Virus genome (UHGV): UHGV-0334393
Length of the DNA stretch: 10,956 nucleotides
Strand: one strand, 5' to 3'
Source of the DNA: a virus
Below the pieces are notes generated by a model. The model searched no databases. It saw nothing but the letters and a program-made list of their open reading frames with translations, and was not told where the DNA came from. The position numbers were made by a program, and so were the translations under genes. Positions 1 to 10,956 of this stretch are shown one piece after another (positions within the stretch are counted from its first letter, which is position 1; each line of letters begins with the position of its first letter).

Positions 1-77
1 TCTTCGCCGCCGCCTTCAGGGCAGATGAAACCAAACCCTTTGGCATTGTTGAACCACTTAACAGTACCCTTTTCCAT
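1..77 (-). CDS. cspD: Cold-shock domain protein, 5' end only (first 25 codons; gene continues left of the window)
   Basis: Reverse complement of 1..77 translates as MEKGTVKWFNNAKGFGFICPEGGGE, matching from memory the N-terminus of E. coli CspD and the cold-shock domain in general. Start codon is the complement of 75..77. Confidence 0.7.
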   Translation of the reverse strand, partial: MEKGTVKWFNNAKGFGFICPEGGGE

Positions 78-320
78 GCTTCGACATCCTTCGCAAATCT
101 TATACAAGTAAGATGGAATAAACCGGGGTCAGAGAGGGGGCTGTTCAAAACCTCGCCAACTCTAGAAATACAATTTAGAGAATTAGGGCGAGCCGTCAAG
201 CATTTGACAGGGGCCAGGGGGCAGGTATGAATCAAAAATTTGAAGCAGTTAACGCTATTGACAGGAATGTGACAGATGTCGCTGATGCCAACGATAGATG
301 ATAGTTATTTATCAGTTAGT

Positions 321-425
321 GTTCGTGGGTGTTCGTCATGGTATGGGTATCTCATTTATTTCTATGATTATAAAGGATAATTTCGTTTTTCTTGTTCGCC
401 CTTGTTCGTCACAGTTCGCCCTTGT
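321..425. repeat. Direct repeats upstream of int: GTTCGT at 321..326 and 331..336, TGTTCGTCA at 330..338 and 403..411, GTTCGCCCTTGT at 394..405 and 414..425. Candidate integrase arm-type or operator sites.
   Basis: Exact repeats read directly from the sequence; the two 12-mers start 20 bp apart. The function is inferred from their position just upstream of the integrase start. Confidence 0.4.
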
Positions 426-481
426 ACGATGCTCGGTGTAGTCAATGGTGTAGTTAATTTTGATGACCGGAAATTCGAAAC

Positions 482-1720
482 ATGAGCAGGGCAATTCATA
501 GACTTAGCGACACTCTTTTACGAAAATTAAGCGGATCACCAACCACAAAAAACACCTTTTTTAATGATGGTGGCAACCTTAGCGTAAGGCATTCAACCAA
601 TGGCCTGTTAACCTGGTATTTCACTTACAGGGCCGGAACAGGCAGGAAGGTAGCCCCTGAACGTCTGAGGCTGGGAAATTATCCAGATTTGAGCCTGAAA
701 GCAGCCAGGGAAAAAGCGTCGCAGTGTCGCGCCTGGCTTGCTGAGGGTAAAAATCCACGCCATGAGCTTAATCACACCGTACAGGAAGCGTTATCACCTG
801 TTACGGTTAAGGAAGCGCTCACTTACTGGCTTGAATCGTACGCGAAGGAAAAGCGCACAGATTACGAATCTCTGAAAAGCCGGATCAATACACACATAAT
901 CAGCCATATTGGTGCTATGCCGCTGGAAAAATGCGAGCTACGCCACTGGCTGACCTGTTTTGATCAGCTTGCTAAGCGTAATCCGGTATCAGCAGGATTT
1001 TTGTTACAGGTATGCAAGCAGGCGCTTAAGTACTGCCGCAAACGACGCTACGCAATTACCAACGTTCTAGATGATATGGTTGTAGGTGATGTTGGGAAAA
1101 AAGCAGAAATAAGCGAGCGCGTACTAACAAACAAGGAGCTTGGGGAATTACTCCGCGCCCTGGATGAAAAAATTTACCCACCGTACTACAGCGCCCTGAT
1201 TCGCCTCCTGATTGTCTTCGGATGTCGTACCACTGAGCTAAGACGCTCTGAGGTCCAGGAATGGGATTTTAAAGAAATGCTCTGGACCGTGCCGAAAGAA
1301 CATAGCAAAACGAAGGTAGCAATATTCAGGCCAATACCGGAAGCGATCTTGCCGTTCGTAACGAAGCTGGTGGAGCAGAACAGGTACACGGGATTATTGC
1401 TCGGAGAACTGAAAGGGCAATCATCCGTATCAGAGTACGGAAGAACGGCACACAGACGTATTAATCAAGCCCCCTGGACGTTGCACGACATCCGGCACAC
1501 GTTTACAACGATGCTGAACGATTTAGGCGTGGATCCTCATGTAGTGGAGCAGCTAACCGCGCACCAGTTGCCAGGAATGCAACGAGTCTATAATCACTCC
1601 CGTTATCTCGATGCAAAACGTGACGCTCTTAATCTATGGGTTGAGCGTCTCGAGCTTCTCCAGAACAATGATGAAAAAATCGTTGTTATGACCCCGAGAA
1701 TTTACTCCCAAAATTCTTGA
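482..1720 (+). CDS. int: Tyrosine site-specific integrase (P4/CP4-57-like family)
   Basis: 412-aa ORF. The C-terminal region has the tyrosine-recombinase pattern (LHDIRHTF, then RVYNHSRY with a candidate catalytic Tyr). The N-terminal region (FNDGGNLSVR, WYFTYR) resembles the integrase arm-binding domain. Position at the island edge next to a chromosomal gene fits. Confidence 0.9.
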   Translation: MSRAIHRLSDTLLRKLSGSPTTKNTFFNDGGNLSVRHSTNGLLTWYFTYRAGTGRKVAPERLRLGNYPDLSLKAAREKASQCRAWLAEGKNPRHELNHTVQEALSPVTVKEALTYWLESYAKEKRTDYESLKSRINTHIISHIGAMPLEKCELRHWLTCFDQLAKRNPVSAGFLLQVCKQALKYCRKRRYAITNVLDDMVVGDVGKKAEISERVLTNKELGELLRALDEKIYPPYYSALIRLLIVFGCRTTELRRSEVQEWDFKEMLWTVPKEHSKTKVAIFRPIPEAILPFVTKLVEQNRYTGLLLGELKGQSSVSEYGRTAHRRINQAPWTLHDIRHTFTTMLNDLGVDPHVVEQLTAHQLPGMQRVYNHSRYLDAKRDALNLWVERLELLQNNDEKIVVMTPRIYSQNS

Positions 1721-1761
1721 CAAATTACGGCTGTTTTTCTTGCGAAAAATGGCCCTCTAAA

Positions 1762-1798
1762 ATAAATCGTCGAATATCGGCAAATATCGACGATTTAT
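1762..1798. promoter_or_regulatory. Inverted repeat ATAAATCGTCGA / TCGACGATTTAT (12-bp arms, 13-bp spacer) between int and the AlpA-like gene; candidate operator
   Basis: Arms are exact reverse complements (1762..1773 and 1787..1798). Not followed by a T-run, so a protein-binding site is more likely than a terminator. Confidence 0.3.
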
Positions 1799-2129
1799 AT
1801 GTGTCAAGTATTGAAAAAATTTGAAATGTCTTCTTCTGAGTTCTTATTCTCTGTTTCTTGATTGTTCCAACACCTGATGGTTTATCTATTTGTTTTTAAT
1901 GAGGTAATTCAGGTGTCATGCCAAATGACGACATTTTTTGTTGCGTCGCTTAAAAACTCGTGACACGATTTTAAACACTAACGAGCTTCTACGAACCTTA
2001 GCGAACAAAGCCTTTAGCATGGTTGTGTTTTTAATTTAAGAGGTGAAAAAGAATCTAAGTAATATCCGATCTCATATATCTACAGCTAAGAGAAAAGTTT
2101 ATATACGTAATTTTTATGTAGGTTTTTGT

Positions 2130-2339
2130 ATGCGTGAAATAAATGAAGATCGCGTAATCCGTGAGGATGAATGTCGTAAGTTAACTGGAGTGTGCCGCAC
2201 TACACGTTACGAACTGGAGAAAAAAGGGCGCTTTCCGTCACGTCTTAATCTGGGCGGTCGTTCTGTAGGGTGGCTGCTGTCCGAGGTTATGGAATGGGTT
2301 AAAAGCAGGGATCGTATTAATTCAGGTAAGGCAGCGTAG
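2130..2339 (+). CDS. alpA: AlpA-family (phage/prophage regulatory protein) DNA-binding transcriptional regulator
   Basis: The segment RKLTGVCRTTRYELEKKGRFPSRLNLGGRSVGWLLSEVMEWV matches the AlpA/Phage_AlpA helix-turn-helix core (LGGRSVGW...E...W). The tracked ORF starts at a GTG at 2043 that overlaps its own Shine-Dalgarno; the in-frame ATG at 2130 gives a typical ~69-aa AlpA size. Start is uncertain. Confidence 0.7.
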   Translation: MREINEDRVIREDECRKLTGVCRTTRYELEKKGRFPSRLNLGGRSVGWLLSEVMEWVKSRDRINSGKAA

Positions 2340-2351
2340 GGGGAACATATG

Positions 2352-2385
2352 ACACATAAAACAAAGGCGACCTGGGGCGGTCGCC
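2352..2385 (-). terminator. Rho-independent terminator for the minus-strand unit (stem GGCGACC / GGTCGCC, loop of 6, then a U-rich tract on the minus strand)
   Basis: On the minus strand the hairpin at 2366..2385 is followed by TTTGTTTTAT. On the plus strand it is not followed by a T-run. It sits between the convergent alpA-like and RHH-like genes. Confidence 0.5.
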
Positions 2386-2449
2386 AATGGGAAAACACTA
2401 AACATAAGCCCGAACATCATAGCGATTTGCTGGCTGGTGGGCAATGCAA

Positions 2450-2623
2450 TCAGTCTGGTTCAGTTCGTTGCCATACCTGCAATGAGCGCGTTTCCCTGTA
2501 CTCTTTAAGGAATTGCTCAAGGGCAAAAGCACATGGCGCGAATCGTTCTGATTCATGCTCTTTCTTTCTGCGTCGTCTTTTTCGTGCAGGTGATGTTTTT
2601 TCGGTTGATTCTTCGTTGGTCAT
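2450..2623 (-). CDS. Small, highly basic hypothetical protein (57 aa) downstream of the RHH-like gene; below the ORF-track length cutoff
   Basis: Manual translation of the minus strand gives MTNEESTEKTSPARKRRRRKKEHESERFAPCAFALEQFLKEYRETRSLQVWQRTEPD. It lies between the RHH-like gene and the minus-strand terminator. Ribosome-binding site is weak; coding status is uncertain. Confidence 0.25.
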   Translation of the reverse strand: MTNEESTEKTSPARKRRRRKKEHESERFAPCAFALEQFLKEYRETRSLQVWQRTEPD

Positions 2624-2680
2624 TGTGTGCGCCTGTAAAGCAATGCGCCGTAGTACCTCACACCACGGCGCTGATAGTGA

Positions 2681-2878
2681 TTATTCTGATTCTTTGGCCT
2701 TCCGGCGCTGTTCATATTTTAATTTGCGTCCACAGGCATCTAAGACCCATGCGGAAAAATTAGCACTAGGATTAGTTAATTTTTCTTGTTCAACGCTGGC
2801 ATCAATCCCATCTATAAGCTCATGTGGGAATCGAATATTTTTCTTTGCTGATTTGTTGTTTGTGTTACCGCTAGACAT
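2681..2878 (-). CDS. Ribbon-helix-helix (CopG/Arc/MetJ-like) DNA-binding protein; candidate repressor
   Basis: 65 aa. The pattern KNIRFPHELIDGIDASVEQ...NPSANFSAWVLDACG fits a beta-strand, helix, turn, helix RHH layout. GAGGTG Shine-Dalgarno about 6 nt upstream of the ATG on the minus strand. Its upstream region carries palindromic operators. Confidence 0.6.
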   Translation of the reverse strand: MSSGNTNNKSAKKNIRFPHELIDGIDASVEQEKLTNPSANFSAWVLDACGRKLKYEQRRKAKESE

Positions 2879-2907
2879 TGATGCACCTCACTTAAATGGA
2901 CTTTATG

Positions 2908-2986
2908 GGCGCACACAATACAGCAAAAAAAATGAGATGTTAAGTATTGACATGTGCGCACACATGATTTTAATCTGTGCGCACAG
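2908..2986. promoter_or_regulatory. Divergent promoter/operator region: perfect 10-bp palindrome TGTGCGCACA twice (2953..2962, 2976..2985) flanking a -10-like TTTAAT, with TTGACA at 2947..2952; related half-sites GGGCGCACACAAT (2908..2920) and ATTGTGTGCGCC (2621..2632)
   Basis: Palindromes and hexamers read directly from the sequence. TTGACA, a 16-bp spacer and TTTAAT point rightward toward the 3077.. operon; the operators overlap the spacer and the +1 region. Confidence 0.55.
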
Positions 2987-3076
2987 TTTGAGTTTTGTCA
3001 TTCAAATTAAGCAACGCCCCGCAGTGCTCGCAACACATGCAGGGCGTCTAACCAACAACGTAAACTAGGAGCCGTT

Positions 3077-3274
3077 ATGGTTGCCGTAAATCATATACCA
3101 CACCTTGTACACACACAAACGGCCTTTGTGTGGCGTTTTCTGGCCCTGAGTGCCGGAGAATCTCAAATCATCCACGTAACCGCCTGGACGGAACGCGAAG
3201 CGCGTAGCCGTTGCCCGTCCGGTTGTGTTGCTGTATTCGCCGCCCGTATTCGTCAGGGGGTGAGTCATGCATAA
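3077..3274 (+). CDS. Hypothetical protein (65 aa), first gene of the operon that ends in the primase
   Basis: AGGAG Shine-Dalgarno 5 nt upstream of the ATG; overlaps the next ORF by 8 nt (ATGCATAA). No recognisable homology. Confidence 0.55.
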   Translation: MVAVNHIPHLVHTQTAFVWRFLALSAGESQIIHVTAWTEREARSRCPSGCVAVFAARIRQGVSHA

Positions 3275-3494
3275 AATACCCTTTGATGTTCTTATTCATT
3301 CTGAAAACGCATTAATTAAAGCGCGCGAAATGAATGTGTTGTTAATTAAATTAATTGAAGCAACGGAAGCTGGAGAAGAATCTTCGTCATTAATGCTTGC
3401 CGCCGTTCAGACATTACTATCGCCTGTAATTGATGAACTGGATAAGGCGATGGCAATTCACGAAAATAATAACGCGCCCCACACCGGAGAATAA
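3267..3494 (+). CDS. Hypothetical protein (75 aa), predicted helical
   Basis: Start overlaps the stop of the upstream ORF (translational coupling); GGGGGTGAG Shine-Dalgarno. No recognisable homology. Confidence 0.55.
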   Translation: MHKIPFDVLIHSENALIKAREMNVLLIKLIEATEAGEESSSLMLAAVQTLLSPVIDELDKAMAIHENNNAPHTGE

Positions 3495-3499
3495 AAATA

Positions 3500-3799
3500 A
3501 TGAAACTTAAATATTCTGGCTTAACTGCCAGTGGCAACACTCACCCTAAATTTACGCGCGGTGATATTTACCGCGACCAGTACGGCGGCACGGTAATGAT
3601 TAAGGGCGTGGCGGGACGGTGCGTAACTTACCGCCGTGAAGGTTACGAATATGATTGCGTGATGCCTGTTTATCAGTTCCGGCGTGATTTTTCTCTGGTA
3701 CAGACCGCGCCGCATAACGTGCCCACCAGCAACGCCAGAGCACGGGCAAACATCCAGAAGCTGAAAACAATGATTAACGGATTCAGGGGTAAAAAATGA
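3500..3799 (+). CDS. Hypothetical protein (99 aa)
   Basis: GGAGA Shine-Dalgarno 9 nt upstream; its stop overlaps the primase start (ATGA). No recognisable homology. Confidence 0.6.
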   Translation: MKLKYSGLTASGNTHPKFTRGDIYRDQYGGTVMIKGVAGRCVTYRREGYEYDCVMPVYQFRRDFSLVQTAPHNVPTSNARARANIQKLKTMINGFRGKK

Positions 3800-5928
3800 A
3801 ACTGGCACCGAACGTAAAACAGCAGTCACGCGGCATAAAACACAAAGAAACAGAAGTCATTATTTTTGCGGGTAGTGATGCCTGGTCACACGCAAAACAA
3901 TGGCAGGAACATGACGCGCGTATGGCCGGAGATAATGAGCCTCCTGTGTGGCTTGGGGAGCAGCAGTTATCCGAACTGGATAAGCTGCAAATTGTGCCGG
4001 AAGGCAGAAAATCAGTACGCATATTCAGGGCCGGACATCTTGAGCCAGTAATGATCAAGGCGATTGGTCAGAAACTGGCGGCGGCAGGCGTACAGGATGC
4101 AAATTTTTACCCTGAGGGAATGCACGTTCAGAAGGTGGAGAACTGGCGCGAATATCTGGCCCGTGAGCGGCAGAATCTTTCTGATGGTCTGGTTATTGAG
4201 CTTCCGGTAAAGAAAAAAGATACCGGAAGTCATAGCGATGACGAATTAAAGCCACGCGTTGAAAGTCGCGCCGATGGTGTTTTCTGGGTAACGCCCAAAG
4301 TGGATAAGCAGTCAGGCGAAATTATCCGGCCTGAGACGTGGTTATGTTCTCCGCTTGAACTACTGGGAACGGGGACGATCGGTAAAGAGCATTACCGCGT
4401 GATGCGCTGGAAAAAAACCGCAAACCATGAAGTCATCACAATGGCGATCCCGTGTGGTGGTATCGGCGACCGTGACGGCTGGCGGTTACTTAAAGATCAC
4501 GGGCTGAACGTGACAACCAACGGCAAATACAGGGCAATCCTGGCGGACTGGATGCAGTTAAGCGGAAGCCATGAGGAATGGCAGTTAAGCACAACAACGG
4601 GCTGGCATTTTGGCGCGTACATCATGCCGGACGGTTCGATCATTGGTGATTCTGAAAAACCGATCCTGTTTACCGGAAAAAGCGCCGCGATTAACGGTTA
4701 TTCCGTGGCGGGTACGGCGGAGGGCTGGCGCGAGAGTGTGGCGCGGCTGGCTGGCGGTAATGCCTCAATGATGCTGGGTGTGGCAACGTCACTGGCAGCG
4801 CCTTTAATTGGCCTTGTGGGTGCTGACGGCTTCGGGGTGCATCTTTTCGAACAGTCATCGGCAGGTAAGACCACCACGCAGAACATCGCATCAAGTTTAT
4901 GGGGAGAGCCGGACGCGCAGCGGCTGACCTGGTACGGCACGGCGTTAGGTATTGCCAATGAGGCCGAGGCCCATAATGACGGGCTTTTACCACTGGATGA
5001 GATAGGCCAGGCCGGAAATGCGCGGGAAGTGTCAACGTCTGCTTATACGCTGTTTAACGGTTCAGGGAAATTGCAGGGGGCGAAGGATGGCGGCAACAGG
5101 GAGATCAAACACTGGCGAACGGTGGCAATCAGCACCGGAGAAATGGACGTTGAGACATTCCTCAAAAGTGAGGGGATAAAAGTTAAGGCGGGGCAGCTTG
5201 TCCGACTGCTTAACGTTCCGATGGAAAAAGCCACGAAATTTCACGAATACAGCAACGGTAAGGAACATGCTGACGCGTTAAAGGATGCCTGGACAGCAAA
5301 TCACGGGGCGGCGGGTCGTGAGTGGGTTAAATGGCTGGCAGGCCACCAGCAGGAGGCAAAGGACACGGTAAGGGAATGCCGCGAACGGTGGCGCAACCTG
5401 ATACCGGAGAGTTACGGCGAGCAGGTCCACCGCGTGGGTGAACGTTTCGCCATACTGGAGGCCGCGCTTGTGCTTTCCGGTCATGTAACTGGCTGGGTCG
5501 TGCAGGAATGCCGCGACGCGATACAGCATAACTTTAATGCCTGGGTGAAGGAGTTCGGCACGGGTAACAGGGAATTTAAACAGATGGTTGAACAGGCTGA
5601 GGCGTTTTTGTCGTCGTTTGGGTTTAGCCGCTACCTTCCGTACCCCAATACAGATGAGCGTGATTTACCGATTAAAGAGCTTGCCGGATACAGAAAAGGG
5701 AGCATTCGCAACGAAGATGACGAGATGCGCTATTACACGTTCCCGCACGTGTTTGAGAGTGAGATAGCGAAGGGATTTAATCCGGCGCATTTTGCGCGTG
5801 CCCTGGATGCTGCCGGAATGCTGGAGAAGGGAAGCGATCGCCGATACAAAAAAAAGGCGCTGGGCAAGATTGGGGGTAAGCAGCATGTTTTTTACGTGCT
5901 GATGTTCCAGCCTGATGATGAAGATTAA
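3796..5928 (+). CDS. Replication initiator, primase/helicase type (DUF927/D5-like; SF3-like ATPase domain)
   Basis: 710 aa. Walker A SSAGKTT and Walker B LLPLDEIG motifs in the central region. N-terminal region is consistent with a toprim/primase-like domain. An iteron origin lies immediately downstream, as in PICI pri-rep modules. Confidence 0.9.
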   Translation: MKLAPNVKQQSRGIKHKETEVIIFAGSDAWSHAKQWQEHDARMAGDNEPPVWLGEQQLSELDKLQIVPEGRKSVRIFRAGHLEPVMIKAIGQKLAAAGVQDANFYPEGMHVQKVENWREYLARERQNLSDGLVIELPVKKKDTGSHSDDELKPRVESRADGVFWVTPKVDKQSGEIIRPETWLCSPLELLGTGTIGKEHYRVMRWKKTANHEVITMAIPCGGIGDRDGWRLLKDHGLNVTTNGKYRAILADWMQLSGSHEEWQLSTTTGWHFGAYIMPDGSIIGDSEKPILFTGKSAAINGYSVAGTAEGWRESVARLAGGNASMMLGVATSLAAPLIGLVGADGFGVHLFEQSSAGKTTTQNIASSLWGEPDAQRLTWYGTALGIANEAEAHNDGLLPLDEIGQAGNAREVSTSAYTLFNGSGKLQGAKDGGNREIKHWRTVAISTGEMDVETFLKSEGIKVKAGQLVRLLNVPMEKATKFHEYSNGKEHADALKDAWTANHGAAGREWVKWLAGHQQEAKDTVRECRERWRNLIPESYGEQVHRVGERFAILEAALVLSGHVTGWVVQECRDAIQHNFNAWVKEFGTGNREFKQMVEQAEAFLSSFGFSRYLPYPNTDERDLPIKELAGYRKGSIRNEDDEMRYYTFPHVFESEIAKGFNPAHFARALDAAGMLEKGSDRRYKKKALGKIGGKQHVFYVLMFQPDDED

Positions 5929-5950
5929 TCCCCTGTGTGAGGAAAAAAAT

Positions 5951-6290
5951 TGCGGGTTATGCGGGTTATCCTGTGTATAAGTGTATTAAGTGCATGAATA
6001 TAAAGGAAACCAATAACCCGCACGTAACCCGCAAAAGGGCATTTATAACCCGCAAAAGCACGATTATAACCCGCAGGCGAATAACTGAAGTAACACCGGA
6101 CAGTCATGCGTAACCCGCAGAAAAAAAACCGTTTGCGGGTTATTTTGAGCGTTTTGCGGGTTACGTGGTGAGCAAATAATAAACAGGGTGTTTTGCAAAA
6201 TACTGATATAAAAGGATAAAAAATGGTTAGCACGCTAAGATAACCCAATAACCCGCATAACCCGCACATGTTTCTATATATATATAAATT
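5951..6290. repeat. Replication origin: iterons TAACCCGCA / TGCGGGTTA in both orientations (copies at 5951..5968, 6013..6075, 6111..6119, 6134..6164, 6241..6266) followed by a (TA)n unwinding-element-like tract (6275..6290)
   Basis: At least twelve copies of the 9-mer or close variants counted directly, with irregular spacing and an AT-rich tract. Located just downstream of the replication protein. Confidence 0.75.
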
Positions 6291-6300
6291 GAGGTGGCAA

Positions 6301-6552
6301 ATGACCAGAACACGCAGAGACAGAACAGAGCCAAAATATAAAGCGTTAGACATGACTGAGCACACCTTAAAGGTGGCAATCAGAACGATAGACCGCCACA
6401 CGCGGGAAGGATACGCGAAGGAACATCCCGACCTGATAAGCGCATTCATGACCACAGCGGCGGCAAACTTTGCCACGCTGACAGAACGGGAGATTGCCGA
6501 AGCGGAACAGGTAACAACCATCAACGTTAAAACCGGAGAGGTGGAATCATGA
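6301..6552 (+). CDS. Hypothetical protein (83 aa), translationally coupled to ssb
   Basis: GAGGTGG Shine-Dalgarno 5 nt upstream of the ATG at 6301. The tracked ORF start at 6268 lies inside the iterons and has no Shine-Dalgarno. Its stop overlaps the ssb start (ATGA). Confidence 0.6.
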   Translation: MTRTRRDRTEPKYKALDMTEHTLKVAIRTIDRHTREGYAKEHPDLISAFMTTAAANFATLTEREIAEAEQVTTINVKTGEVES

Positions 6553-6959
6553 CAGCACAGATAGCCGCTTACGGGCGGCTGGTGGACGACCCGCAGGTAA
6601 AACAGACCAGCAAGGGCACACCGATGACGCTGGCGCGTATGGCGGTCCCCCTTCCGTGCAGCCAGGCAGATGACGGAACGGCTACGTTATGGCTGTCCGT
6701 CATCGCATTTGGCAAGCAGGCCGACTTCCTGGCTAAACATCAAAAAGGCGACGTTGCCAGCGTATCTGGCGTGATGCAGATAAGCCAGTGGACCGGACAG
6801 AACGGGGAAACGCGGCAGGGTTATCAGGTTATTGCAGACAGCGTAATCAGTGCCCGTGCGGCACGTCCTGGCGGGAACAGACGCAAAACCACAGGCGCAC
6901 AGGGTAATCAGCCACCAGCGGGAGACGATGACCCCTACGGTGATGATATTCCGTTCTGA
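6549..6959 (+). CDS. ssb: Single-stranded DNA-binding protein (short SSB with OB fold and acidic C-terminal tip)
   Basis: 136 aa. Collinear similarity to E. coli SSB (GRLVDDPQVKQT..., W..VIAFGKQADFLAKHQKGD..., ...W.DQ.G..R) and the hallmark C-terminal DDIPF tail after a Gly/Pro/Gln-rich linker. Confidence 0.85.
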   Translation: MTAQIAAYGRLVDDPQVKQTSKGTPMTLARMAVPLPCSQADDGTATLWLSVIAFGKQADFLAKHQKGDVASVSGVMQISQWTGQNGETRQGYQVIADSVISARAARPGGNRRKTTGAQGNQPPAGDDDPYGDDIPF

Positions 6960-6967
6960 ACGCACAG

Positions 6968-6989
6968 GCCGGAGAAAATCCGGCTTTTT
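6968..6989 (+). terminator. Rho-independent terminator (stem GCCGGA / TCCGGC, loop GAAAA, then T5)
   Basis: Hairpin plus T-run immediately after the ssb stop codon. Confidence 0.7.
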
Positions 6990-6995
6990 GTACCC

Positions 6996-7038
6996 AAAAA
7001 AAGCCCGATAAGTACAGGAGGAAGCTTATCGGGCTTTT
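6996..7038. terminator. Bidirectional rho-independent terminator (10-bp stem GCCCGATAAG / CTTATCGGGC flanked by A7 and T4)
   Basis: Perfect 10-bp stem with a 12-nt loop; A-run on the 5' side and T-run on the 3' side. Confidence 0.6.
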
Positions 7039-7112
7039 GCTTACGAGGTTAACAGCATGGTGACTACTGTTGCTGTAAATCATTTCATAATTTGCAACGC
7101 AACTCAATTTTA

Positions 7113-7161
7113 TTGCGCAAAATGCAATCATGATTATAATCATGACTGGATGAACATCCAG
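7113..7161 (+). promoter_or_regulatory. Promoter P1 for the capsid operon: -35 TTGCGC (7113..7118), 16-bp spacer, -10 TATAAT (7135..7140) inside a perfect 18-bp palindrome TCATGATTATAATCATGA (7128..7145), followed by the inverted repeat CTGGATG-AA-CATCCAG (7146..7161)
   Basis: Hexamers and palindromes read directly; positioned about 55 bp upstream of the first capsid-operon start codon. The palindrome over the -10 suggests operator control. Confidence 0.55.
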
Positions 7162-7196
7162 TTATGATTTTTTAAGTCAAAGAGGAATTTCTGACT

Positions 7197-7403
7197 ATGG
7201 CAGAAGAGAAAAAAGGTGGTGTTTCGGTGTACATAAGCCCCGAAATCGTGGAGGTGCTCAAGCAGCGCCACAAAAAAAACTATGAGGCTGGCGTAGCGGC
7301 TGGACTGGATCCGCTGATGACGCCGGAGCCGTCGATAGGTTCACTTGTGCGCTCTTATTTACTTGCGGCGCTTGGGATGCATAAAAATTATGGGGGTGAA
7401 TAA
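7197..7403 (+). CDS. Hypothetical protein (68 aa), first gene of the capsid operon
   Basis: AGAGGA Shine-Dalgarno; stop overlaps the downstream start (TAATG). No recognisable homology. Confidence 0.6.
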   Translation: MAEEKKGGVSVYISPEIVEVLKQRHKKNYEAGVAAGLDPLMTPEPSIGSLVRSYLLAALGMHKNYGGE

Positions 7404-8458
7404 TGACAGGCAAAGCAACGGCACTTAACACTAACCAGCTTTTCATGTACCTGAATCGCGGGGATATTGCGGATTTTAAATTCAGCCCTCTGTTTACCAC
7501 GCTGTTTTTCCCGAACGTGGCGACATTCAGCACGCAAAACATCATGCTGGATACCCTGGACATTGAAGAAGTCACCATGTCGGCGTTTTGTTCGCCTATG
7601 GTTGGCAGCCAGGTACAGCGCGATAAAGGGTACGAAACCAGCACAATTAAACCTGGCTACATGAAGCCAAAGCACGAAATCGATCCAACGAAAACCATCA
7701 TGCGCATGGCTGGAGAAGATCCGGCACAGCTTAACGACCCTACCTACCGACGTATGCGCCTTATTACTGGCAACATGCGCCGCCAGATAAACGCCATTAA
7801 AGCGCGCGTGGAATGGCTGGCGGTGAATGCGATAACGACCGGAAAAAACATCATTGAGGGCGAAGGCATAGAACGCTATGAAATCGACTGGAAAATACCG
7901 GAAAACTGCATCATAGAGCAGGCCAAGGGTAAAAAATGGTCCGAGCATGATAAAGATATTTACGATCCAATCTATGACATCGAACTATACGCAGATCAGG
8001 CAGGTTGCCCCGCCAACGTCATGATTATGGGCGCTGAGGTATGGCGCACGTTACGCAGCTTTAAAAAATTCCGCGAACTGTACGATCTTTCCCGTGGTTC
8101 AGAATCCGCCGCAGAACTGGCCTGTAAAAACCTGGGTGAAGTAGTGAGCTTTAAAGGCTATCTGGGCGATATTGCCCTTATCGTCTATTCCGGCAAATAC
8201 ACTGACAGCGACGGTACCGAAAAATATTTCCTTGAGCCTGATTTGCTGGTCCTGGGTAACACCAACAACAAAGGGCTGGTGGCCTATGGTGCGATTATGG
8301 ATCAGGAAGCTGTAAGAACAGGCGCAACGCAAAACATGTACTACCCGAAAAACTGGATTGAGGACGGCGATCCGGCGATTGAGTACGTGCAGACGCACAG
8401 CGCACCGCAGCCGGTACCGGCAGACATTCGCAAATTTGTTACCGTCAAAATTGGTTAA
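7403..8458 (+). CDS. Major capsid protein, lambda gpE family
   Basis: 351 aa, collinear with lambda gpE (341 aa) from memory: FKFSPLFTTLFFPN vs FKFDPLFLRLFFRE; PGYMKPKHEIDP vs PGYVKPKHEVNP; YPKNWIEDGDPAIEYVQTHSAP vs YPKNWVTTGDPAREFTMIQSAP. Good Shine-Dalgarno (GGGGGTGA). Confidence 0.9.
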   Translation: MTGKATALNTNQLFMYLNRGDIADFKFSPLFTTLFFPNVATFSTQNIMLDTLDIEEVTMSAFCSPMVGSQVQRDKGYETSTIKPGYMKPKHEIDPTKTIMRMAGEDPAQLNDPTYRRMRLITGNMRRQINAIKARVEWLAVNAITTGKNIIEGEGIERYEIDWKIPENCIIEQAKGKKWSEHDKDIYDPIYDIELYADQAGCPANVMIMGAEVWRTLRSFKKFRELYDLSRGSESAAELACKNLGEVVSFKGYLGDIALIVYSGKYTDSDGTEKYFLEPDLLVLGNTNNKGLVAYGAIMDQEAVRTGATQNMYYPKNWIEDGDPAIEYVQTHSAPQPVPADIRKFVTVKIG

Positions 8459-8469
8459 CTGGGGATTCT

Positions 8470-8805
8470 ATGAACACTCCATACATTGAGTTATTTGCAG
8501 GCAGTCAGCAGGTATCAACGACGCTGGTACATTTTGCCGCTGATGCTGGCTTTATTCAGGAATTTACCCCGCTGATGCTGTCAGACAATGGCGAGTTTAA
8601 GCCGTGGGATGGTCAGGAATCTGGCAAGGCTGTTTATCTGACTTCGTACCCCGTGGACACGTCGACGCAGAAATCAGCACAGTGTTACAAGACGGGGATA
8701 TTTAATATCGCCGCCGTAAACTGGCCTGAGAGCGCCGACACTGACGCGAAAAAATGCGCCGCCTTTGCGGGTTCTGGCGTATCCGTTCAGCCGCTGGCGC
8801 GATAA
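8470..8805 (+). CDS. Head decoration protein, lambda gpD family
   Basis: 111 aa versus lambda gpD at 110 aa. Shared motifs TPLMLSDNGEFKPWDG vs TPLMLDTSSRKLVAWDG and KKCAAFAGSGVSVQ vs KKRTAFAGTAISIV. Immediately downstream of the gpE-like gene. Confidence 0.85.
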   Translation: MNTPYIELFAGSQQVSTTLVHFAADAGFIQEFTPLMLSDNGEFKPWDGQESGKAVYLTSYPVDTSTQKSAQCYKTGIFNIAAVNWPESADTDAKKCAAFAGSGVSVQPLAR

Positions 8806-8817
8806 GCAGGGGAAACG

Positions 8818-9231
8818 ATGGCAACGAATGAAAGCATCATGGCGCTACCGCTGGCGAGTAAATTTAAAGCAGAAGCGCGGGCAATGGCTGACAGAGGTTT
8901 ATCAACCTACGAGGCCGTATATCAACTCAACAAACTGGAAGAGCAGGACAAGCCGCGCGCTGATGCGATTATGGCGCTTCATGAACATAACGACTATCAG
9001 CCGCTGTTACGTGCAATGGCAAACGTGCCATGTATTAGCGTCGATAATGCTCGTGAAATCCTGAACATGACCATAGAGCAGGAGCGCCCAAAGGTTGCGC
9101 CGGAGCTTACCGCAGCCTTTGAAAACTTTATGGACATGCACAGCCCGAAAGCCGTATCACCCGGCATGGCATACGACGGCAGAAACCAGGGCGATGAAGG
9201 CGACGTCGATCGCATACTGAAAACCATCTGA
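8818..9231 (+). CDS. Hypothetical protein (137 aa), last gene of the capsid operon
   Basis: AGGGGAA Shine-Dalgarno; followed directly by a terminator. No convincing similarity to lambda FI, W or Nu3 by eye. Confidence 0.7.
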   Translation: MATNESIMALPLASKFKAEARAMADRGLSTYEAVYQLNKLEEQDKPRADAIMALHEHNDYQPLLRAMANVPCISVDNAREILNMTIEQERPKVAPELTAAFENFMDMHSPKAVSPGMAYDGRNQGDEGDVDRILKTI

Positions 9232-9237
9232 CATAAG

Positions 9238-9260
9238 GCCGGAGAAATCCGGCTTTTTTT
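9238..9260 (+). terminator. Rho-independent terminator (stem GCCGGA / TCCGGC, loop GAAA, T7); near-identical copy of the hairpin at 6968..6989
   Basis: Hairpin plus T7 run 7 nt after the stop of the 137-aa ORF. Confidence 0.75.
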
Positions 9261-9330
9261 ACGGGTCCTTTCCGGCATATGGACCCGTTACGGGGCGGCG
9301 ACCTCGCGCGTTTTCGCTATTTATGAGCCT
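9261..9330 (+). other. cos site 1 (plus orientation): lambda-like cosQ (9261..9292), cosN 12-nt cohesive-end sequence GGGCGGCGACCT (9293..9304), and the start of cosB (CGCGCGTTTTCGCTATTTATGA), diverging after about 9328
   Basis: ACGGGTCCTTTCCGG...GTTACG|GGGCGGCGACCT|CGCG.GTTTTCGCTATTTATGA matches the lambda right-end/left-end junction as recalled. Downstream sequence up to the terS start differs from lambda cosB. Confidence 0.8.
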
Positions 9331-9437
9331 TTTCAGGGGGGTGGTGGTGGTTTTGTTGTTTGCTCTATCTTTATGAATGAAAAGGGAAAGATGCAAACAA
9401 TACACCAACCTGAAGCAGTAATTAAGTTGGTGTATTA

Positions 9438-9980
9438 ATGAAATCGCACCTGATGAACAAAAAAAACATGGCGAAAAGCTGCCGTGTAAGTGCGACAGCG
9501 TTCGACAAGTGGGGAGTGACTCCCGTTGAACGTAAAGGCCGTGAGGCGTTTTATGATGTTGCCAGCGTGATAGACAATAGGGTTAACAATGCAATTAGCC
9601 AGCTTACAAACGACAAAGGCGATATTGATGATGATGAACTCTTACGAGTCAGGATCAGATTACTGACAGCACAGGCGGAGGCGCAGGAACTTAAAAACGA
9701 GCGCGATCGCGGTGACGTGATTGATACTGAGTTTTGCCTGTACGCGCTTTCAAAGCTGGCGAGTCAGATTTCATCAATCATGGACAGCCTCCCGCTTACT
9801 ATGCAAAGGAGCTTCCCACAGATTACCCCCGCCATGCTGGACAGGCTTAAAAGGGAAGTGGTTAAAGCCTGTAATGCCAGTGCCAGAGTTGCCGACAACC
9901 TCCCACAGATACTGGCTGATTACTTGAAAGAAACAACCGGAAACGTACCGGAAAAGTTGCTACAGAAGAAAGGCAAGTAA
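9438..9980 (+). CDS. Terminase small subunit, lambda Nu1 family (island-encoded TerS)
   Basis: 180 aa versus Nu1 at 181 aa. Strong central similarity: LLTAQAEAQELKNERDRGDVIDTEFCLYALSKLASQISSIMDSLPLTMQRSFPQI vs Nu1 LTRAQADAQELKNARDSAEVVETAFCTFVLSRIAGEIASILDGLPLSVQRRFPEL. The N-terminal HTH region is also alignable (NKK..., YD.A.VI). Lies directly downstream of cos 1, as in lambda. Confidence 0.85.
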   Translation: MKSHLMNKKNMAKSCRVSATAFDKWGVTPVERKGREAFYDVASVIDNRVNNAISQLTNDKGDIDDDELLRVRIRLLTAQAEAQELKNERDRGDVIDTEFCLYALSKLASQISSIMDSLPLTMQRSFPQITPAMLDRLKREVVKACNASARVADNLPQILADYLKETTGNVPEKLLQKKGK

Positions 9981-10006
9981 CAGAAGCGCAATTATTGAAC
10001 AAAAAT

Positions 10007-10202
10007 GAGAAAGGATCTGATAATGGCATTTTCTGGCTAAAATGCCTCGTGTCAGATCCTTTCTTTTTTTAATATTTTCATTGTTAAACAGTCTGTTACA
10101 GAGAAGAAGAACGGATCTGACTTTTGCCGGAAAATTTTCATAAACAGATAAAAACCGCGAGGTCGCCGCCCCGTAACGGGCCATAATTCCAGGAAGGACC
10201 CG
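10007..10202 (-). other. cos site 2 (minus orientation): cosQ-like (10172..10202), cosN (complement of 10160..10171), and a canonical lambdoid cosB with three R-site-like repeats (AGAAAGGATCTGA 10008..10020, TCAGATCCTTTCT 10052..10064, AGAACGGATCTGA 10108..10120) and an AT-rich IHF-like segment
   Basis: The reverse complement reads GGGCGGCGACCTCGCGGTTTTTATCTGTTTATGAAAATTTTCCGG...CCGTTCTTCTTC..., near-collinear with the recalled lambda left end through cosB. The middle repeat is inverted relative to the outer two. Confidence 0.8.
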
Positions 10203-10235
10203 ACGACACCAGACTATCAGAACGATGGGGGCACA

Positions 10236-10517
10236 ATGACAGAAGCCGAAATACTGGGATTAATCCGCCGCGTTGCCGGAATCAGCCAGCAGGTTGACGA
10301 ACAGGCCACGCAGCCGGACAGCGTGACCGCTGAAAATTATGCGCGTGTTGTTGCGGAGGTGATGCGCCGTGATGGTATAGAACTTAATGGCGTGGATATG
10401 CGCAACATACGAACCAGAGTTCTTGAGTTGCTGGCCTACCGTCGCCGTGTGGAGATGTATCGGGAGAAGGAGAAAATAACGTACCACTGGAAGAAGCCGG
10501 AGCGGTTGCGGCGGTAA
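10236..10517 (+). CDS. Hypothetical protein (93 aa)
   Basis: GGGGG-type Shine-Dalgarno 6 nt upstream of the ATG; plausible amino-acid composition; no recognisable homology. Confidence 0.5.
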   Translation: MTEAEILGLIRRVAGISQQVDEQATQPDSVTAENYARVVAEVMRRDGIELNGVDMRNIRTRVLELLAYRRRVEMYREKEKITYHWKKPERLRR

Positions 10518-10719
10518 CTGGTTGATATTCCCGACGGACCAAAAATGGGTGGCTACATCCCTCGCTTCTGAGGACTGTTAACAAGCTGCCTGAAAGACAG
10601 TCACAAACTACGAAATTTTCGCAGTTTAATTAATGATCAGCTTAATCGCTAACCCGCTGATATTTTCGGAAACCTCAATTTGAGGAAGTCGGCGCGGTAA
10701 CTCGCTGAACTTTAAGCAA

Positions 10720-10768
10720 AGCGCAAAATTGCGCTTGCTGAATAATCATTATGATTACGCAGATGATT
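10720..10768 (+). promoter_or_regulatory. P1-like regulatory region: inverted repeat AGCGCAA-AA-TTGCGCT (10720..10735), inverted repeat TAATCAT-T-ATGATTA (10743..10757), and a further ATGATTA (10762..10768)
   Basis: Shares the GCGCAAAAT(T)GC and ATGATTA/TAATCAT motifs with P1 at 7113..7145. Sits just upstream of a Shine-Dalgarno (AAGGA) and an ATG at 10774. Confidence 0.4.
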
Positions 10769-10810
10769 AAGGAATGACCGAAGGCGGAAATTCGCCTGTG
10801 GTTAATGGGG

Positions 10811-10923
10811 GAGTTGCAGATCTGCAACTCGACCATGAAATTACGGAAACTACCCGTAGTTTGGGTAGTAAGAGCAACACCCAGATTTTGGGGCTTACTC
10901 GTGATACCCAAATTTGGGGTATC
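10811..10923. repeat. Palindrome cluster: perfect 20-bp palindrome GAGTTGCAGATCTGCAACTC (10811..10830) followed by three related dyads of the form ACCC-N6/7-GGGT (10849..10870, 10878..10897, 10903..10923) spaced about 27 bp apart
   Basis: Symmetry checked by manual reverse-complementing. These overlap the tracked ORFs 10774..10956 (+) and 10675..10935 (-), whose coding status is therefore doubtful. Confidence 0.5.
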
Positions 10924-10956
10924 GGCGGCAACCATAACGACTTTCGTTACGGTTGA

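Follow-up and report, generated by a model that had tools for sequence, protein, structure and literature searches.

The window, a 10,956-nt stretch of the virus genome UHGV-0334393, was aligned from its first base with the relative L001, whose RefSeq annotation places the 5′-end of cspD at 1–77 bp (minus strand), a host flank outside the island, and the small host gene yljB at 227–301 bp (plus strand; 8227–8301 bp in L001). The att core ATGATAGTTAT has a single exact match within the window at 298–308 bp (plus strand), which represents attL and overlaps the final codons of yljB, placing integration at the 3′-end of this gene. A second copy, attR, was found in L001 at 19479–19489 bp, 597 bp past the position matching window base 10956, so that attL and attR are separated by 11,192 bp in this relative. 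The relatives contain a bounded island of approximately 11.2 kb inserted between cspD/yljB and clpS. The earlier note had the element extend over 78–10956 bp; the island does lie mostly in the window, but it starts at attL and runs past the window end, where its last ~600 bp and attR are situated. The same core at cspD–clpS has been listed for EcCIIHE3034 and EcCI18098 (Fillol-Salom et al. 2018).

The left half of the island begins with the gene of a tyrosine integrase with an arm-type DNA-binding domain (482–1720 bp, plus strand; Pfam PF00589 Phage_integrase, 2e-18; PF13356 Arm-DNA-bind_3, 8e-17), followed by that of an AlpA-family regulator (2130–2339 bp, plus strand; PF05930, 1.7e-16). In EcCICFT073, the island cycle is induced by AlpA (PMC6092414). 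Two small ORFs are read divergently from the minus strand, one at 2450–2623 bp (phrog_21027, 6.5e-14; annotated in relatives) and one at 2681–2878 bp, which encodes a YlcI/YnfO (DUF3950) small protein and putative regulator (PF13132; phrog_949, 1e-27). Downstream, the plus strand carries genes for an Icd-like protein (3077–3274 bp; NCBIfam NF033153, 6e-18), a conserved 75-aa ORF (3267–3494 bp; phrog_2196) and a DUF4222 protein (3500–3799 bp; PF13973, 2e-23). The next gene (3796–5928 bp, plus strand) encodes a 710-aa Pri-Rep initiator/helicase of the DUF927 allele (PF06048, 1e-48) with a weak NCBIfam match to Cch1, the Cch replicative helicase. Since neither Pfam nor NCBIfam detected a primase domain in it, the term “primase” used in the earlier note is only loosely right, a replication protein with DUF927 being what is present. 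Its first ~140 codons are common with the differing EcCICFT073 allele, and the 96% nt identity extends only to base 4217. The adjacent replication origin (5944–6273 bp) was recognized by counting exact copies of the iteron TAACCCGCA, which occurs 11 times at 5951–6266 bp in direct and inverted arrays versus 0.04 copies expected by chance. A conserved ORF (6268–6552 bp, plus strand; phrog_1231, 8e-53), annotated as a 252-nt version in relatives, precedes ssb (6549–6959 bp, plus strand; PF00436), whose translation ends in a ...DDIPF tip.

The capsid module is also located on the plus strand. A 68-aa ORF (7197–7403 bp; phrog_3255, 8.5e-46), the stop of which overlaps the start of the capsid gene, is followed by a major capsid protein homologue of the lambda gpE/phage 21 gp7 family (7403–8458 bp; PF03864, 3e-50) that is 46% identical over its full length to the major capsid protein of a lambdoid prophage; no phage record above 46% identity to it was found. 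The head decoration homologue of the lambda gpD/21 SHP family (8470–8805 bp; PF02924, 3e-17) shows 43% identity to a prophage decoration protein. Residues 49–131 of the 137-aa c1501 homologue (8818–9231 bp; phrog_53, 1.5e-9) resemble the C-terminal part (residues 115–192) of gp6, the phage 21 scaffold encoded within the gp5 protease gene (BLASTP, 36% over 83 aa, E 1e-10). The corresponding region of a prophage S49 peptidase is matched as well. The dN/dS ratio between islands was 0.11–0.14 for the capsid gene and 0.11–0.16 for the capsid and decoration genes; these two homologues and the scaffold-tail homologue are kept under purifying selection.

Two exact lambda cosN 12-mers (9293–9304 bp, plus; 10160–10171 bp, minus; 0.04 expected by chance) mark two convergent cos sites that flank terS. 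In cos1 (9260–9437 bp, plus strand), a cosQ-like GGGTCCT at 9263–9269 bp and cosN are accompanied by a private cosB with GGTGGTGGTGG and TTGTTGTTT at bp 50–69 from cosN, for which no phage match was found. A TTGTTGTTT-like motif lies at bp 52–60 of N15, within the R3-N15 interval (bp 48–65; PMC9026076); the motif of the window is ~9 bp farther from cosN than this counterpart, and it is short, its occurrence in the window not being statistically unusual. The inverted cos2 (10008–10202 bp, minus strand) contains a cosQ-like sequence at 10195–10201 bp and a phage-type cosB with three R boxes CAGATCCNTTCT (R3, 10108–10119 bp; R2, 10053–10064 bp, in opposite orientation; R1, 10008–10019 bp; 0.01 expected by chance). 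Their positions, bp 53–64, 108–119 and 153–164, match the annotated R3, R2 and R1 of phage 21 at bp 50–65, 107–122 and 150–165. The cosB of cos2 was 71.5% identical over 137 nt to that of phage SerU-LTIIb and gave 95/127 matches to that of the ETEC1738 prophage, which has a different cosN. Among 80 related loci surveyed in IMG/VR, 25 were two-cos TerS islands, and in each of these (25/25) the cosB of cos1 was the private one and that of cos2 was of phage type.

The gene between the two sites (9438–9980 bp, plus strand) encodes a full-length, 180-aa small terminase of the Nu1 family (Pfam, 2e-23; phrog_57, 3e-53 over residues 1–174), whose alignment with lambda Nu1, 21 gp1 and N15 gp1 extends as far as the C-terminus. 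Residues 5–166 are 46% identical to N15 gp1, while the C-terminal 110 aa are 50% identical to the TerS of a CFT073 lambdoid prophage, with which the N-terminal part does not align. The N15-like recognition region of the protein coincides with the TTGTTGTTT motif in cos1. Downstream of cos2, a conserved 93-aa ORF (10236–10517 bp, plus strand; phrog_1561, 3e-57) is shared with EcCICFT073, UM146 and CEA601S, and a 60-aa ORF (10774–10956 bp, plus strand; hypothetical in L001, 18724–18882 bp), which gave no family match in Pfam or phrog, reaches the window edge, past which the island continues.

The experimentally mobilised EcCICFT073, with its published capsid (c1499) and decoration (c1500) genes and two cos sites (PMC6092414), is syntenic gene for gene with the window island from int to the last ORF, with ~91% nt identity over the capsid module and both cosQ–cosN segments, and likewise has two convergent cos sites around its packaging-specificity gene. 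It differs in its location between roxA and phoQ, its integrase gene (79% identical), the other Pri-Rep allele, the presence of perC, and both cosB regions. It also carries rppA (144 aa) in the place of terS, the two genes being without similarity. In EcCICFT073, helper-phage induction is alpA-dependent, and int, pri-ori and both cos sites are functional (PMC6092414).

We are highly confident that the window represents ~95% of a classical Gram-negative PICI of the EcCICFT073/EcCIIHE3034 family, with the life cycle proposed below. All parts listed in the earlier note exist in the order given on the plus strand, apart from the divergent small ORFs: int, alpA, regulators, replication gene, iterons, SSB, capsid, decoration, TerS and two cos sites. 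The host-gene bounds, the published att core and the synteny with EcCICFT073 bear out its reading as a PICI-like satellite aimed at lambdoid helpers. Its suggestion of an intermediate or distinct strategy is not supported, as capsid, decoration and two cos sites were already described for EcCICFT073, a terS homologue is carried by some PICIs newly identified in the same paper (PMC6092414), and all five core components of the SatelliteFinder “Type A” PICI (int, regulator, pri-rep, capsid gene and terS), a type found to 97% in E. coli, are present (PMC10085698). A major capsid gene occurs in 21/29 reference Gram-negative PICIs (PMC10111431). The architecture is ordinary, since the window is nearly an entire 11-kb satellite of a kind well described in E. 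coli; less documented are the details of the packaging cassette, namely the full-length TerS in place of rppA, the convergent cos sites with unlike cosB and the scaffold-like ORF.

That the segment is instead the remnant of a decayed lambdoid prophage, or an internal piece of such a prophage, appears very improbable. Capsid, decoration, TerS and cos all have lambdoid homologues, but the order E–D–scaffold tail–cos–terS is not lambdoid, the replication and regulation modules are of PICI type by Pfam, and the genes are under purifying selection. Moreover, host genes flank the element directly in relatives, between att repeats 11.2 kb apart. Hundreds of genomes and the 80 IMG/VR loci show the same compact architecture, and the terS cassette was found in 794 of the 5,426 complete E. 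coli genomes. Another relative, whose terS cassette is 100% identical and whose integrase is different, resides inside tqsA, with no phage structural genes around it. The larger-prophage reading by which the earlier note could have been refuted fails because the element is not followed by portal, tail or lysis genes; as that note stated, the portal, protease and large terminase set is lacking, none of these nor tail or lysis genes being found in the window ORFs by Pfam and phrog. A P4-like satellite would share int, an AlpA-family regulator, a replication protein and cos, and P4-like elements score partly as PICI (PMC10085698), but the probability of this assignment is negligible: Pfam and phrog found homologues of Sid, Psu, Delta and Epsilon in no ORF, the cos is lambda-type, and P4-like elements differ in genome structure and gene content (PMC6092414). 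The cf-PICIs of the EcCIEDL933 type resemble the window island in the left half (int, alpA, rep) and in having capsid and terS genes, but they encode portal, maturation protease, head–tail connectors, HNH and TerL and build their own capsids, whereas none of these genes is in the window.

Induction, replication, packaging and transfer of this PICI would proceed as in its homologue EcCICFT073, whose Rpp is not homologous to TerS. By this homology, a lambdoid helper would turn on alpA, and AlpA would trigger excision and rightward operon expression. The DUF927 Pri-Rep, aided by the island's own SSB, would then fire the adjacent iteron origin to produce concatemers, which helper TerL would cut at the lambda-type cosN and fill into heads made by the helper, with tails that also come from the helper. 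The three head-protein homologues (capsid, decoration and scaffold tail) would presumably act on helper head assembly. The packaging step would differ in detail from that of EcCICFT073, as the island encodes a complete small terminase in place of the short Rpp adaptor: its N15-like N-terminal DNA-binding part would bind the private cosB of cos1, and its C-terminal part, which resembles those of the lambda, N15 and CFT073 prophage TerS, would recruit helper TerL directly. Through the three-R-box cos2, the island might also be packaged by a helper terminase that is unmodified and has the matching specificity. The cosB type of cos2 derives from 21-like phages, and the TerS of these phages has a C-terminus unlike that of the island protein, so that one helper may not serve both sites.

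A similar use of TerS is proposed for SaPIs such as SaPIbov1, where the satellite homologue pairs with helper TerL and selects satellite DNA (PMC6092414, PMC10530653). SaPIs of this type, however, package by the headful pac mechanism with Ppi as a separate inhibitor, and their TerS is unrelated in sequence family to the Nu1-family protein; the window island has lambda-type cos, and no Ppi homologue was seen in it. Alternatively, the island TerS could behave as an Rpp (Fillol-Salom 2019; PMC6739421), forming mixed oligomers with the helper TerS through the shared central domain, blocking phage cos recognition and redirecting the complex to cos1, with helper TerS still required. We regard this as possible but rather unlikely. 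The gene occupies the rppA slot between the same two cos sites, co-assembly with helper TerS is plausible given the 50% identity over the central and C-terminal 110 residues, and helper interference is a general PICI trait (PMC6092414). On the other hand, neither RppA nor RppC in the PDB is similar in sequence to the island TerS, and, unlike Rpps, which are 30–40 residues shorter than TerS and proposed to lack the TerL-binding end (PMC9026076), the island protein aligns to the C-terminal ends of the lambda and N15 TerS. It is also doubtful, with a low probability in our estimate, that the capsid module together with helper portal and protease builds or reshapes island-sized heads with a cognate natural helper, a partial strategy between classical PICIs and cf-PICIs. 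Consistent with it, the four adjacent head-related genes keep their lengths (dN/dS 0.11–0.37 across islands), the full-length capsid protein forms a separate lineage (≤46% to any phage capsid protein), and the adjoining ORF has its match in the C-terminal part of the scaffold of phage 21. Satellite homologues of the helper major capsid protein are also encoded by SaPIbov5, whose Ccm redirects capsid size, and by PmCI172, which makes small heads (PMC6092414; PMC6893505). While Ccm demonstrably alters capsid size and shape, neither a size change nor a transfer phenotype was found for the E. coli homologue: EcCICFT073 DNA was packaged at phage size with lambda, transfer and interference stayed the same when c1499 or c1500 was deleted, and the island was still transferred with a c1501::tetA insertion (PMC6092414). 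The absence of portal, protease, connector and TerL genes from the window also argues against this reading.

EcCIIHE3034, which published tables (Fillol-Salom et al. 2018) equate with the island of UM146 and PMV-1, shares the cspD–clpS site, the att core and terS with the window island and aligns with 70% of the window at ~90% nt identity. The gene order is also the same (SSB, 68-aa ORF, capsid, decoration, 137-aa ORF, cos1, terS, cos2, 93-aa ORF), and the cosB of cos1 is identical over 130 nt, whereas that of cos2 is of the phage-21 type in UM146 and of the CAGATCC type in the window. The Pri-Rep gene of UM146 is the other allele (“DNA primase family”) and is frameshifted there, as is terS. 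These frameshifts, and the almost complete lack of transductants reported for IHE3034 (PMC6092414 Table 1), indicate that members of this subgroup can be weak or decayed.

A megablast search against 5,426 complete E. coli genomes identified five near-full-length relatives of the island. In the best of them, the CEA601S locus (L001), ordinary host genes border the element, cspD/yljB on one side and clpS on the other. The 11-nt att core ATGATAGTTAT occurs in a single copy in the window at 298–308 (attL), where it overlaps the end of yljB, while L001 has one copy at the equivalent site and a second 11,192 bp further downstream (attR), 597 bp past the position matching the window end and approximately 90 bp upstream of clpS. 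The att repeats that the earlier note proposed to identify were thus located, the left one in the window and the right one in the relative. The same core and the same cspD–clpS site have been described for EcCIIHE3034 and EcCI18098 (Fillol-Salom et al., 2018, supplementary table). In RM10466, the terS cassette is 100% identical and the right-hand body is the same, but the island has a different integrase (L010 937–2166) and is inserted in tqsA, flanked there by host genes. The TGTTCG(N) repeats and the tandem GGTGTAGT(C/T)AATGGTGTAGTTAAT motif found beside attL (window 320–460) appear again just inside attR of the CEA601S element (L001 19340–19410), and they are probably arm-type integrase binding sites.

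All ORFs of at least 60 aa in the window were accounted for from a six-frame listing together with Pfam, PHROG and other family scans, and the gene set proved to be almost unidirectional on the + strand. The left end is occupied by a tyrosine integrase gene with integrase domains (482–1720, +), followed downstream by an AlpA regulator (2130–2339, +; PF05930, 1.7e-16) co-oriented with most genes and by two small conserved divergent genes on the minus strand (2450–2623 and the DUF3950/YlcI gene at 2681–2878). The 239-aa ORF at 2349–3068 (+) was rejected as spurious: it overlaps the conserved minus-strand pair, and neither the CEA601S locus nor EcCICFT073 has an annotated + strand equivalent. Further genes, all on the + strand, encode an Icd-like protein (3077–3274), a 75-aa ORF (3267–3494), a DUF4222 protein (3500–3799), a 710-aa DUF927 replication protein (Pri-Rep, 3796–5928), a function-unassigned ORF (6268–6552), an SSB (6549–6959), a 68-aa ORF (7197–7403), a major capsid protein of the lambda E family (7403–8458; PF03864, 3e-50), a decoration protein of the lambda D family (8470–8805; PF02924), a 137-aa homologue of c1501 (8818–9231), a 180-aa Nu1-family small terminase (9438–9980), a 93-aa ORF (10236–10517) and a 60-aa ORF ending at the window edge (10774–10956). 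Immediately 3′ of the replication gene lies an iteron origin in which 11 perfect copies of TAACCCGCA form direct and inverted arrays (5951–6266; chance expectation 0.04). The ORF listing, the family scans and the iteron and cosN counts recovered every part listed in the earlier note. Its “primase” was right in so far as a replication initiator is present; the family scans detected no primase domain in the DUF927 protein, which by sequence is a DUF927/Cch-like initiator-helicase. Neither an Rfam match nor promoter and terminator consensus hits above chance level were found in the window.

The replication gene is mosaic, as its first ~140 codons (3796–4217) are 96% identical to EcCICFT073, while 4218–5928 is a different (DUF927) allele. 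EcCICFT073 and CEA601S have a perC-family gene separating ssb from the 68-aa ORF; the window lacks it (6960–7196), and the alignment skips from window 6959/6963 to L001 14950/15229. The island SSB ends in ...GDDIPF (6935–6959), an acidic tip; since the acidic tip of E. coli SSB binds partner proteins, this suggests that the island SSB can plug into host replication proteins.

EcCICFT073, found between roxA and phoQ on the CFT073 chromosome, is gene-for-gene syntenic with the window and approximately 91% identical to it at the nucleotide level over SSB, the capsid module and both cosQ–cosN segments. It differs in having extra small ORFs and perC, another Pri-Rep allele, and rppA in the place of terS; everything between the cosN sites is different, whereas the flanks are conserved. 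For EcCICFT073, homologues of capsid (c1499) and decoration (c1500) proteins and a pair of functional cos sites have been reported (PMC6092414). UM146, which carries the same island as IHE3034 (Fillol-Salom et al., 2018), has the gene order of the window, terS included.

The PICI core defined by SatelliteFinder consists of an integrase, a regulator, a primase-replicase, a capsid-morphogenesis gene and a small terminase, and the “Type A” PICIs possessing all five comprise 375 elements, 97% of them from E. coli (PMC10085698). The window contains the full set, namely integrase with att, AlpA, Pri-Rep with origin, capsid homologue, and terS with cos, and its relatives measure 11.2 kb between the att copies, within the PICI size range of about 10–15 kb. 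Together with the PICI att site and the synteny with EcCICFT073, these components bear out the reading of the element as a PICI-like satellite. A major capsid gene is present in 21 of 29 reference Gram-negative PICIs (PMC10111431), and terS homologues occur in some newly identified PICIs (PMC6092414). Since all five components and published precedents are at hand, the combination in which the earlier note saw an “intermediate or distinct” strategy is that of a canonical, already published enterobacterial PICI. The element is therefore a member of a very common family of known architecture; its terS cassette alone matches 794 of the 5,426 complete E. coli genomes (about 15%). Helper-dependent induction, packaging, high-frequency transfer and interference have been demonstrated experimentally only for EcCICFT073 (PMC6092414, PMC6739421).

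Comparison by gene content placed the element among the PICIs and outside the cf-PICI and P4-like families. The alternative that the region is an internal part of a larger lambdoid prophage was rejected, as four relatives (CEA601S, EcCICFT073, UM146 and RM10466) have host genes on both sides of the element, and genes for portal, protease, large terminase, tail or lysis are missing in and beside it in the window and these relatives. A lambdoid prophage, complete or defective, does not fit either, because the order E–D–scaffold tail–cos–terS differs from that of lambda and phage 21. Pfam and PHROG scans of all ORFs revealed no portal, maturation protease, head–tail adaptor/connector, TerL or HNH gene, thus it is not a cf-PICI; the only related hit covers 83 residues and falls in the C-terminal part of a scaffold. 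Nor is it P4-like, since Sid, Psu, Delta, Epsilon and alpha primase are missing among the ORFs and cos is lambda-type. An Rpp-type cos PICI was also considered and rejected: PDB searches with the candidate ORFs and BLASTP of TerS against RppA revealed no RppA/B/C homologue, and cos1 cannot be aligned with that of EcCICFT073 beyond bp ~40.

The capsid homologue is of full length and shares 46% identity with capsid proteins of lambdoid prophages, a value that no phage record exceeded; for the decoration homologue, identity to the corresponding prophage protein is 43%. Residues 49–131 of the 137-aa ORF are 36% identical (E 1e-10) to residues 115–192 of phage 21 gp6, a scaffold encoded within the protease gene; the aligned part takes in one annotated “Tri” repeat and most of the C-terminal tail. 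The same residues also resemble the C-terminal part of lambdoid S49 peptidases. The ORF also hits the C-terminal end of the PHROG head-maturation-protease profile; no similarity to lambda Nu3 was found. Between islands, dN/dS was 0.11–0.14 for the capsid gene, 0.14–0.40 for the decoration gene (the top value rests on only seven differences) and 0.18–0.37 for the scaffold-like ORF, with identical lengths in all three, indicating that these three genes are maintained as proteins. EcCICFT073 DNA is packaged at phage size with lambda, deletion of c1499 or c1500 affects neither transfer nor interference, and a c1501::tetA marker insertion is still transferred (PMC6092414). We infer that the module may act on helper head assembly with a cognate helper, and confidence in any specific mechanism is low.

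The lambda cohesive-end 12-mer GGGCGGCGACCT occurs twice in exact form, at 9293–9304 (+) and 10160–10171 (−), both copies inside a 76-nt inverted repeat. The first site, cos1, precedes terS and follows the lambda sequence across cosQ and cosN and for about 30 bp more before diverging; a sensitive blastn search found no match for its cosB in 50,697 phage records, for which reason we term it “private.” This cosB holds TTGTTGTTT at bp 61–69 from the cut site, while N15 holds GTTGTTGTTT at bp 51–60, within the R3-N15 interval of bp 48–65 (PMC9026076). GTTGTTGTTT, a short 10-mer, shows no enrichment in the window, so TTGTTGTTT is proposed from position and comparison only, as a lead to a candidate TerS site that would fit the N15-like DNA-binding end of the island TerS. 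At bp 50–60 from cosN (window 9342–9352), cos1 also contains GGTGGTGGTGG, the reverse complement of CCACCACCACC at bp 56–66 of the Rpp-type cos1 of EcCICFT073 (L004 about 42595–42605); the latter overlaps bp 55–63, identical among four PICI cos sites and proposed as the Rpp contact (PMC9026076).

The second site, cos2 (10008–10202, minus strand), is inverted and faces back to the 3′-end of terS. Its cosB contains CAGATCCNTTCT three times against 0.01 expected by chance, at bp 53–64, 108–119 (in opposite orientation) and 153–164 from cosN, corresponding to the R boxes annotated in phage 21 (R3 at bp 50–65, R2 at bp 107–122 and R1 at bp 150–165). Over 137 nt, it shares 71.5% identity with the sequence preceding nu1 in phage SerU-LTIIb, and 95 of 127 aligned bases agree with the cosB of the intact 21-like ETEC1738 prophage. 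The ETEC1738 prophage (L011 3980–4225), with its CAGATCC-type cosB, has a different sequence at the place of the lambda cosN; cos2 of the window therefore joins a lambda/21-type cosQ–cosN to the cosB of another phage group. In UM146, cos2 (L005 11200–11470) has a phage-21-type cosB (94 of 126 matches), and that of EcCICFT073 (L004 43085–43350) has the cosB of one of CFT073's own lambdoid prophages (102 of 128).

The island TerS matches phrog_57 over residues 1–174 (3e-53), is 46% identical to N15 gp1 over residues 5–166 and aligns with lambda Nu1 and N15 gp1 up to their C-terminal ends. Over the C-terminal 110 residues it shares 50% identity with a TerS encoded by a lambdoid prophage of CFT073, with the N-terminal DNA-binding part remaining unaligned, and it shows no similarity to RppA (BLASTP E 1.3). 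PDB searches with TerS, the 137-aa ORF and the 93-aa ORF yielded chance-level matches only and provided no link to the lambda Nu1 DNA-binding domain or to RppC, which is presumably deposited there as 6HLK/6HN7. Judged from these alignments, the 180-aa protein is a complete small terminase. The Rpp proteins of Rpp-type cos PICIs are 139–154 aa long (Fillol-Salom, 2019); Murialdo and Feiss argue that they fall 30–40 residues short of the length of TerS, have no TerL-binding end and for this reason continue to depend on helper TerS (PMC9026076). With a phi80 helper deleted for terS, EcCICFT073 transfer is lost. As the island TerS has kept this end, the simplest inference is that it would recruit helper TerL itself. 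Formation of a hetero-oligomer with helper TerS is a live alternative.

To survey the segment between the cos sites, IMG/VR was scanned with the capsid protein, which gave 80 loci with capsid proteins at least 93% identical; the same scan of one-genome-per-species contigs found no relative. When these were sorted by where cosN lies, by the type of cosB and by the intervening gene, 13 loci fell into the class of the window (terS with CAGATCC-type cos2), 12 into that of terS with 21-type cos2, and five (L018, L049, L065, L069 and L075) into a class where cos2 is missing and the 93-aa ORF directly follows terS. The gene is rppA in 10 loci with CATGTCCGG-type cos2 and in eight with another cos2 type, and in eight loci the inter-cos segment is gene-free. 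Each of the 25 terS islands with two cos sites combines a private cosB at cos1 with a phage-type cosB at cos2. Five of the eight gene-free loci have one orientation and three the opposite, the 536-bp cosN-to-cosN segment being 99.3–99.6% identical in reverse orientation between them (L074 8955–9490 vs. L079 9800–10335; also L081/L082 and L080/L084). In L074 and L079, the pair checked with flanks, the flanks are co-linear, which argues that the inter-cos segment itself inverts. It thus appears from these comparisons that islands in nature exchange the DNA lying between the inverted cos sites and that this DNA also inverts, at least where it is gene-free. Inversion could arise from cuts at both inverted cosN sites, since the released fragment would have like ends and could be resealed in either orientation; alternatively, the inverted repeats might recombine with each other. 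In the literature searched, the coverage of which was incomplete, we found nothing on inter-cos exchange or inversion or on the pairing of private and phage-type cosB.

The architecture is textbook for E. coli PICIs and common in sequenced strains, and the finding mainly confirms that a phage satellite is recognisable from raw sequence; the residual value lies in the packaging cassette. The details that seem worth keeping are the putatively complete TerS in the rpp slot, the convergent pair of a private and a mimic cos, the apparently exchangeable and invertible inter-cos segment and the scaffold-tail homologue. We tentatively suggest, as a possibility we consider rather doubtful, that the inter-cosN segment is an exchangeable and sometimes invertible specificity cassette offering two routes into capsids, which together with the conserved trio of capsid, decoration and scaffold-tail homologues would make the island an uncharacterised variant of cos piracy. 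By one route, the private cos1 would be read by the complete island TerS, with its N15-like DNA-binding and lambda/N15-like TerL-binding ends, making helper TerS unnecessary, unlike in the published Rpp mechanism; in the searchable literature, a packaging mechanism has been worked out only for the Rpp variant. By the other, the three-R-box cosB of cos2 would copy the cosB found in one specific group of lambdoid phages (CAGATCC type in the window, 21 type in UM146, resident-prophage type in CFT073), so that unmodified helper terminase could also package the island. If the full-length TerS captures helper TerL directly and cos2 mimics specific types of helper cosB, this would help to explain the helper range of the islands and the reshuffling of packaging specificity between them. 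It might also help to explain why deletion of cos2 raised EcCICFT073 transfer by lambda and phage 80 (PMC6092414).

In UM146 (L005), the primase gene (5298–7045) and terS (10668–11209) are annotated as frameshifted, and these lesions may be linked to the very low transfer reported for IHE3034 (PMC6092414).

Follow-up and report, generated by a model that had tools for sequence, protein, structure and literature searches.

A candidate YlcI-type immunity repressor with three predicted operators, encoded antisense within an eta-like frame of an EcCICFT073-like phage-inducible chromosomal island

The stretch of DNA analysed here (10,956 nt in full length, hereafter the window) is collinear with the island EcCICFT073 (NC_004431, 1377930-1388654) and displays, according to its open reading frames and Pfam matches, the gene order int, alpA, primase-type replication gene and packaging/capsid-redirecting genes of Gram-negative phage-inducible chromosomal islands (PICIs) of the EcCICFT073 type. 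Judged by its sequence, the window is an EcCICFT073-like PICI. The gene alpA (2130-2339, plus strand; Pfam Phage_AlpA, E=2.2e-16), of the activator/excisionase type, is co-oriented with the replication operon, and the latter is opened by an icd-like (P4 kil-like) gene (3077-3274, plus strand; NCBIfam phage_ICD_like, 64.7 bits), which heads the rightward genes of almost every related locus. Downstream of alpA lies the module treated in the following; all features that a preliminary description had placed between the alpA-like gene and the replication operon were found there, at or near the positions proposed, and the same module is present in EcCICFT073 itself. Gram-negative PICIs were reported to be AlpA-activated and to have no known repressor, and the contrast with Gram-positive islands in this respect "is a mystery" (PMC6092414). 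According to published work AlpA binds DNA and regulates these islands, acting on its own promoter, and overexpression of AlpA alone leads to induction of EcCICFT073.

On the minus strand, positions 2681-2878 encode a protein of 65 aa that had been described as ribbon-helix-helix-like. The gene could be upheld as that of a real, conserved protein of DNA-binding type, which belongs to the YlcI/YnfO family (NCBIfam NF041551, YlcI_YnfO_N, 59 bits at a cut-off of 30; Pfam PF13132, DUF3950, 28.3 bits at a cut-off of 25; PHROG 949, E=1.4e-27), and PGAP gives the name YlcI/YnfO to the identical gene in L001 and other genomes; no Pfam ribbon-helix-helix model was matched. For the YlcI/YnfO (DUF3950) family no function was found in the published literature, a search of the PDB sequences with the family profile returned nothing at E <= 10, and a Pfam scan of distant family members yielded DUF3950 only, together with two weak sub-threshold Recombinase matches and no named ribbon-helix-helix family. 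The AF2 monomer model (pLDDT 77) displays residues 1-18 as extended and helices at 19-33 and 41-63; a strand can form only in a dimer. Aligned with hhalign, albeit without a significant family match to Arc/Mnt, NIRFPHELID of the 65-aa protein was placed on NLRWPREVLD of Arc, by which the variable K12 and N14 and the invariant R16 come to lie on Q9, N11 and R13 of Arc. In the Arc-operator structure these three residues contact the bases. The gene, henceforth ylcI, is regarded here as encoding a putative Arc/Mnt-like ribbon-helix-helix repressor, the specificity of which would reside in residues ~3-14.

Opposite to ylcI runs a plus-strand frame of 239 aa (2349-3068), termed eta-like here, for which no family was matched. 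It starts 10 nt past the alpA stop codon behind a GGGG Shine-Dalgarno, passes antisense through a second minus-strand ORF (orf57), ylcI and the whole switch, and ends 8 nt before the icd-like ATG. In the window it is open in another phase than icd; in EcCICFT073 a version of 428 aa is fused in frame to the Icd-like gene. Across the intergenic region of relatives the frame was open in 53 of 64 distinct sequences, compared with 0 and 1 for the two alternative frames, and only 1.3 or 7.0 +/- 2.4 open frames were obtained by base shuffling and column permutation, respectively. Counted by clusters, it was open in 33/39 and in phase with icd in 28/39. In Pmp7 and vB_KppS-Ant the plus frame is the one picked by gene callers. 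Given that ylcI/orf57 and the eta-like frame share their third codon positions, codon-position counts do not tell the strands apart, and replacement severity was used instead: replacements were conservative when read in the ylcI frame (mean BLOSUM62 +0.12) but radical when read antisense (-1.04). Furthermore, ylcI was intact in all 78 distinct genes, eight of which have an interrupted plus frame. Protein-level selection at ylcI falls on the minus strand, and the eta-like frame, within which ylcI is nested antisense, is under selection to stay open; the two constitute an overlapping antisense pair, with the ylcI frame selected for its protein and the eta-like frame only for staying open. The preliminary description had held that the repressor gene would have to be given up should transcript data show the 239-aa ORF to be the real gene; that ORF is selected to stay open as well, yet the repressor is not refuted by it. 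The ORF would correspond to the eta frame of phage P4, and ylcI lies antisense inside.

Directly past the ylcI stop codon a terminator-like hairpin with a 12-pair stem and a weak T tail is located (2645-2671, minus strand), which also stands behind other ylcI alleles in CFT073 and L133; it is additional to the features described before. It is followed by orf57 (2450-2623, minus strand; 57 aa), a probable small gene restricted to this lineage, which had been called highly basic. The ORF is present and its RKRRRRKK stretch is basic, but the net charge of the whole ORF amounts to only about +3. Its homologues (31, all from E. coli or Shigella) retain the frame and an invariant ERFAPCAFALE core even at the lowest identity of 56%, and replacements read in this frame are milder than those read antisense (mean BLOSUM62 -0.42 vs -1.53). 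While it is annotated in CFT073 (WP_000130015.1) and matches PHROG 21027 (function unknown), no Pfam, NCBIfam, PADLOC or toxin-family match was obtained for it, and the AF2 model consists of a disordered basic tail and a single helix (residues 24-54). Of 111 loci, each of which has ylcI and the operators, only 28 contain orf57, and these all belong to the E. coli lineage; orf57 stands next to no fewer than three different alleles of ylcI. The ylcI-orf57 unit is closed by an intrinsic terminator (2356-2385, minus strand), confirming the one proposed at 2352-2385, with a stem of seven pairs (2385-2366, six of them G-C) followed by TTTGTTTTAT.

The motif TGTGCGC yielded nine strand-matches in the window (2.3 +/- 1.6 expected), six of which fall within 2626-2985. 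Four copies had been described before, read as two perfect 10-bp palindromes overlapping the rightward promoter plus two half-sites on either side of the ribbon-helix-helix-like gene. The palindromes were recovered as such (TGTGCGCACA at 2953-2962, O1, and at 2976-2985, O2; centre-to-centre distance 23 bp). The motif taken for a half-site at 2908-2920 is present too but belongs to a full 10-bp site with one mismatch (O3; TGGGCGCACA, 2906-2915), so that the former set is replaced by three conserved operators and a fourth, lineage-specific copy. The latter (2626-2632) lies within 2622-2640, a stretch which overlaps the orf57 start codon and forms with 2901-2919, the O3 region, an inverted repeat of 19 nt (17/19 complementary). 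Its sequence is missing from eight of nine variants of the ylcI-orf57 spacer, and no operator-like 10-mer was found downstream of ylcI in other loci. By this comparison of sequences, the fourth copy is not a conserved operator but a lineage-specific one, and hence looping across the gene, as formerly suggested, is without comparative support.

The rightward promoter P_R, from which the icd-like gene and the replication operon would be transcribed (2947-2976, plus strand), was read from the sequence, with a -35 TTGACA (2947-2952), an 18-bp spacer and a -10 TAATCT (2971-2976); the promoter scanner missed it because the -10 matches at only three of six positions. O1 fills its spacer immediately past the -35, and O2 overlaps the final -10 base together with the start region. 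For ylcI the scan returned P_L (2915-2943, minus strand), where a leftward promoter had been expected (about 2890-2945), with a -35 TTAACA (2943-2938), a 17-bp spacer and a -10 TATTGT (2920-2915). O3 abuts this -10, and the overlap with the promoter of the repressor itself suggests autoregulation. Layout and spacing of the three sites did not vary among 74 distinct regions with a related switch, which stem from Escherichia, Klebsiella, Serratia, Rahnella, Pectobacterium, Erwinia, Proteus, Xenorhabdus and Pasteurella. P_R was represented by TTGACN in 64/64 related regions and by a TAnnnT -10 at 18 bp, fused to the operator arm, in 55/64, and a TAnnnT hexamer adjoined O3 in 49/64. O3 is spaced 47 bp from O1 and 23+47 bp from O2, an arrangement also seen in loci of Rahnella, Klebsiella and Erwinia, where all three palindromes are perfect; the position of O3 holds a perfect palindrome in L004, L005, L006, L013 and L032 and an imperfect one throughout the E. 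coli lineage with KKN-type proteins. Operator-like 10-mers lay nearly all at -20 to -130 within loci of 5-8 kb, apart from a handful of scattered one-mismatch matches elsewhere, and none was found upstream of alpA in the window. The predicted operators are described as probable 10-14-bp palindromes of the form GGTG-N6-CACC, with TGTGCGCACA as the core in this island.

Comparison of the related loci revealed that the operator core tracks residues 11-14 of the protein: KKN occurs with TGTGCGCACA, YKG with GGTGTTTAAACACC, KKH with GTGTGCACCCAC, TKK with GGTGCGGCCACAC, TKG with GGTGTTAGGGCAC (the TKG-type operator is also written GGTGTTAGTACACC), and so on. As per-column mutual information is inflated by shared ancestry, it was set aside in favour of partial Mantel tests, in which operator distance correlated with the N-terminal 14 residues (r=0.60, p <= 2e-4) and not with the protein from residue 15 on (r=0.00, p=0.48), although these p-values are optimistic since related sequences are not independent. 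A natural swap is provided by L045 and L058, which possess near-identical protein bodies (the last few C-terminal residues differ), different N-terminal arms and different operators. As controls, Icd-like distance was not significantly correlated with operator distance (partial r 0.085) and AlpA distance only weakly (partial r 0.13, with the N-terminal arm staying at 0.58); after controlling for Icd-like or AlpA the partial r of the YlcI arm was 0.56-0.60. DNA specificity would therefore be seated in the N-terminal strand/arm as in Arc and MetJ, on comparative evidence, and the protein/operator pairs are best read as at least ten specificities, reminiscent of phage immunity groups. Since the N-terminal arm co-varies with palindromes on the -35 and -10 of P_R, the earlier suggestion that the replication operon is controlled by a dedicated repressor through operators of its own stands as the best reading.

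What was computed directly is the anatomy of the locus, the membership in the family, the co-variation of operator and protein, and the selection acting on the two strands; that YlcI binds DNA, represses and regulates its own gene, and how the switch is induced, is what we infer. In the mechanism proposed, the 65-aa repressor would be made from P_L and its dimers would bind the three palindromic operators O1-O3. Occupancy of O1 and O2 would block transcription from P_R of the icd-like gene, the DUF4222 gene, the primase-helicase and the packaging genes, occupancy of O3 at the -10 of P_L would result in negative autoregulation, and operator specificity would be determined by the N-terminal arm and strand (residues ~3-14). 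By analogy with P4, activation of alpA by a helper phage might give rise to translated read-through from the alpA promoter which crosses ylcI antisense, and such transcripts could both depress the synthesis of the repressor and extend into the replication genes independently of P_R. As AlpA alone induces EcCICFT073, repression would be either bypassed or not absolute. It is likely that the YlcI-type protein acts as an Arc/Mnt-like ribbon-helix-helix immunity repressor of the island through three operators, from a gene nested in the eta-like frame, and with the same likelihood, assessed jointly with this entire explanation, the region would be the immunity switch of an EcCICFT073-type island.

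Other readings of the locus have to be considered. The operators could be bound by YlcI and yet serve, rather than for silencing the resident island, mainly for immunity against incoming like satellites, or for fine-tuning or activation of P_R. Many discrete specificities on mosaic backbones do resemble immunity groups, the KKN cassette (>= 95% identity) was detected in 69 genomes compared with 1464 for the flanking sequence, published work found induction by AlpA alone to suffice, and an operator inside an 18-bp spacer, a suboptimal length, would fit activation or fine-tuning. Nevertheless, O2 on the -10/start region and O1 abutting the -35 present the classic geometry of repression, unlike known ribbon-helix-helix activation, and roles in immunity and maintenance are compatible rather than mutually exclusive; we consider this reading unlikely. 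It is less plausible still, and improbable, that ylcI is a bystander and that the palindromes are bound by another factor, be it AlpA, the Icd-like protein or one supplied by the host or a helper: two Icd-like families are labelled "transcriptional repressor" in PHROGs, AlpA regulates these islands as a DNA-binding protein and its distance is weakly correlated with that of the operators (partial r=0.13), but the core follows the YlcI arm (partial r 0.56-0.60) and is left unexplained by Icd-like and AlpA, no host factor could keep pace with ten or more operator types in one and the same host species, and no such palindrome occurs at the promoter of AlpA, where AlpA acts.

For a type II toxin-antitoxin module or another two-gene cargo, with the 65-aa protein as antitoxin and the small basic 57-aa protein as toxin, a layout already raised in the preliminary description, the chances appear very slim: orf57 accompanies ylcI and its ever-present operators in 28/111 loci only, next to at least three ylcI alleles, it has no toxin, Pfam or PADLOC match and a single-helix model, and two of the three operators are situated on the divergent promoter instead of that of the ylcI-orf57 module itself. 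As the genes are not inherited together and no toxin family was matched by orf57, the toxin-antitoxin module was rejected. Hardly credible, finally, is the notion that the long plus-strand ORF alone is real and the minus-strand ORFs are its shadows, even though the plus frame is open far above chance expectation and is preferred by gene callers in Pmp7 and vB_KppS-Ant. It is broken in 8 of the 78 distinct genes in which ylcI is intact without exception; replacements are conservative when read on the minus strand but radical on the plus strand, compensatory changes in the hairpin alter the plus-frame peptide radically, the curated YlcI/YnfO family is known beyond the switch context (e.g., in lambda), and operator co-variation would be left unexplained.

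With the YlcI-type repressor as the preferred explanation, several known systems lend themselves to comparison. As in immI of P22 (Mnt/Arc, divergent Pmnt/Pant), a small ribbon-helix-helix repressor, here a predicted one, is encoded divergently from the promoter to be blocked, the operator overlaps the target promoter as well as that of the repressor, and the 65-aa protein and Arc can be aligned at the strand motif N-[IL]-R-[FW]-P-x-E. P22 differs in having one operator where three separate palindromes are found here, in the lack of a significant family match between the proteins, in controlling an antirepressor instead of a satellite replication and packaging operon, and in that here alone the repressor gene sits antisense inside a second frame. 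Stl and Rpr of Gram-positive PICIs (SaPIs) share the position of the repressor gene, divergent from the satellite replication operon, and the allelic diversity, but are unrelated in type and size of protein, and for Stl relief by a helper protein has been demonstrated. YlcI (DLP12) and YnfO (Qin) of K-12 and an unannotated homologue at the right end of lambda belong to the same NF041551/DUF3950 family with common IRFP...NFSAWV motifs; in contrast to the satellite switch they adjoin cos/terminase genes of lambdoid phages, and upstream of them no three-operator set is evident apart from one possible vestige (..CCACGTCAA).

The immunity region of P4 comprises PLL-vis-eta with nested kil, the internal promoter PLE and the CI RNA. 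It resembles the present locus in the alpA/vis homologue upstream and in a long coupled frame beginning upstream of an internal promoter. The long frame of P4 ends in the ~65-aa Kil/Icd-like gene, as it usually does in relatives, whereas in the window it stops 8 nt short. Immunity in P4 is exerted by CI RNA pairing with seqA/seqC, while here a protein repressor gene and predicted operators occupy the same place. The eta/kil arrangement of P4 is described in PMC10111431, and translation of the long frame is thought to protect read-through transcripts. Tentatively, and with somewhat less than even confidence, the comparison may be extended: YlcI/YnfO proteins could be the master or immunity repressors of Gram-negative and capsid-forming PICIs in general, encoded antisense in a translated eta-like bridge, with AlpA-driven, ribosome-protected read-through silencing ylcI through convergent transcription and simultaneously bypassing the operators, as a protein substitute for the RNA immunity of P4 with at least ten exchangeable specificities as satellite immunity groups.

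The module was overlooked in EcCICFT073 because small genes are missing from the original annotation and gene callers favour the long antisense frame. It offers a concrete candidate repressor with predicted operators for Gram-negative PICIs, by which the question raised in PMC6092414 becomes testable, and likewise a testable function for a y-ome/DUF family (YlcI/YnfO, DUF3950). The natural protein/operator pairs are suited for specificity-swap work and as orthogonal repressor parts, and with the fully overlapping antisense gene pair an unusual arrangement is documented.

The rightward transcript begins with a structured leader (3014-3076, plus strand). For the leader no Rfam family was matched, and its motifs have no second or complementary copy within the window; over the whole window Rfam returned at E <= 1 only two spurious matches (10029-10134). 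An immunity RNA of the P1 C4 or P4 CI type was rejected, as neither C4 nor isrK was matched in Rfam at E <= 1. The leader consists of a hairpin (3014-3047), the conserved single-stranded CUAACCAACAACG and a small Shine-Dalgarno hairpin (3057-3076); at the latter the row of the window is gapped in the alignment, and the hairpin is here read from the sequence and a single-sequence fold. RNAalifold on the MAFFT alignment missed the main hairpin because its 3' arm was out of register, and pairing was counted on a hand-specified structure. On 19 leaders, 87% of cells were paired, compared with 34-46% when partners were slid; nine pairs displayed compensatory double changes, and the observed score was reached by none of 500 shuffles.

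The window is a phage satellite, collinear with EcCICFT073 (NC_004431 1377930-1388654), the prototype Gram-negative phage-inducible chromosomal island (PICI). Encoded are an integrase (482-1720), AlpA (2130-2339; Pfam Phage_AlpA, E=2e-16), an Icd-like gene (3077-3274), DUF4222, a DUF927 primase-helicase (3796-5928), SSB, a capsid and decoration pair and a small-terminase-like gene. Immediately 5' of the capsid gene lies a 68-aa ORF (7197-7403) matching PHROG 3255, of unknown function, whose start (VSVYISPEIVEVLKQRHKK) by eye resembles the strand-helix opening of ribbon-helix-helix proteins. A long AT-rich inverted repeat (10029-10134) 3' of the small-terminase-like gene, for which the two Rfam matches were spurious (XIST intron, mir-1284), might act as a terminator or have a role in packaging.

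All features listed in the preliminary description of the switch, the region between alpA and the replication operon, were found in the sequence, among them two minus-strand ORFs, ylcI (65 aa, 2681-2878) and orf57 (57 aa, 2450-2623). Another E. coli genome has a copy of the switch with 97.5% identity, flanked by cspD and clpS. For the heptamer TGTGCGC nine strand-matches were counted in the window, where 2.3 ± 1.6 would be expected; six of them lie within 2626-2985. The 10-bp palindrome TGTGCGCACA occurs without mismatch at 2953-2962 (O1) and 2976-2985 (O2) and with one mismatch at 2906-2915 (O3). As read from the sequence, the rightward promoter P_R (plus strand) comprises TTGACA (2947-2952), an 18-bp spacer and TAATCT (2971-2976); the first base of O1 lies directly 3' of its -35, and the first base of O2 is the last base of its -10. 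The leftward promoter P_L of ylcI (TTAACA-17-TATTGT, 2943..2915, minus strand) stands back to back with P_R, with 3 bp between the -35 hexamers (2943, 2947), and O3 adjoins its -10 in the same manner. The minus-strand terminator consists of a stem (2385..2366) followed by TTTGTTTTAT, and on the plus strand no terminator was found between alpA and the switch except the O1 palindrome itself. Over 64 well-anchored related regions TTGACN was invariant, a TAnnnT hexamer was situated 18 bp 3' of it in 55 and adjoined O3 in 49, and the constant GGT operator arm formed the last three bases of each -10.

About 140 loci encoding YlcI relatives were gathered from genomes, metagenomes and viral contigs, and anchoring on the invariant P_R -35 yielded 74 distinct switch regions, over which the layout O2 - O1 - TTGAC ... 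TAnnGT - O3 was constant. The predicted operators are 14-bp GGTG-N6-CACC sequences with constant arms and cores in discrete classes, each class paired with particular YlcI residues just before an invariant IRFP: KKN, the type of the window, with TGTGCGCACA, YKG with GGTGTTTAAACACC, KKH with GTGTGCACCCAC, KKA with GTGTGCGACCAC, TKK with GGTGCGGCCACAC, QKK with GGTGYACCCCCAC, A-TKG with GGTGTTAGGGCAC, T-TKG with GGTGCACAAACAC, LKN with GTGTGTAGACAC and RVG with GTGTGTAGCCAC, while EcCICFT073 represents a further type (LKARVP, GGTGTGGCCCAC). Operator distance was correlated with the first 14 residues of YlcI (partial Mantel r=0.60, p <= 2e-4) and uncorrelated with its remainder (r=0.00, p=0.48); these p-values are optimistic because the sequences are related, but shared ancestry is controlled for internally by the contrast between the two parts of the same protein. 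Two loci, L045 and L058, encode near-identical protein bodies, differing only in the last few C-terminal residues, whereas their arms (MSSGNTNNKSAKKN vs MATRAINNKSATKG) and also their operators differ, at the level of sequence a natural domain swap. Operator-like 10-mers were almost confined to the switch, and none was found 5' of alpA. Neither the Icd-like protein, with a non-significant partial r=0.085, nor AlpA, with partial r=0.13, accounts for the operators, and the YlcI arm retained r ~0.56-0.58 after controlling for either. Among variants of the window's allele, the IMG/VR contig L089 carries a 23-bp tandem duplication resulting in a fourth perfect operator at P_R, and another, L093, has lost O2 and shows IRFPHG in place of IRFPHE.

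YlcI is a member of the YlcI/YnfO family, its scores exceeding the curated cut-offs of NCBIfam YlcI_YnfO_N (59 bits vs 30) and Pfam DUF3950. This family is small (125 representatives with E <= 1e-3 among 1.84 billion), and full-text literature searches returned gene lists only and no paper assigning it a function. In the AlphaFold model (pLDDT 77) an extended N-terminus is followed by two helices, and hhalign placed residues 9-27 (KSAKKNIRFPHELIDGIDA) over residues 6-24 of Arc (KMPQFNLRWPREVLDLVRK), a register in which K12, N14 and R16 of YlcI correspond to Q9, N11 and R13 of Arc. These Arc residues contact bases in the Arc-operator complex. Since no named ribbon-helix-helix family model matched YlcI in sequence, its membership in this superfamily is probable, not proven. 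A YlcI homologue with 43% identity, usually unannotated, is encoded by lambda and its relatives at a distance of about 200 bp from the right cohesive end (lambda-like phage ev243, L146, 201-395). No more than a possible remnant of the O1/-35 junction (..CCACGTCAA) is seen 5' of it; K-12 ylcI and ynfO are copies in this lambda-type context.

Parts of the preliminary description have to be revised. From its four-copy operator set the copies at O1, O2 and O3 were retained; that at 2626-2632, which belongs to a 19-nt inverted repeat whose other arm is at O3, is present in only one of nine variants of the ylcI-orf57 spacer and is therefore not counted as an operator, which leaves the suggested looping across the gene unsupported. 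An antitoxin-toxin layout had also been considered, and orf57 is, on sequence grounds, probably a real gene: its frame is preserved in 31 homologues with identity as low as 56%, replacements are milder in its own than in the opposite frame, and it is annotated in CFT073. It accompanies, however, only 28 of 111 loci, is paired with at least three different ylcI alleles, matched no family of known function in family searches and was modelled as a disordered basic tail with one helix, so that a toxin-antitoxin module was rejected.

The 239-aa plus-strand ORF (2349-3068), in which ylcI is nested antisense, had been named as a possible real gene in place of the RHH-like one; this eta-like frame proved to be kept open. 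Of 78 distinct ylcI genes, 70 contain no stop in it (41.8 ± 3.9 expected from synonymous resampling), and it stays open through the entire intergenic switch in 53 of 64 distinct sequences (1.3 by base shuffle, 7.0 ± 2.4 by column permutation), compared with 0 and 1 for the other two frames. The latter are closed because of stop triplets within TTGACA, TAAnnT and TGTTAA; no such explanation applies to the open frame. Counted per cluster (85% identity), it is open in 33/39, and the length is in phase with the Icd-like ATG in 28/39. Replacements are conservative in ylcI (mean BLOSUM62 +0.12) and radical in the antisense plus frame (-1.04), whose peptide changes radically wherever ylcI or the RNA hairpin changes. 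The plus frame seems to be selected for openness only, which together with the conservative ylcI points to both strands being functional, in different ways.

In P4, as summarised in PMC10111431, kil forms the terminal part of a longer frame named eta. This frame is coupled to the alpA homologue, has its start 5' of a constitutive internal promoter and, by being translated, prevents transcripts of the upstream promoter from being terminated. The eta-like frame as seen among the related loci agrees with this description. In the window it begins 10 nt after the alpA stop, preceded by GGGG, and stops at a TAG within the Shine-Dalgarno region of the icd-like gene. The 8 nt between this stop and the ATG are compatible with coupling by termination and re-initiation, and the two frames are not fused in phase. 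EcCICFT073 possesses a single 428-aa frame with a Bro-N-like start 3' of alpA, which runs antisense to orf57 and ylcI, then spans operators and leader and ends in the Icd-like gene. Some islands contain two to four tandem Icd-like genes or domains (L133 1945-3531 and E. coli matches); in L133 one 528-aa frame, antisense to orf57 and a 101-aa ylcI allele, includes two Icd-like segments. The 5' leader of the rightward transcript (2984-3076) matched no family in an Rfam search. It contains a hairpin at 3014-3047 whose conservation is supported by numerous compensatory changes, and a small hairpin in which the Shine-Dalgarno sequence lies. The single-stranded motif CUAACCA(C)AAC is also conserved; the minimum-free-energy fold additionally pairs it with the region of the icd-like AUG.

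Anatomy, family membership, protein/operator co-variation and selection on both strands were established by computation; in the proposed working of the switch, YlcI dimers on O1 and O2 would block P_R, and O3 would serve autoregulation of ylcI, an effect presumably reduced in the window by the mismatch that O3 shows throughout the E. coli KKN lineage. The many YlcI/operator specificities may represent immunity groups; the KKN cassette (>= 95% identity) occurs in 69 of 5426 complete E. coli genomes, and its flanking sequence matches 1464. Helper phages turn on alpA, and AlpA overexpression induces EcCICFT073 (PMC6092414). By analogy to P4 and given these facts on AlpA, translated read-through from the alpA promoter would run antisense over ylcI, could interfere with P_L and might bring RNA polymerase to the replication genes without P_R. 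In function, the switch most resembles the Mnt/Arc system of P22 immI, in role SaPI Stl, and in architecture the P4 immunity region, with CI RNA in P4 in contrast to a putative protein repressor here.

The existence of a repressor in Gram-negative PICIs was called unclear (PMC6092414), and no paper describing one was found in the literature. The candidate was overlooked because the small genes of the switch in CFT073 bear late-added locus tags and because only the long antisense frame is annotated, with ylcI omitted, in the satellite records of Pasteurella phage Pmp7 (OR544138, 4435-5109) and vB_KppS-Ant (LR881103, 3634-4608); the Pmp7 frame is labelled 'transcriptional repressor' on account of its Icd-like end. 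In the closest E. coli genome (L001, 9350-9686) PGAP placed a truncated pseudo 'hypothetical protein' on the plus strand.

Follow-up and report, generated by a model that had tools for sequence, protein, structure and literature searches.

Three small open reading frames fill the space between a divergent regulator-like gene and the replication gene of the window, a 10,956-nt stretch of viral DNA (UHGV virus genome UHGV-0334393), and they raise the question of whether they are genuine genes and, if so, whether they are interchangeable cargo or a fixed part of the operon that replicates the element. Our analysis favors the latter, with a probability of roughly 0.7: ORF1–ORF3 would make up the constant 5′ end of the replication operon in a phage-inducible chromosomal island (PICI) satellite, encoding in turn an Icd/Kil-type protein, a small hairpin protein and an RgdR orthologue. 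The argument turns on the following features.

2681..2878, minus strand: divergent YlcI/YnfO-family (DUF3950) gene (NF041551, 3.5e-16; PF13132, 1.6e-6)
2906..2985, plus strand: putative promoter-operator region with -35, -10 and three palindromes
3006..3076, plus strand: conserved 5′ leader with hairpin, CA-rich tract and the ORF1 Shine-Dalgarno sequence AGGAG
3077..3274, plus strand: ORF1, 65 aa
3267..3494, plus strand: ORF2, 75 aa
3500..3799, plus strand: ORF3, 99 aa
3796..5928, plus strand: replicase, 710 aa

The sequence places these genes stop to start. The ORF1 stop and ORF2 start share an 8-nt overlap, ATGCATAA, at 3267–3274, the ORF2 stop (3492–3494) is followed by a 5-nt gap to the ORF3 ATG at 3500, and in the ATGA at 3796–3799 the ORF3 stop overlaps the replicase start; the three frames and both overlaps are as the initial annotation had described them. 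Its claim of good Shine-Dalgarno sequences is likewise borne out by AGGAG ahead of ORF1 (3077), GGGGGTGAG ahead of ORF2 (3267) and, for ORF3 (3500), GGAG at 3486–3489 within the last ORF2 codons (ACC GGA GAA TAA), with AGGGG preceding the replicase (3796). In related islands the ATGA junction between the DUF4222 gene, to which ORF3 corresponds, and the replicase recurs at all 89 loci compared, and between the ORF2-family gene and ORF3 the junction CACACCGGAGAATAAAAATAATG is nearly invariant. This layout suggests that ORF1–ORF3 are translated and translationally coupled to one another and to the replicase. Co-expression with the replication protein, as proposed at the outset, is the natural reading of the close packing, the palindrome-flanked promoter upstream and the P1 and P4 precedents discussed below, and because the ORF3 stop overlaps the replicase start, ORF3 would be made whenever the replicase is made.

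All three frames are real genes under purifying selection. The ratio dN/dS is 0.26 for ORF1 (15 distinct alleles), 0.22 for ORF2 (8) and 0.27 for ORF3 (48), variation is highest at third codon positions, and no internal stop occurs in any of these alleles from related islands, so that the frame conservation on which the initial annotation had staked its reading is indeed found. That one or more of the frames is a chance opening might be suspected from their shortness (65–99 aa) and from the lack of a curated family for ORF2, yet we put the probability of this close to nil: besides the selection and the stop-free alleles, ORF2 keeps its length of 75 aa across 64–99% identity, the RefSeq (PGAP) annotation of related islands covers all three, and for ORF3 the sense frame scores 0.26 versus 2.2 for the antisense frame. 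An antisense frame at 3521–3829, open in 54 of 54 variants, was rejected as a gene because it shares the codon register of ORF3 and has a dN/dS of 2.2.

Upstream, the sequence contains a probable promoter, with a -35 element TTGACA (2947–2952), a 17-nt spacer and a -10 element TTTAAT (2970–2975). A repeat search combined with reading of the sequence places three copies of the palindrome TGTGCGCACA around it, at 2906, 2953 and 2976, and in related islands TTGACA is kept while the palindromes at the same positions differ. These features suggest a promoter-operator function for 2906..2985. The divergent YlcI/YnfO gene, which RefSeq annotates at the same position in related islands, encodes a candidate repressor of this promoter. 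The leader that follows is conserved in 15 distinct islands with differing operators; it forms a hairpin with arms at 3014–3023 and 3038–3047 (inverted-repeat search), in which two pairs vary with matching changes in both arms (A-U/C-G and G-C/C-G), and it holds an invariant CA-rich tract, TCTAACCAACAACGTAAAC. It matches no Rfam family. A scan of the whole window against Rfam at E <= 1 found neither C4 nor isrK, both of which are detected in P4 and in three related islands (L001, L009 and L018), and we therefore dropped a reading of RNA-based immunity for the island in the window. The same scan returned just two chance matches, near 10.05 kb. Control by the C4/CI antisense RNA is a feature of the P1 and P4 systems and not of the Icd/Kil protein family, and its absence here implies that the control logic of the first cistron differs from that of P1 and P4. 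We also rejected a terminator-like hairpin inside ORF1 (3112–3132) as evidence of attenuation, since it is confined to one closely related ORF1 subclass and shows no compensatory change.

The window itself is best classified, by its predicted gene content, as a Gram-negative PICI-type satellite of E. coli. It carries int, alpA, the divergent YlcI/YnfO gene and a single rightward operon, together with an SSB gene, a lambda-E-type capsid gene, a D-type decoration protein gene and a Nu1-type small terminase gene, with Pfam or NCBIfam matches for int, AlpA, YlcI, DUF927, SSB, Phage_cap_E, HDPD and Nu1. Gram-negative PICIs are recognized by int, alpA, a unidirectional operon, a pri-rep-type replicase and packaging-related late genes, all found here, and by a size of about 10–15 kb at a chromosomal att site unused by prophages, which we judged from gene content and the location of relatives. 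In E. coli, near-identical islands of about 10.5 kb, in which RefSeq already names ORF1 and ORF3, occupy the interval from yljB to clpS, and the same island type is found between cspD/yljB and clpS. Searches against 50,697 phage records were nearly empty: tblastn gave one match for ORF1 (a cf-PICI-like record), one weak match for ORF3 and none for ORF2, and blastn with the region returned essentially nothing, which indicates that ORF1–ORF3 are not helper-phage genes.

Contrary to the first impression that none of the three proteins was recognizable, two of them belong to families already named in RefSeq, and that impression holds only for ORF2, which has no Pfam or NCBIfam family. ORF1 is a 65-aa Icd/Kil-family protein encoded by the first cistron of the operon. 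It matches NF033153 (host cell division inhibitor Icd-like) over residues 17–60 with 64.7 bits (5.8e-18; cutoff 25) and phrog_1743 at 1e-22, and P4 Kil, also 65 aa, matches the same two models, with 76.1 bits on NF033153. Alignment gives ORF1 37% identity to P1 Icd and 30% to P4 Kil; all three share the motifs F-[VI]-W-R-F, A-x-T-E-x-E-A-R and F-[AT]-A-R, and ORF1 and P1 Icd additionally share T-E-x-E-A-R-S. The relation to P4 is visible only by HMM comparison and multiple alignment, a BLASTP comparison of ORF1 with the old P4 ‘cI’ CDS giving no match; a PDB sequence search with ORF1 gave none either. The alignment with P1 Icd spans Icd residues 12–51, defined as the FtsZ-binding core, which is enough by itself to bind FtsZ and stop division (PMC11897509). 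Extrapolating from 30–37% identity, ORF1 may likewise bind FtsZ, inhibit cell division and be toxic when overexpressed. ORF1 is a short form of the family, without an N-terminal extension, and is 98% identical to the EDL933 copy.

ORF2 encodes an acidic protein (pI 4.9) of a very small family. Its sole family match is phrog_2196 (2.2e-9), and a profile search recovered only 15 cluster representatives among 1.84 billion. The 95 close homologues are mostly 75 aa long, the named ones coming nearly all from Escherichia or Shigella, and more distant members match the profile at 2e-4. Family members share a conserved two-helix hairpin of 72–84 aa ending in [HI]-[TG]-G-E, to which ORF2 conforms; its AF2 model (pLDDT 81) places helices at residues 6–33 and 38–68. 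A Foldseek search of this model against the PDB returned generic helical hairpins only (E > 0.5), with no significant fold match.

ORF3, a basic protein (pI 10.2), is an orthologue of RgdR, a DUF4222 protein. It covers the full 53-position PF13973 model with 82.1 bits (gathering score 27) and is 78% identical over 99/99 residues to ECs1581 of EDL933 O-island 51; like ECs1581, it immediately precedes the replicase, here in an island resembling O-island 51. RgdR raises LEE1 expression, activates type III secretion, represses motility and binds DNA without specificity in EMSA, and mutagenesis shows an effect of R20 and K35 on its activity; the LEE and motility data come from EHEC and UPEC strains (PMC3378721). 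ORF3 retains T19-R20-G21-D22 and K35, while among its homologues residue 20 varies (R, S, N, P or H). All analyzed E. coli PICIs encode RgdR (PMC6092414). Its influence on LEE and motility may be incidental to a job that it does in the satellite cycle. The predicted fold of ORF3 combines an SH3/Tudor-like barrel (residues 21–68) with a C-terminal basic helix (77–96). The barrel is similar to the domains through which UvrD/PcrA and CarD bind RNA polymerase, and also to the KOW domain of Spt5/NusG. A PDB sequence search with the ORF3 profile gave no matches, and Foldseek against BFVD retrieved only uncharacterized SH3-like and DUF1653 proteins.

The downstream gene had been called a primase. It does encode a replication protein, of DUF927 helicase type (PF06048, 1.1e-48; phrog_1139, 1e-189), but Pfam detects no primase domain as such. 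Its architecture comprises an unannotated N-terminal domain of ~125 aa (3796–4170), the DUF927 helicase core and a Cch-type HTH. The N-terminal domain, for which a PDB sequence search gave no match, is common, at 64–87% identity, to D5_N/DUF5906 and AAA_25 RepA replicases of related islands, so that three unrelated helicase types follow DUF4222 across islands, all with the same ~125-aa domain.

Whether ORF1–ORF3 are exchangeable is answered by comparison of 89 islands, drawn from IMG/VR and RefSeq matches (a genome-contig scan with ORF3 gave two loci only). Their gene order is an Icd-like gene, zero to three variable small genes, an ORF2-family gene, DUF4222 and the replicase; in 88 of the 89, DUF4222 is immediately preceded by the ORF2-family gene, and the window represents the minimal version, with zero variable genes. 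The initial annotation had seen here a typical slot for satellite accessory cargo, such as helper-interference or anti-phage factors, and had suggested looking for genes that vary between conserved flanks. Variable small ORFs do occur in this operon in related islands (h1, h2, an EDL_h2-like gene, ash-like fragments and extra Icd copies with C4/isrK RNAs), and the equivalent stretch of P4 holds epsilon, a helper derepressor. In the islands, however, the variable genes are confined between the Icd-like and ORF2-family genes, and the families of ORF1–ORF3 themselves keep a fixed order in essentially all loci, the opposite of the expected pattern. Conservation within the operon peaks at ORF3, which is 73–100% identical to that of the window among E. 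coli and Shigella loci, and no defense model supports an anti-phage role, PADLOC at E <= 0.1 matching neither ORF1–ORF3 nor the replicase nor YlcI. The comparative map thus largely refutes the view of these genes as interchangeable cargo, which we regard as very improbable; they are better described, from their conserved order, as core operon genes forming a fixed front end.

The same map bears on what the front end does. ORF2 and ORF3 could be replication accessory proteins, acting in origin recognition, helicase loading or as priming partners of the replicase N-domain, with the LEE and motility effects of RgdR as by-products of a basic DNA-binding protein. The universal ATGA junction with the ORF2-family gene directly upstream, the N-domain shared by all three helicase types, the non-specific DNA binding of RgdR and a Klebsiella element in which an ORF2-family gene directly abuts the replicase are consistent with this. 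That Klebsiella replicase, however, has the N-domain in an element without DUF4222, P4 alpha lacks both N-domain and DUF4222, and RgdR alone in trans alters host phenotypes. Moreover, ORF3 identity bears no relation to N-domain identity (r = -0.09): identical ORF3 proteins precede N-domains of 46–100% identity and all three helicase types, including N-domains just 46–48% identical to that of the window. A replication role, raised already in the initial annotation, is therefore kept as an option for ORF2 and ORF3, weakened by this lack of co-variation, and we consider it possible but rather unlikely. ORF3 has been exchanged independently of its neighbors, by mosaic exchange, which suggests a host target. 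A bolder, tentative proposal, for which we would not claim better than a low probability, is that enterobacterial PICIs use DUF4222/RgdR chiefly for host takeover and that it is not at heart a virulence regulator: it would reprogram host transcription whenever the satellite replicase is made, its barrel docked on a conserved host machine such as RNA polymerase, its basic helix touching nucleic acid and the acidic ORF2 hairpin, encoded just ahead of it throughout, serving as partner or buffer. This would explain the conservation of ORF3 in a highly mosaic operon and its lack of co-variation with island neighbors, and basal expression would spill over into the effects on LEE and motility. A replication role accounts for the invariant linkage between DUF4222 and the replicase just as well as a host-directed one. 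It is similarly doubtful that the front end is an abortive-infection or superinfection-exclusion device, in which a phage protein that perturbs repression frees the toxic Icd-like protein and its neighbors, so that the infected cell dies or ceases to divide. Two relevant cases are reported by Silas et al. (bioRxiv 10.1101/2023.04.06.535777): in one, the effect disappeared once an Icd-like gene was removed, and in the other a P4 prophage killed cells upon Abc1 expression, which according to the authors may act via kil. ORF1 belongs to the same Icd family; against this, ORF1 is the short form, PADLOC matches no operon gene, and the normal satellite cycle requires these genes in any case, which would make exclusion a side benefit.

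Under the reading we prefer, that of a fixed 5′ part of the replication operon, ORF1–ORF3 would share a transcript with the replicase, started at the operator-flanked promoter. By homology with the FtsZ-binding P1 Icd and with P4 Kil, ORF1 would arrest host cell division once the island is switched on, and its translation may open the way for the downstream genes, in the manner of icd for ant (P1) and of kil/eta for the alpha operon (P4). The 3′ end of ORF2 would supply the ribosome-binding site of ORF3, which may act on host gene expression as RgdR does, raising LEE1 and lowering motility; host-directed regulation by ORF3 in the strain of the window is suggested by analogy to RgdR.

A 1.4-kb region is matched in 1448 of 5426 complete E. 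coli genomes, so that about a quarter of them carry the operon front end, and in O157:H7 rgdR affects type III secretion and animal colonization. If the native job of RgdR is indeed in the satellite cycle, this would provide a mechanistic basis linking satellite induction to virulence gene expression. The points drawn from the comparative map are useful but incremental, and ordinary as genome annotation; one of them is that three different replicase types have RgdR and a small acidic hairpin protein as constant companions, in a linkage that is probably translational.

Among known systems, P1 Icd and P4 Kil offer the closest parallels to ORF1, which matches their HMM well above cutoff. ORF1 heads an early operon as its first cistron, behind promoter and leader, and its stop overlaps the next start much as in P1, where icd and ant1 share 4 nt and icd is annotated as necessary for ant to be expressed; kil/eta is likewise the first translated gene of the P4 alpha operon (PMC10111431). 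Upstream of ORF1 the window shows neither a C4/CI antisense RNA nor an isrK/seqA element; it has a palindrome-flanked promoter facing the YlcI/YnfO gene and a distinct conserved leader hairpin. The left (alpha) operon of P4 (kil/eta, epsilon, orf151, orf106, alpha) resembles that of the window in running from a Kil-type cistron through small genes to a replicase, downstream of an AlpA/Vis-type gene and integrase. It differs in its RNA-based immunity (C4 and isrK matches), its epsilon and DUF5375 genes and its true primase N-terminus, and in lacking DUF4222, the ORF2 family and the shared N-terminal domain. The cell-death locus of the ECOR61 prophage (Silas et al., bioRxiv 2023), compared by description, also combines an Icd-family protein and a DNA primase in one block, but there the Icd-like protein carries a long extension at its N terminus, and all six linked genes are required.

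ORF3 finds its counterpart in RgdR (ECs1581) of E. coli O157:H7 O-island 51/CP-933C, the island called EcCIEDL933 (PMC11773190): both are DUF4222 proteins of 99 aa with RGD at 20–22 and K35, placed before a replicase with an ATGA overlap. They differ at 22 of 99 residues, including D10A, also present in C1493 and ECED1_1787, and H45R, also present in ECED1_1787, and the late module of the window is of lambda E/D/Nu1 type in contrast to the HK97-type capsid, protease and portal of O-island 51. EcCICFT073, EcCIED1a and the cf-PICI EcCIEDL933 share with the window int, alpA, small ORFs including rgdR, pri-rep and packaging genes, in a group where AlpA is the helper-dependent activator of Gram-negative PICIs; what sets the window apart from these islands is the pairing of a divergent gene of YlcI/YnfO type with an operator palindrome of its own, together with the minimal three-gene front end. 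An earlier comparison of P4 with E. coli PICIs listed only Int, AlpA and Pri-Rep as common to both, and the Kil/Icd family described here would add a fourth.

Across 89 related loci, the three small ORFs that precede the replicase form a conserved frame, and cargo, where present, lies between the ORF1 and ORF2 positions. The 10,956-base window is itself a small integrative element, laid out as follows.

Gene layout of the window
482-1720, tyrosine integrase
within 2043-2339, AlpA-family regulator
2681-2878, minus strand, YlcI/YnfO (DUF3950) gene, divergently oriented
3077-3274, plus strand, ORF1 (65 aa)
3267-3494, plus strand, ORF2 (75 aa)
3500-3799, plus strand, ORF3 (99 aa)
3796-5928, rightward after the three ORFs, DUF927 replicase (710 aa)
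after the replicase, rightward, SSB, lambda-E-type major capsid protein, lambda-D-type decoration protein and Nu1-type small terminase

The window's flanks have matches in practically all E. coli genomes, and near-identical islands sit between cspD/yljB and clpS. Downstream of the Nu1-type terminase gene, a long AT-rich hairpin (10029-10134) has only chance-level Rfam matches (XIST_intron and mir-1284, E about 0.3); it may act as a terminator or in packaging.

The ORF list and a reading of the sequence reproduce exactly the coordinates and junctions of the initial annotation: the ORF2 start overlaps the ORF1 stop in ATGCATAA (3267-3274), five bases lie between the stop of ORF2 and the ATG of ORF3 (3500), and the replicase start overlaps the ORF3 stop in ATGA (3796-3799). 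The good Shine-Dalgarno sequences it described are likewise found, as a purine-rich Shine-Dalgarno-like sequence at each start. Among distinct alleles from the 89 loci, the reading frames are conserved, with no internal stop in any of the three and a dN/dS of 0.26 for ORF1, 0.22 for ORF2 and 0.27 for ORF3; third codon positions hold most of the variation. ORF1, ORF2 and ORF3 are thus genes, not chance frames. Opposite ORF3, a minus-strand ORF of 102 codons (3521-3829) is open in all 54 sequence variants; we rejected it as a gene and regard it as a by-product, since its codons line up with ORF3 codons and its dN/dS is 2.2, against 0.26 in the sense frame.

The comparative map, made by placing reference proteins on the 89 loci with a DUF4222 gene (80 from IMG/VR, the rest from several annotated E. 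coli genomes, Shigella and E. albertii), has a constant order: an Icd-like gene, which is short or N-terminally extended and at times duplicated, comes first, followed by at most three variable small genes (in some loci none), then by an ORF2-family gene, DUF4222 and, last, the replicase. In 88 of the 89 loci an ORF2-family gene immediately precedes DUF4222, and the DUF4222/replicase ATGA overlap is found in all 89. The sequence that joins the ORF2-family gene to DUF4222, CACACCGGAGAATAAAAATAATG, hardly varies, so that the GGAG serving ORF3 falls within the final codons of the preceding gene. It had been proposed that the three ORFs fill a slot for accessory cargo and might vary between conserved flanks. 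Instead, the three families are themselves fixed and variable genes occur only between the first and second; this order, together with the minimal three-gene version in the window and three other loci (L007, L010 and L079), contradicts the idea of swappable cargo.

The initial annotation also held that none of the three proteins resembled a recognised one, which homology searches overturn for ORF1 and ORF3 and leave standing for ORF2. ORF1 scores 64.7 bits (cutoff 25) against the NCBIfam model NF033153, ‘host cell division inhibitor Icd-like protein’, and shows 37% identity with P1 Icd and 30% with P4 Kil in a multiple alignment, where the conserved blocks F-[VI]-W-R-F, T-E-x-E-A-R and F-[AT]-A-R span the counterpart of Icd residues 12-51, the region of P1 Icd that suffices for FtsZ binding and division block (PMC11897509). 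ORF1 also matches PHROG families labelled ‘transcriptional repressor’. In P4, the last 65 codons of the ‘cI’ CDS encode Kil, and NF033153 and phrog_1743 are matched by both P4 Kil and ORF1. The P4 region matching phrog_1743, phrog_6196 and phrog_6928 (8171-8365, minus strand) is Kil/Icd; the label is therefore misleading for homologues and seems to be inherited from the obsolete protein-coding P4 ‘cI’ annotation. P1 icd shares four bases with ant1 and, according to its annotation, is required for expression of ant, and in the P4 alpha operon kil is translated first, translation through it preventing premature termination (PMC10111431). Given the NF033153 match, the alignment and these precedents, we consider ORF1, as judged from its sequence, a recognisable Icd/Kil member in the family's characteristic position. 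A terminator-like hairpin within ORF1 codons 12-19 (3112-3132; CACACAAA/TTTGTGTG, then GCGTTTTCTG) overlies the FVWRF motif; it is restricted to the closely related HTQTAFVWRF subclass and has no compensatory changes, and so is probably incidental.

ORF3 covers the entire Pfam DUF4222 model and shares 78% identity, end to end, with a protein of the EDL933 island (L002:8874-9173), whose residues D10, R20, Q27, K35, H45 and R61 identify it as ECs1581, or RgdR (PMC3378721). RgdR, which binds DNA with no sequence specificity, is an activator of the LEE1 promoter and of type III secretion and a repressor of motility, its activity being influenced by residues 20 and 35 (PMC3378721); R20-G21-D22 and K35 are retained in the window protein. 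AlphaFold confidently predicts a five-stranded SH3/Tudor-like barrel (residues 21-68, pLDDT about 91) between a disordered N-terminus and a basic C-terminal helix.

ORF2 belongs to a small, uncharacterised family: it has no match in Pfam, NCBIfam or PADLOC, its sole family match is a PHROG without annotation, and only 15 proteins emerged when 1.84 billion cluster representatives were searched with its profile. Its 95 close homologues are 54-99% identical and mostly 75 aa, those that are named being nearly all from Escherichia or Shigella. More distant members, recognised through profile matches, alignments and a common C-terminus, include 77-80-aa genes preceding DUF4222 in other islands and, in a Klebsiella element, a 72-aa gene with the replicase directly after it. 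The predicted structure, a two-helix hairpin whose loop is acidic and variable, gave nothing specific in a fold search; all members are acidic (pI 4.7-5.1), in contrast to the basic ORF3 (pI 10.2).

Upstream, three copies of the palindrome TGTGCGCACA (2906, 2953 and 2976) bracket a putative TTGACA/TTTAAT promoter (2906-2985; -35 at 2947) facing the YlcI/YnfO gene. In related islands the promoter is retained and other palindromes occupy the same positions (GGTAATTACC, TGTTCAACAC, GGTGGTCACC, ACGTACGTAC), a pattern that resembles a series of immunity or specificity types. The ORF1 leader (3006-3076) contains a hairpin (3014-3023/3038-3047) and then an invariant CA-rich tract, TCTAACCAACAACGTAAAC, both kept in at least 15 distinct islands with differing promoters and operators. 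Two hairpin pairs are changed on both sides (A-U/C-G and G-C/C-G), and no Rfam family matches the leader, which may control ORF1 translation or transcript stability. A plus-strand ORF of 239 codons (2349-3068), antisense across the YlcI/YnfO gene and promoter region, is Cys-, Ser- and Arg-rich, an odd composition, and likely spurious; at the equivalent place in EDL933 (L002:7301-8044), RefSeq annotates a 744-nt hypothetical protein and no YlcI homologue was detected.

From the gene identities, order and junctions shown here, we infer how promoter, coupling and gene activities probably work in this island. Helper infection would switch on the operon through AlpA-dependent activation, as demonstrated in EcCICFT073, and/or relief of repression at the palindrome-flanked promoter. 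Ribosomes would then pass from ORF1 through ORF2 and ORF3 to the replicase via the overlapping or abutting stops and starts; Forti et al. reportedly found in 1999 that P4 kil is the first translated alpha-operon gene and that its translation prevents premature termination. ORF1 would arrest division through FtsZ, and the target of ORF3 would be either DNA or a conserved host component.

The main rival, that ORF2 and ORF3 assist replication, is consistent with their invariant linkage to the replicase and is weakened on two counts: ORF3 does not co-vary with the N-terminal domain of the replicase, and one element carries this domain and no DUF4222. Replicase helicase cores are of three unrelated types (DUF927; D5_N/DUF5906/Pox_D5; AAA_25 RepA), all joined to an unannotated N-terminal domain of ~125 aa (3796-4170 in the window; 46-100% identity) that has no Pfam or PDB match. 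Identity in ORF3 bears no relation to identity in the N-domain (r = -0.09), and identical ORF3 proteins stand before N-domains with 46-100% identity to that of the window. Breakpoints of the mosaic fall at the ATGA junction and past the N-terminal domain. A second rival is abortive infection through the toxic Icd-like protein, for which experiments on related loci provide a precedent; it may be a further role of the operon and not a competing one.

In near-identical islands RefSeq already has names for two of the three genes, one of which is the subject of its own experimental paper. The advance is incremental: the Kil/Icd link between P4 and phage-inducible chromosomal islands, an ORF2-family, DUF4222 and replicase junction fixed over three helicase types, and the independent exchange of ORF3. 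P4-type isrK and C4 (CI) RNA cassettes occur in related islands (L001:8585-9251, L009:3698-3883 and L018:3677-3862), where they come with extra Icd-like copies and occupy the interval from the promoter to the ORF2-family gene; C4 is present twice in EH41, and the window, EDL933 and L007 have no such cassette. The window shares its gene plan with the Gram-negative phage-inducible chromosomal islands (PMC6092414, PMC10111431). It differs from P1, P4 and several related islands, in which a C4/CI antisense RNA lies just upstream of icd/kil together with an isrK-like element, neither being present in the window by Rfam.

Follow-up and report, generated by a model that had tools for sequence, protein, structure and literature searches.

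In staphylococcal PICIs, the packaging genes form SaPI operon 1, which is repressed by LexA and activated by a late activator of the helper phage, and in the immI region of phage P22 the Pant promoter, with its Arc and Mnt operators, has a palindromic operator overlapping the −10 and start site and a first gene that encodes a small protein. Late genes can also be governed by antitermination cassettes, as in lambda PR′-QBE-tR′ and P. aeruginosa PalpB-ABE-tB (PMC7969949, PMC9371919). EcCICFT073 of E. coli CFT073, the prototype among Gram-negative PICIs, requires AlpA, its essential helper-induced activator (PMC6092414). In the literature that we searched, we found no description of an AlpA binding site, nor of the switching-on of PICI capsid and packaging genes.

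The DNA analyzed here is a single stretch of 10,956 bases (the window). It is an EcCICFT073-type Gram-negative PICI, a phage satellite, which encodes an integrase, AlpA, and a primase, has cos sites and its own attachment site, and carries no tail or lysis genes. The island is integrated between cspD/yljB and clpS, with attL and attR present as direct repeats between yljB and clpS and attR lying approximately 510 bp past the window end; at least 80% of the window length is matched in five E. coli genomes. As in EcCICFT073, the order is int, alpA, primase, ssb, capsid module, two cos sites, and a Nu1-like protein, and the two cosN sequences of the window fit the two cos sites known for that island (PMC6092414, PMC6739421). 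The promoter cassettes of the two islands are 95% identical; the window lacks perC, which in CFT073 separates ssb and the promoter. The features of the island are as follows.

444-460: attL core
482-1720: integrase
2133-2339: AlpA, 68 aa, PF05930
3796-5928: DUF927 primase
6549-6959: SSB
6966-7040 (+ strand): two terminator hairpins after ssb, upstream of the site 1 promoter
7197-9231 (+ strand): four-gene unit (68-aa protein, E-like capsid, gpD-like decoration, 137-aa protein)
7197-7403: 68-aa protein, first gene of the capsid operon
7403-8458: lambda E-like major capsid protein, with Pfam/PHROG matches
8470-8805: gpD-like decoration protein, with Pfam/PHROG matches
8818-9231: 137-aa protein
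9239-9259 (+ strand): terminator GGCCGGAGAAATCCGGC followed by T7, repeat family D10, ending the unit just before the first cos
9293-9304 (+ strand): cosN, exact lambda 12-mer, copy 1
9438-9980: Nu1-like protein
10160-10171 (− strand): cosN, exact lambda 12-mer, copy 2
10236-10517: 93-aa protein

Probable promoter of the capsid operon

The region immediately upstream of the capsid operon (site 1) is very probably the operon's promoter, as first annotated, because its core is conserved in relatives and because the CFT073 orthologues of the operon genes respond together, whereas the flanking genes do not. The initial annotation had described TTGCGC, a 16-nt spacer, and TATAAT embedded in a perfect 18-bp palindrome and followed by a further inverted repeat, and all of these elements are present to the base. 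The features of site 1 are as follows.

7083-7097 (+ strand): dyad 1, TTTCA-TAATT-TGCAA, 15 bp, inside the invariant box ATTTCATAATTTGCAAC, at about −64 to −50 from the inferred start
7113-7118 (+ strand): −35 hexamer TTGCGC, with a 16-nt spacer to the −10
7113-7127 (+ strand): dyad 2, TTGCG-CAAAA-TGCAA, 15 bp, overlapping the −35 hexamer and spacer
7128-7145: perfect 18-bp palindrome TCATGATTATAATCATGA, composed of TCATGA-TTATAA-TCATGA and forming segments A and B
7135-7140 (+ strand): −10 hexamer TATAAT, within the nearly invariant GATTATAATC
7138-7173 (+ strand): hairpin B:C, found by a terminator scan, with arms at 7138-7152 and 7155-7169 and a T run at 7168-7173
7180-7199 (+ strand): Shine-Dalgarno sequence AAGAGGAA, invariant in alignment A3 (see below), and the ATG of the first gene

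The 16-nt separation of the hexamers is within the 16- to 18-bp range expected for sigma-70, and TTGC of the −35, this spacing, and the −10 are retained in every E. coli and Salmonella version as well as in one capsid-forming PICI. The −35 matches the consensus at only 3/6 bases, and a consensus promoter scan omits site 1 for this reason. That scan was uninformative for the window as a whole (14 sites, versus 14.4 in shuffles). The G+C content is 31% in this region and 48% over the window. Because TATAAT is symmetric, a minus-strand promoter was also considered; it was rejected, as its −35 would match at 2/6 bases and there is nothing to transcribe.

Of 5426 complete E. coli genomes, 620 contain the 7078-7200 stretch, the CFT073 copy being 95% identical; the stretch also occurs in 88 viral contigs. 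An alignment of 47 distinct site 1 sequences (alignment A3) contains several elements that never vary, namely the box ATTTCATAATTTGCAAC, ATTGC, AAAATG, and the last A of GCAA (7127); the two GCAA bases before 7127 vary in fewer than 10% of sequences, and free variation is seen at the two positions that follow TTGC. In GATTATAATC, three bases vary in fewer than 10% of sequences and the others not at all. More distant versions retain much of this plan. Salmonella relatives, in which the first protein shares about 55% identity with that of the window, keep the box, with dyad 1 as TTTCATAATTTACAAC, TTGCGAAAAATGCAA, ATGATTATAATCAT, TATAAT, and the hairpin with its T run, and the −10 reads TAAAAT in L005-type islands. 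In one capsid-forming PICI, the capsid module is unrelated and of the HK97 type; the box, −35 dyad, 16-nt spacing, and TATAAT are all present there, and the palindrome arms and the 3′ arm of the hairpin are absent. As this PICI keeps the promoter without the palindrome and hairpin, we take the promoter core to be the conserved unit. We found no description of the cassette in the literature searched, and Rfam covariance models gave no match at site 1 or at the right-end site (site 2) discussed below. A phage origin for the cassette was rejected, there being no significant match among 50,697 phage records.

Published RNA-seq data for CFT073 (PMC12890032 supplement) bear directly on the extent of the unit. 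The genes c1498 to c1501 are orthologues of the 7197-9231 genes, and all four are significantly higher at 37°C than at 23°C (log2 values of 2.24, 2.05, 1.45, and 1.17, respectively). In the same comparison, ssb (0.24), the primase gene (0.31), and c1496 (0.36), as well as c1503 (0.33), which follows the unit in CFT073, and c1505 (0.58), show no significant change, and neither does perC (1.89) (PMC12890032). The unit starts after ssb/perC and is closed by the terminator at 9239-9259, and these expression boundaries support an autonomous promoter at site 1. The data also show that c1498 to c1501 are expressed and temperature-responsive without deliberate helper induction.

Candidate regulator sites

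Two 15-bp dyads of the form TTKCA-N5-TGCAA lie upstream of and over the −35, dyad 2 beginning 30 bp after dyad 1. Dyad 1 is invariant in the 47 distinct sequences and fits TTGCA-N5-TGCAA with one mismatch. On direct reading of alignment A3 we saw no compensatory changes in either dyad, and both are thus conserved as sequence rather than as structure. Their conservation makes the two dyads the likeliest candidate sites for a dimeric regulator. Searching within the island revealed no further copies of either dyad or of the box beyond chance expectation.

As to which regulator might act here, most relatives have perC next to the promoter. The window and L005-type islands lack the gene and yet have unchanged dyads, and therefore PerC cannot be obligatory. 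Silencing by H-NS would fit both the A/T richness of the region and the response to a shift from 23 to 37°C. Like SaPI operon 1, the unit would be a satellite morphogenesis operon with its own regulated promoter, apart from the replication module; in contrast to SaPI operon 1, there is no E. coli LexA box, and the sequences are unrelated. A LexA-like candidate was rejected, as its variant core has the wrong spacing (CTG-N8-CAG, versus CTG-N10-CAG).

A terminator-like hairpin starting within the −10

The inverted repeat that follows the −10 (CTGGATG-AA-CATCCAG, 7146-7161) is the top of a longer hairpin, B:C, with 15-nt arms that are 93% complementary and are followed by six T residues. Its 5′ arm starts within the −10, and the right half of the palindrome (segment B) doubles as part of this arm. 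The hairpin folds at −19.9 kcal/mol (z = −5.4), a U run follows directly, and there are compensatory changes; it is kept in Salmonella despite an insertion. In alignment A3, 96.5% of the hairpin cells are paired and three pairs are changed on both sides, counts that ignore shared ancestry. Several arm variants are perfectly compensated (AATTATAAC/GTTATAATT, AATCACAAC/GTTGTGATT, and AATCAGGAC/GTCCTGATT), and a fourth (AATCAGAGC/GTTCTGATT) retains one G-U wobble; that these variants occur on different backgrounds suggests several independent compensatory events. Twenty-one hairpin cells hold G-U wobbles, which on the opposite strand would become C-A mismatches, and since these are tolerable only on the + strand, they point to a + strand RNA. 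Overall, the hairpin looks like a conserved terminator.

We propose that site 1 is a sigma-70 promoter nested in an insulating terminator, within a conserved cassette of about 95 bp that carries the two dyads as candidate regulator sites, a reading to which we assign a probability of about 0.5. A dimeric regulator would bind the two dyads, the first near −57 and the second across the −35. The position of TATAAT predicts a transcript start at approximately 7145-7149, which falls within the hairpin's 5′ arm, so that RNA initiated at this promoter could not form the full terminator; it would keep just the apical 7-bp stem (predicted at −9.3 kcal/mol) as a 5′ stem-loop and read on into the operon. 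RNA arriving from the upstream replication genes would, in contrast, hold both arms, pair them into a 14- to 15-bp hairpin with U6, and terminate just before the ribosome-binding site, and hairpin B:C would act as a third terminator after the two at 6966-7040, the second of which is conserved in the relatives compared. Because read-through RNA would be terminated and the promoter's own RNA exempt, we read the cassette as a promoter in an insulating terminator; the capsid genes would be shielded from early transcripts and rely on their own promoter for expression. Compensation in the lower stem makes sense only if upstream RNA exists and its termination matters. Conservation, compensation in the hairpin, and the unit boundaries in CFT073 are observed, and the start, the termination, and the dyad binding are inferred.

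Several observations sit uneasily with this arrangement. The base of the stem is A/U-rich and not ideal for an intrinsic terminator, and with two good terminators already upstream, a third seems redundant. The hairpin is weak in L005-type islands (−7.7 kcal/mol, z = −0.6), and the capsid-forming PICI has the promoter without the terminator. Insulation alone also leaves unexplained the covariation at one pair of the palindrome. Finally, an identical heptamer in the arms of two island hairpins (see below) would hardly arise by pure chance; a common origin or a common factor may underlie the heptamers in this sub-lineage.

The nesting of promoter and terminator invites comparison with the antitermination cassettes of late genes, which likewise have a strong −10, a conserved element between the −35 and −10, and a terminator immediately before the first late gene. 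The stem of the lambda tR′ terminator even begins with GCAAAATGCAATC and ends with GATTTTTTA, both in common with the site 1 hairpin. The likeness is probably due to chance: a 12-mer in common with lambda is lost in the Salmonella and capsid-forming PICI versions, and homology to tR′, with which a 13-mer and a 9-mer are shared, was rejected, since a scan of viral contigs showed only the two families, with no intermediates. The systems also differ in construction. At site 1 the inferred start comes only after the hairpin's 5′ arm has begun, so that, unlike in lambda, the promoter's own RNA could not form the full terminator; site 1 has a dyad but lacks a conserved −10-like pause element, the closest sequence (GAACAT) being a 3/6 match that is not conserved, and the island encodes no Q homologue. 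Antitermination of the P. aeruginosa AlpA type was rejected on the same grounds of pause element and terminator position and because the island AlpA, which matches only PDB entry 8c3t, has no sequence match to the P. aeruginosa protein.

The palindrome over the −10

The perfect palindrome TCATGATTATAATCATGA, which distinguishes the window from EcCICFT073, consists of three self-complementary hexamers, and part of its symmetry therefore comes free with TATAAT. The perfect 18-bp form is rare, being present in just 2 of 56 distinct sequences, and a 14-bp core is usual. The outer pair (columns 50-65) is unpaired in 34 of 47 sequences, and the pair at columns 51-64 covaries (A-T in 24, C-G in 12, and other combinations in 11; n = 47). 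Spacer-less palindromes with arms of at least 9 occur in 5.4% of first-order Markov-randomised windows; the perfect palindrome alone is thus unusual, yet not decisive.

A palindrome over the −10 together with a small first-gene protein recalls P22 Pant, and the 68-aa protein might feed back on its own promoter as Arc does there, with the palindrome serving as operator for negative autoregulation. In the AlphaFold2 model of the protein (mean pLDDT 74), two helices come after an extended N-terminus, there are weak Pfam matches to BrnA_antitoxin (E = 0.017) and RHH_1 (E = 0.15), in 3 of 12 family members each, and the capsid-forming PICI has neither an annotated small first gene nor the palindrome arms. 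The retention of the 14-bp core with its covarying pair would also agree with an operator. An RHH fold is thus weakly suggested by the model and the Pfam matches, and the protein is a candidate for binding. Comparisons with solved RHH proteins gave no significant match in fold or in sequence, and a Foldseek search with the model returned no match. Moreover, one protein allele is found with differing palindrome variants, the outer pair is mostly unpaired, and the symmetry is partly accounted for by TATAAT and by the pairing that segment B must keep with segment C. We therefore regard autoregulation through the palindrome as doubtful.

The three-way complementarity among segments A, B, and C raises the alternative of an attenuator, in which RNA begun upstream of 7128 pairs either as A:B or as the B:C terminator. 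Entry into the operon would then be decided by temperature or by a factor for antitermination. Such RNA could arise from a weak promoter (TTGCAA at 7092-7097, a 20-bp spacer, and CAAAAT at 7118-7123) or from antiterminated read-through. Both A:B and B:C covary, the + strand wobbles imply an RNA containing segment B, expression of the operon rises 4- to 5-fold from 23 to 37°C, and the upstream dyad would sit at about −40 from such a start. However, the upstream promoter is poor by sigma-70 rules, B:C (−20 kcal/mol) is much stronger than A:B, which has 7 to 9 A/U-rich pairs, and upstream ssb is not co-regulated with the operon; nor does the cassette have a conserved −10-like pause element, or the island AlpA a sequence match to the P. 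aeruginosa antiterminator AlpA. Attenuation of this kind is accordingly unlikely. A broader version, in which segments A (7128-7136), B (7137-7145), and C (7162-7169) form a nucleic-acid switch around the −10, either terminator/antiterminator or cruciform, that gates the operon and produces the rise of its four genes at 37°C in uninduced cells, with site 2, whose complementary segments are likewise arranged one plus two, as a second such switch, seems to us quite unlikely.

Site 2 and a proposed shared regulator

The initial annotation had further proposed that the motifs of site 1 recur as a second copy at 10712-10770, in front of another start codon, and that one factor, encoded by the island or a helper, reads the ATGATTA/TAATCAT dyads and GCGCAAAAT at both sites and so co-regulates the capsid operon and a unit starting at 10774. 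The cos sites do not account for the two copies, since they lie elsewhere than both sites (9293 and 10160), and this explanation was rejected. The features of site 2 are as follows.

10715-10739 (+ strand): hairpin 1, AGCAA-A-GCGCAA-AA-TTGCGC-TTGCT
10721-10734: word GCGCAAAATTGCGC
10738-10769 (+ strand): hairpin 2, CTG-AA-TAATCAT-T-ATGATTA-CG-CAG, then a third ATGATTA at 10763-10769
10743-10749: word TAATCAT
10751-10757 and 10763-10769: word ATGATTA
10774: ATG after site 2, with a Shine-Dalgarno-like AAGGA directly abutting

The words are indeed present. The heptamer ATGATTA occurs nine times on both strands of the window, versus 1.5 expected, and none of 200 shuffles reaches nine; the likeness is therefore not noise. 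What is not kept is the arrangement. The dyad is inverted at site 2 (TAATCAT-T-ATGATTA, versus ATGATTA-TAATCAT at site 1), and the GCGCAAAAT of site 1 is specific to the window, relatives having GCACAAAAT, GCATAAAAT, or GCTCAAAAT in its place. There is also no usable promoter at site 2, where we found no −35/−10 pair with good spacing (the best being TTGCGC-15-TATGAT). An ATG is present at 10774, but other copies of the module lack it; where the downstream element recurs, the frame from 10774 is interrupted by an in-frame TGA, and comparison with PHROG gave no family match for the ORF. The 10774-10956 segment contains 14 variable sites only, distributed 6/2/6 by codon position. Within this part of the island, a right-end element of about 110 nt shows too little variation for a covariation reading.

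Site 2 is part of a degenerate non-coding module that is present in one copy in the window and in one to three copies in relatives (for example, at 14403-14832 in relative L002). Among 48 loci that extend 3.8 kb or more beyond the promoter, hairpin 2 occurs as V1 (TAATCAT/ATGATTA) in 13, V2 (TGGTCAT-A-ATGACCA) in 14, and a degraded V3 in 7, with none in 15, one locus having both V1 and V2; the window carries V1 and CFT073 carries V3. Both hairpins vary in ways that preserve pairing. Hairpin 1 covaries among copies (GCGCAA/TTGCGC, GCTCAA/TTGAGC, ACGCAA/TTGCGT, CCTCAA/TTGAG, and GTGCAA/TTGCGC), and in hairpin 2 98.6% of cells are paired, with three covarying pairs across V1, V2, and V3, which represent three lineages only; 21 of the 48 relatives carry versions with compensatory changes. 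We read site 2 as two structure-conserved hairpins in a modular, non-coding right-end region and not as a promoter, and the dyads at both sites behave as base-paired structures rather than as a common protein-recognition sequence.

These patterns make co-regulation of the two sites by one factor very unlikely. In its favor are the 6-fold enrichment of the heptamer, with five of the nine copies at the two sites, the occurrence of the 8-mers ATAATCAT and TTATGATT in both the site 1 hairpin arms and site 2, and the near-constant association of V1 with ATGATTA-type promoters (12/13). Nonetheless, the comparison across related islands that had been suggested as a check finds the site 1 core conserved and site 2 as it stands here in just 13/48, with site 2 absent or different in 35/48 relatives and absent from the Salmonella relatives. 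Versions of site 2 mix freely with promoter variants; V2 islands have TGGTCAT/ATGACCA at the right end yet CTGATTA or ATGATTA at their promoters, and the same words in the same arrangement at both sites, as a shared operator would show across relatives, were not found. Variation at both sites tracks base pairing, the window-specific GCGCAAAAT and the opposed orientation of the dyads also argue against one recognition sequence, the ORF to be co-regulated is not conserved, and in CFT073 (V3) the right-end gene c1505 does not follow c1498 to c1501. V1 hairpin 2 corresponds, through the two 8-mers, to the outer stem of the site 1 hairpin with the inner CTGGATG stem missing, a hint that part of the hairpin was duplicated long ago rather than that an operator is shared. 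In about one-quarter of relatives the site 2 hairpins have 8-mers in common with the site 1 hairpin arms.

Iron regulation of the island through Fur boxes would be another way to connect the sites, both of which match the 19-bp consensus GATAATGATAATCATTATC at 14/19 positions and can be read as arrays of NATWAT hexamers. We rejected this as highly improbable: three further sites in the window, in coding sequence, also match at 14/19, and relatives do not keep the match, which drops to about 10/19 (by hand count) in V2 copies of site 2 and contains changed bases in the O157-type promoter, with the variation again following base pairing.

Discussion

The island belongs to a known satellite family, and a sigma-70 promoter with putative regulator sites nearby, as proposed for site 1, is an ordinary arrangement. 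What goes beyond the descriptions that we found in the literature is the conserved cassette, its two dyads, and a compensated, putative terminator whose 5′ arm overlaps the −10. A regulon link between the site 1 promoter and the island right end is tempting, but we have removed it as unsupported.

A transcription unit is now defined for the capsid genes of this PICI type, comprising the promoter, a leader hairpin, four genes, and a terminator, with two invariant dyads named as candidate regulator sites. The promoter-in-terminator arrangement would free the capsid genes from early transcription. Gram-negative PICIs are widespread, with the site 1 cassette present in approximately 11% of complete E. 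coli genomes, and site 1 provides a precise target for study of the reported temperature response.

Capsid operon and its promoter

In E. coli CFT073 (which carries the prototype island EcCICFT073), O157 and other relatives, the interval from ssb to the capsid promoter contains perC, as found by comparing positions 10950-11340 of related-island locus L001 with window positions 6959-7080. The window and the related islands of the L005 type have no perC in this interval, and the promoter cassette there is unaltered. Expression of the four-gene capsid unit (window 7197-9231) responds to temperature in uninduced CFT073, where RNA-seq shows its orthologues c1498-c1501 to be 2.2- to 4.7-fold higher at 37 than at 23 C, with the rise limited to exactly these four genes and the flanking island genes unchanged (PMC12890032). 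Candidate causes of this response are H-NS silencing and a structural switch. For the 137-aa protein encoded at 8818-9231, comparison with PHROG gives a match to the C-terminal portion of a head-maturation-protease family (phrog_53, E = 1.5e-9), which would fit a lambda Nu3-like scaffold.

The hairpin region at the promoter resembles the lambda terminator tR' (lambda 44717-44780; positions 318-380 of lambda locus L249), in that both start with GCAAAATGCAATC and end with GATTTTTTA (window 7117-7129 and 7166-7174). This likeness is probably due to chance: viral contigs yielded no forms intermediate between the two, and Salmonella versions have lost the 12-mer.

Probable replication, packaging and integration signals

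Predicted signals elsewhere in the island are as follows.

Candidate signals for early transcription, replication, packaging and integration
2949-2990: predicted promoter TTGACA-17-TTAATC, flanked by the divergently oriented YlcI-like and Icd-like genes
5950-6260: iterons TAACCCGCA / TGCGGGTTA, 3' of the primase gene
9293-9304, + strand: lambda cosN 12-mer GGGCGGCGACCT, exact match
10160-10171, - strand: lambda cosN 12-mer GGGCGGCGACCT, exact match
319-411, and L001 15340-15380: TTGTTCG repeats adjoining both attachment-site cores

The first of these, which contains two copies of the palindrome TGTGCGCACA, is probably an early promoter, and the iterons presumably mark the origin of replication. 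The two cosN copies are inverted relative to each other and flank the Nu1-like gene, one on either side; two cos sites are known for EcCICFT073 (PMC6092414, PMC6739421). The integrase probably uses the TTGTTCG repeats as arm-type sites.

Right end of the island

A conserved element of ~110 nt (10811-10925) is predicted to form four hairpins, including a 20-bp perfect palindrome, GAGTTGCAGATCTGCAACTC. A match to positions 10600-10956 is present in 1334 of 5426 E. coli genomes; in many of them this element is all that matches. The element occurs in several contexts, capsid-forming PICIs among them. It has no Rfam match, and its sequence varies very little, too little for covariation analysis. 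Upstream lies a repeated motif, every copy of which is adjoined by a variable hairpin.

Copies of GGTAACTnGyTGA or CTAACCCGyTGA
Window 10507-10530, 10641-10665 and 10689-10713: three copies
Related-island locus L002, 14350-14793: six copies

Positions 10658-10692 are identical at 32 of 35 nucleotides to the antisense strand of roi of lambdoid phages (HK620, H-19B and Stx phages). A + strand RNA from the right end of the island, if made, would be complementary to the roi mRNA of lambdoid phages.

Follow-up and report, generated by a model that had tools for sequence, protein, structure and literature searches.

The DNA analysed here (the window) is a stretch of 10,956 nucleotides from the viral genome UHGV-0334393. 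Gene set, iterons, cos and boundaries identify it as an E. coli phage satellite of the EcCICFT073 type, a Gram-negative PICI of about 11 kb. The window carries int, alpA, a DUF927 primase gene, iterons at 5950-6267, an SSB gene, cos and a Nu1-like terS gene, and it shows the PICI hallmarks of a pri/rep gene followed by an iteron origin, rightward unidirectional genes, a specific att site and no lysis or tail genes. Both the satellite and the iteron origin had been recognised correctly in an initial annotation made from the sequence alone. In the closest complete relative, the island is flanked by cspD/yljB on one side and by clpS on the other, with less than 700 bp of island lying past the right end of the window. 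A PADLOC search for defence systems returned zero matches. The features in and around the cassette studied here are as follows.

6967-6989 and 7002-7039, plus strand: two tandem intrinsic-terminator-like hairpins after the SSB gene, from RNA folding
7085..7140, plus strand: conserved control region, a candidate activator-dependent promoter read from the sequence
7138..7175, plus strand: hairpin with a 14-bp stem followed by T6, between the -10 element and the RBS, matching a terminator-like pattern
7197..7403, plus strand: 68-aa protein (p68), first gene of the operon, orthologue of c1498 of CFT073
7403..8458, plus strand: full-length major capsid protein of the lambda gpE family, 351 aa, orthologue of c1499
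8470..8805, plus strand: head decoration protein of the lambda gpD family, 111 aa, orthologue of c1500
8818..9231, plus strand: 137-aa protein (p137), homologous to the C-terminal scaffold region of lambda gpC/Nu3 and probably orthologous to c1501
9237..9260, plus strand: intrinsic terminator of the cassette, GGCCGGAGAAATCCGGC followed by T7 (-14 kcal/mol, z -4.1)
9261..9330, plus strand: lambda-type cos site between the cassette and terS, with a cosQ-like segment, cosN and the first bases of the lambda left end
9438..9980, plus strand: Nu1-like small terminase, 180 aa (PF07471, E 2.3e-23; 35% identity to lambda Nu1 over the full length)

Positions 7197-9231 form a tight operon of four plus-strand genes, and the gene calls of the initial annotation (7197-7403, 7403-8458, 8470-8805 and 8818-9231) were all retained. 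The genes are joined by a TAATG with a 1-nt overlap and by gaps of 11 nt and 12 nt, with an SD-like G-run at each junction. The terminator that had been proposed for the operon is real, consisting of the hairpin and T7 at 9237-9260, and is conserved in relatives. On the other side, the two hairpins after the SSB gene (-14.2 kcal/mol, z -3.4 at 6967-6989; -22.1 kcal/mol, z -5.4 at 7002-7039) are both followed by a T-run, and are predicted to insulate the cassette from the upstream replication operon.

The initial annotation had also given the operon its own promoter, a claim that is no more than plausible: the control region has a perfect TATAAT -10 element (7135-7140) and is conserved in relatives, while its -35 element is a weak TTGCGC (7113-7118; spacer 16 nt) and a consensus promoter scan made no call at 7085..7140. 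TTGCA/TGCAA motifs occur in this region, and an inverted repeat, ATTGCG-N5-TGCAAT, overlies the weak -35. About 110 bp of upstream sequence are conserved across five islands despite their different replication modules. The hairpin at 7138..7175 (-22.7 kcal/mol, z -3.5), conserved in four of the five, is a candidate attenuator or operator. A mimic of the lambdoid pR'/qut/tR' region, switched on by the helper Q protein, was considered and is unsupported, because a distant blastn search with the promoter-hairpin region matched no phage DNA. A site of the lambda cII type (TTGC-N6-TTGC) was rejected as well, since the spacing read from the sequence does not fit.

The family assignments of the two shell proteins made in the initial annotation were confirmed far beyond chance. 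The capsid protein matched the PF03864 Phage_cap_E profile (E 2.6e-50, profile positions 16-328 of 329) and phrog_29 (E 1e-106), and it is 43% identical to lambda gpE over 327 of the 341 gpE residues. The closest capsid match among 50,697 phage records has 46% identity, and the EcCICFT073 orthologue is 45% identical to the major capsid protein (MCP) of the CFT073 helper prophage. Assembly of the satellite protein into an icosahedral shell is predicted, with purifying selection as indirect support. The decoration protein matched PF02924 HDPD (E 2.9e-17) and phrog_49 (E 2.3e-27), and it is 38% identical to gpD over 76 aa; its EcCICFT073 orthologue shares 43% identity with D of the helper.

The 137-aa protein had been guessed to be scaffold-like, and profile comparison bore this out by revealing homology to the C-terminal part of gpC/Nu3. 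p137 matched phrog_1999 (E 6.7e-62) and the C-terminus of phrog_53, the head maturation protease (E 1.5e-9); conversely, residues 117-200 of lambda Nu3 matched phrog_1999, the profile of the p137 family (E 2.7e-26). In phage 204576, tblastn matched p137 to the final part of the gpC/Nu3 ORF, immediately 5' of D. Identity to the gpC C-termini of phage 204576 and the CFT073 helper is 36-37%; over residues 416-493 of the 501-aa helper gpC it is 36% for p137 of the window and 37% for its EcCICFT073 orthologue. BLASTP of p137 directly against lambda Nu3 found nothing and hhalign, using a shallow family alignment of p137, gave a weak match (E 0.013), so that the homology was settled by PHROG profiles in both directions and by the intermediate phage sequences. 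p137 has kept the portion that protease and scaffold have in common, down to the acidic-hydrophobic C-terminal tail, and it contains an internal IMAL...RAMA repeat. No S49 protease domain, nor any other Pfam match, was found in p137, which is encoded by a stand-alone gene and is not nested inside a protease ORF. p137 is thus best described as a scaffold-domain homologue and not as an orthologue of gpC or Nu3; its proposed role is that of a scaffold or adaptor. Its AF2 model is all-helical and of low confidence (pLDDT 47.6). The NCBI name "phage head-tail connector protein" lacks NCBIfam support and was rejected as a functional label; it probably descends from the old name of gpC, "head-tail preconnector".

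The first gene of the operon is less readily placed. The stop codon of p68 overlaps the capsid ATG in the TAATG, which indicates that p68 is translationally coupled to the capsid gene. The protein is weakly RHH-like and possibly a ribbon-helix-helix DNA-binding protein. It does not resemble lambda gpW, a protein of equal length, and searches of Pfam, NCBIfam, PDB sequences and PADLOC gave no match.

No portal, protease, TerL, connector or tail gene was found in the window by ORF list, Pfam and PHROG profiles. That no other head-assembly gene accompanies the cassette, as had been claimed, holds beyond the window too, as judged by the closest complete relative and 80 related loci. Matches to lambda A, B, C, W, FI or FII occurred in only four of the 80 related IMG/VR loci (L022, L023, L041 and L076), and locus L010 has a terminase-like ORF to the left of the island. 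The island visibly interrupts the portal gene of L022; in the others the matches sit at the edge of the locus and do not belong to the island gene set. Membership of the capsid-forming class (cf-PICI) was therefore rejected: portal, protease, head-tail adaptor or connector and TerL are absent from the window, from the sequence beyond it and from within the 80 related islands. What the island does carry next to the cassette is a packaging context. Two cosN sites were detected in the window; GGGCGGCGACCT at 9293-9304 is an exact match, with 0.04 expected by chance, and the cos region was aligned with lambda bases 1-195 and with other islands. The Nu1-like TerS is part of this context, and among the 80 loci the gene at this position encodes TerS in 35 and Rpp in 19.

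The initial annotation had presented the cassette as a discovery, but it had already been described in 2018 as the c1498-c1501 module of EcCICFT073 (Fillol-Salom et al. 2018, PMC6092414). The two islands share the same four genes in the same order with 91.7% nucleotide identity over 2,035 bp (AAN79967 is c1498 and AAN79968 is c1499), and in both cos lies directly 3' of the cassette. They differ in the primase (DUF927 in the window island, D5-type in EcCICFT073), in the packaging gene (full-length Nu1-like TerS versus RppA) and in the att site (cspD/clpS versus roxA/phoQ), and a PerC gene upstream of the cassette in EcCICFT073 is absent from the window island. By analogy with EcCICFT073, the sole experimental case (PMC6092414), helper-driven induction, packaging and transfer are predicted for the window island.

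Published experiments on EcCICFT073 bear directly on what the cassette may do. [quoted passage not shown] An island with c1498-c1501 replaced by cas9 was still transferred at a wild-type-like level (PMC10530653). As deletion or replacement of the cassette left transfer wild-type-like, the cassette is not needed with lambda, phi80 or CFT073 phage 4. Judged by their names, however, the published constructs (c1501::tetA, c1499::cat and c1498-c1501::cas9) were all marked within the cassette, so it may be that no assay has ever involved an intact operon.

Genomic comparison found the full-length cassette in 590 of 5,426 complete E. coli genomes (about 1 in 9). Across related loci the ORFs are intact for the MCP in 80/80, D in 77/78, p137 in 69/72 and p68 in 79/80, and all 80 MCPs are 351 aa long. 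Pooled pN/pS over the 80 loci is 0.148 for the MCP, 0.105 for D, 0.30 for p137 and 0.32 for p68. The capsid and decoration genes are thus under strong purifying selection (pN/pS 0.10-0.15), with omega of 0.05-0.15 for the MCP at dS up to 1.0 and about 0.1 for D, which is as strong as on the SSB of the island itself. The selection is equally strong in islands at the chromosomal sites cspD/clpS and roxA/phoQ. Two helper-embedded relatives, L022 and L092, are inserted in the portal or E genes of a helper, and those inside the helper E gene bring their own E-D pair. In PICI contexts the E-then-D pair can be followed down to 54% MCP identity, through Salmonella, Serratia and further E. coli lineages, and sequence comparison marks it as a satellite-specific lineage in Escherichia, Salmonella and Serratia. 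This range, together with the lack of any match above 46% among the phage records, points to long residence in satellites and not to recent capture. The scaffold part is not universal, since two sub-lineages lack the Nu3-like gene: the Salmonella one has nothing in its place and a 55% lineage has an AlpA-like protein there.

Our preferred reading, which we hold tentatively and at somewhat less than even probability, is that the operon encodes a kit of matched shell proteins for use in satellite heads built on the portal, protease and terminase of the helper. Upon induction by a lambdoid helper, the operon would be transcribed from its own insulated promoter, p68, small and possibly DNA-binding, preceding the E-D-p137 shell kit. 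The products would then join head assembly on the helper portal, with p137 docking on the capsid protein through its Nu3-like C-terminus and later being removed by the helper gpC protease, whose incorporation into a shell of the 45%-identical E is assumed. The resulting heads would consist wholly or partly of satellite E, would be packed from the neighbouring satellite cos by helper TerL under the guidance of the island TerS or Rpp, and would be stabilised by satellite D, with helper connectors and tails completing the particles. The entry of satellite products into productive heads, the scaffold or adaptor action of p137 and the regulation of the operon are proposals. In favour of such a kit, three physically interacting shell components are kept in fixed order in one terminator-bounded operon beside cos and terS/rpp. 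A gpD-type decoration protein acts only on expanded, DNA-filled lambda-type shells. The strict retention of D with E argues for productive heads over dead-end poisoning. The purifying selection, the prevalence of the cassette in E. coli, the long residence in satellites and the resemblance of p137 to a helper gpC C-terminus count for the kit as well. The wild-type-like transfer of EcCICFT073 derivatives, the two sub-lineages that lack the Nu3-like gene and the promoter that the scan did not call count against it. Dispensability in laboratory transfer would be explained because helper E, D and Nu3 can substitute. Precedents exist in cf-PICIs, which build entire capsids (10.1101/2022.09.08.507074), and in the helper-embedded relatives in the helper E gene with their own E-D pair (PMC10111431). 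It is possible, if rather doubtful, that the island is a "semi-capsid-forming" satellite, assembling its own shell of E and D, with an adaptor or scaffold derived from Nu3, around the portal, protease and terminase of the helper. In function and evolution it would then stand midway between classical PICIs, which take whole capsids from the helper, and cf-PICIs, which take tails only. Such a shell might be satellite-sized, and the state would have been overlooked because all published EcCICFT073 derivatives were, by their names, marked inside c1498-c1501.

The initial annotation had favoured poisoning or size redirection of helper procapsids. In that reading, the capsid homologue, acting like Ccm, and the Nu3-like protein, acting like CpmB, would co-assemble with helper proteins into small or aberrant heads that exclude the helper genome. 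It draws on the Ccm of SaPIbov5, a satellite capsid homologue that occupies the pentons of T=4 shells (PMC8569155), on PmCI172, which also has a capsid homologue and makes small heads (PMC6092414), and on the resemblance between the C-termini of p137 and helper gpC/Nu3. The c1499 and c1500 deletions, the phage-sized DNA (both PMC6092414), and the harmlessness of the single genes and restoration of plaques on loss of c1503 (PMC6739421) leave it unsupported, and it is not obvious why an agent that only poisons should keep a decoration protein of its own under omega of about 0.1. We consider it unlikely; since the constructs were, by their names, marked within the cassette, the complete operon may still influence head size.

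Members of this integrase clade are often found inserted in late genes of a helper, most often E, and a resident E-D pair could maintain the capsid supply until excision, with chromosomal islands merely inheriting the pair. L022 and L092 lie in just such positions, and E is reported as the most frequent insertion target, with a back-up role proposed (PMC10111431). Insertion in E, however, leaves D and Nu3 undisrupted, yet D is always carried; selection is no weaker at the chromosomal sites; and about 45% identity to helper E does not suggest a simple spare copy. This explanation is accordingly judged improbable. Lastly, a decaying, functionless remnant of a captured lambdoid head module would fit the dispensability in every laboratory assay, but this idea, and with it that of a degraded prophage or pseudogenes, is effectively refuted and hardly credible given ORFs intact in nearly all 80 loci and 590 genomes, pN/pS of 0.10-0.32, fixed gene order and overlaps, and a lineage that has diverged across genera and is still intact.

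New here are the identification of p137 as a gpC/Nu3 C-terminal homologue, the coupling of p68, the satellite-specific E-D lineage with its strong purifying selection and the position, judged by construct names, of the published markers inside the cassette. Among the late genes of Gram-negative PICIs, those for capsid proteins are reported to be the most common; the model island EcCICFT073 is nevertheless described as lacking capsid-morphogenesis genes, and its cassette is treated as an expendable site for cargo. Should the three proteins indeed form or remodel satellite heads, our view of how lambdoid phages are exploited by E. coli PICIs would have to be revised, a link would be at hand between satellites that steal capsids and those that make them, and engineered PICI "drones" without the module would have to be reconsidered. 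The Nu3-type scaffold identity of the third shell gene makes such a role directly testable.

Among known systems, the C/Nu3-D-E segment of lambda has capsid and decoration proteins and a C-terminal scaffold segment that are homologous to those of the cassette. The E-then-D order noted initially is indeed the reverse of that in lambda (E-D-Nu3C versus Nu3-D-E); the window lacks portal, W, FI, FII and TerL, and its scaffold segment has a gene of its own and lacks the S49 protease. The cf-PICIs, such as EcCIEDL933, share with the window a PICI backbone of int, alpA and rep together with capsid genes of their own, but they encode portal, protease, head-tail connectors, HNH, TerS, TerL and an HK97-type capsid, whereas the window island has only shell components and TerS. 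P4 supplies capsid-associated proteins, including the decoration protein Psu, for heads made by helper machinery (PMC6893505). The window island would resemble it in this respect; P4, however, has no capsid protein, its Sid scaffolds from the outside and bears no relation to Nu3, nor does Psu to gpD. Ccm of SaPIbov5, a cos-type SaPI, is likewise a satellite homologue of the helper major capsid protein in a cos-packaged island (PMC8569155). Ccm works alone, forms pentons and shrinks the head, whereas the capsid homologue of the window comes with decoration and scaffold-like proteins, and its EcCICFT073 orthologue, unlike Ccm, caused no size change or interference in the marked constructs tested. 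The C-terminus of the SaPI1 protein CpmB resembles that of the 80alpha scaffold. CpmB is said, from work by Dearborn and colleagues in 2017, to be an alternative internal scaffold that competes with that of the helper. Both CpmB and p137 are small satellite proteins, the former helical and the latter truly homologous to the C-terminus of helper gpC/Nu3; CpmB redirects the helper capsid protein to T=4, whereas p137, a putative scaffold, is encoded beside its cognate satellite capsid protein.

The stretch is a nearly complete satellite island, in which the following features were found:

482-1720, +, tyrosine integrase
2130-2339, +, AlpA regulator
3796-5928, +, 710-aa DUF927 primase, preceded by a DUF4222 gene
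5950-6267, +, iteron field (TTGCGGGTTAT / ATAACCCGCA)
6549-6959, +, SSB
7197-9231, +, four-gene cassette (68-aa protein, E, D, 137-aa protein) between SSB and the small terminase, followed by a lambda-type cos
9438-9980, +, Nu1-like small terminase (TerS)
10236-10517, +, 93-aa protein (phrog_1561), 3' of the second cos

The 351-aa product of the second cassette gene covered the entire Pfam Phage_cap_E profile (E = 2.6e-50) and was 43% identical to lambda gpE over 327 residues; the 111-aa product of the third matched Pfam HDPD (E = 2.9e-17) and was 38% identical to lambda gpD. These matches bear out the initial annotation of a gpE-like capsid and a gpD-like decoration protein, and the gene order confirms its statement that the pair is reversed, since D precedes E in lambda whereas E precedes D here. 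One database protein of 463 aa (P0170) has Phage_cap_E and HDPD on one polypeptide in the satellite order, an apparent E-D fusion or possibly a sequencing frameshift.

A portal, protease and terL were also looked for beyond the window. In the closest complete relative, that of E. coli CEA601S (96.8% identity), the island is inserted with cspD/yljB on one side and clpS on the other; placed by this relative, clpS is less than 700 bp from the right end of the window, and thus there is no space for more head genes. TerS is flanked by two exact, inverted lambda cosN sites (9293-9304, +; 10160-10171, -), both with cosQ-like and left-end-like flanks (0.04 expected by chance); EcCICFT073 is likewise reported with two cosN sites. 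The 93-aa gene lies beside TerS or Rpp in 59-61 of 80 related loci, and its product, 63-82% identical across sub-lineages, may be part of the packaging module. A 239-aa ORF 3' of alpA (2349-3068, +) is probably spurious; related islands are annotated there with small leftward genes (YlcI/YnfO family, hypothetical) and Icd-like genes, and long cysteine-rich ORFs resembling it recur, unannotated, in many loci.

The 137-aa protein had no match in Pfam, NCBIfam or PDB sequences, nor with lambda Nu3 by BLASTP. It did match the C-terminus of the PHROG head-maturation-protease family (E = 1.5e-9), and in the reverse search lambda Nu3 residues 117-200 matched phrog_1999, the family around the 137-aa protein (E = 2.7e-26). 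With tblastn, the whole set of phage records gave a single match, the end of the gpC/Nu3 frame directly upstream of D in phage 204576 (36% over 83 aa), a segment that also aligns with lambda Nu3. The CFT073 helper prophage encodes a 501-aa S49 peptidase; its residues 416-493 align with residues 49-131 of the EcCICFT073 orthologue at 37% identity and with the window protein at 36%. The common region includes a repeated IMxL...PGMTVxxARxIL unit and an acidic-then-hydrophobic C-terminal tail. Taken together, the PHROG matches in both directions, phage 204576 and the helper peptidase identify the 137-aa protein, by homology, as a stand-alone relative of the segment common to the lambda protease and scaffold, lacking the protease domain, in line with the scaffold-like role first suggested for it. 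AF2 models it as all-helical, with low confidence; such models are common for scaffolds. NCBI calls it a 'head-tail connector', a label apparently carried over from 'head-tail preconnector', as gpC was once named. A repeat lies within the protein (IMAL...EARAMA / IMAL...LRAMA), and 93-aa database variants (P0030 and P0031 compared) are exact deletions between the two copies. In an HE-PICI relative the protein is 115 aa long and lacks the FENFMDMHSP segment.

One cassette junction is a 1-nt overlap (TAATG) and the others are 11-12 nt with SD-like G-runs. Two terminator hairpins lie 3' of the SSB gene and a third, GGCCGGAGAAATCCGGC followed by T7, 3' of the 137-aa gene; the cassette is therefore a transcriptionally insulated operon. 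The terminator proposed for it initially thus stands, and its own promoter is plausible, at a perfect TATAAT (7135-7140) with a weak -35 within about 110 bp kept between islands, which a consensus promoter scan did not call. A near-identical terminator, GGCCGGAGAAA(A)TCCGGC then a T-run, ends both the replication operon (6967-6989) and the capsid operon (9237-9260). Between the candidate -10 and the first ribosome-binding site is a strong hairpin with T6 (7138-7175; 14-bp stem, -22.7 kcal/mol), kept in 4/5 islands. It resembles no lambdoid pR'/tR' region and may act as attenuator or operator. The CEA601S, CFT073 and O157 islands have a PerC-family regulator gene between SSB and cassette, as do 48/80 related loci; it is missing from the window (6960-7196, compared with 14950-15464 and 9487-10001 of related loci L001 and L002). 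One database protein (P0135) joins a PerC N-terminus to the C-terminus of the 68-aa protein.

Of 5,426 complete E. coli genomes, 590 contain the cassette (2,035 bp) over its whole length, with 90-97% identity. Pairwise omega (Nei-Gojobori, window genes versus four islands) was 0.05-0.15 for the capsid gene (dS up to 1.0), about 0.1-0.16 for D, 0.18-0.33 for the 137-aa gene, closest pairs excepted, and 0.22-0.29 for the 68-aa gene, against 0.06-0.23 for the island SSB. Among 80 IMG/VR loci, pooled pN/pS was 0.148, 0.105, 0.30 and 0.32 for the capsid, D, 137-aa and 68-aa genes, with intact ORFs in 80/80, 77/78, 69/72 and 79/80, respectively. Such selection and intactness are evidence, at the sequence level, that the cassette works, and its reading as a dead remnant is essentially refuted. 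The order 68aa-E-D-137aa-(TerS or Rpp)-93aa is invariant in the 80 loci; matches to lambda A, B, C, W, FI and FII occurred in only four, and a terminase-like ORF beside the island in a fifth, all outside the island gene set.

Capsid relatives are 84-96% identical in E. coli, 67-69% in Salmonella, 64% in E. coli and Edwardsiella, and 54-59% in E. coli, Serratia, Cedecea and Lelliottia. All four relative contexts examined were PICIs with E then D, and none had its own portal, protease or TerL. In 50,697 phage genomes, identity to the capsid protein reached 46% at most. The E-D pair, present in PICIs of several genera, is therefore an old, satellite-specific lineage. Its flanking genes vary, with the 68-aa gene in 3/4 sub-lineages and the Nu3-like gene in 2/4, one version being 141 aa and aligning with 132 helper gpC residues. 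In the 55%-identity lineage (E. coli, Serratia), a 114-117-aa AlpA-type HTH protein replaces the Nu3-like protein 3' of D (L091, 11402-11746; L093, 11403-11756), and no 68-aa gene precedes E.

The cassette is real, correctly read and already described: its four genes are c1498-c1501 of EcCICFT073, the model PICI carried by CFT073 (91.7% identity; AAN79967, 68-aa protein; AAN79968, capsid protein). Fillol-Salom et al. (2018) named c1499 capsid protein and c1500 head decoration protein, found transfer and lambda interference unchanged on deletion of either, and reported phage-sized packaged DNA (PMC6092414). In 2019 all post-ori genes were cloned singly and only c1503 (RppA) inhibited lambda; once it was deleted, plaque formation recovered completely and titres came close to those on a host lacking the island (PMC6739421). 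In 2020 c1498-c1501 was swapped for cas9 as an 'adaptable module' and island transfer persisted (PMC10530653). Reviews and surveys noted the capsid homologue and left its role open (PMC6893505, PMC10111431, PMC10085698); our literature search found no paper settling the cassette's function or tying the third gene to Nu3. Transfer, interference and the size of packaged DNA were assayed with EcCICFT073 derivatives named c1501::tetA, c1499::cat and c1498-c1501::cas9. From accession order and the identity of c1503 as RppA, the Nu3-like gene most likely corresponds to c1501, in which case these names imply that the intact operon was never assayed. Single-gene clones are unable to show an activity requiring E, D and scaffold jointly.

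We tentatively favour a matched shell kit contributing to productive satellite heads, because the shell trio lies directly ahead of cos and terS in an island without unique-vertex and motor genes, and D is the best-conserved of the cassette genes. A decoration protein is useful solely on expanded, filled shells. The cassette would supply three lambda-type head proteins that contact each other in the shell, the Nu3-like protein serving as scaffold or adaptor, and heads would assemble on helper portal, protease, TerL, connectors and tails. Helper E, D and Nu3 could substitute for the cassette products, which would account for the published absence of phenotype. The same negatives (c1499/c1500 deletions, single-gene clones, phage-sized DNA) weaken the initial proposal of procapsid poisoning or size redirection, a Ccm- or CpmB-like model that we consider unlikely. 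Several relatives lie in helper-prophage late regions (L005, L022, L023, L076, L092); L005 is placed between head-completion and P2-like baseplate genes, and L092 splits helper capsid gene E and carries its own E-D pair. That the pair serves as a back-up linked to insertion in helper E is more doubtful still, as this leaves unexplained both D and selection in chromosomal islands.

What is newly recognised here is the scaffold homology of the 137-aa protein; interest in the cassette is kept by the question of its function and by its satellite-specific ancestry. The L022 island visibly splits lambda portal gene B, resembling the helper-embedded PICIs of PMC10111431. The window adds another island to the EcCICFT073-type PICI family, one that differs from EcCICFT073 in its primase and att site and has TerS instead of Rpp.

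Follow-up and report, generated by a model that had tools for sequence, protein, structure and literature searches.

In the 10,956-nucleotide stretch of the virus genome UHGV-0334393 analyzed here (the window), a gene for a small terminase (terS) lies between two lambda-type cos sites of opposed orientation. Its sequence identifies this region as the packaging-specificity module of a cos-type phage-inducible chromosomal island (PICI) that belongs to the EcCICFT073 family. The copy encodes its own small terminase in place of the published Rpp, which makes it a variant and not a new system. The reading that we favor, with a probability of roughly 0.7, is that an island-specific site (cos1) and an optional helper-type site (cos2) would offer the island two ways into the particles of a lambda-like helper.

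Island backbone and the two cos sites

Domain matches in the window cover int, alpA, a DUF927 primase, SSB, an E-like capsid protein, and a D-like decoration protein (Table 1). We defined a PICI by an integrase at one end, AlpA, a primase/replication module with an ori, a size of ~10 to 12 kb, and a lack of tail and lysis genes; the hallmark set of integrase, AlpA, and primase/replication module is present in the window. Using blastn against EcCICFT073, we obtained colinear matches of 96% (3469-4217), 93% (6373-6959), 91% (6963-9334), and 91% (10127-10529), with the 5' part of the primase gene, SSB, the head genes, and both cassette flanks at 90 to 96% nucleotide identity. Shared homology and gene order, as well as two lambda-like cos sites around a specificity gene (PMC6092414; PMC6739421), place the window in the EcCICFT073 family. 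The 137-amino-acid (aa) product on the left flank matches phrog_1999 and, weakly, the C-terminal end of a head maturation protease, and the region of the 93-aa open reading frame (ORF) on the right is ~91% identical to CFT073 over 10127-10529. PDB searches with both flanking ORFs gave no useful match, a cross-species survey of genome contigs with the 93-aa protein as the query gave no matches, and neither att repeats nor a tRNA was found in the window. Relatives were collected from IMG/VR with TerS as the query. The terS-type region occurs in direct orientation in 483 complete E. coli genomes, and ~9% of complete E. coli genomes, O157:H7 among them, hold TerS-type islands.

Table 1. Coordinates of features in the window
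Feature	Position	Strand	Remarks
int	482-1720		Phage_integrase and Arm-DNA-bind_3 matches
AlpA	2043-2339		59.9 bits
DUF927 primase	3796-5928		Domain match; SSB also matched in the window
Iteron-like repeats	6007-6066		
137-aa ORF	8818-9231	+	Left cassette flank, backbone gene; directly upstream of rppA in CFT073
Terminator-like hairpin	9235-9259	+	GGCCGGA-GAAA-TCCGGCC, then T7 run; between upstream operon and cos1
cos1 cosQ	9263-9275	+	GGGTCCTTTCCGG; identical to lambda cosQ (alignment)
cos1 cosN core	9284-9308	+	12-nt cohesive-end sequence GGGCGGCGACCT at 9293-9304
cos1 I2-like segment	9305-9337	+	Stops at inner end of left repeat arm
cosB1	9340-9437	+	Island-private cosB
cosB1 R3-like element	9340-9363	+	GGTGGTGGTGGTTTTGTTGTTTGC
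cosB1 inverted R2-like element	9393-9410		GCAAACAATACACCAACC
cosB1 R1-like element	9426-9436		GTTGGTGTATT
terS	9438-9980	+	Full-length Nu1-family small terminase, 180 aa
cosB2	10008-10119	-	Complete phage-type cosB; R motif CAGATCC[G/T]TTCT
cosB2 R1	10008-10019	-	
cosB2 R2	10053-10064		
cosB2 I1-like spacer			A/T-rich; IHF-consensus match at 10070-10082, weak, 1 mismatch
cosB2 R3	10108-10119	-	
cos2 I2-like segment	10127-10159	-	Inner part of right repeat arm
cos2 cosN core	10156-10180	-	Cohesive-end sequence is complement of 10160-10171
cos2 cosQ	10189-10201	-	GGGTCCTTCCTGG; 2 mismatches to lambda; identical to CFT073 cos2 cosQ arm
93-aa ORF	10236-10517	+	Right cassette flank, backbone gene; phrog_1561 match

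The cosN pattern ACGGGGCGGCGACCTCGCG matched the window exactly twice, at 9290-9308 (+) and 10156-10174 (-), as the first-pass annotation had it when it placed two opposed cos sites around terS. With a shuffle expectation of 0.01 matches, and none of 200 shuffles reaching 2, a chance origin of the pair is excluded; so is an assembly artefact, given the 483 complete genomes that hold the region. Both sites were aligned to lambda cos, one of the checks proposed with that annotation, and cosQ, cosN with a 12-nt cohesive-end sequence, and I2 were confirmed at each, along with the positions in the cosB of cos2 (cosB2). The cohesive-end sequence is identical to that of lambda at both sites, and cosQ agrees at 13 of 13 positions in cos1 and 11 of 13 in cos2. 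Cleavage of the two sites to cohesive ends by terminase is their predicted function. The inverted cosQ-cosN repeat, thought to be about 50 bp long, is real, but its length had been underestimated: the arms (9262-9337 and 10127-10202) measure 76 nt with 79% complementarity and contain a perfect 25-nt core, the two opposed cosN cores being offset by 866 bp. Homology to CFT073 breaks off at 9334 and restarts at 10127.

Linkage of cosB1 to TerS and variation of cosB2

The cosB of cos1 (cosB1) had been described as diverged. It is unlike that of lambda; judged from its sequence, it is more than a diverged cosB, namely, a separate conserved repeat set consisting of GGTGGTGGTTTTGTTGTTTGC, a partial inverted copy, and GTTGGTGTATT. 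Compared with the complex cosB of lambda, its repeats are of other sequence, more compact, and conserved in part only, the R1-like repeat not being conserved among relatives. Directly upstream of terS, cosB1 was found in 80 of 80 IMG/VR relatives at 84 to 100% identity, and no carrier was found in a collection of 50,697 phage records.

The terS product scores 83 bits against Pfam Phage_Nu1 (PF07471; cut-off, 30), is covered by PHROG 57 over residues 1-174, and can be aligned along its whole length with N15 gp1 and lambda Nu1. It thus lies above the Pfam gathering score at full length, with both the N-terminal DNA-binding domain (DBD) and the C-terminal region of the Nu1 family. Overall identity to N15 gp1 is 46%. 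In the DBD, 28 of 45 residues are identical to N15 gp1, compared to 13 to 18 of 45 to 46 for lambda- and 21-type TerS. The cos of a CFT073 prophage provided a 21-type comparison. The C-terminal region is nearest to that of PhiR5_1 (28/50 identical at the C terminus), with lambda also similar. These domain similarities suggest that the island TerS would bind cosB1 and act with the helper's large terminase. Both partners recall the N15/Monarch group (PMC4669245): the TerS recognition region ATAFDKWGV resembles VQAFDKWGV of N15 gp1, the cosB1 core TTGTTGTT is common to R3 of N15 (GAGGTTGTTGTT at bp 48-59), and the arrangement in three repeats is similar to the "complex" cosB of Monarch. They differ from this group in the modest overall identity to N15 gp1, in the absence of cosB1 from the phage records, and in the placement of the R3-like element, whose distance from cosN exceeds that of R3 in N15 or lambda by ~9 bp; the R3-cosN spacing is reported as critical.

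We also considered whether the gene encodes an Rpp, defined as a protein of 139 to 154 aa that has only the TerS-like winged helix, lacks the TerL-binding C terminus, and is similar to RppA, RppB, or RppC. This identity was rejected on the length of 180 aa and a BLASTP E value of 1.3 against CFT073 RppA; PHROG 57 coverage, at residues 1-174 in TerS versus 7-47 in RppA, argues against it as well. A search of TerS against the PDB, RppC structures included, returned no match at an E value of ≤0.01.

At the other end of the cassette, cos2 carries a complex cosB in which R3, an IHF site (a weak match), an inverted R2, and R1 keep a fixed spacing. Measured from the cohesive end, its R elements lie at bp 53-64 (+), 108-119 (-), and 153-164 (+), compared to 53-64, 109-120, and 155-166 in lambda, and R1 begins 28 bp past the terS stop codon; the earlier description of a complete lambda-like cosB with three R elements at that distance from terS was therefore accurate. 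The R elements are identical to those in the prophage cos of strain 118UI, where they lie directly upstream of terS-terL. Surveying related islands for the second site, as had been proposed, revealed that cos2 is variable. At least four cosB2 types occur among relatives and are exchanged independently of terS; in one relative (L016), terS and cosB1 are 100% identical to those of the window and cosB2 is different. Moreover, 30 of 69 close relatives have a truncated cos2 or none at all, which makes the site an accessory part and not a core requirement. The first-pass annotation had held that absence from close relatives, or an assembly artefact, would refute its account, and the former is thus partly borne out. 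The cosB2 type of the window was found at 709 places in 652 genomes, with a second copy in the same genome being rare, so co-residence with a matching prophage is not the rule.

These patterns favor the idea, already raised in the annotation, of two TerS specificities, with the island TerS probably acting at cos1 and the helper TerS at cos2. The evidence is that cosB1 and terS are inseparable while cosB2 swaps independently, that the cos2 R elements are those of a prophage cos, and that cos1 of EcCICFT073 is read by a specificity protein of the island itself (PMC6739421). That the island TerS reads cos2 we judge unlikely, both from the cosB2 variation next to an identical terS in L016 and from the DBD, which matches the TerS of the 118UI prophage, whose cosB is of the cos2 type, at only 14 of 45 residues.

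Proposed use of the two sites

EcCICFT073 is the closest published parallel. Both of its cos sites are functional, deletion of both abolishes transfer, and cos2 supports plasmid transduction (PMC6092414). Its cos2 is dispensable, and transfer by lambda and phi80 increased when cos2 was deleted (PMC6092414); cos2 can therefore be costly with some helpers. A complex of RppA and TerS recognizes the cosB of cos1 and not that of cos2, and interference maps to Rpp, with cos2 not responsible (PMC6739421). The annotation regarded opposed cos sites as unexpected in a satellite, a view that fails, since CFT073 has the same inverted layout of cos1 (+), rppA, and cos2 (-), with two sites known to be functional in 2018 (PMC6092414). 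The window also shares with it the backbone genes and flanks (~91% nucleotide identity), the cosQ arms, and a cos1 with a non-phage cosB. It differs in both cosB sequences and in encoding the 180-aa Nu1-type TerS where EcCICFT073 has a 144-aa Rpp. Since TerS, unlike Rpp, has the Nu1 C-terminal region, helper TerS should be unneeded. Against our reading, the 2018 study reports no transfer in its assay for the TerS-encoding islands from strains IHE3034 and 18098 (PMC6092414). In the 2018 and 2019 papers and a 2022 review we found no analysis of cos in TerS-type E. coli PICIs, and the supplement of the 2018 paper does not mention cos orientation.

Other packaging systems show parts of this arrangement. 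Lambda and cos2 are colinear from cosQ to R1, with an identical cohesive end and R elements at matching coordinates. However, the R motif is CGTTTCC in lambda and CAGATCC in cos2, and cos2 lacks a downstream terminase operon, adjoins the 3' end of a convergent terS, and has an opposed second cos 866 bp away. In cos-type SaPIs (SaPIbov5 and SaPIbov4), the satellite likewise holds a copy of the helper cos and is packaged by the helper terminase (PMC6092414; PMC5052747), and two putative cos sites are cited for SaPIbov4 (PMC6092414; PMC5052747); these are Gram-positive systems with unrelated cos sequences, an HNH-dependent terminase, and no pairing of an island TerS with a private cosB. In pac-type SaPIs, a satellite TerS redirects the helper large terminase to the satellite's own site, but packaging is by headful (pac), and a separate protein, Ppi, is required against the phage TerS.

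In the scheme that we propose, cos1 and terS would form a private packaging system. TerS would bind the island-only cosB1 through its N15/Monarch-like DBD, its Nu1-type C-terminal region would bring the helper large terminase to cosN1, and packaging would run rightwards on the replicated island concatemer. The second site, to all appearances a genuine copy of a phage cos (cosQ, cosN, I2, R3, I1, R2, and R1 at lambda spacing), could be used by helper TerS-TerL, with packaging running leftwards. Neither site would offer a cosQ-cosN oriented to terminate a run begun at the other; because the opposed sites could not end each other's runs, either run would yield whole island units. The second site would then be an optional add-on fitted to particular helper classes, its cosB types exchanged and often lost. 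The data show the sequence anatomy, the patterns of linkage and variation, the natural inversions, and the identity to the published family; the pairing of proteins with cosB regions, the packaging direction, and why the layout is inverted are points that we infer. Published work left cos2 unexplained as a site that is functional, dispensable, and costly with lambda and phi80; on our account, cos2 of the window, of its relatives, and of EcCICFT073 would each copy a real phage cos (the EcCICFT073 cos2 cosB matches real prophages at 86 to 89%), and cos1 would be locked to the island's specificity protein. Knowing which helpers can move TerS-type islands bears on their spread. A further suggestion in the annotation, bidirectional packaging into the flanking chromosome, found no support, and a recent paper on lateral transduction concerns staphylococcal pac systems only.

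The same cos2 could be chiefly a decoy, its many helper-type cosB copies titrating helper TerS-TerL and blocking the packaging of phage DNA. The exact phage-type cosB would suit that role, as would island replication upon induction and the increased transfer of EcCICFT073 lacking its unneeded cos2 (PMC6092414). We consider this unlikely: interference in EcCICFT073 is assigned to Rpp (PMC6739421), the site is often missing from relatives, and terminase on a complete cos would cleave and package the island in any case, which leaves a decoy inseparable from a second packaging site. The frequent loss or truncation, together with the phage identity of the cosB and its dispensability in EcCICFT073 (PMC6092414), is also what one would see if cos2 were functionless, a leftover of recombination with the phage or other island that delivered the cassette. 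Yet where cos2 is present it is complete, with cosQ, cosN, and I2 plus three exactly spaced R elements; it is retained in ~480 E. coli genomes, it is replaced by other complete cosB types without decay, and in EcCICFT073 it gives plasmid transduction (PMC6092414). A leftover is accordingly quite improbable.

Cassette exchange, inversion, and transcription signals

Between the cosN cores, rppA of CFT073 is replaced in the window by full-length TerS and different cosB regions; the backbone keeps the cosQ arms, and the cassette carries the I2 segments along. Inverted cassettes also occur in nature, in 5 genomes versus 483 direct for terS and 15 versus 68 for rppA. All inversion and swap junctions fall within the 25-bp cosN core, and one identical terS allele is present in both orientations (L014 and L039). 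The annotation's proposal that the repeats mediate inversion of the terS segment thus stands as an evolutionary event. It could further be read as a programmed switch that sets terS expression or packaging direction within a population, and the two orientations of both cassette types, the shared terS allele, and the junctions inside the core fit such a switch. They are observed between genomes, however, with inverted terS rare and seemingly fixed in whole assemblies. As plain cos sequence, the arms lack the character of a recombinase site, and the terS ORF is intact either way, contrary to an on/off design. No recombinase ORF was found near 9200-10250, the sole recombinase in the window being the island integrase 8 kb away; nothing here corresponds to a dedicated invertase of the Hin/Gin/Fim type. 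A programmed switch is thus very improbable.

Under our preferred reading of a private cos1 and an optional cos2, the shared cosN core would be the point at which whole cassettes are swapped (rppA for terS) or flipped. As a long shot, the helper terminase itself may move the cassette. Cutting both inverted cosN sites would free an ~0.87-kb cassette bearing identical 5'-GGGCGGCGACCT overhangs on its two ends, and the backbone would keep two complementary ends, so that the cassette could be religated in either orientation or one from a co-resident island or phage could be ligated in its place without homologous recombination. The position of all junctions inside the core, the division of cosQ arms and I2 segments between backbone and cassette, and the terS allele shared by both orientations agree with this idea without demanding it; short-homology recombination in the 25-bp core explains them equally well. 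The natural inversions and cassette swaps in the cosN core add a minor new finding on the reshuffling of packaging specificity.

A promoter scan found no convincing sigma-70 promoter for terS within the cassette; the gene is nevertheless intact in inverted cassettes too. The R1/R2 palindrome of cos2, followed by U7 on the plus strand, has a folding energy of -33.7 kcal/mol and the appearance of the terS terminator. The hairpin upstream of cos1 (9235-9256) was overlooked by the promoter/terminator scan and confirmed by folding (-14 kcal/mol; z = -4.6). A second copy of it lies at 6966-6989.

Opposed cos sites around terS

The lambda cosN pattern ACGGGGCGGCGACCTCGCG has exactly two matches in the window, compared with a chance expectation of 0.01 in shuffled window sequence, and a repeat finder detected inverted arms around them (see table). 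The two inverted cos sites around a Nu1-like terS that the first-pass annotation had described are thus confirmed. We aligned cos1 (plus orientation, left of terS) and cos2 (inverted, right of terS) with the cos sites of lambda, N15, and PhiR5_1 and both cos sites of Escherichia coli CFT073. Each carries cosQ, GGGCGGCGACCT (the cohesive-end sequence of lambda), and a segment resembling I2. The predicted gene set is that of Gram-negative phage-inducible chromosomal islands (PICIs) (Fillol-Salom et al. 2018, PMC6092414). EcCICFT073, in the CFT073 chromosome (L003), is colinear with the window, with 90-96% identity in the 5' part of the primase gene, the SSB gene, the head genes, and both flanks of the cassette (the segment between the two cosN cores), but the window carries a full-length small terminase gene where rppA stands in EcCICFT073. 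The window belongs to this known island family as a TerS-type member.

Features of the window
Feature	Position (nt)	Description
Tyrosine integrase	482-1720	
AlpA	2043-2339	
DUF927 primase	3796-5928	
Iteron-like direct repeats	6007-6066; 6242-6257	TAACCCGCAAAAG
SSB	6549-6959	
Hairpin, two copies	6966-6989; 9236-9259	AGGCCGGAGAAA(A)TCCGGCTTTTT
Major capsid protein	7403-8458	lambda-E-like
Decoration protein	8470-8805	gpD-like
137-aa ORF	8818-9231	
Inverted repeat arms	9262-9337 / 10127-10202	76 nt, 79% complementarity
Perfect core of arms	9284-9308 / 10156-10180	25 nt
cosN pattern matches	9290-9308 (+); 10156-10174 (-)	
cosB1 repeat 1	9340-9363	GGTGGTGGTGGTTTTGTTGTTTGC; repeats I7/I15
cosB1 repeat 2	9393-9410	GCAAACAATACACCAACC; partial inverted copy; repeats I7/I15
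cosB1 repeat 3	9426-9436	GTTGGTGTATT; repeats I7/I15
terS	9438-9980	180 aa

TerS matches Pfam Phage_Nu1 (83 bits; cut-off, 30) and, over residues 1-174, PHROG 57 (terminase small subunit). Its nearest phage relative is N15 gp1 (46% identity; lambda Nu1, 36%). Within the first 50 residues, 28 of 45 positions are identical to N15 gp1, versus 13-18 of 45-46 for lambda- and 21-type TerS, while over the C-terminal 55 residues the closest sequence is PhiR5_1 TerS (28/50); by these comparisons, TerS is a mosaic protein. We rejected its identification as Rpp, given a BLASTP E value of 1.3 against RppA, the coverage of PHROG 57 by RppA in the DNA-binding part only (residues 7-47), and a PDB search with TerS that returned no match, though RppC structures are deposited.

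EcCICFT073 "carries two cosN sequences," either of which, when cloned, supports plasmid transfer by lambda and phi80; island transfer is lower upon deletion of cos1, higher upon deletion of cos2, and abolished in the double deletion (PMC6092414). The c1503 product is RppA (144 aa), which complexes with the TerS of the helper phage, and the complex recognizes the cosB of cos1 and not that of cos2 (PMC6739421). The orientation of the sites is not mentioned in PMC6092414, its supplement, or PMC6739421; in the CFT073 sequence, cos1 (+) lies upstream of rppA and cos2 lies inverted downstream. Contrary to the first-pass premise, opposed cos sites are thus not unexpected in a satellite, because the two-cos architecture is published for this family and the CFT073 layout is likewise opposed. 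The TerS-encoding E. coli PICIs IHE3034 and 18098 were not mobilized in the 2018 assay (PMC6092414), and no study of the cos sites in these islands turned up in the searchable literature.

This TerS-type island, double-cos cassette included, is present in O157:H7 strains (L009, TW14359) next to phoQ, the site also occupied by EcCICFT073 in CFT073. The iteron-like repeats, just 3' of the primase gene, are probably the replication origin. The 137-aa ORF matches phrog_1999 (unknown function) and, weakly, the C-terminal end of the head maturation protease (phrog_53, positions 494-567 of 583, E 1.5e-9), from which it would be Nu3/scaffold-like; with the E-like and D-like genes, this gives the island a small head module.

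Two cosB regions and their probable specificities

The description of cos2 as a complete lambda-like site was borne out: the site is colinear with lambda cos over the cosQ-R1 span, and its R elements, CAGATCC(G/T)TTCT at bp 53-64, 108-119, and 153-164 from the cohesive end, compare with CGTTTCC(G/T)TTCT at 53-64, 109-120, and 155-166 in lambda. These elements recur in two prophages, immediately before terS-terL in a lambdoid one from strain 118UI and beside another cosN in one from ETEC1746, indicating that cos2 is a complete cos from a real phage specificity class. In both prophages, the DNA-binding domain of TerS differs from that of the island TerS. In EcCICFT073, the cos2 cosB (CCATGTCCGGTTTCT, GAACCGGACATG; L003 26135-26285) has R-like repeats at lambda-like positions and matches the cosB of real prophages (L096 2400-2690; L095), one of them followed by terS-terL, at 86-89% identity; according to the original authors, no phage cosB could be identified in the island (PMC6092414). 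Another island type, in E. coli SW071618 (L011 1895-3400), has a DUF1441/phrog_141 TerS-like gene and then a cos combining another cosN (GGGGGTACGGGTACGCGC) with the window-type cosB; only 374 nt away, across a stretch without annotated genes, is an inverted second copy of I2.

The cosB of cos1 (cosB1) had been called diverged, which holds insofar as it is unlike that of lambda but not in the sense of a decayed lambda cosB, as it contains a separate set of three repeats. In all of 80 IMG/VR loci that encode a TerS with 82-100% identity to the one in the window, cosB1 (84-100% identity) immediately precedes terS, with repeats 1 and 2 conserved and repeat 3 not. The sequence TTGTTGTT is common to repeat 1 and the R3 element of N15 (GAGGTTGTTGTT, bp 48-59; PMC4669245), a likeness that fits the N15-like DNA-binding domain of TerS; repeat 1, however, lies ~9 bp farther from cosN than R3 in N15. 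No phage carrier of cosB1 was found among the 50,697 records of our phage collection. The suggestion of two packaging specificities, island TerS at cos1 and helper at cos2, is supported by the sequence evidence together with the published EcCICFT073 experiments, and cos2 now has a concrete, testable account.

The G-run/(GGT)n tract in the R3-like element differs in length between the close relatives L020, L021, and L023 (e.g., GGGGGGTGGTGG and GGGGGGGGGGGTGGG), which may reflect slippage inside a protein-binding site. In Rpp-type islands, the element published as equivalent to R3 is CACCACCACCAC (CFT073 cos1, L003 25581-25592; bp 54-65 counted from the cohesive end), which is the reverse complement of the (GGT)n tract in window cos1 (bp 48-58; 9340-9350), despite the unalike DNA-binding domains of RppA and TerS. 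The same cosB1 and terS also occur with differing 12-nt cohesive ends at cos1 (GGGCGGAAGGCG, GGGCGTCAGGCG, GGGCGGCAGACG, and GGGCGGCTGACG; L058-L068, L070, L085, L091, L093, and L094), and in L085, L093, and L094 an island's own two sites differ from each other in their cohesive ends.

Exchange and inversion of the cassette

Homology between the window and CFT073 ends at 9334 and restarts at 10127, where the repeat arms have their inner limits. The cosQ arms are identical between the window and EcCICFT073 islands and the I2 segments vary with the cassette, so the whole segment between the cosN cores has been exchanged. To detect inversion, we screened 5,426 complete E. coli genomes for the sequence expected after a flip at the cosN core. 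The terS cassette was inverted in 5 genomes (one uninterrupted match each) versus 483 in the window orientation, and the rppA cassette in 15 versus 68. The proposed inversion of the terS segment is thus a natural, rare event. Two inverted terS islands occupy distinct chromosomal sites and have distinct integrases and cosB2 (cos2 cosB) types; in both, the junctions fall within the 25-bp core, and the left flank retains the cos1-type cosQ arm followed by cos2-type I2 and cosB. Their terS alleles are not each other's nearest relatives, and one is 100% identical to that of a direct-orientation IMG/VR locus, indicating that inversion occurred more than once and, in at least one case, recently. No invertase gene lies near the cassette, and we therefore take the flips to reflect occasional recombination at cosN, or cutting and religation there, rather than a programmed switch. 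Together, these comparisons also provide evidence for the cosN core as the breakpoint for cassette swapping and flipping alike.

Right of terS, cos2 is modular and optional in TerS-type islands. Among 69 IMG/VR relatives with a scorable spacer between terS and the 93-aa ORF, 13 had the window-type cosB, 13 a second type (CATGTCGGTAC / GAAACGACACGG / CATGTCGTTTCTC; also L019, cut off by a contig end), 2 a 21-like cosB, and 11 a different cosQ, cosN, and cosB; 9 had a 73-nt spacer with cosQ and half of cosN only, and in 21 cos2 was wholly absent (11 nt). In L016, terS and cosB1 are 100% identical to those of the window, yet cosB2 is of the second type.

Proposed packaging routes

Cos1 and terS would form a private packaging system in which the island TerS binds cosB1 and brings in the helper's large terminase. 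Through cos2, the island would be packaged by the helper's own holoenzyme, as cos-type SaPIs and cosmids are. A run begun at one cos would reach the opposed cos from its cosB side, without cosQ upstream. Lambda termination needs cosQ-cosN in the correct orientation, so the two sites should not truncate each other's products. If both sites of one unit were cut, the concatemer would be broken, which may explain both the rise in EcCICFT073 transfer upon cos2 deletion and the frequent loss of cos2.

No clear terS promoter was found. The hairpin copies follow the SSB gene and the 137-aa ORF; the latter, with a T-run just before cos1 (9235-9259; -14 kcal/mol), resembles a transcription terminator. 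An R1/R2 palindrome plus U7 after terS (-33.7 kcal/mol) is terminator-like too, and such predicted elements on both sides make the cassette look self-contained.

Follow-up and report, generated by a model that had tools for sequence, protein, structure and literature searches.

A Nu1/N15-gp1-family small terminase with an N15/Monarch-type cosB occupies the rppA slot of an EcCICFT073-family PICI of Escherichia coli

The Rpp mechanism is the only packaging mechanism worked out for the cos-type PICIs of Escherichia coli, and it requires the small terminase (TerS) of the helper phage. In the case of RppA (Fillol-Salom et al. 2019, PMC6739421), the R21A/T22A mutant loses cos1-specific packaging (PMC6739421). 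Murialdo and Feiss have proposed that the helper TerS supplies the binding to the large terminase (TerL) for Rpp (PMC9026076). Helper-dependent induction, packaging and transfer have been demonstrated only for EcCICFT073, a relative of the element described here, in which both cos sites are functional (PMC6092414) and cos1, but not cos2, is required for transfer (PMC6739421).

Phage N15 and its relatives provide a second point of comparison. The R3 site of N15 has been mapped at bp 48-59/60 from the cohesive end (PMC4669245, PMC9026076), and scrambling of bp 54-59 (GTTGTT) reduces the yield by about 100-fold (PMC4669245). The 'Monarch' prophage group shares the N15-type R3 and recognition helix, but has three R sites, and lambda and 21 both fail to package the DNA of N15 (Feiss et al. 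2015, PMC4669245). A third system is that of the pac-type SaPIs, whose TerS, in the account of Ubeda et al. 2007 given in PMC6739421, pairs with the helper TerL and recognises satellite DNA only.

The window, that is, the whole stretch of 10,956 nt analysed here (UHGV-0334393), is an EcCICFT073-family PICI of E. coli. It encodes an integrase (482-1720), an AlpA regulator (2043-2339) and a DUF927 primase (3796-5928), all of them core genes of Gram-negative PICIs, together with an SSB (6549-6959), a gpE-like capsid protein (7403-8458) and a gpD-like decoration protein (8470-8805). The core set used by SatelliteFinder, which includes a small terminase (10.1101/2022.09.14.508007), is thus found in the window: integrase, AlpA, primase-replicase, a capsid-related gene and a small terminase within ∼10 kb, with no tail or lysis genes. 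Searches of NCBIfam returned no match for any of the island proteins. Strain OkiPb01685 carries the same element (99.6% identity across the 1,051 bases compared, 9200-10250), where the island spans ∼11 kb between rcnR and thiM.

The right-hand part of EcCICFT073 reads capsid, decoration, 137-aa ORF, cos1, the 144-aa RppA, inverted cos2 and 93-aa ORF, and the window has the same architecture, with terS in the slot of rppA between two inverted cos sites. The two islands, which belong to the same family and share their flanking genes, are 91% identical at the DNA level up to position 9334 and again from 10127, and do not align in between. With homology stopping and restarting at these positions, terS and both cosB sequences replace rppA as one cassette. 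We refer to this variable segment (9335..10126; cosB1, terS and cosB2), which replaces cosB1, rppA and cosB2 of EcCICFT073, as a 'specificity cassette'. It is bounded by conserved inverted cosQ-cosN arms (9262-9337 and 10127-10202) that form a 76-nt inverted repeat, 79% complementary. On the plus strand, an intrinsic-terminator-like hairpin read from the sequence (GCCGGA-GAAA-TCCGGC followed by T7; 9237..9260) lies 3' of the 137-aa ORF, just upstream of cos1, and the same element precedes cos1 in EcCICFT073. A consensus promoter/terminator scan did not list this evident terminator and found no sigma-70-like promoter between it and the terS ATG.

The variant is common. Of 5,426 complete E. coli genomes, 768 have a match to terS, O157:H7 strains and ATCC 25922 among them, always at the same island position. 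By comparison, rppA had matches in 97 of the same genomes, about one eighth as many, in a megablast count from which divergent Rpp genes such as rppC would escape. The gene is already annotated by PGAP as 'terminase small subunit' and published PICI gene maps mark terS genes; among the papers available to our literature search, we found none on a Nu1-type TerS, its cosB or its mechanism in E. coli PICIs.

The terS gene (9438..9980, plus strand) is an intact ORF of 180 aa belonging to the Nu1/N15-gp1 family. The initial annotation had proposed that the protein could be aligned with lambda Nu1 along its length and was therefore likely a full-length TerS rather than a small unrelated factor, and both parts of this proposal are borne out in silico. 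BLASTP aligned residues 6-166 with the lambda-type Nu1 of phage O276 (35% identity, E 1e-34) and residues 5-166 with N15 gp1 (46%, E 2e-53), whereas the PHROG family phrog_57 ('terminase small subunit') covered residues 1-174 (E 3e-53). The Pfam family Phage_Nu1 (PF07471) scored well above threshold (E 2.3e-23; 83 bits, cut-off 30), its match being confined to residues 33-148. In searches of the PDB, the single sequence retrieved neither Nu1 nor Rpp, while a profile built from 13 sequences reached the chain of lambda TerS 1-98 (6hn7_B; profile positions 6-84, E 7e-6). The AlphaFold2 model was of low confidence (pLDDT 58.7), with a tentatively predicted strand, helix, helix, hairpin and helix at the N-terminus; owing to this low confidence, Foldseek found nothing in the PDB below E 0.3.

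The protein has the same three-part layout as lambda Nu1: a winged helix-turn-helix (residues ∼1-50), a putative helical oligomerisation region (∼65-125) and a tail resembling the TerL-binding segment (∼126-166), followed by a 14-aa extension. Unlike that of lambda, its DNA-binding domain lacks the wing and helix insertions. The central oligomerisation-type region and the C-terminal TerL-binding-like segment align without truncation, and purifying selection was detected in every domain (dN/dS 0.10-0.26; 0.15-0.25 for the tail). Homology to both lambda Nu1 and N15 gp1 is full-length, and the idea that the gene encodes a truncated Nu1 fragment was rejected.

Sequence comparisons domain by domain indicate that this TerS is a mosaic, with an N15-type DNA-binding domain and a tail nearest to those of PhiR5_1/PhiR12-type lambdoid phages. 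The first 54 residues matched only N15-type phage TerS proteins (N15, one Enterobacter phage, one Alteromonas phage and Pseudomonas phages) and no lambda-type protein, with 62% identity to N15 gp1 over residues 5-51, the same type of winged helix-turn-helix. Residues 104-180, on the other hand, gave their best matches with PhiR5_1 (55%) and the PhiR12 phages (52%), against ∼40% for N15 and lambda. Conservation among island homologues is highest in the DNA-binding domain (74-96% identity) and lowest in the tail (29-63%), and dS differs by about 10-fold between segments of terS, pointing to recombination. One island (L013) has a tail of the lambda/N15 class instead. The TerL N-termini of lambda and N15, whose TerS tails are alike, are also similar, with 48 of 60 residues identical, and only 32-34 of 60 are shared by PhiR5_1 with lambda and N15.

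As for genomic context, no TerL gene follows terS in the window, where the next ORF encodes 93 aa, nor at the loci L012 and L013. In the 55 IMG/VR loci whose TerS is of island type (54-100% identity), no ORF longer than 230 aa follows the gene. Relatives in the genome collection, found by an alignment-based scan (a scan with the single protein gave none), behave differently: a ∼630-700-codon ORF overlaps or adjoins the TerS stop in 37 of 42. Two of the others are cut by contig ends and one is ambiguous, which leaves the two closest relatives, those of Kosakonia (56%) and Superficieibacter (54%), as the only ones without the large ORF. With no adjacent TerL, and on a ∼10-kb satellite, the island TerS is a member of the family by sequence in a non-phage context, unlike its N15 and Monarch counterparts.

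Since it occupies the slot of rppA, between cos1 and cos2, TerS might be expected to work as RppA and RppC do (PMC6739421), forming mixed oligomers with the helper TerS through its central helices. The helper TerS would then still be required; helper packaging would be poisoned and the mixed complex redirected to cos1, an activity that could coexist with direct recruitment of TerL. The central region is indeed the part most like phage TerS (51% identity to N15 over residues 71-125), and residues 61-167 are 50% identical to PhiR12_2. However, BLASTP detected no similarity between TerS and RppA, the Rpp compared (best E 1.3), and the match of RppA to the TerS family is limited to its first ∼47 residues, not extending beyond the N-terminal domain. 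TerS is also longer (180 aa versus 135-154 aa) and retains the central and C-terminal parts of a TerS, which are missing from Rpps (PMC9026076), including a TerL-binding-like tail whose maintenance by purifying selection would be unnecessary if the helper TerS bound TerL. We therefore regard this Rpp-like mode, with its dependence on the helper TerS, as unlikely, although its probability is not negligible. The retention of both regions leads to the prediction that the island TerS binds TerL directly, and with a TerL-binding-like tail of its own, in contrast to Rpp, it should not need the helper TerS.

The DNA upstream of terS was compared with the cos regions of lambda and N15. The 7-mer GGGTCCT at 9263..9269 (plus strand), which we take to be cosQ, has the sequence and the spacing to cosN found in lambda-like phages. 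The cosN of cos1 (9293..9304, plus strand) has the cohesive end GGGCGGCGACCT, identical to that of lambda and unlike that of N15, and the flank of cos1 is 95.8% identical to PhiR5_1. The spacer from cosN to R3 (9305..9334) is common to lambda-like phages and EcCICFT073, and phage blastn matches end at about this point. The terS gene lies directly 3' of cosN and cosB, with cosN located 145 nt upstream of the ATG. As in the Rpp islands, cosN and cosQ of helper type accompany a cosB that is island-specific and that would be read by an island protein.

Beyond the spacer, the similarity is to N15 and Monarch. The G-rich (GGT)n tract noted earlier is present, although it starts at 9336 rather than 9335 (GGGGGGTGGTGGTGG, 9336-9350). 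It forms part of a putative R3 equivalent (9340..9363, plus strand), in which (GGT)4 leads into the core TGGTGGTTTTGTTGTT (9345-9360), at bp 48-71 from the cohesive end; bp 48-60, where R3 lies in N15, correspond to GGTGGTGGTGGTT (9340-9352). Of 15 loci scanned, drawn from islands and enterobacterial N15-type phages, 13 have a (GKT)3 tract beginning at bp 48-52; no cosN was mapped for the two Trabulsiella/Erwinia loci. The exception among loci with a mapped cosN is L010, which has only two GGT units, below the (GKT)3 pattern, and retains the core. The sequence TGGTGGTTTTGTTGTT is the R3 core among E. coli islands, and 47 of the 55 IMG/VR island loci fit a regular expression for this core extended by one or more further TGG units. 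The copy number of (GGT)n ranges from 2 to 5, and in a few islands the register of R3 is shifted by 3-6 bp, a kind of shift that is harmful in lambda (PMC4669245).

A putative R2-like site (9393..9410, minus strand) is an inverted copy of R3, sharing 14 of 18 bases with it. It contains AATACACCAAC, the left arm of an inverted repeat discussed below, and the pattern A[AC][TC]ACACC[AC]AC describing the site was matched in 54 of the 55 IMG/VR island loci. Within this left arm, the E. coli lineages show no variation in ACACCAAC, and the islands of Enterobacter, Kosakonia and Superficieibacter carry AATACACCCAC, with one base different. In this lineage only, a third copy, AGTTGGTGTATT (9425..9436, plus strand; one mismatch to the R2 site), constitutes the right arm of the repeat and is a putative R1-like site; at its position other IMG/VR loci have GTGGGGATATT, GTTGGGATATT or GTTGTGGTATC. 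The R1-like assignment follows from the layout of the Monarch-like prophages L014 and L015, which have GGTGGTTGTTGTTTAA (+), AATACAACAACC (-) and GGTTGTTGTTTCG (+) at corresponding places, the order R3, inverted R2 and R1 being that of the Monarch group. In the cosB of cos1 we found no IHF consensus site with up to one mismatch, including between R3 and R2, and no N15-style rR2 copy of R3 inside terS; both are differences from N15/Monarch.

Judged by these sites, the region 9305-9437 is a cosB of N15/Monarch type, and a lambda-like cosB at cos1 was rejected. The earlier proposal that the DNA between cosN and the start codon differs from lambda cosB thus holds. Similarities to lambda lie in cosQ, cosN, the spacer and the +/-/+ arrangement of R sites upstream of the gene; the R sequences are unrelated to CGTTTCC, and the island cosB is the shorter of the two, with cosN and the ATG 133 nt apart versus 178 nt in lambda.

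The same annotation had described a 9-bp inverted repeat ending 2 nt before the ATG and suggested that it could occlude the start of terS. The repeat is real but longer and closer, with 11 perfect bp (9399-9409 and 9426-9436) separated by a 16-nt loop and ending 1 nt before the ATG. An RNA hairpin sequestering the ribosome-binding region and thereby controlling terS translation would be stable (-18.1 kcal/mol, z = -3.8), its 3' arm covers the only Shine-Dalgarno-like motif, a weak GGUG, and a chance origin of the repeat is unlikely, as one this long arose in 3 of 5,000 shuffles of 9305-9437. The evolutionary pattern is not that of a conserved RNA structure, which was rejected: no compensatory change was seen among 11 distinct sequences, pairing is lost at 6 of the 11 base pairs and 76% of cells pair. 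In these relatives, positions 9402-9409 of the left arm do not vary and 9401 is either T or C, while the right arm drifts. Moreover, the perfect repeat is present in only 13 of the 55 IMG/VR loci, other lineages have a better Shine-Dalgarno (GGGGA, AGAGGT) in place of the right arm, and other genera keep the left-arm sequence without a partner arm. Control of translation by this hairpin is accordingly improbable. The repeat is better read as the reflection of two putative DNA sites for TerS, the R2-like and the R1-like; occlusion is physically possible in this lineage only, and any translational effect would be secondary and lineage-specific.

The initial annotation had also suggested a private packaging specificity, and the comparison of recognition helices with R sites fits this suggestion in silico. 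All the island TerS proteins (13/13) have the recognition helix S-x-T-AFDKW and R sites of GGTGG type, whereas the TerS proteins of enterobacterial N15-type phages (7/7) have S-V-Q-AFDKW and R sites of GTTGT type; the difference between the sites extends to bp 54-59, critical in N15. When pairwise alignments are read side by side, the position that is T in islands, T20 in this protein, and Q in phages corresponds to R17 of lambda and R21 of RppA, one of the two residues altered in the mutant mentioned above. This co-variation is the best available backing for a diverged, private specificity, which it supports at the level of sequence. As helper TerS proteins of lambda or 21 type read other R sequences, the island TerS should be the only one able to address cos1. 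Helpers of N15/Monarch type, if present, might nevertheless be able to read cos1, in which case the site would not be private.

We consider it probable that the island TerS reads cos1 and recruits the helper TerL directly, and that, as part of the same explanation, its cognate cosB is 9305-9437. Once the helper had induced excision and replication, TerS dimers would use the N15-type winged helix-turn-helix to bind the R3 equivalent (9340-9363) and the inverted R2-like site (9393-9410), joined in this lineage by the third, R1-like site (9425-9436). The C-terminal tail, of PhiR5_1/PhiR12 class, would recruit the helper large terminase, which would nick the lambda-identical cosN (9293-9304), and packaging would run rightward to the next cos1.

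The second cos site has a different character. Its cosN, again GGGCGGCGACCT, lies on the minus strand at 10160..10171, with a cosQ-like GGGTCCT further right, and its inverted cosB (10002..10121, minus strand) has a lambda-like layout in which CAGATCC is the core of the R sites. R3 occupies 10104-10121, R2 10051-10068 and R1 10002-10020, and between R3 and R2 there is an IHF-like site (10070-10082), all on the minus strand. The same R sites are found in the SerU-LTIIb remnant prophage, which has a TerS with an N-terminus of lambda type. In islands whose TerS is 96-100% identical, the cos2 cosB is of either CAGATCC or CATGTCGG type, a lineage at 93% has the CGTGTCGG type, and in more distant lineages the cos differs (GGGCGGGAGCAT) or cos2 is absent. 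While cos2 is variable or missing, every lineage retains cos1, R3 and R2, indicating that cos1 and terS are the constant part. Hence cos2 looks like a helper-matched, dispensable second address, in agreement with the requirement for cos1, not cos2, in EcCICFT073 transfer (PMC6739421).

With a complete lambda-like cosB at cos2, and both cos sites functional in EcCICFT073 (PMC6092414), one could imagine that the helper TerS packages the island via cos2 alone and that terS is a functionless relic from a decayed lambdoid prophage. An intact ORF under purifying selection, found in 768 genomes at a single island position, is hardly what such a relic would look like; several lineages keep cos1 and terS without cos2, and in EcCICFT073 it is cos1 that transfer needs (PMC6739421). 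This explanation is extremely improbable.

Returning to recruitment of the helper TerL by the island TerS, a broader reading of the locus is possible, and we put it forward tentatively: the cos1-terS-cos2 segment may be a swappable 'packaging address cassette' bounded by the inverted cosQ/cosN arms. The N15-derived DNA-binding domain and the GGTGG-type R sites would be its constant, island-private part, and the TerL-binding tail, the cohesive end and the helper-type cosB of cos2 would be exchanged to match local lambdoid helpers. If so, these islands would practise TerL piracy independently of the helper TerS and would carry two addresses, one read by the island TerS at cos1 and the other by the helper TerS at cos2. 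Among E. coli cos-type PICIs, this would then be the most frequent packaging strategy, ahead of the characterised RppA.

Taken together, our results describe a cassette, common in E. coli, in which a complete TerS stands in place of Rpp. It offers a concrete test of the idea of Murialdo and Feiss that what Rpps lack is the C-terminal tail. If the proposed mechanism is correct, the island TerS would be the cos-phage counterpart of the SaPI TerS strategy, from which it differs, as far as the SaPI work is summarised in PMC6739421, in belonging to another TerS family, in serving cos rather than headful pac packaging and in that SaPIs need a separate protein, Ppi, to block the helper TerS. It would also represent a natural test of recombining the DNA-binding domain of TerS, its R sites and its TerL-binding tail, and a ready-made orthogonal cos/TerS pair for packaging engineering.

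Immediately 5' of cos1 lies a 137-aa open reading frame (8818-9231) that resembles the C-terminal part of a head-maturation-protease family (phrog_53 positions 494-567, E = 1.5e-9) and, by this similarity, could be a piece of a Nu3-like scaffold. This ORF and its gpE-like and gpD-like neighbours together point to a capsid-remodelling module, although an ORF encoding an AlpA-like helix-turn-helix protein stands at its position in other lineages. A clear terminator hairpin (9237-9260) stands upstream of cos1, and a promoter scan of 9237-9437 predicted no sigma-70-like promoter ahead of the ATG of terS, the small terminase gene (9438-9980).

The cohesive end of cos1 is variable among the islands, while the adjoining cosB (cosB1, 9305-9437) is unchanged (L010, L011, L012, L057, L060, L070, L080-L088, L099 and L102 among the compared loci). 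The variant ends were GGGCGTCGACCT, GGGCGTCAGGCG, GGGCGGAAGGCG, GGGCGGAGACCT, GGGCGGCAGACG and GGGCGGCAGACT. Within the R3 region of cosB1, the (GGT)n tract (9336-9351 and homologues) ranges from 2 to 5 units, and through this copy-number change the distance from cosN to the terS ATG is 142 or 139 nt in L010 and L056, versus 145 nt. This variation looks like slippage. At the R3 position of its own cos1, EcCICFT073 carries GGTGACACCACCACCAC (L005:2606-2623, compared with 9340-9351 of the window). The conserved (ACC)3 core of that sequence reads as the (GGT)n tract on the opposite strand, offset by ∼7 bp.

On the other side of terS, the inverted cos2 (10002-10202) has R cores of the sequence CAGATCC, the type found in the window, or CATGTCGG where the island TerS proteins are 96-100% identical; the CGTGTCGG-type core was seen in a lineage with 93% TerS identity. 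More distant island lineages have another cos, with the end GGGCGGGAGCAT, or lack cos2 altogether. These R cores show the helper-type cosB of cos2 being exchanged between closely related islands; the loci compared for cos2 were L061-L064, L072, L075-L079 and L092-L102. The CAGATCC arrangement of R3, R2 and R1 in cos2 recurs in the SerU-LTIIb remnant prophage (L004:6500-7146), whose TerS is of the lambda type and truncated to 139 aa, stopping within the central domain.

Three Enterobacter contigs (L007-L009, 4001-12510) carry a homologous island comprising capsid, decoration, AlpA-like, TerS and integrase genes. Directly beside it is a gpE gene that is truncated (254 aa), and beyond this gene come FI, Z, U and tail genes resembling those of lambda, so this island is inserted in, or fused to, the head region of a lambdoid prophage.

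When the window (9335-10126) was compared with EcCICFT073 (L005:2601-3264), which bears rppA in the terS slot, homology was lost exactly within both inverted cos arms. Given the position of these breaks, cosB1 and cosB2 (the cosB of cos2) behave as a single exchangeable cassette together with the specificity gene between them, be it terS or rppA.

Follow-up and report, generated by a model that had tools for sequence, protein, structure and literature searches.

The satellite and the layout of its right end

The window, i.e. the whole stretch of 10,956 nucleotides analysed here, is an Rpp-type PICI phage satellite of E. coli, with a palindrome and a set of dyads at its right end. This assignment follows from the two-cos layout, the iteron origin and the gene content, whereby window ORFs match the Pfam families of an integrase (482-1720), a DUF927 primase-helicase (3796-5928), an SSB (6549-6959), a lambda-E-type capsid protein (7403-8458), a gpD-type decoration protein (8470-8805) and a Nu1-like (Rpp-like) protein (9438-9980). 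[quoted passage not shown] The origin (~5950-6290) directly follows the primase gene and contains 11 copies of the iteron TAACCCGC, spread over 5952-6265. Among the 10 ORFs of the window searched with Pfam, there was no RAYT (Y1) transposase gene.

A gene for a 93-aa protein (10236-10517, plus strand; phrog_1561) is the constant upstream neighbour of the region under study. It was found in 1377 of the 5426 complete E. coli genomes (about a quarter), and it belongs to a narrow family that comprises 36 representatives at 50% identity. The protein matches no DNA-binding family in Pfam or PHROG, and its AlphaFold2 model, three helices predicted at low confidence (pLDDT of just 65.6), has no Foldseek match at E <= 0.001.

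A perfect palindrome followed by three evenly spaced dyads

The original prediction, a perfect 20-bp palindrome followed by three dyads about 27 bp apart, is borne out, with a spacing of exactly 27 bp, and both features exceed chance expectation. The palindrome (hereinafter PAL; GAGTTGCAGATCTGCAACTC, 10811-10830, plus strand) has GATC at its centre and is the longest in the window; when the window was shuffled 300 times (first-order Markov), arms of at least 10 nt appeared just 4 times. It is followed by a variable linker, GACCATGAAATTACGGAAAC (10831-10850, plus strand; 93% identity), in which L005-type copies carry a 9-nt indel, GAAATTACG, and then by the dyads D1 (TACCCGTAGTTTGGGTA, 10851-10867), D2 (CACCCAGATTTTGGGGC, 10878-10894) and D3 (TACCCAAATTTGGGGTA, 10905-10921), all on the plus strand, each 17 bp long, with arms of the TACCC/GGGTA type and the exact 27-bp distance measured from start to start. 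The D1-D2 spacer, GTAAGAGCAA (10868-10877, plus strand), has a single polymorphic site (C/T) and contains AGTAAG, complementary to CTTACT at 10894-10899, and the D2-D3 spacer, TTACTCGTGA (10895-10904, plus strand), is ~85% identical among copies, with polymorphic sites 88, 89 and 91. D3 is contained in a hairpin with 7-bp arms, GATACCC-N7-GGGTATC (10903-10923).

Outside the dyads, the pattern ACCC-N7-GGGK is absent from all 10,956 bases; the five strand-matches compare with 0.41 expected, and none of 200 shuffles reached five. The 27-bp repeat escaped Tandem Repeats Finder, as the similarity between copies outside the arms is just ~55-67%. When folded as RNA, as had been proposed for the four consecutive hairpins, the region was far more stable than its shuffles on both strands (z = −4.8 for the plus strand and z = −6.7 for the minus strand).

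Two further symmetric sequences lie nearby. The palindrome AGGCGGAAATTCGCCT (10782-10797, plus strand) precedes PAL, and a near-identical counterpart of it, GGCGGAATTCCGCC, is located downstream of the dyads in other satellites. On the other side, a terminal hairpin, CAACCATAACGA/TCGTTACGGTTG (10929-10955, plus strand), belongs to the type of right flank seen in the window and common to loci L001, L006 and L007.

A discrete module shared by different satellites

When the segment 10556-10956 was compared by megablast with the 5426 complete E. coli genomes, many genomes matched solely within 10806-10925, with unrelated flanks on both sides. The region is thus a discrete module of ~113 bp that is conserved as a unit and whose boundaries agree almost perfectly with the interval 10811-10923 delineated in the original prediction. 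The module core is present in 661 of the 5426 genomes, at 749 places (1-6 per genome) and nearly always at full length, as well as in 65 IMG/VR contigs; blastn of the module against 50,697 GenBank phages yielded no match. Among GTDB species representatives, the dyad pattern gave just 13 matches, all in unrelated taxa, compared with ~17 in a rough chance estimate (18 specified bases), and patterns of the 93-aa protein confirmed no locus. Given these near-chance matches and no confirmed locus, the module appears to be confined to Escherichia/Shigella. A literature search with the module sequences found no match; the cis element is real and had not been annotated before.

Every sampled place belongs to a satellite, and at least three satellite types are represented: Rpp-type PICIs, cf-PICIs (with HK97-type capsid, portal, HNH, TerS and TerL) and a type with a ClpP-capsid (protease-capsid) fusion. 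In these satellites, the module is located in the untranslated tail that follows the final gene of the late (capsid/packaging) operon. In 74 of the 76 copies, it lies on the same strand as the 93-aa gene, 45-785 nt, most often 45-48 nt, downstream of its stop codon; the 93-aa proteins of module-bearing satellites are 80-98% identical.

Two known elements of these satellites can be ruled out as an identity for the module. It is not a cos site, because the exact lambda cosN sequences are at 9293 and 10160. Like cos1 and cos2 of EcCICFT073, it is a cis-acting non-coding element in the same late region of the same satellites; however, it does not contain cosN, and EcCICFT073 lacks the module. Nor is it the replication origin, which is defined by the TAACCCGC iterons at ~5950-6290, whereas the module itself has no iterons.

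The sharp boundaries and unrelated flanks would fit a recombination site, such as an att arm, the site of a site-specific recombinase or a MITE-like mobile palindrome, and so would the Chi site that immediately precedes PAL in 37 of 75 copies and the five loci in which two directly repeated module copies bracket a 316-bp fragment homologous to the satellite origin. However, module-bearing satellites occupy different insertion sites in the chromosome, beside tRNA-Pro, tRNA-Ile, clpS, thiM or a cold-shock-like gene, and in L001 the attR core, CTCTCGTGCC, is ~630 bp downstream of the module. An att arm, for which we required a position within ~200 bp of the crossover core and association with one integrase, is therefore ruled out, and the earlier suggestion of a recombination or att-proximal site does not hold. 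Mobility by random insertion would hardly produce a constant position and orientation relative to one gene, no target-site duplication was seen, and there are at most 6 places per genome. Altogether, a recombination site of any kind is very unlikely.

Nucleotide constraint is centred on the dyads

The module is under stronger nucleotide constraint than the adjacent gene, and this constraint is centred on the dyads. Over 861 locus pairs, in which the 93-aa genes average 83% identity and 74% at third codon positions, the mean identity of the whole module was 94.9%. By part, it was 99.1% for PAL, 100% for D1, 99.3% for D2, 89% for D3 and 85-95% for the linker and spacers, the D2-D3 spacer together with D3 being the least conserved. 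The value for PAL, 99.1%, refers to satellites with neighbouring genes less than 88% identical. Of the 23 substitutions, one falls within the 50 nt of the PAL arms, D1 and D2, and 22 within the other 63 nt (binomial estimate, ~3 × 10−5).

The pattern of variation differs between the symmetric elements. The PAL arms are invariant in 32 aligned variants except for one G.U-compatible change, and within the centre only the central C varies (C>T). D1 is identical in all 76 copies examined, and in D2 the outermost base alone varies. In D3, the arms are mostly kept, with one compensatory change from A-T to C-G and four A.G intermediates, whereas the 7-nt centre, AAATAAA in most copies, is free to vary. 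Overall, covariation within the module is uninformative as a test of pairing, with 23 of 30 pairs never varying and one compensatory change, an outcome equalled by 93 of 500 shuffles; the wobble test showed no strand bias (10 G.T vs. 6 A.C, p = 0.45).

A hairpin alone requires neither the self-complementarity of PAL through its centre nor the invariance of the D1 and D2 centres; both therefore point to sequence-specific recognition of duplex DNA. In particular, because D1 and D2 are invariant with their centres included, a sequence-specific partner of the module seems to be implied.

The open reading frame across the module

A 60-aa ORF (10774-10956, plus strand) runs through the module, and the original prediction had treated the ORFs tracked across this region as suspect. 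We concur: just 16 of 66 copies retain the start codon ATG of the 60-aa ORF, an in-frame TGA is present at the first bases of the palindrome in most copies, and the stop codon TGA (10954-10956) reads TGG in some relatives, so that neither start nor end is conserved. Among 33 unique variants with 23 substitutions, the ratios of synonymous to non-synonymous changes in the three frames were 8:15, 8:14 and 3:19, i.e. there is no frame with a synonymous excess, and a conserved gene from 10774 onward with the synonymous-site pattern expected of coding sequence, the finding named in the original prediction as its refutation, was not observed.

That the ORF encodes a real small protein is conceivable inasmuch as PGAP, which leaves the site unannotated in most genomes, calls a hypothetical protein of 52-60 aa in some, 22 database proteins are near-identical to the ORF and a weak peptide similarity exists to a KilA-N protein, discussed below. 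However, these 22 relatives share only a near-identical core, with ragged N and C ends; there is no Pfam or PHROG match; and the sole Shine-Dalgarno-like motif, AGGA, is 1 nt from the ATG. We judged that the ORF is not a gene, and a genuine protein product is extremely improbable.

Similarity to a lambdoid KilA-N gene

The proposed search for the dyad consensus elsewhere gave a divided outcome: the island contains none besides D1-D3 and blastn against GenBank phages gave no match, whereas a scan of IMG/VR for paired dyads identified ~31 lambdoid prophage contigs in which such a pair lies inside a gene with a KilA-N domain (Pfam E = 6 × 10−21), a DNA-binding domain. This gene is located in the nin region, between rusA and Q (e.g. 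L101 5240-6082, Escherichia phage PhiR63_1). Its dyad-bearing segment, GATACCCAAAATTTGGGTGTCGG ... ATGAAACTACCCAAAATTTGGGTAGTAA, codes for DTQNLGV ... ETTQNLGSK and thus contains two near-identical dyads, ACCCAAAATTTGGGT, with flanks that match those in the satellites: D3 with its flanks agrees with the first segment at 20 of 23 nt, and D1 with its flanks agrees with the second at 24 of 28 nt, or 28 of 32 for copies without the 9-nt insert. The encoded peptides are similar as well, BLASTP aligning ETTRSLGSK in the window ORF with ETTQNLGSK (E = 0.002).

The dyads of the module can be read as T-x-x-L/W-G peptide repeats and match the T-Q-x-L-G codons of the KilA-N gene. Because ACC and GGT, as well as CAA and TTG, are mutual reverse complements, T-Q-x-L-G written in such codons is a palindrome; the symmetry of the dyads may therefore have a coding origin, and the module probably descends from, or shares a site with, this KilA-N coding segment, as the sequence similarity suggests. 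The two settings differ in several respects. In the phages, the dyads belong to an intact 280-aa gene and vary synonymously, whereas in the satellites there is no conserved ORF, the order of the segments is swapped, the dyad is present in three copies and PAL, which has no counterpart in the phage gene, is added. No further KilA-N homology was detected by tblastn in the satellite loci examined.

The module might, accordingly, be what is left of a KilA-N-type gene, in decay or domesticated, that was carried along into the tail of the satellite and has no function of its own, with its conservation reflecting recent spread by recombination. Besides the nucleotide and peptide matches, the satellite frame that is open across the module in most copies and the optional nature of the module speak for this. 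However, conservation is strongly uneven and tracks the dyads, not the codons, none of the start codons is retained, the similarity is restricted to two short segments in swapped order, PAL is unaccounted for, and across divergent satellite types conservation of the module exceeds that at third codon positions in the adjacent gene. On balance, a functionless fragment is improbable.

A protein that binds within its own gene has a precedent in Roi of phage HK022, which binds a site within its own gene adjoining an IHF site. This parallel was ruled out: Roi is unrelated to the dyad-bearing KilA-N protein, and the 27-37 kb region of HK022 contains no such dyads.

An array of oriented IHF-consensus sites and palindromes surrounds the module

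The DNA that follows the 93-aa gene is an array of units of ~48 bp, the first of which begins at the stop codon. Each unit consists of TAA-N4-YTGATW, followed after 8-12 nt by a short palindrome whose centre is rich in A/T and whose G/C arms vary, such as AAGCGCAAAATTGCGCTT, CCTCAATTTGAGG, GTGCAAAAATGCAC, CCCCCATTGGGGG or TTCGCCAGCGGCGAA. Read in reverse complement, TAA-N4-YTGATW gives the IHF core consensus, WATCARNNNNTTR; across 63 distinct tails, 36.4 kb in total, this consensus has 120 minus-strand matches and a single plus-strand match, compared with ~1.1 expected per strand. Perfect stems of at least 5 bp are present in 77% of 66 distinct units compared with 11% in shuffles, and the stem sequences are many and different.

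In the window, the first unit opens with the IHF core consensus TATCAACCAGTTA (10515-10527, minus strand), which overlaps the stop codon of the 93-aa gene, and continues with the palindrome ACCAAAAATGGGT (10538-10550). The second (10650-10697, plus strand) has the IHF consensus TATCAGCGGGTTA at 10650-10662 on the minus strand and the palindrome CCTCAATTTGAGG at 10673-10685, and the third (10698-10736, plus strand) has a degenerate IHF motif, TAACTCGCTGAAC, and the palindrome AAGCGCAAAATTGCGCTT at 10719-10736. Within 10811-10923, there is no IHF consensus. The same unit architecture is found beside a homologue of the 93-aa gene with 46% identity, on a contig that carries the sRNA STnc290.

Judging from sequence resemblance, the module looks like a derivative of one tail unit: CATGAAATTACGGAAAC in its linker is similar to the 3' portion of the tail-unit motif, CTGATATTTTCGGAAAC, and the sequence after D3, TCGGCGGCAAC, resembles the end of a tail unit, GTCGGCGCGGTAAC, with the hairpin present three times in the module.

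The closest known counterpart is BIME-1, or RIB (RIP), of E. coli, in which, as Boccard & Prentki (1993) are summarized in PMC3333891, REP palindromes flank an IHF site at the 3' ends of transcription units. According to the same source, the IHF sites are in the BIME-1 linkers, RIBs are located at the 3' ends of transcription units, and REPs act as terminators, mRNA stabilisers and topological insulators (PMC3333891). The satellite tails resemble these elements in being extragenic and directly after the last gene of an operon (for the module, in 74 of 76 copies), in pairing short palindromes with an IHF consensus located in a conserved linker (predicted sites, in the tail units) and in consisting of tandem units, the copy number of which varies between loci. 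They differ in that they have no REP (PU) consensus, that they are restricted to satellites, at 1-6 places per genome as opposed to hundreds, and that the tail IHF sites all have one orientation, each paired with a single, highly variable palindrome; furthermore, the module with PAL and the triple dyad has no IHF site and is far more conserved than ordinary tail units. By inspection, the module sequence is also unlike the REP consensus. In the papers on PICI packaging, we found no description of the tail region. The right-end tail of E. coli phage satellites is RIB-like and undescribed.

A possible 3' boundary of the late operon

The observations above show the module to be a discrete and optional non-coding element that has the same orientation as the late operon. 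Taken together with the tail, it is tentatively regarded here as a non-coding, cis-acting extragenic palindromic element of the satellites that could form a REP/BIME-like 3' boundary of the late operon, an interpretation that we find plausible without considering it established. At the DNA level, symmetric sites or extrudable hairpins beside sites bent by IHF could create a nucleoprotein or topological boundary. At the RNA level, read-through from the late operon would produce four stable hairpins that could define and protect the end of the transcript, and the same four hairpins could insulate the flanking genes. Such a role as a boundary or insulator is what we infer by analogy with REP/BIME elements.

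Against a boundary, there is no U-run after PAL, D1, D2 or D3 on either strand, and the module has no IHF consensus of its own. An intrinsic terminator, which requires a U-run behind a G+C-rich hairpin, was accordingly ruled out, and predictions of promoter- and terminator-like sites gave no call in the module, apart from a weak one at D2 in L003 (5-pair stem). A tRNA-like element was ruled out as well, as ARAGORN finds nothing.

The module is an accessory to the satellite. It is absent from about half of the satellites with the 93-aa gene (1377 vs. 661 genomes), and therefore a general boundary role cannot be essential. Both EcCICFT073 and the cf-PICI of the O157:H7 strain 86-24 (L084) have the unit array and lack the module. 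EcCICFT073 and the O157:H7 type of cf-PICI are induced, packaged and transferred (PMC6092414; bioRxiv 10.1101/2022.09.08.507074), and the basic cycle can, therefore, proceed without the module.

The main rival to a 3' boundary is a duplex-DNA binding array for one dimeric, sequence-specific protein of the satellite, helper or host, comparable to an operator, iterons or a centromere, or else a titrating decoy; we consider this unlikely. It would explain the dyad TACCC-N7-GGGTA, with one and the same half-site, repeated three times at exactly 27 bp, the invariant D1 and D2 with their centres and the self-complementarity of PAL through its centre; palindromes with A/T-rich centres and spacers of 0-2 nt are typical of dimer sites, the adjoining oriented IHF consensus sites are a DNA-level feature, and the five loci with two module copies around the origin-homologous 316-bp fragment could be understood in the same way. 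The near-identical dyads within the lambdoid KilA-N gene would also provide a candidate binder. However, in that gene the dyads vary synonymously, as coding sequence would; no binder was identified, the 93-aa neighbour yielding just a low-confidence three-helix model and no fold match; and the motif is found nowhere else in the island and, by blastn, in none of the 50,697 GenBank phages. Moreover, the neighbouring tail units carry many different palindromes, and therefore one protein cannot bind all of them.

The known arrays of this kind illustrate both sides of the comparison. Lambda OR and OL comprise three to four similar dyads of ~17-19 bp at a spacing of 20-24 bp, and the iterons of ori-lambda lie inside gene O and are peptide repeats. 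The module, likewise, has three to four dyads of ~17-19 bp with G/C arms and an A/T centre within less than 100 bp, and its dyads, like the ori-lambda iterons, can be translated into a repeated peptide within an ORF. The regularly spaced series of three or more similar dyads that defines such an array is thus present; however, no cognate DNA-binding gene with a promoter or origin was found adjoining the module, i.e. there is no adjacent repressor or initiator gene or promoter, the origin of the satellite is elsewhere and uses other iterons (TAACCCGC), and the spacing is 27 bp rather than 20-24 bp.

A more specific variant is that the module is a satellite array for a helper-phage DNA-binding protein, assisted by IHF, with which the satellite would sense, titrate or exploit its helper, a cargo akin to a 'protein sponge'. 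The obvious candidate is the KilA-N protein of the nin region, since near-identical dyads are found in its own gene. In this particular form, we give the proposal only a slight chance.

Finally, the module could be a trans-acting sRNA gene of ~115 nt, or the 3' part of one, with four hairpins that regulates host or helper transcripts. Its very stable folding, the conserved loops of D1 and D2 and its discrete, optional, cargo-like occurrence at the satellite end where accessory genes lie are consistent with an sRNA. However, no promoter-like site is found upstream and no intrinsic terminator is present, and Rfam gave no match at E <= 1 (L001 11000-13200) or E <= 0.1 (the window, L084, L085 and L089). 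A 14-nt complementarity between 10926-10939, just 3' of the module, and the start codon at 3077 is probably due to chance because it is absent in the three longest loci with the same flank, L031, L036 and L038 (13-14 kb). An sRNA is, accordingly, quite improbable.

Implications for satellite biology

The E. coli PICIs and cf-PICIs have been studied almost wholly through their genes and cos sites, and the observations presented here indicate that their right ends also hold structured non-coding DNA. An oriented array of IHF-consensus sites and palindromes follows the 93-aa gene in the loci examined, and ~12% of the E. coli genomes additionally carry the 113-bp module, at which the annotated 'hypothetical proteins' of 52-60 aa are very probably spurious. 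Should IHF bind to the tail, or a specific factor to the module, the satellites would possess a new layer of cis control, which could involve transcript-end control, topology or titration of helper proteins, and the tail and module would then provide a simple marker for annotating satellite ends.

Probable origin, cos sites and palindromes

Directly downstream of the DUF927 primase gene, 11 exact iterons (TAACCCGC), present in both orientations between positions 5952 and 6265, enclose A/T-rich stretches, and this region is the probable origin of the satellite. Two exact lambda cosN sequences were identified in opposite orientations, at 9293-9304 (plus strand) and 10160-10171 (minus strand), i.e. 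on either side of the Nu1/Rpp-like gene, which is the cos1/cos2 arrangement known in EcCICFT073. The flank of the second cosN (10160-10171) looks lambda-like in its cosB.

The capsid operon, whose first ORF starts at 7197, is preceded at a distance of about 50 bp by a perfect 18-bp palindrome, TCATGATTATAATCATGA (7128-7145), which may serve as a late-operon operator. The inverted repeat CTGAATAATCATTATGATTACGCAG (10738-10762), found only in the window-type flank, is similar to the Fur box consensus, GATAATGATAATCATTATC. Among lambdoid prophages, the KilA-N-domain gene in the nin region of an IMG/VR contig (L101, 5240-6082) contains two perfect 15-nt palindromes, ACCCAAAATTTGGGT, which code for TQNLG.

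Module duplications and the right end

Five satellite loci (L004, L009, L017, L030 and L046) carry two copies of the non-coding module in direct orientation, 434 bp apart (9006-9557 in L004). The 316-bp segment between the two copies is 79% identical to window positions 6133-6286, the right half of the origin region, and the primase-proximal origin of L004 is without this right half. The second module copy of L030 (approximately 9991-10113 in the IMG/VR orientation) is truncated directly after the dyad D2 by an insertion that resembles the end of an IS5-family element.

A Chi site (GCTGGTGG) is located 2 nt upstream of the 20-bp palindrome that opens the module in 37 of 75 copies (position 8996 in both L003 and L004, and 35 further copies), and the right ends of these satellites are crowded with additional Chi sites in both orientations.

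The last bases of the window (10954-10956) are the stop codon, TGA, that closes the 60-aa ORF; some relatives have TGG instead, and their frame continues (...RYGWCFYPIGGKVLR). In the satellite L001 (12399-12510), an ATG overlapping the TGA (TGATG) starts a 30-aa hydrophobic ORF, 3' of which there is a second GCAGATCTGGATCATCATTACGG segment similar to the palindrome-linker region. Directly 3' of the last dyad, D3, positions 10926-10939 show perfect 14-nt complementarity to positions 3073-3086, around the start codon of a 65-aa ORF. This match was not found in L031, L036 or L038, the three longest same-flank loci checked, and is therefore probably due to chance.

A repeat array downstream of the 93-aa gene

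The non-coding tail 3' of the 93-aa gene (10515-10736) is made up of an array of units of about 48 bp. In each unit, an IHF core consensus, invariably on the minus strand, precedes a short palindrome whose arms vary. A total of 63 distinct tails contained 120 minus-strand matches to the IHF core consensus vs. 1 plus-strand match; arrays of such units were located, for example, in the satellite loci L084 (2780-3210), L085 (3260-3700) and L090 (3655-3860). The codons for the C-terminal WKKPERLRR of the 93-aa protein (10236-10517), a motif that is kept even in a 46%-identical homologue, overlap the first IHF consensus, and a look-alike of this coding end, GGCGCGGTAAC, precedes each later unit. 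The tail array of the satellite resembles the BIME-1/RIB elements of E. coli, palindromic units with an IHF site at the 3' ends of transcription units, and such a tail has apparently not been described before in PICIs.
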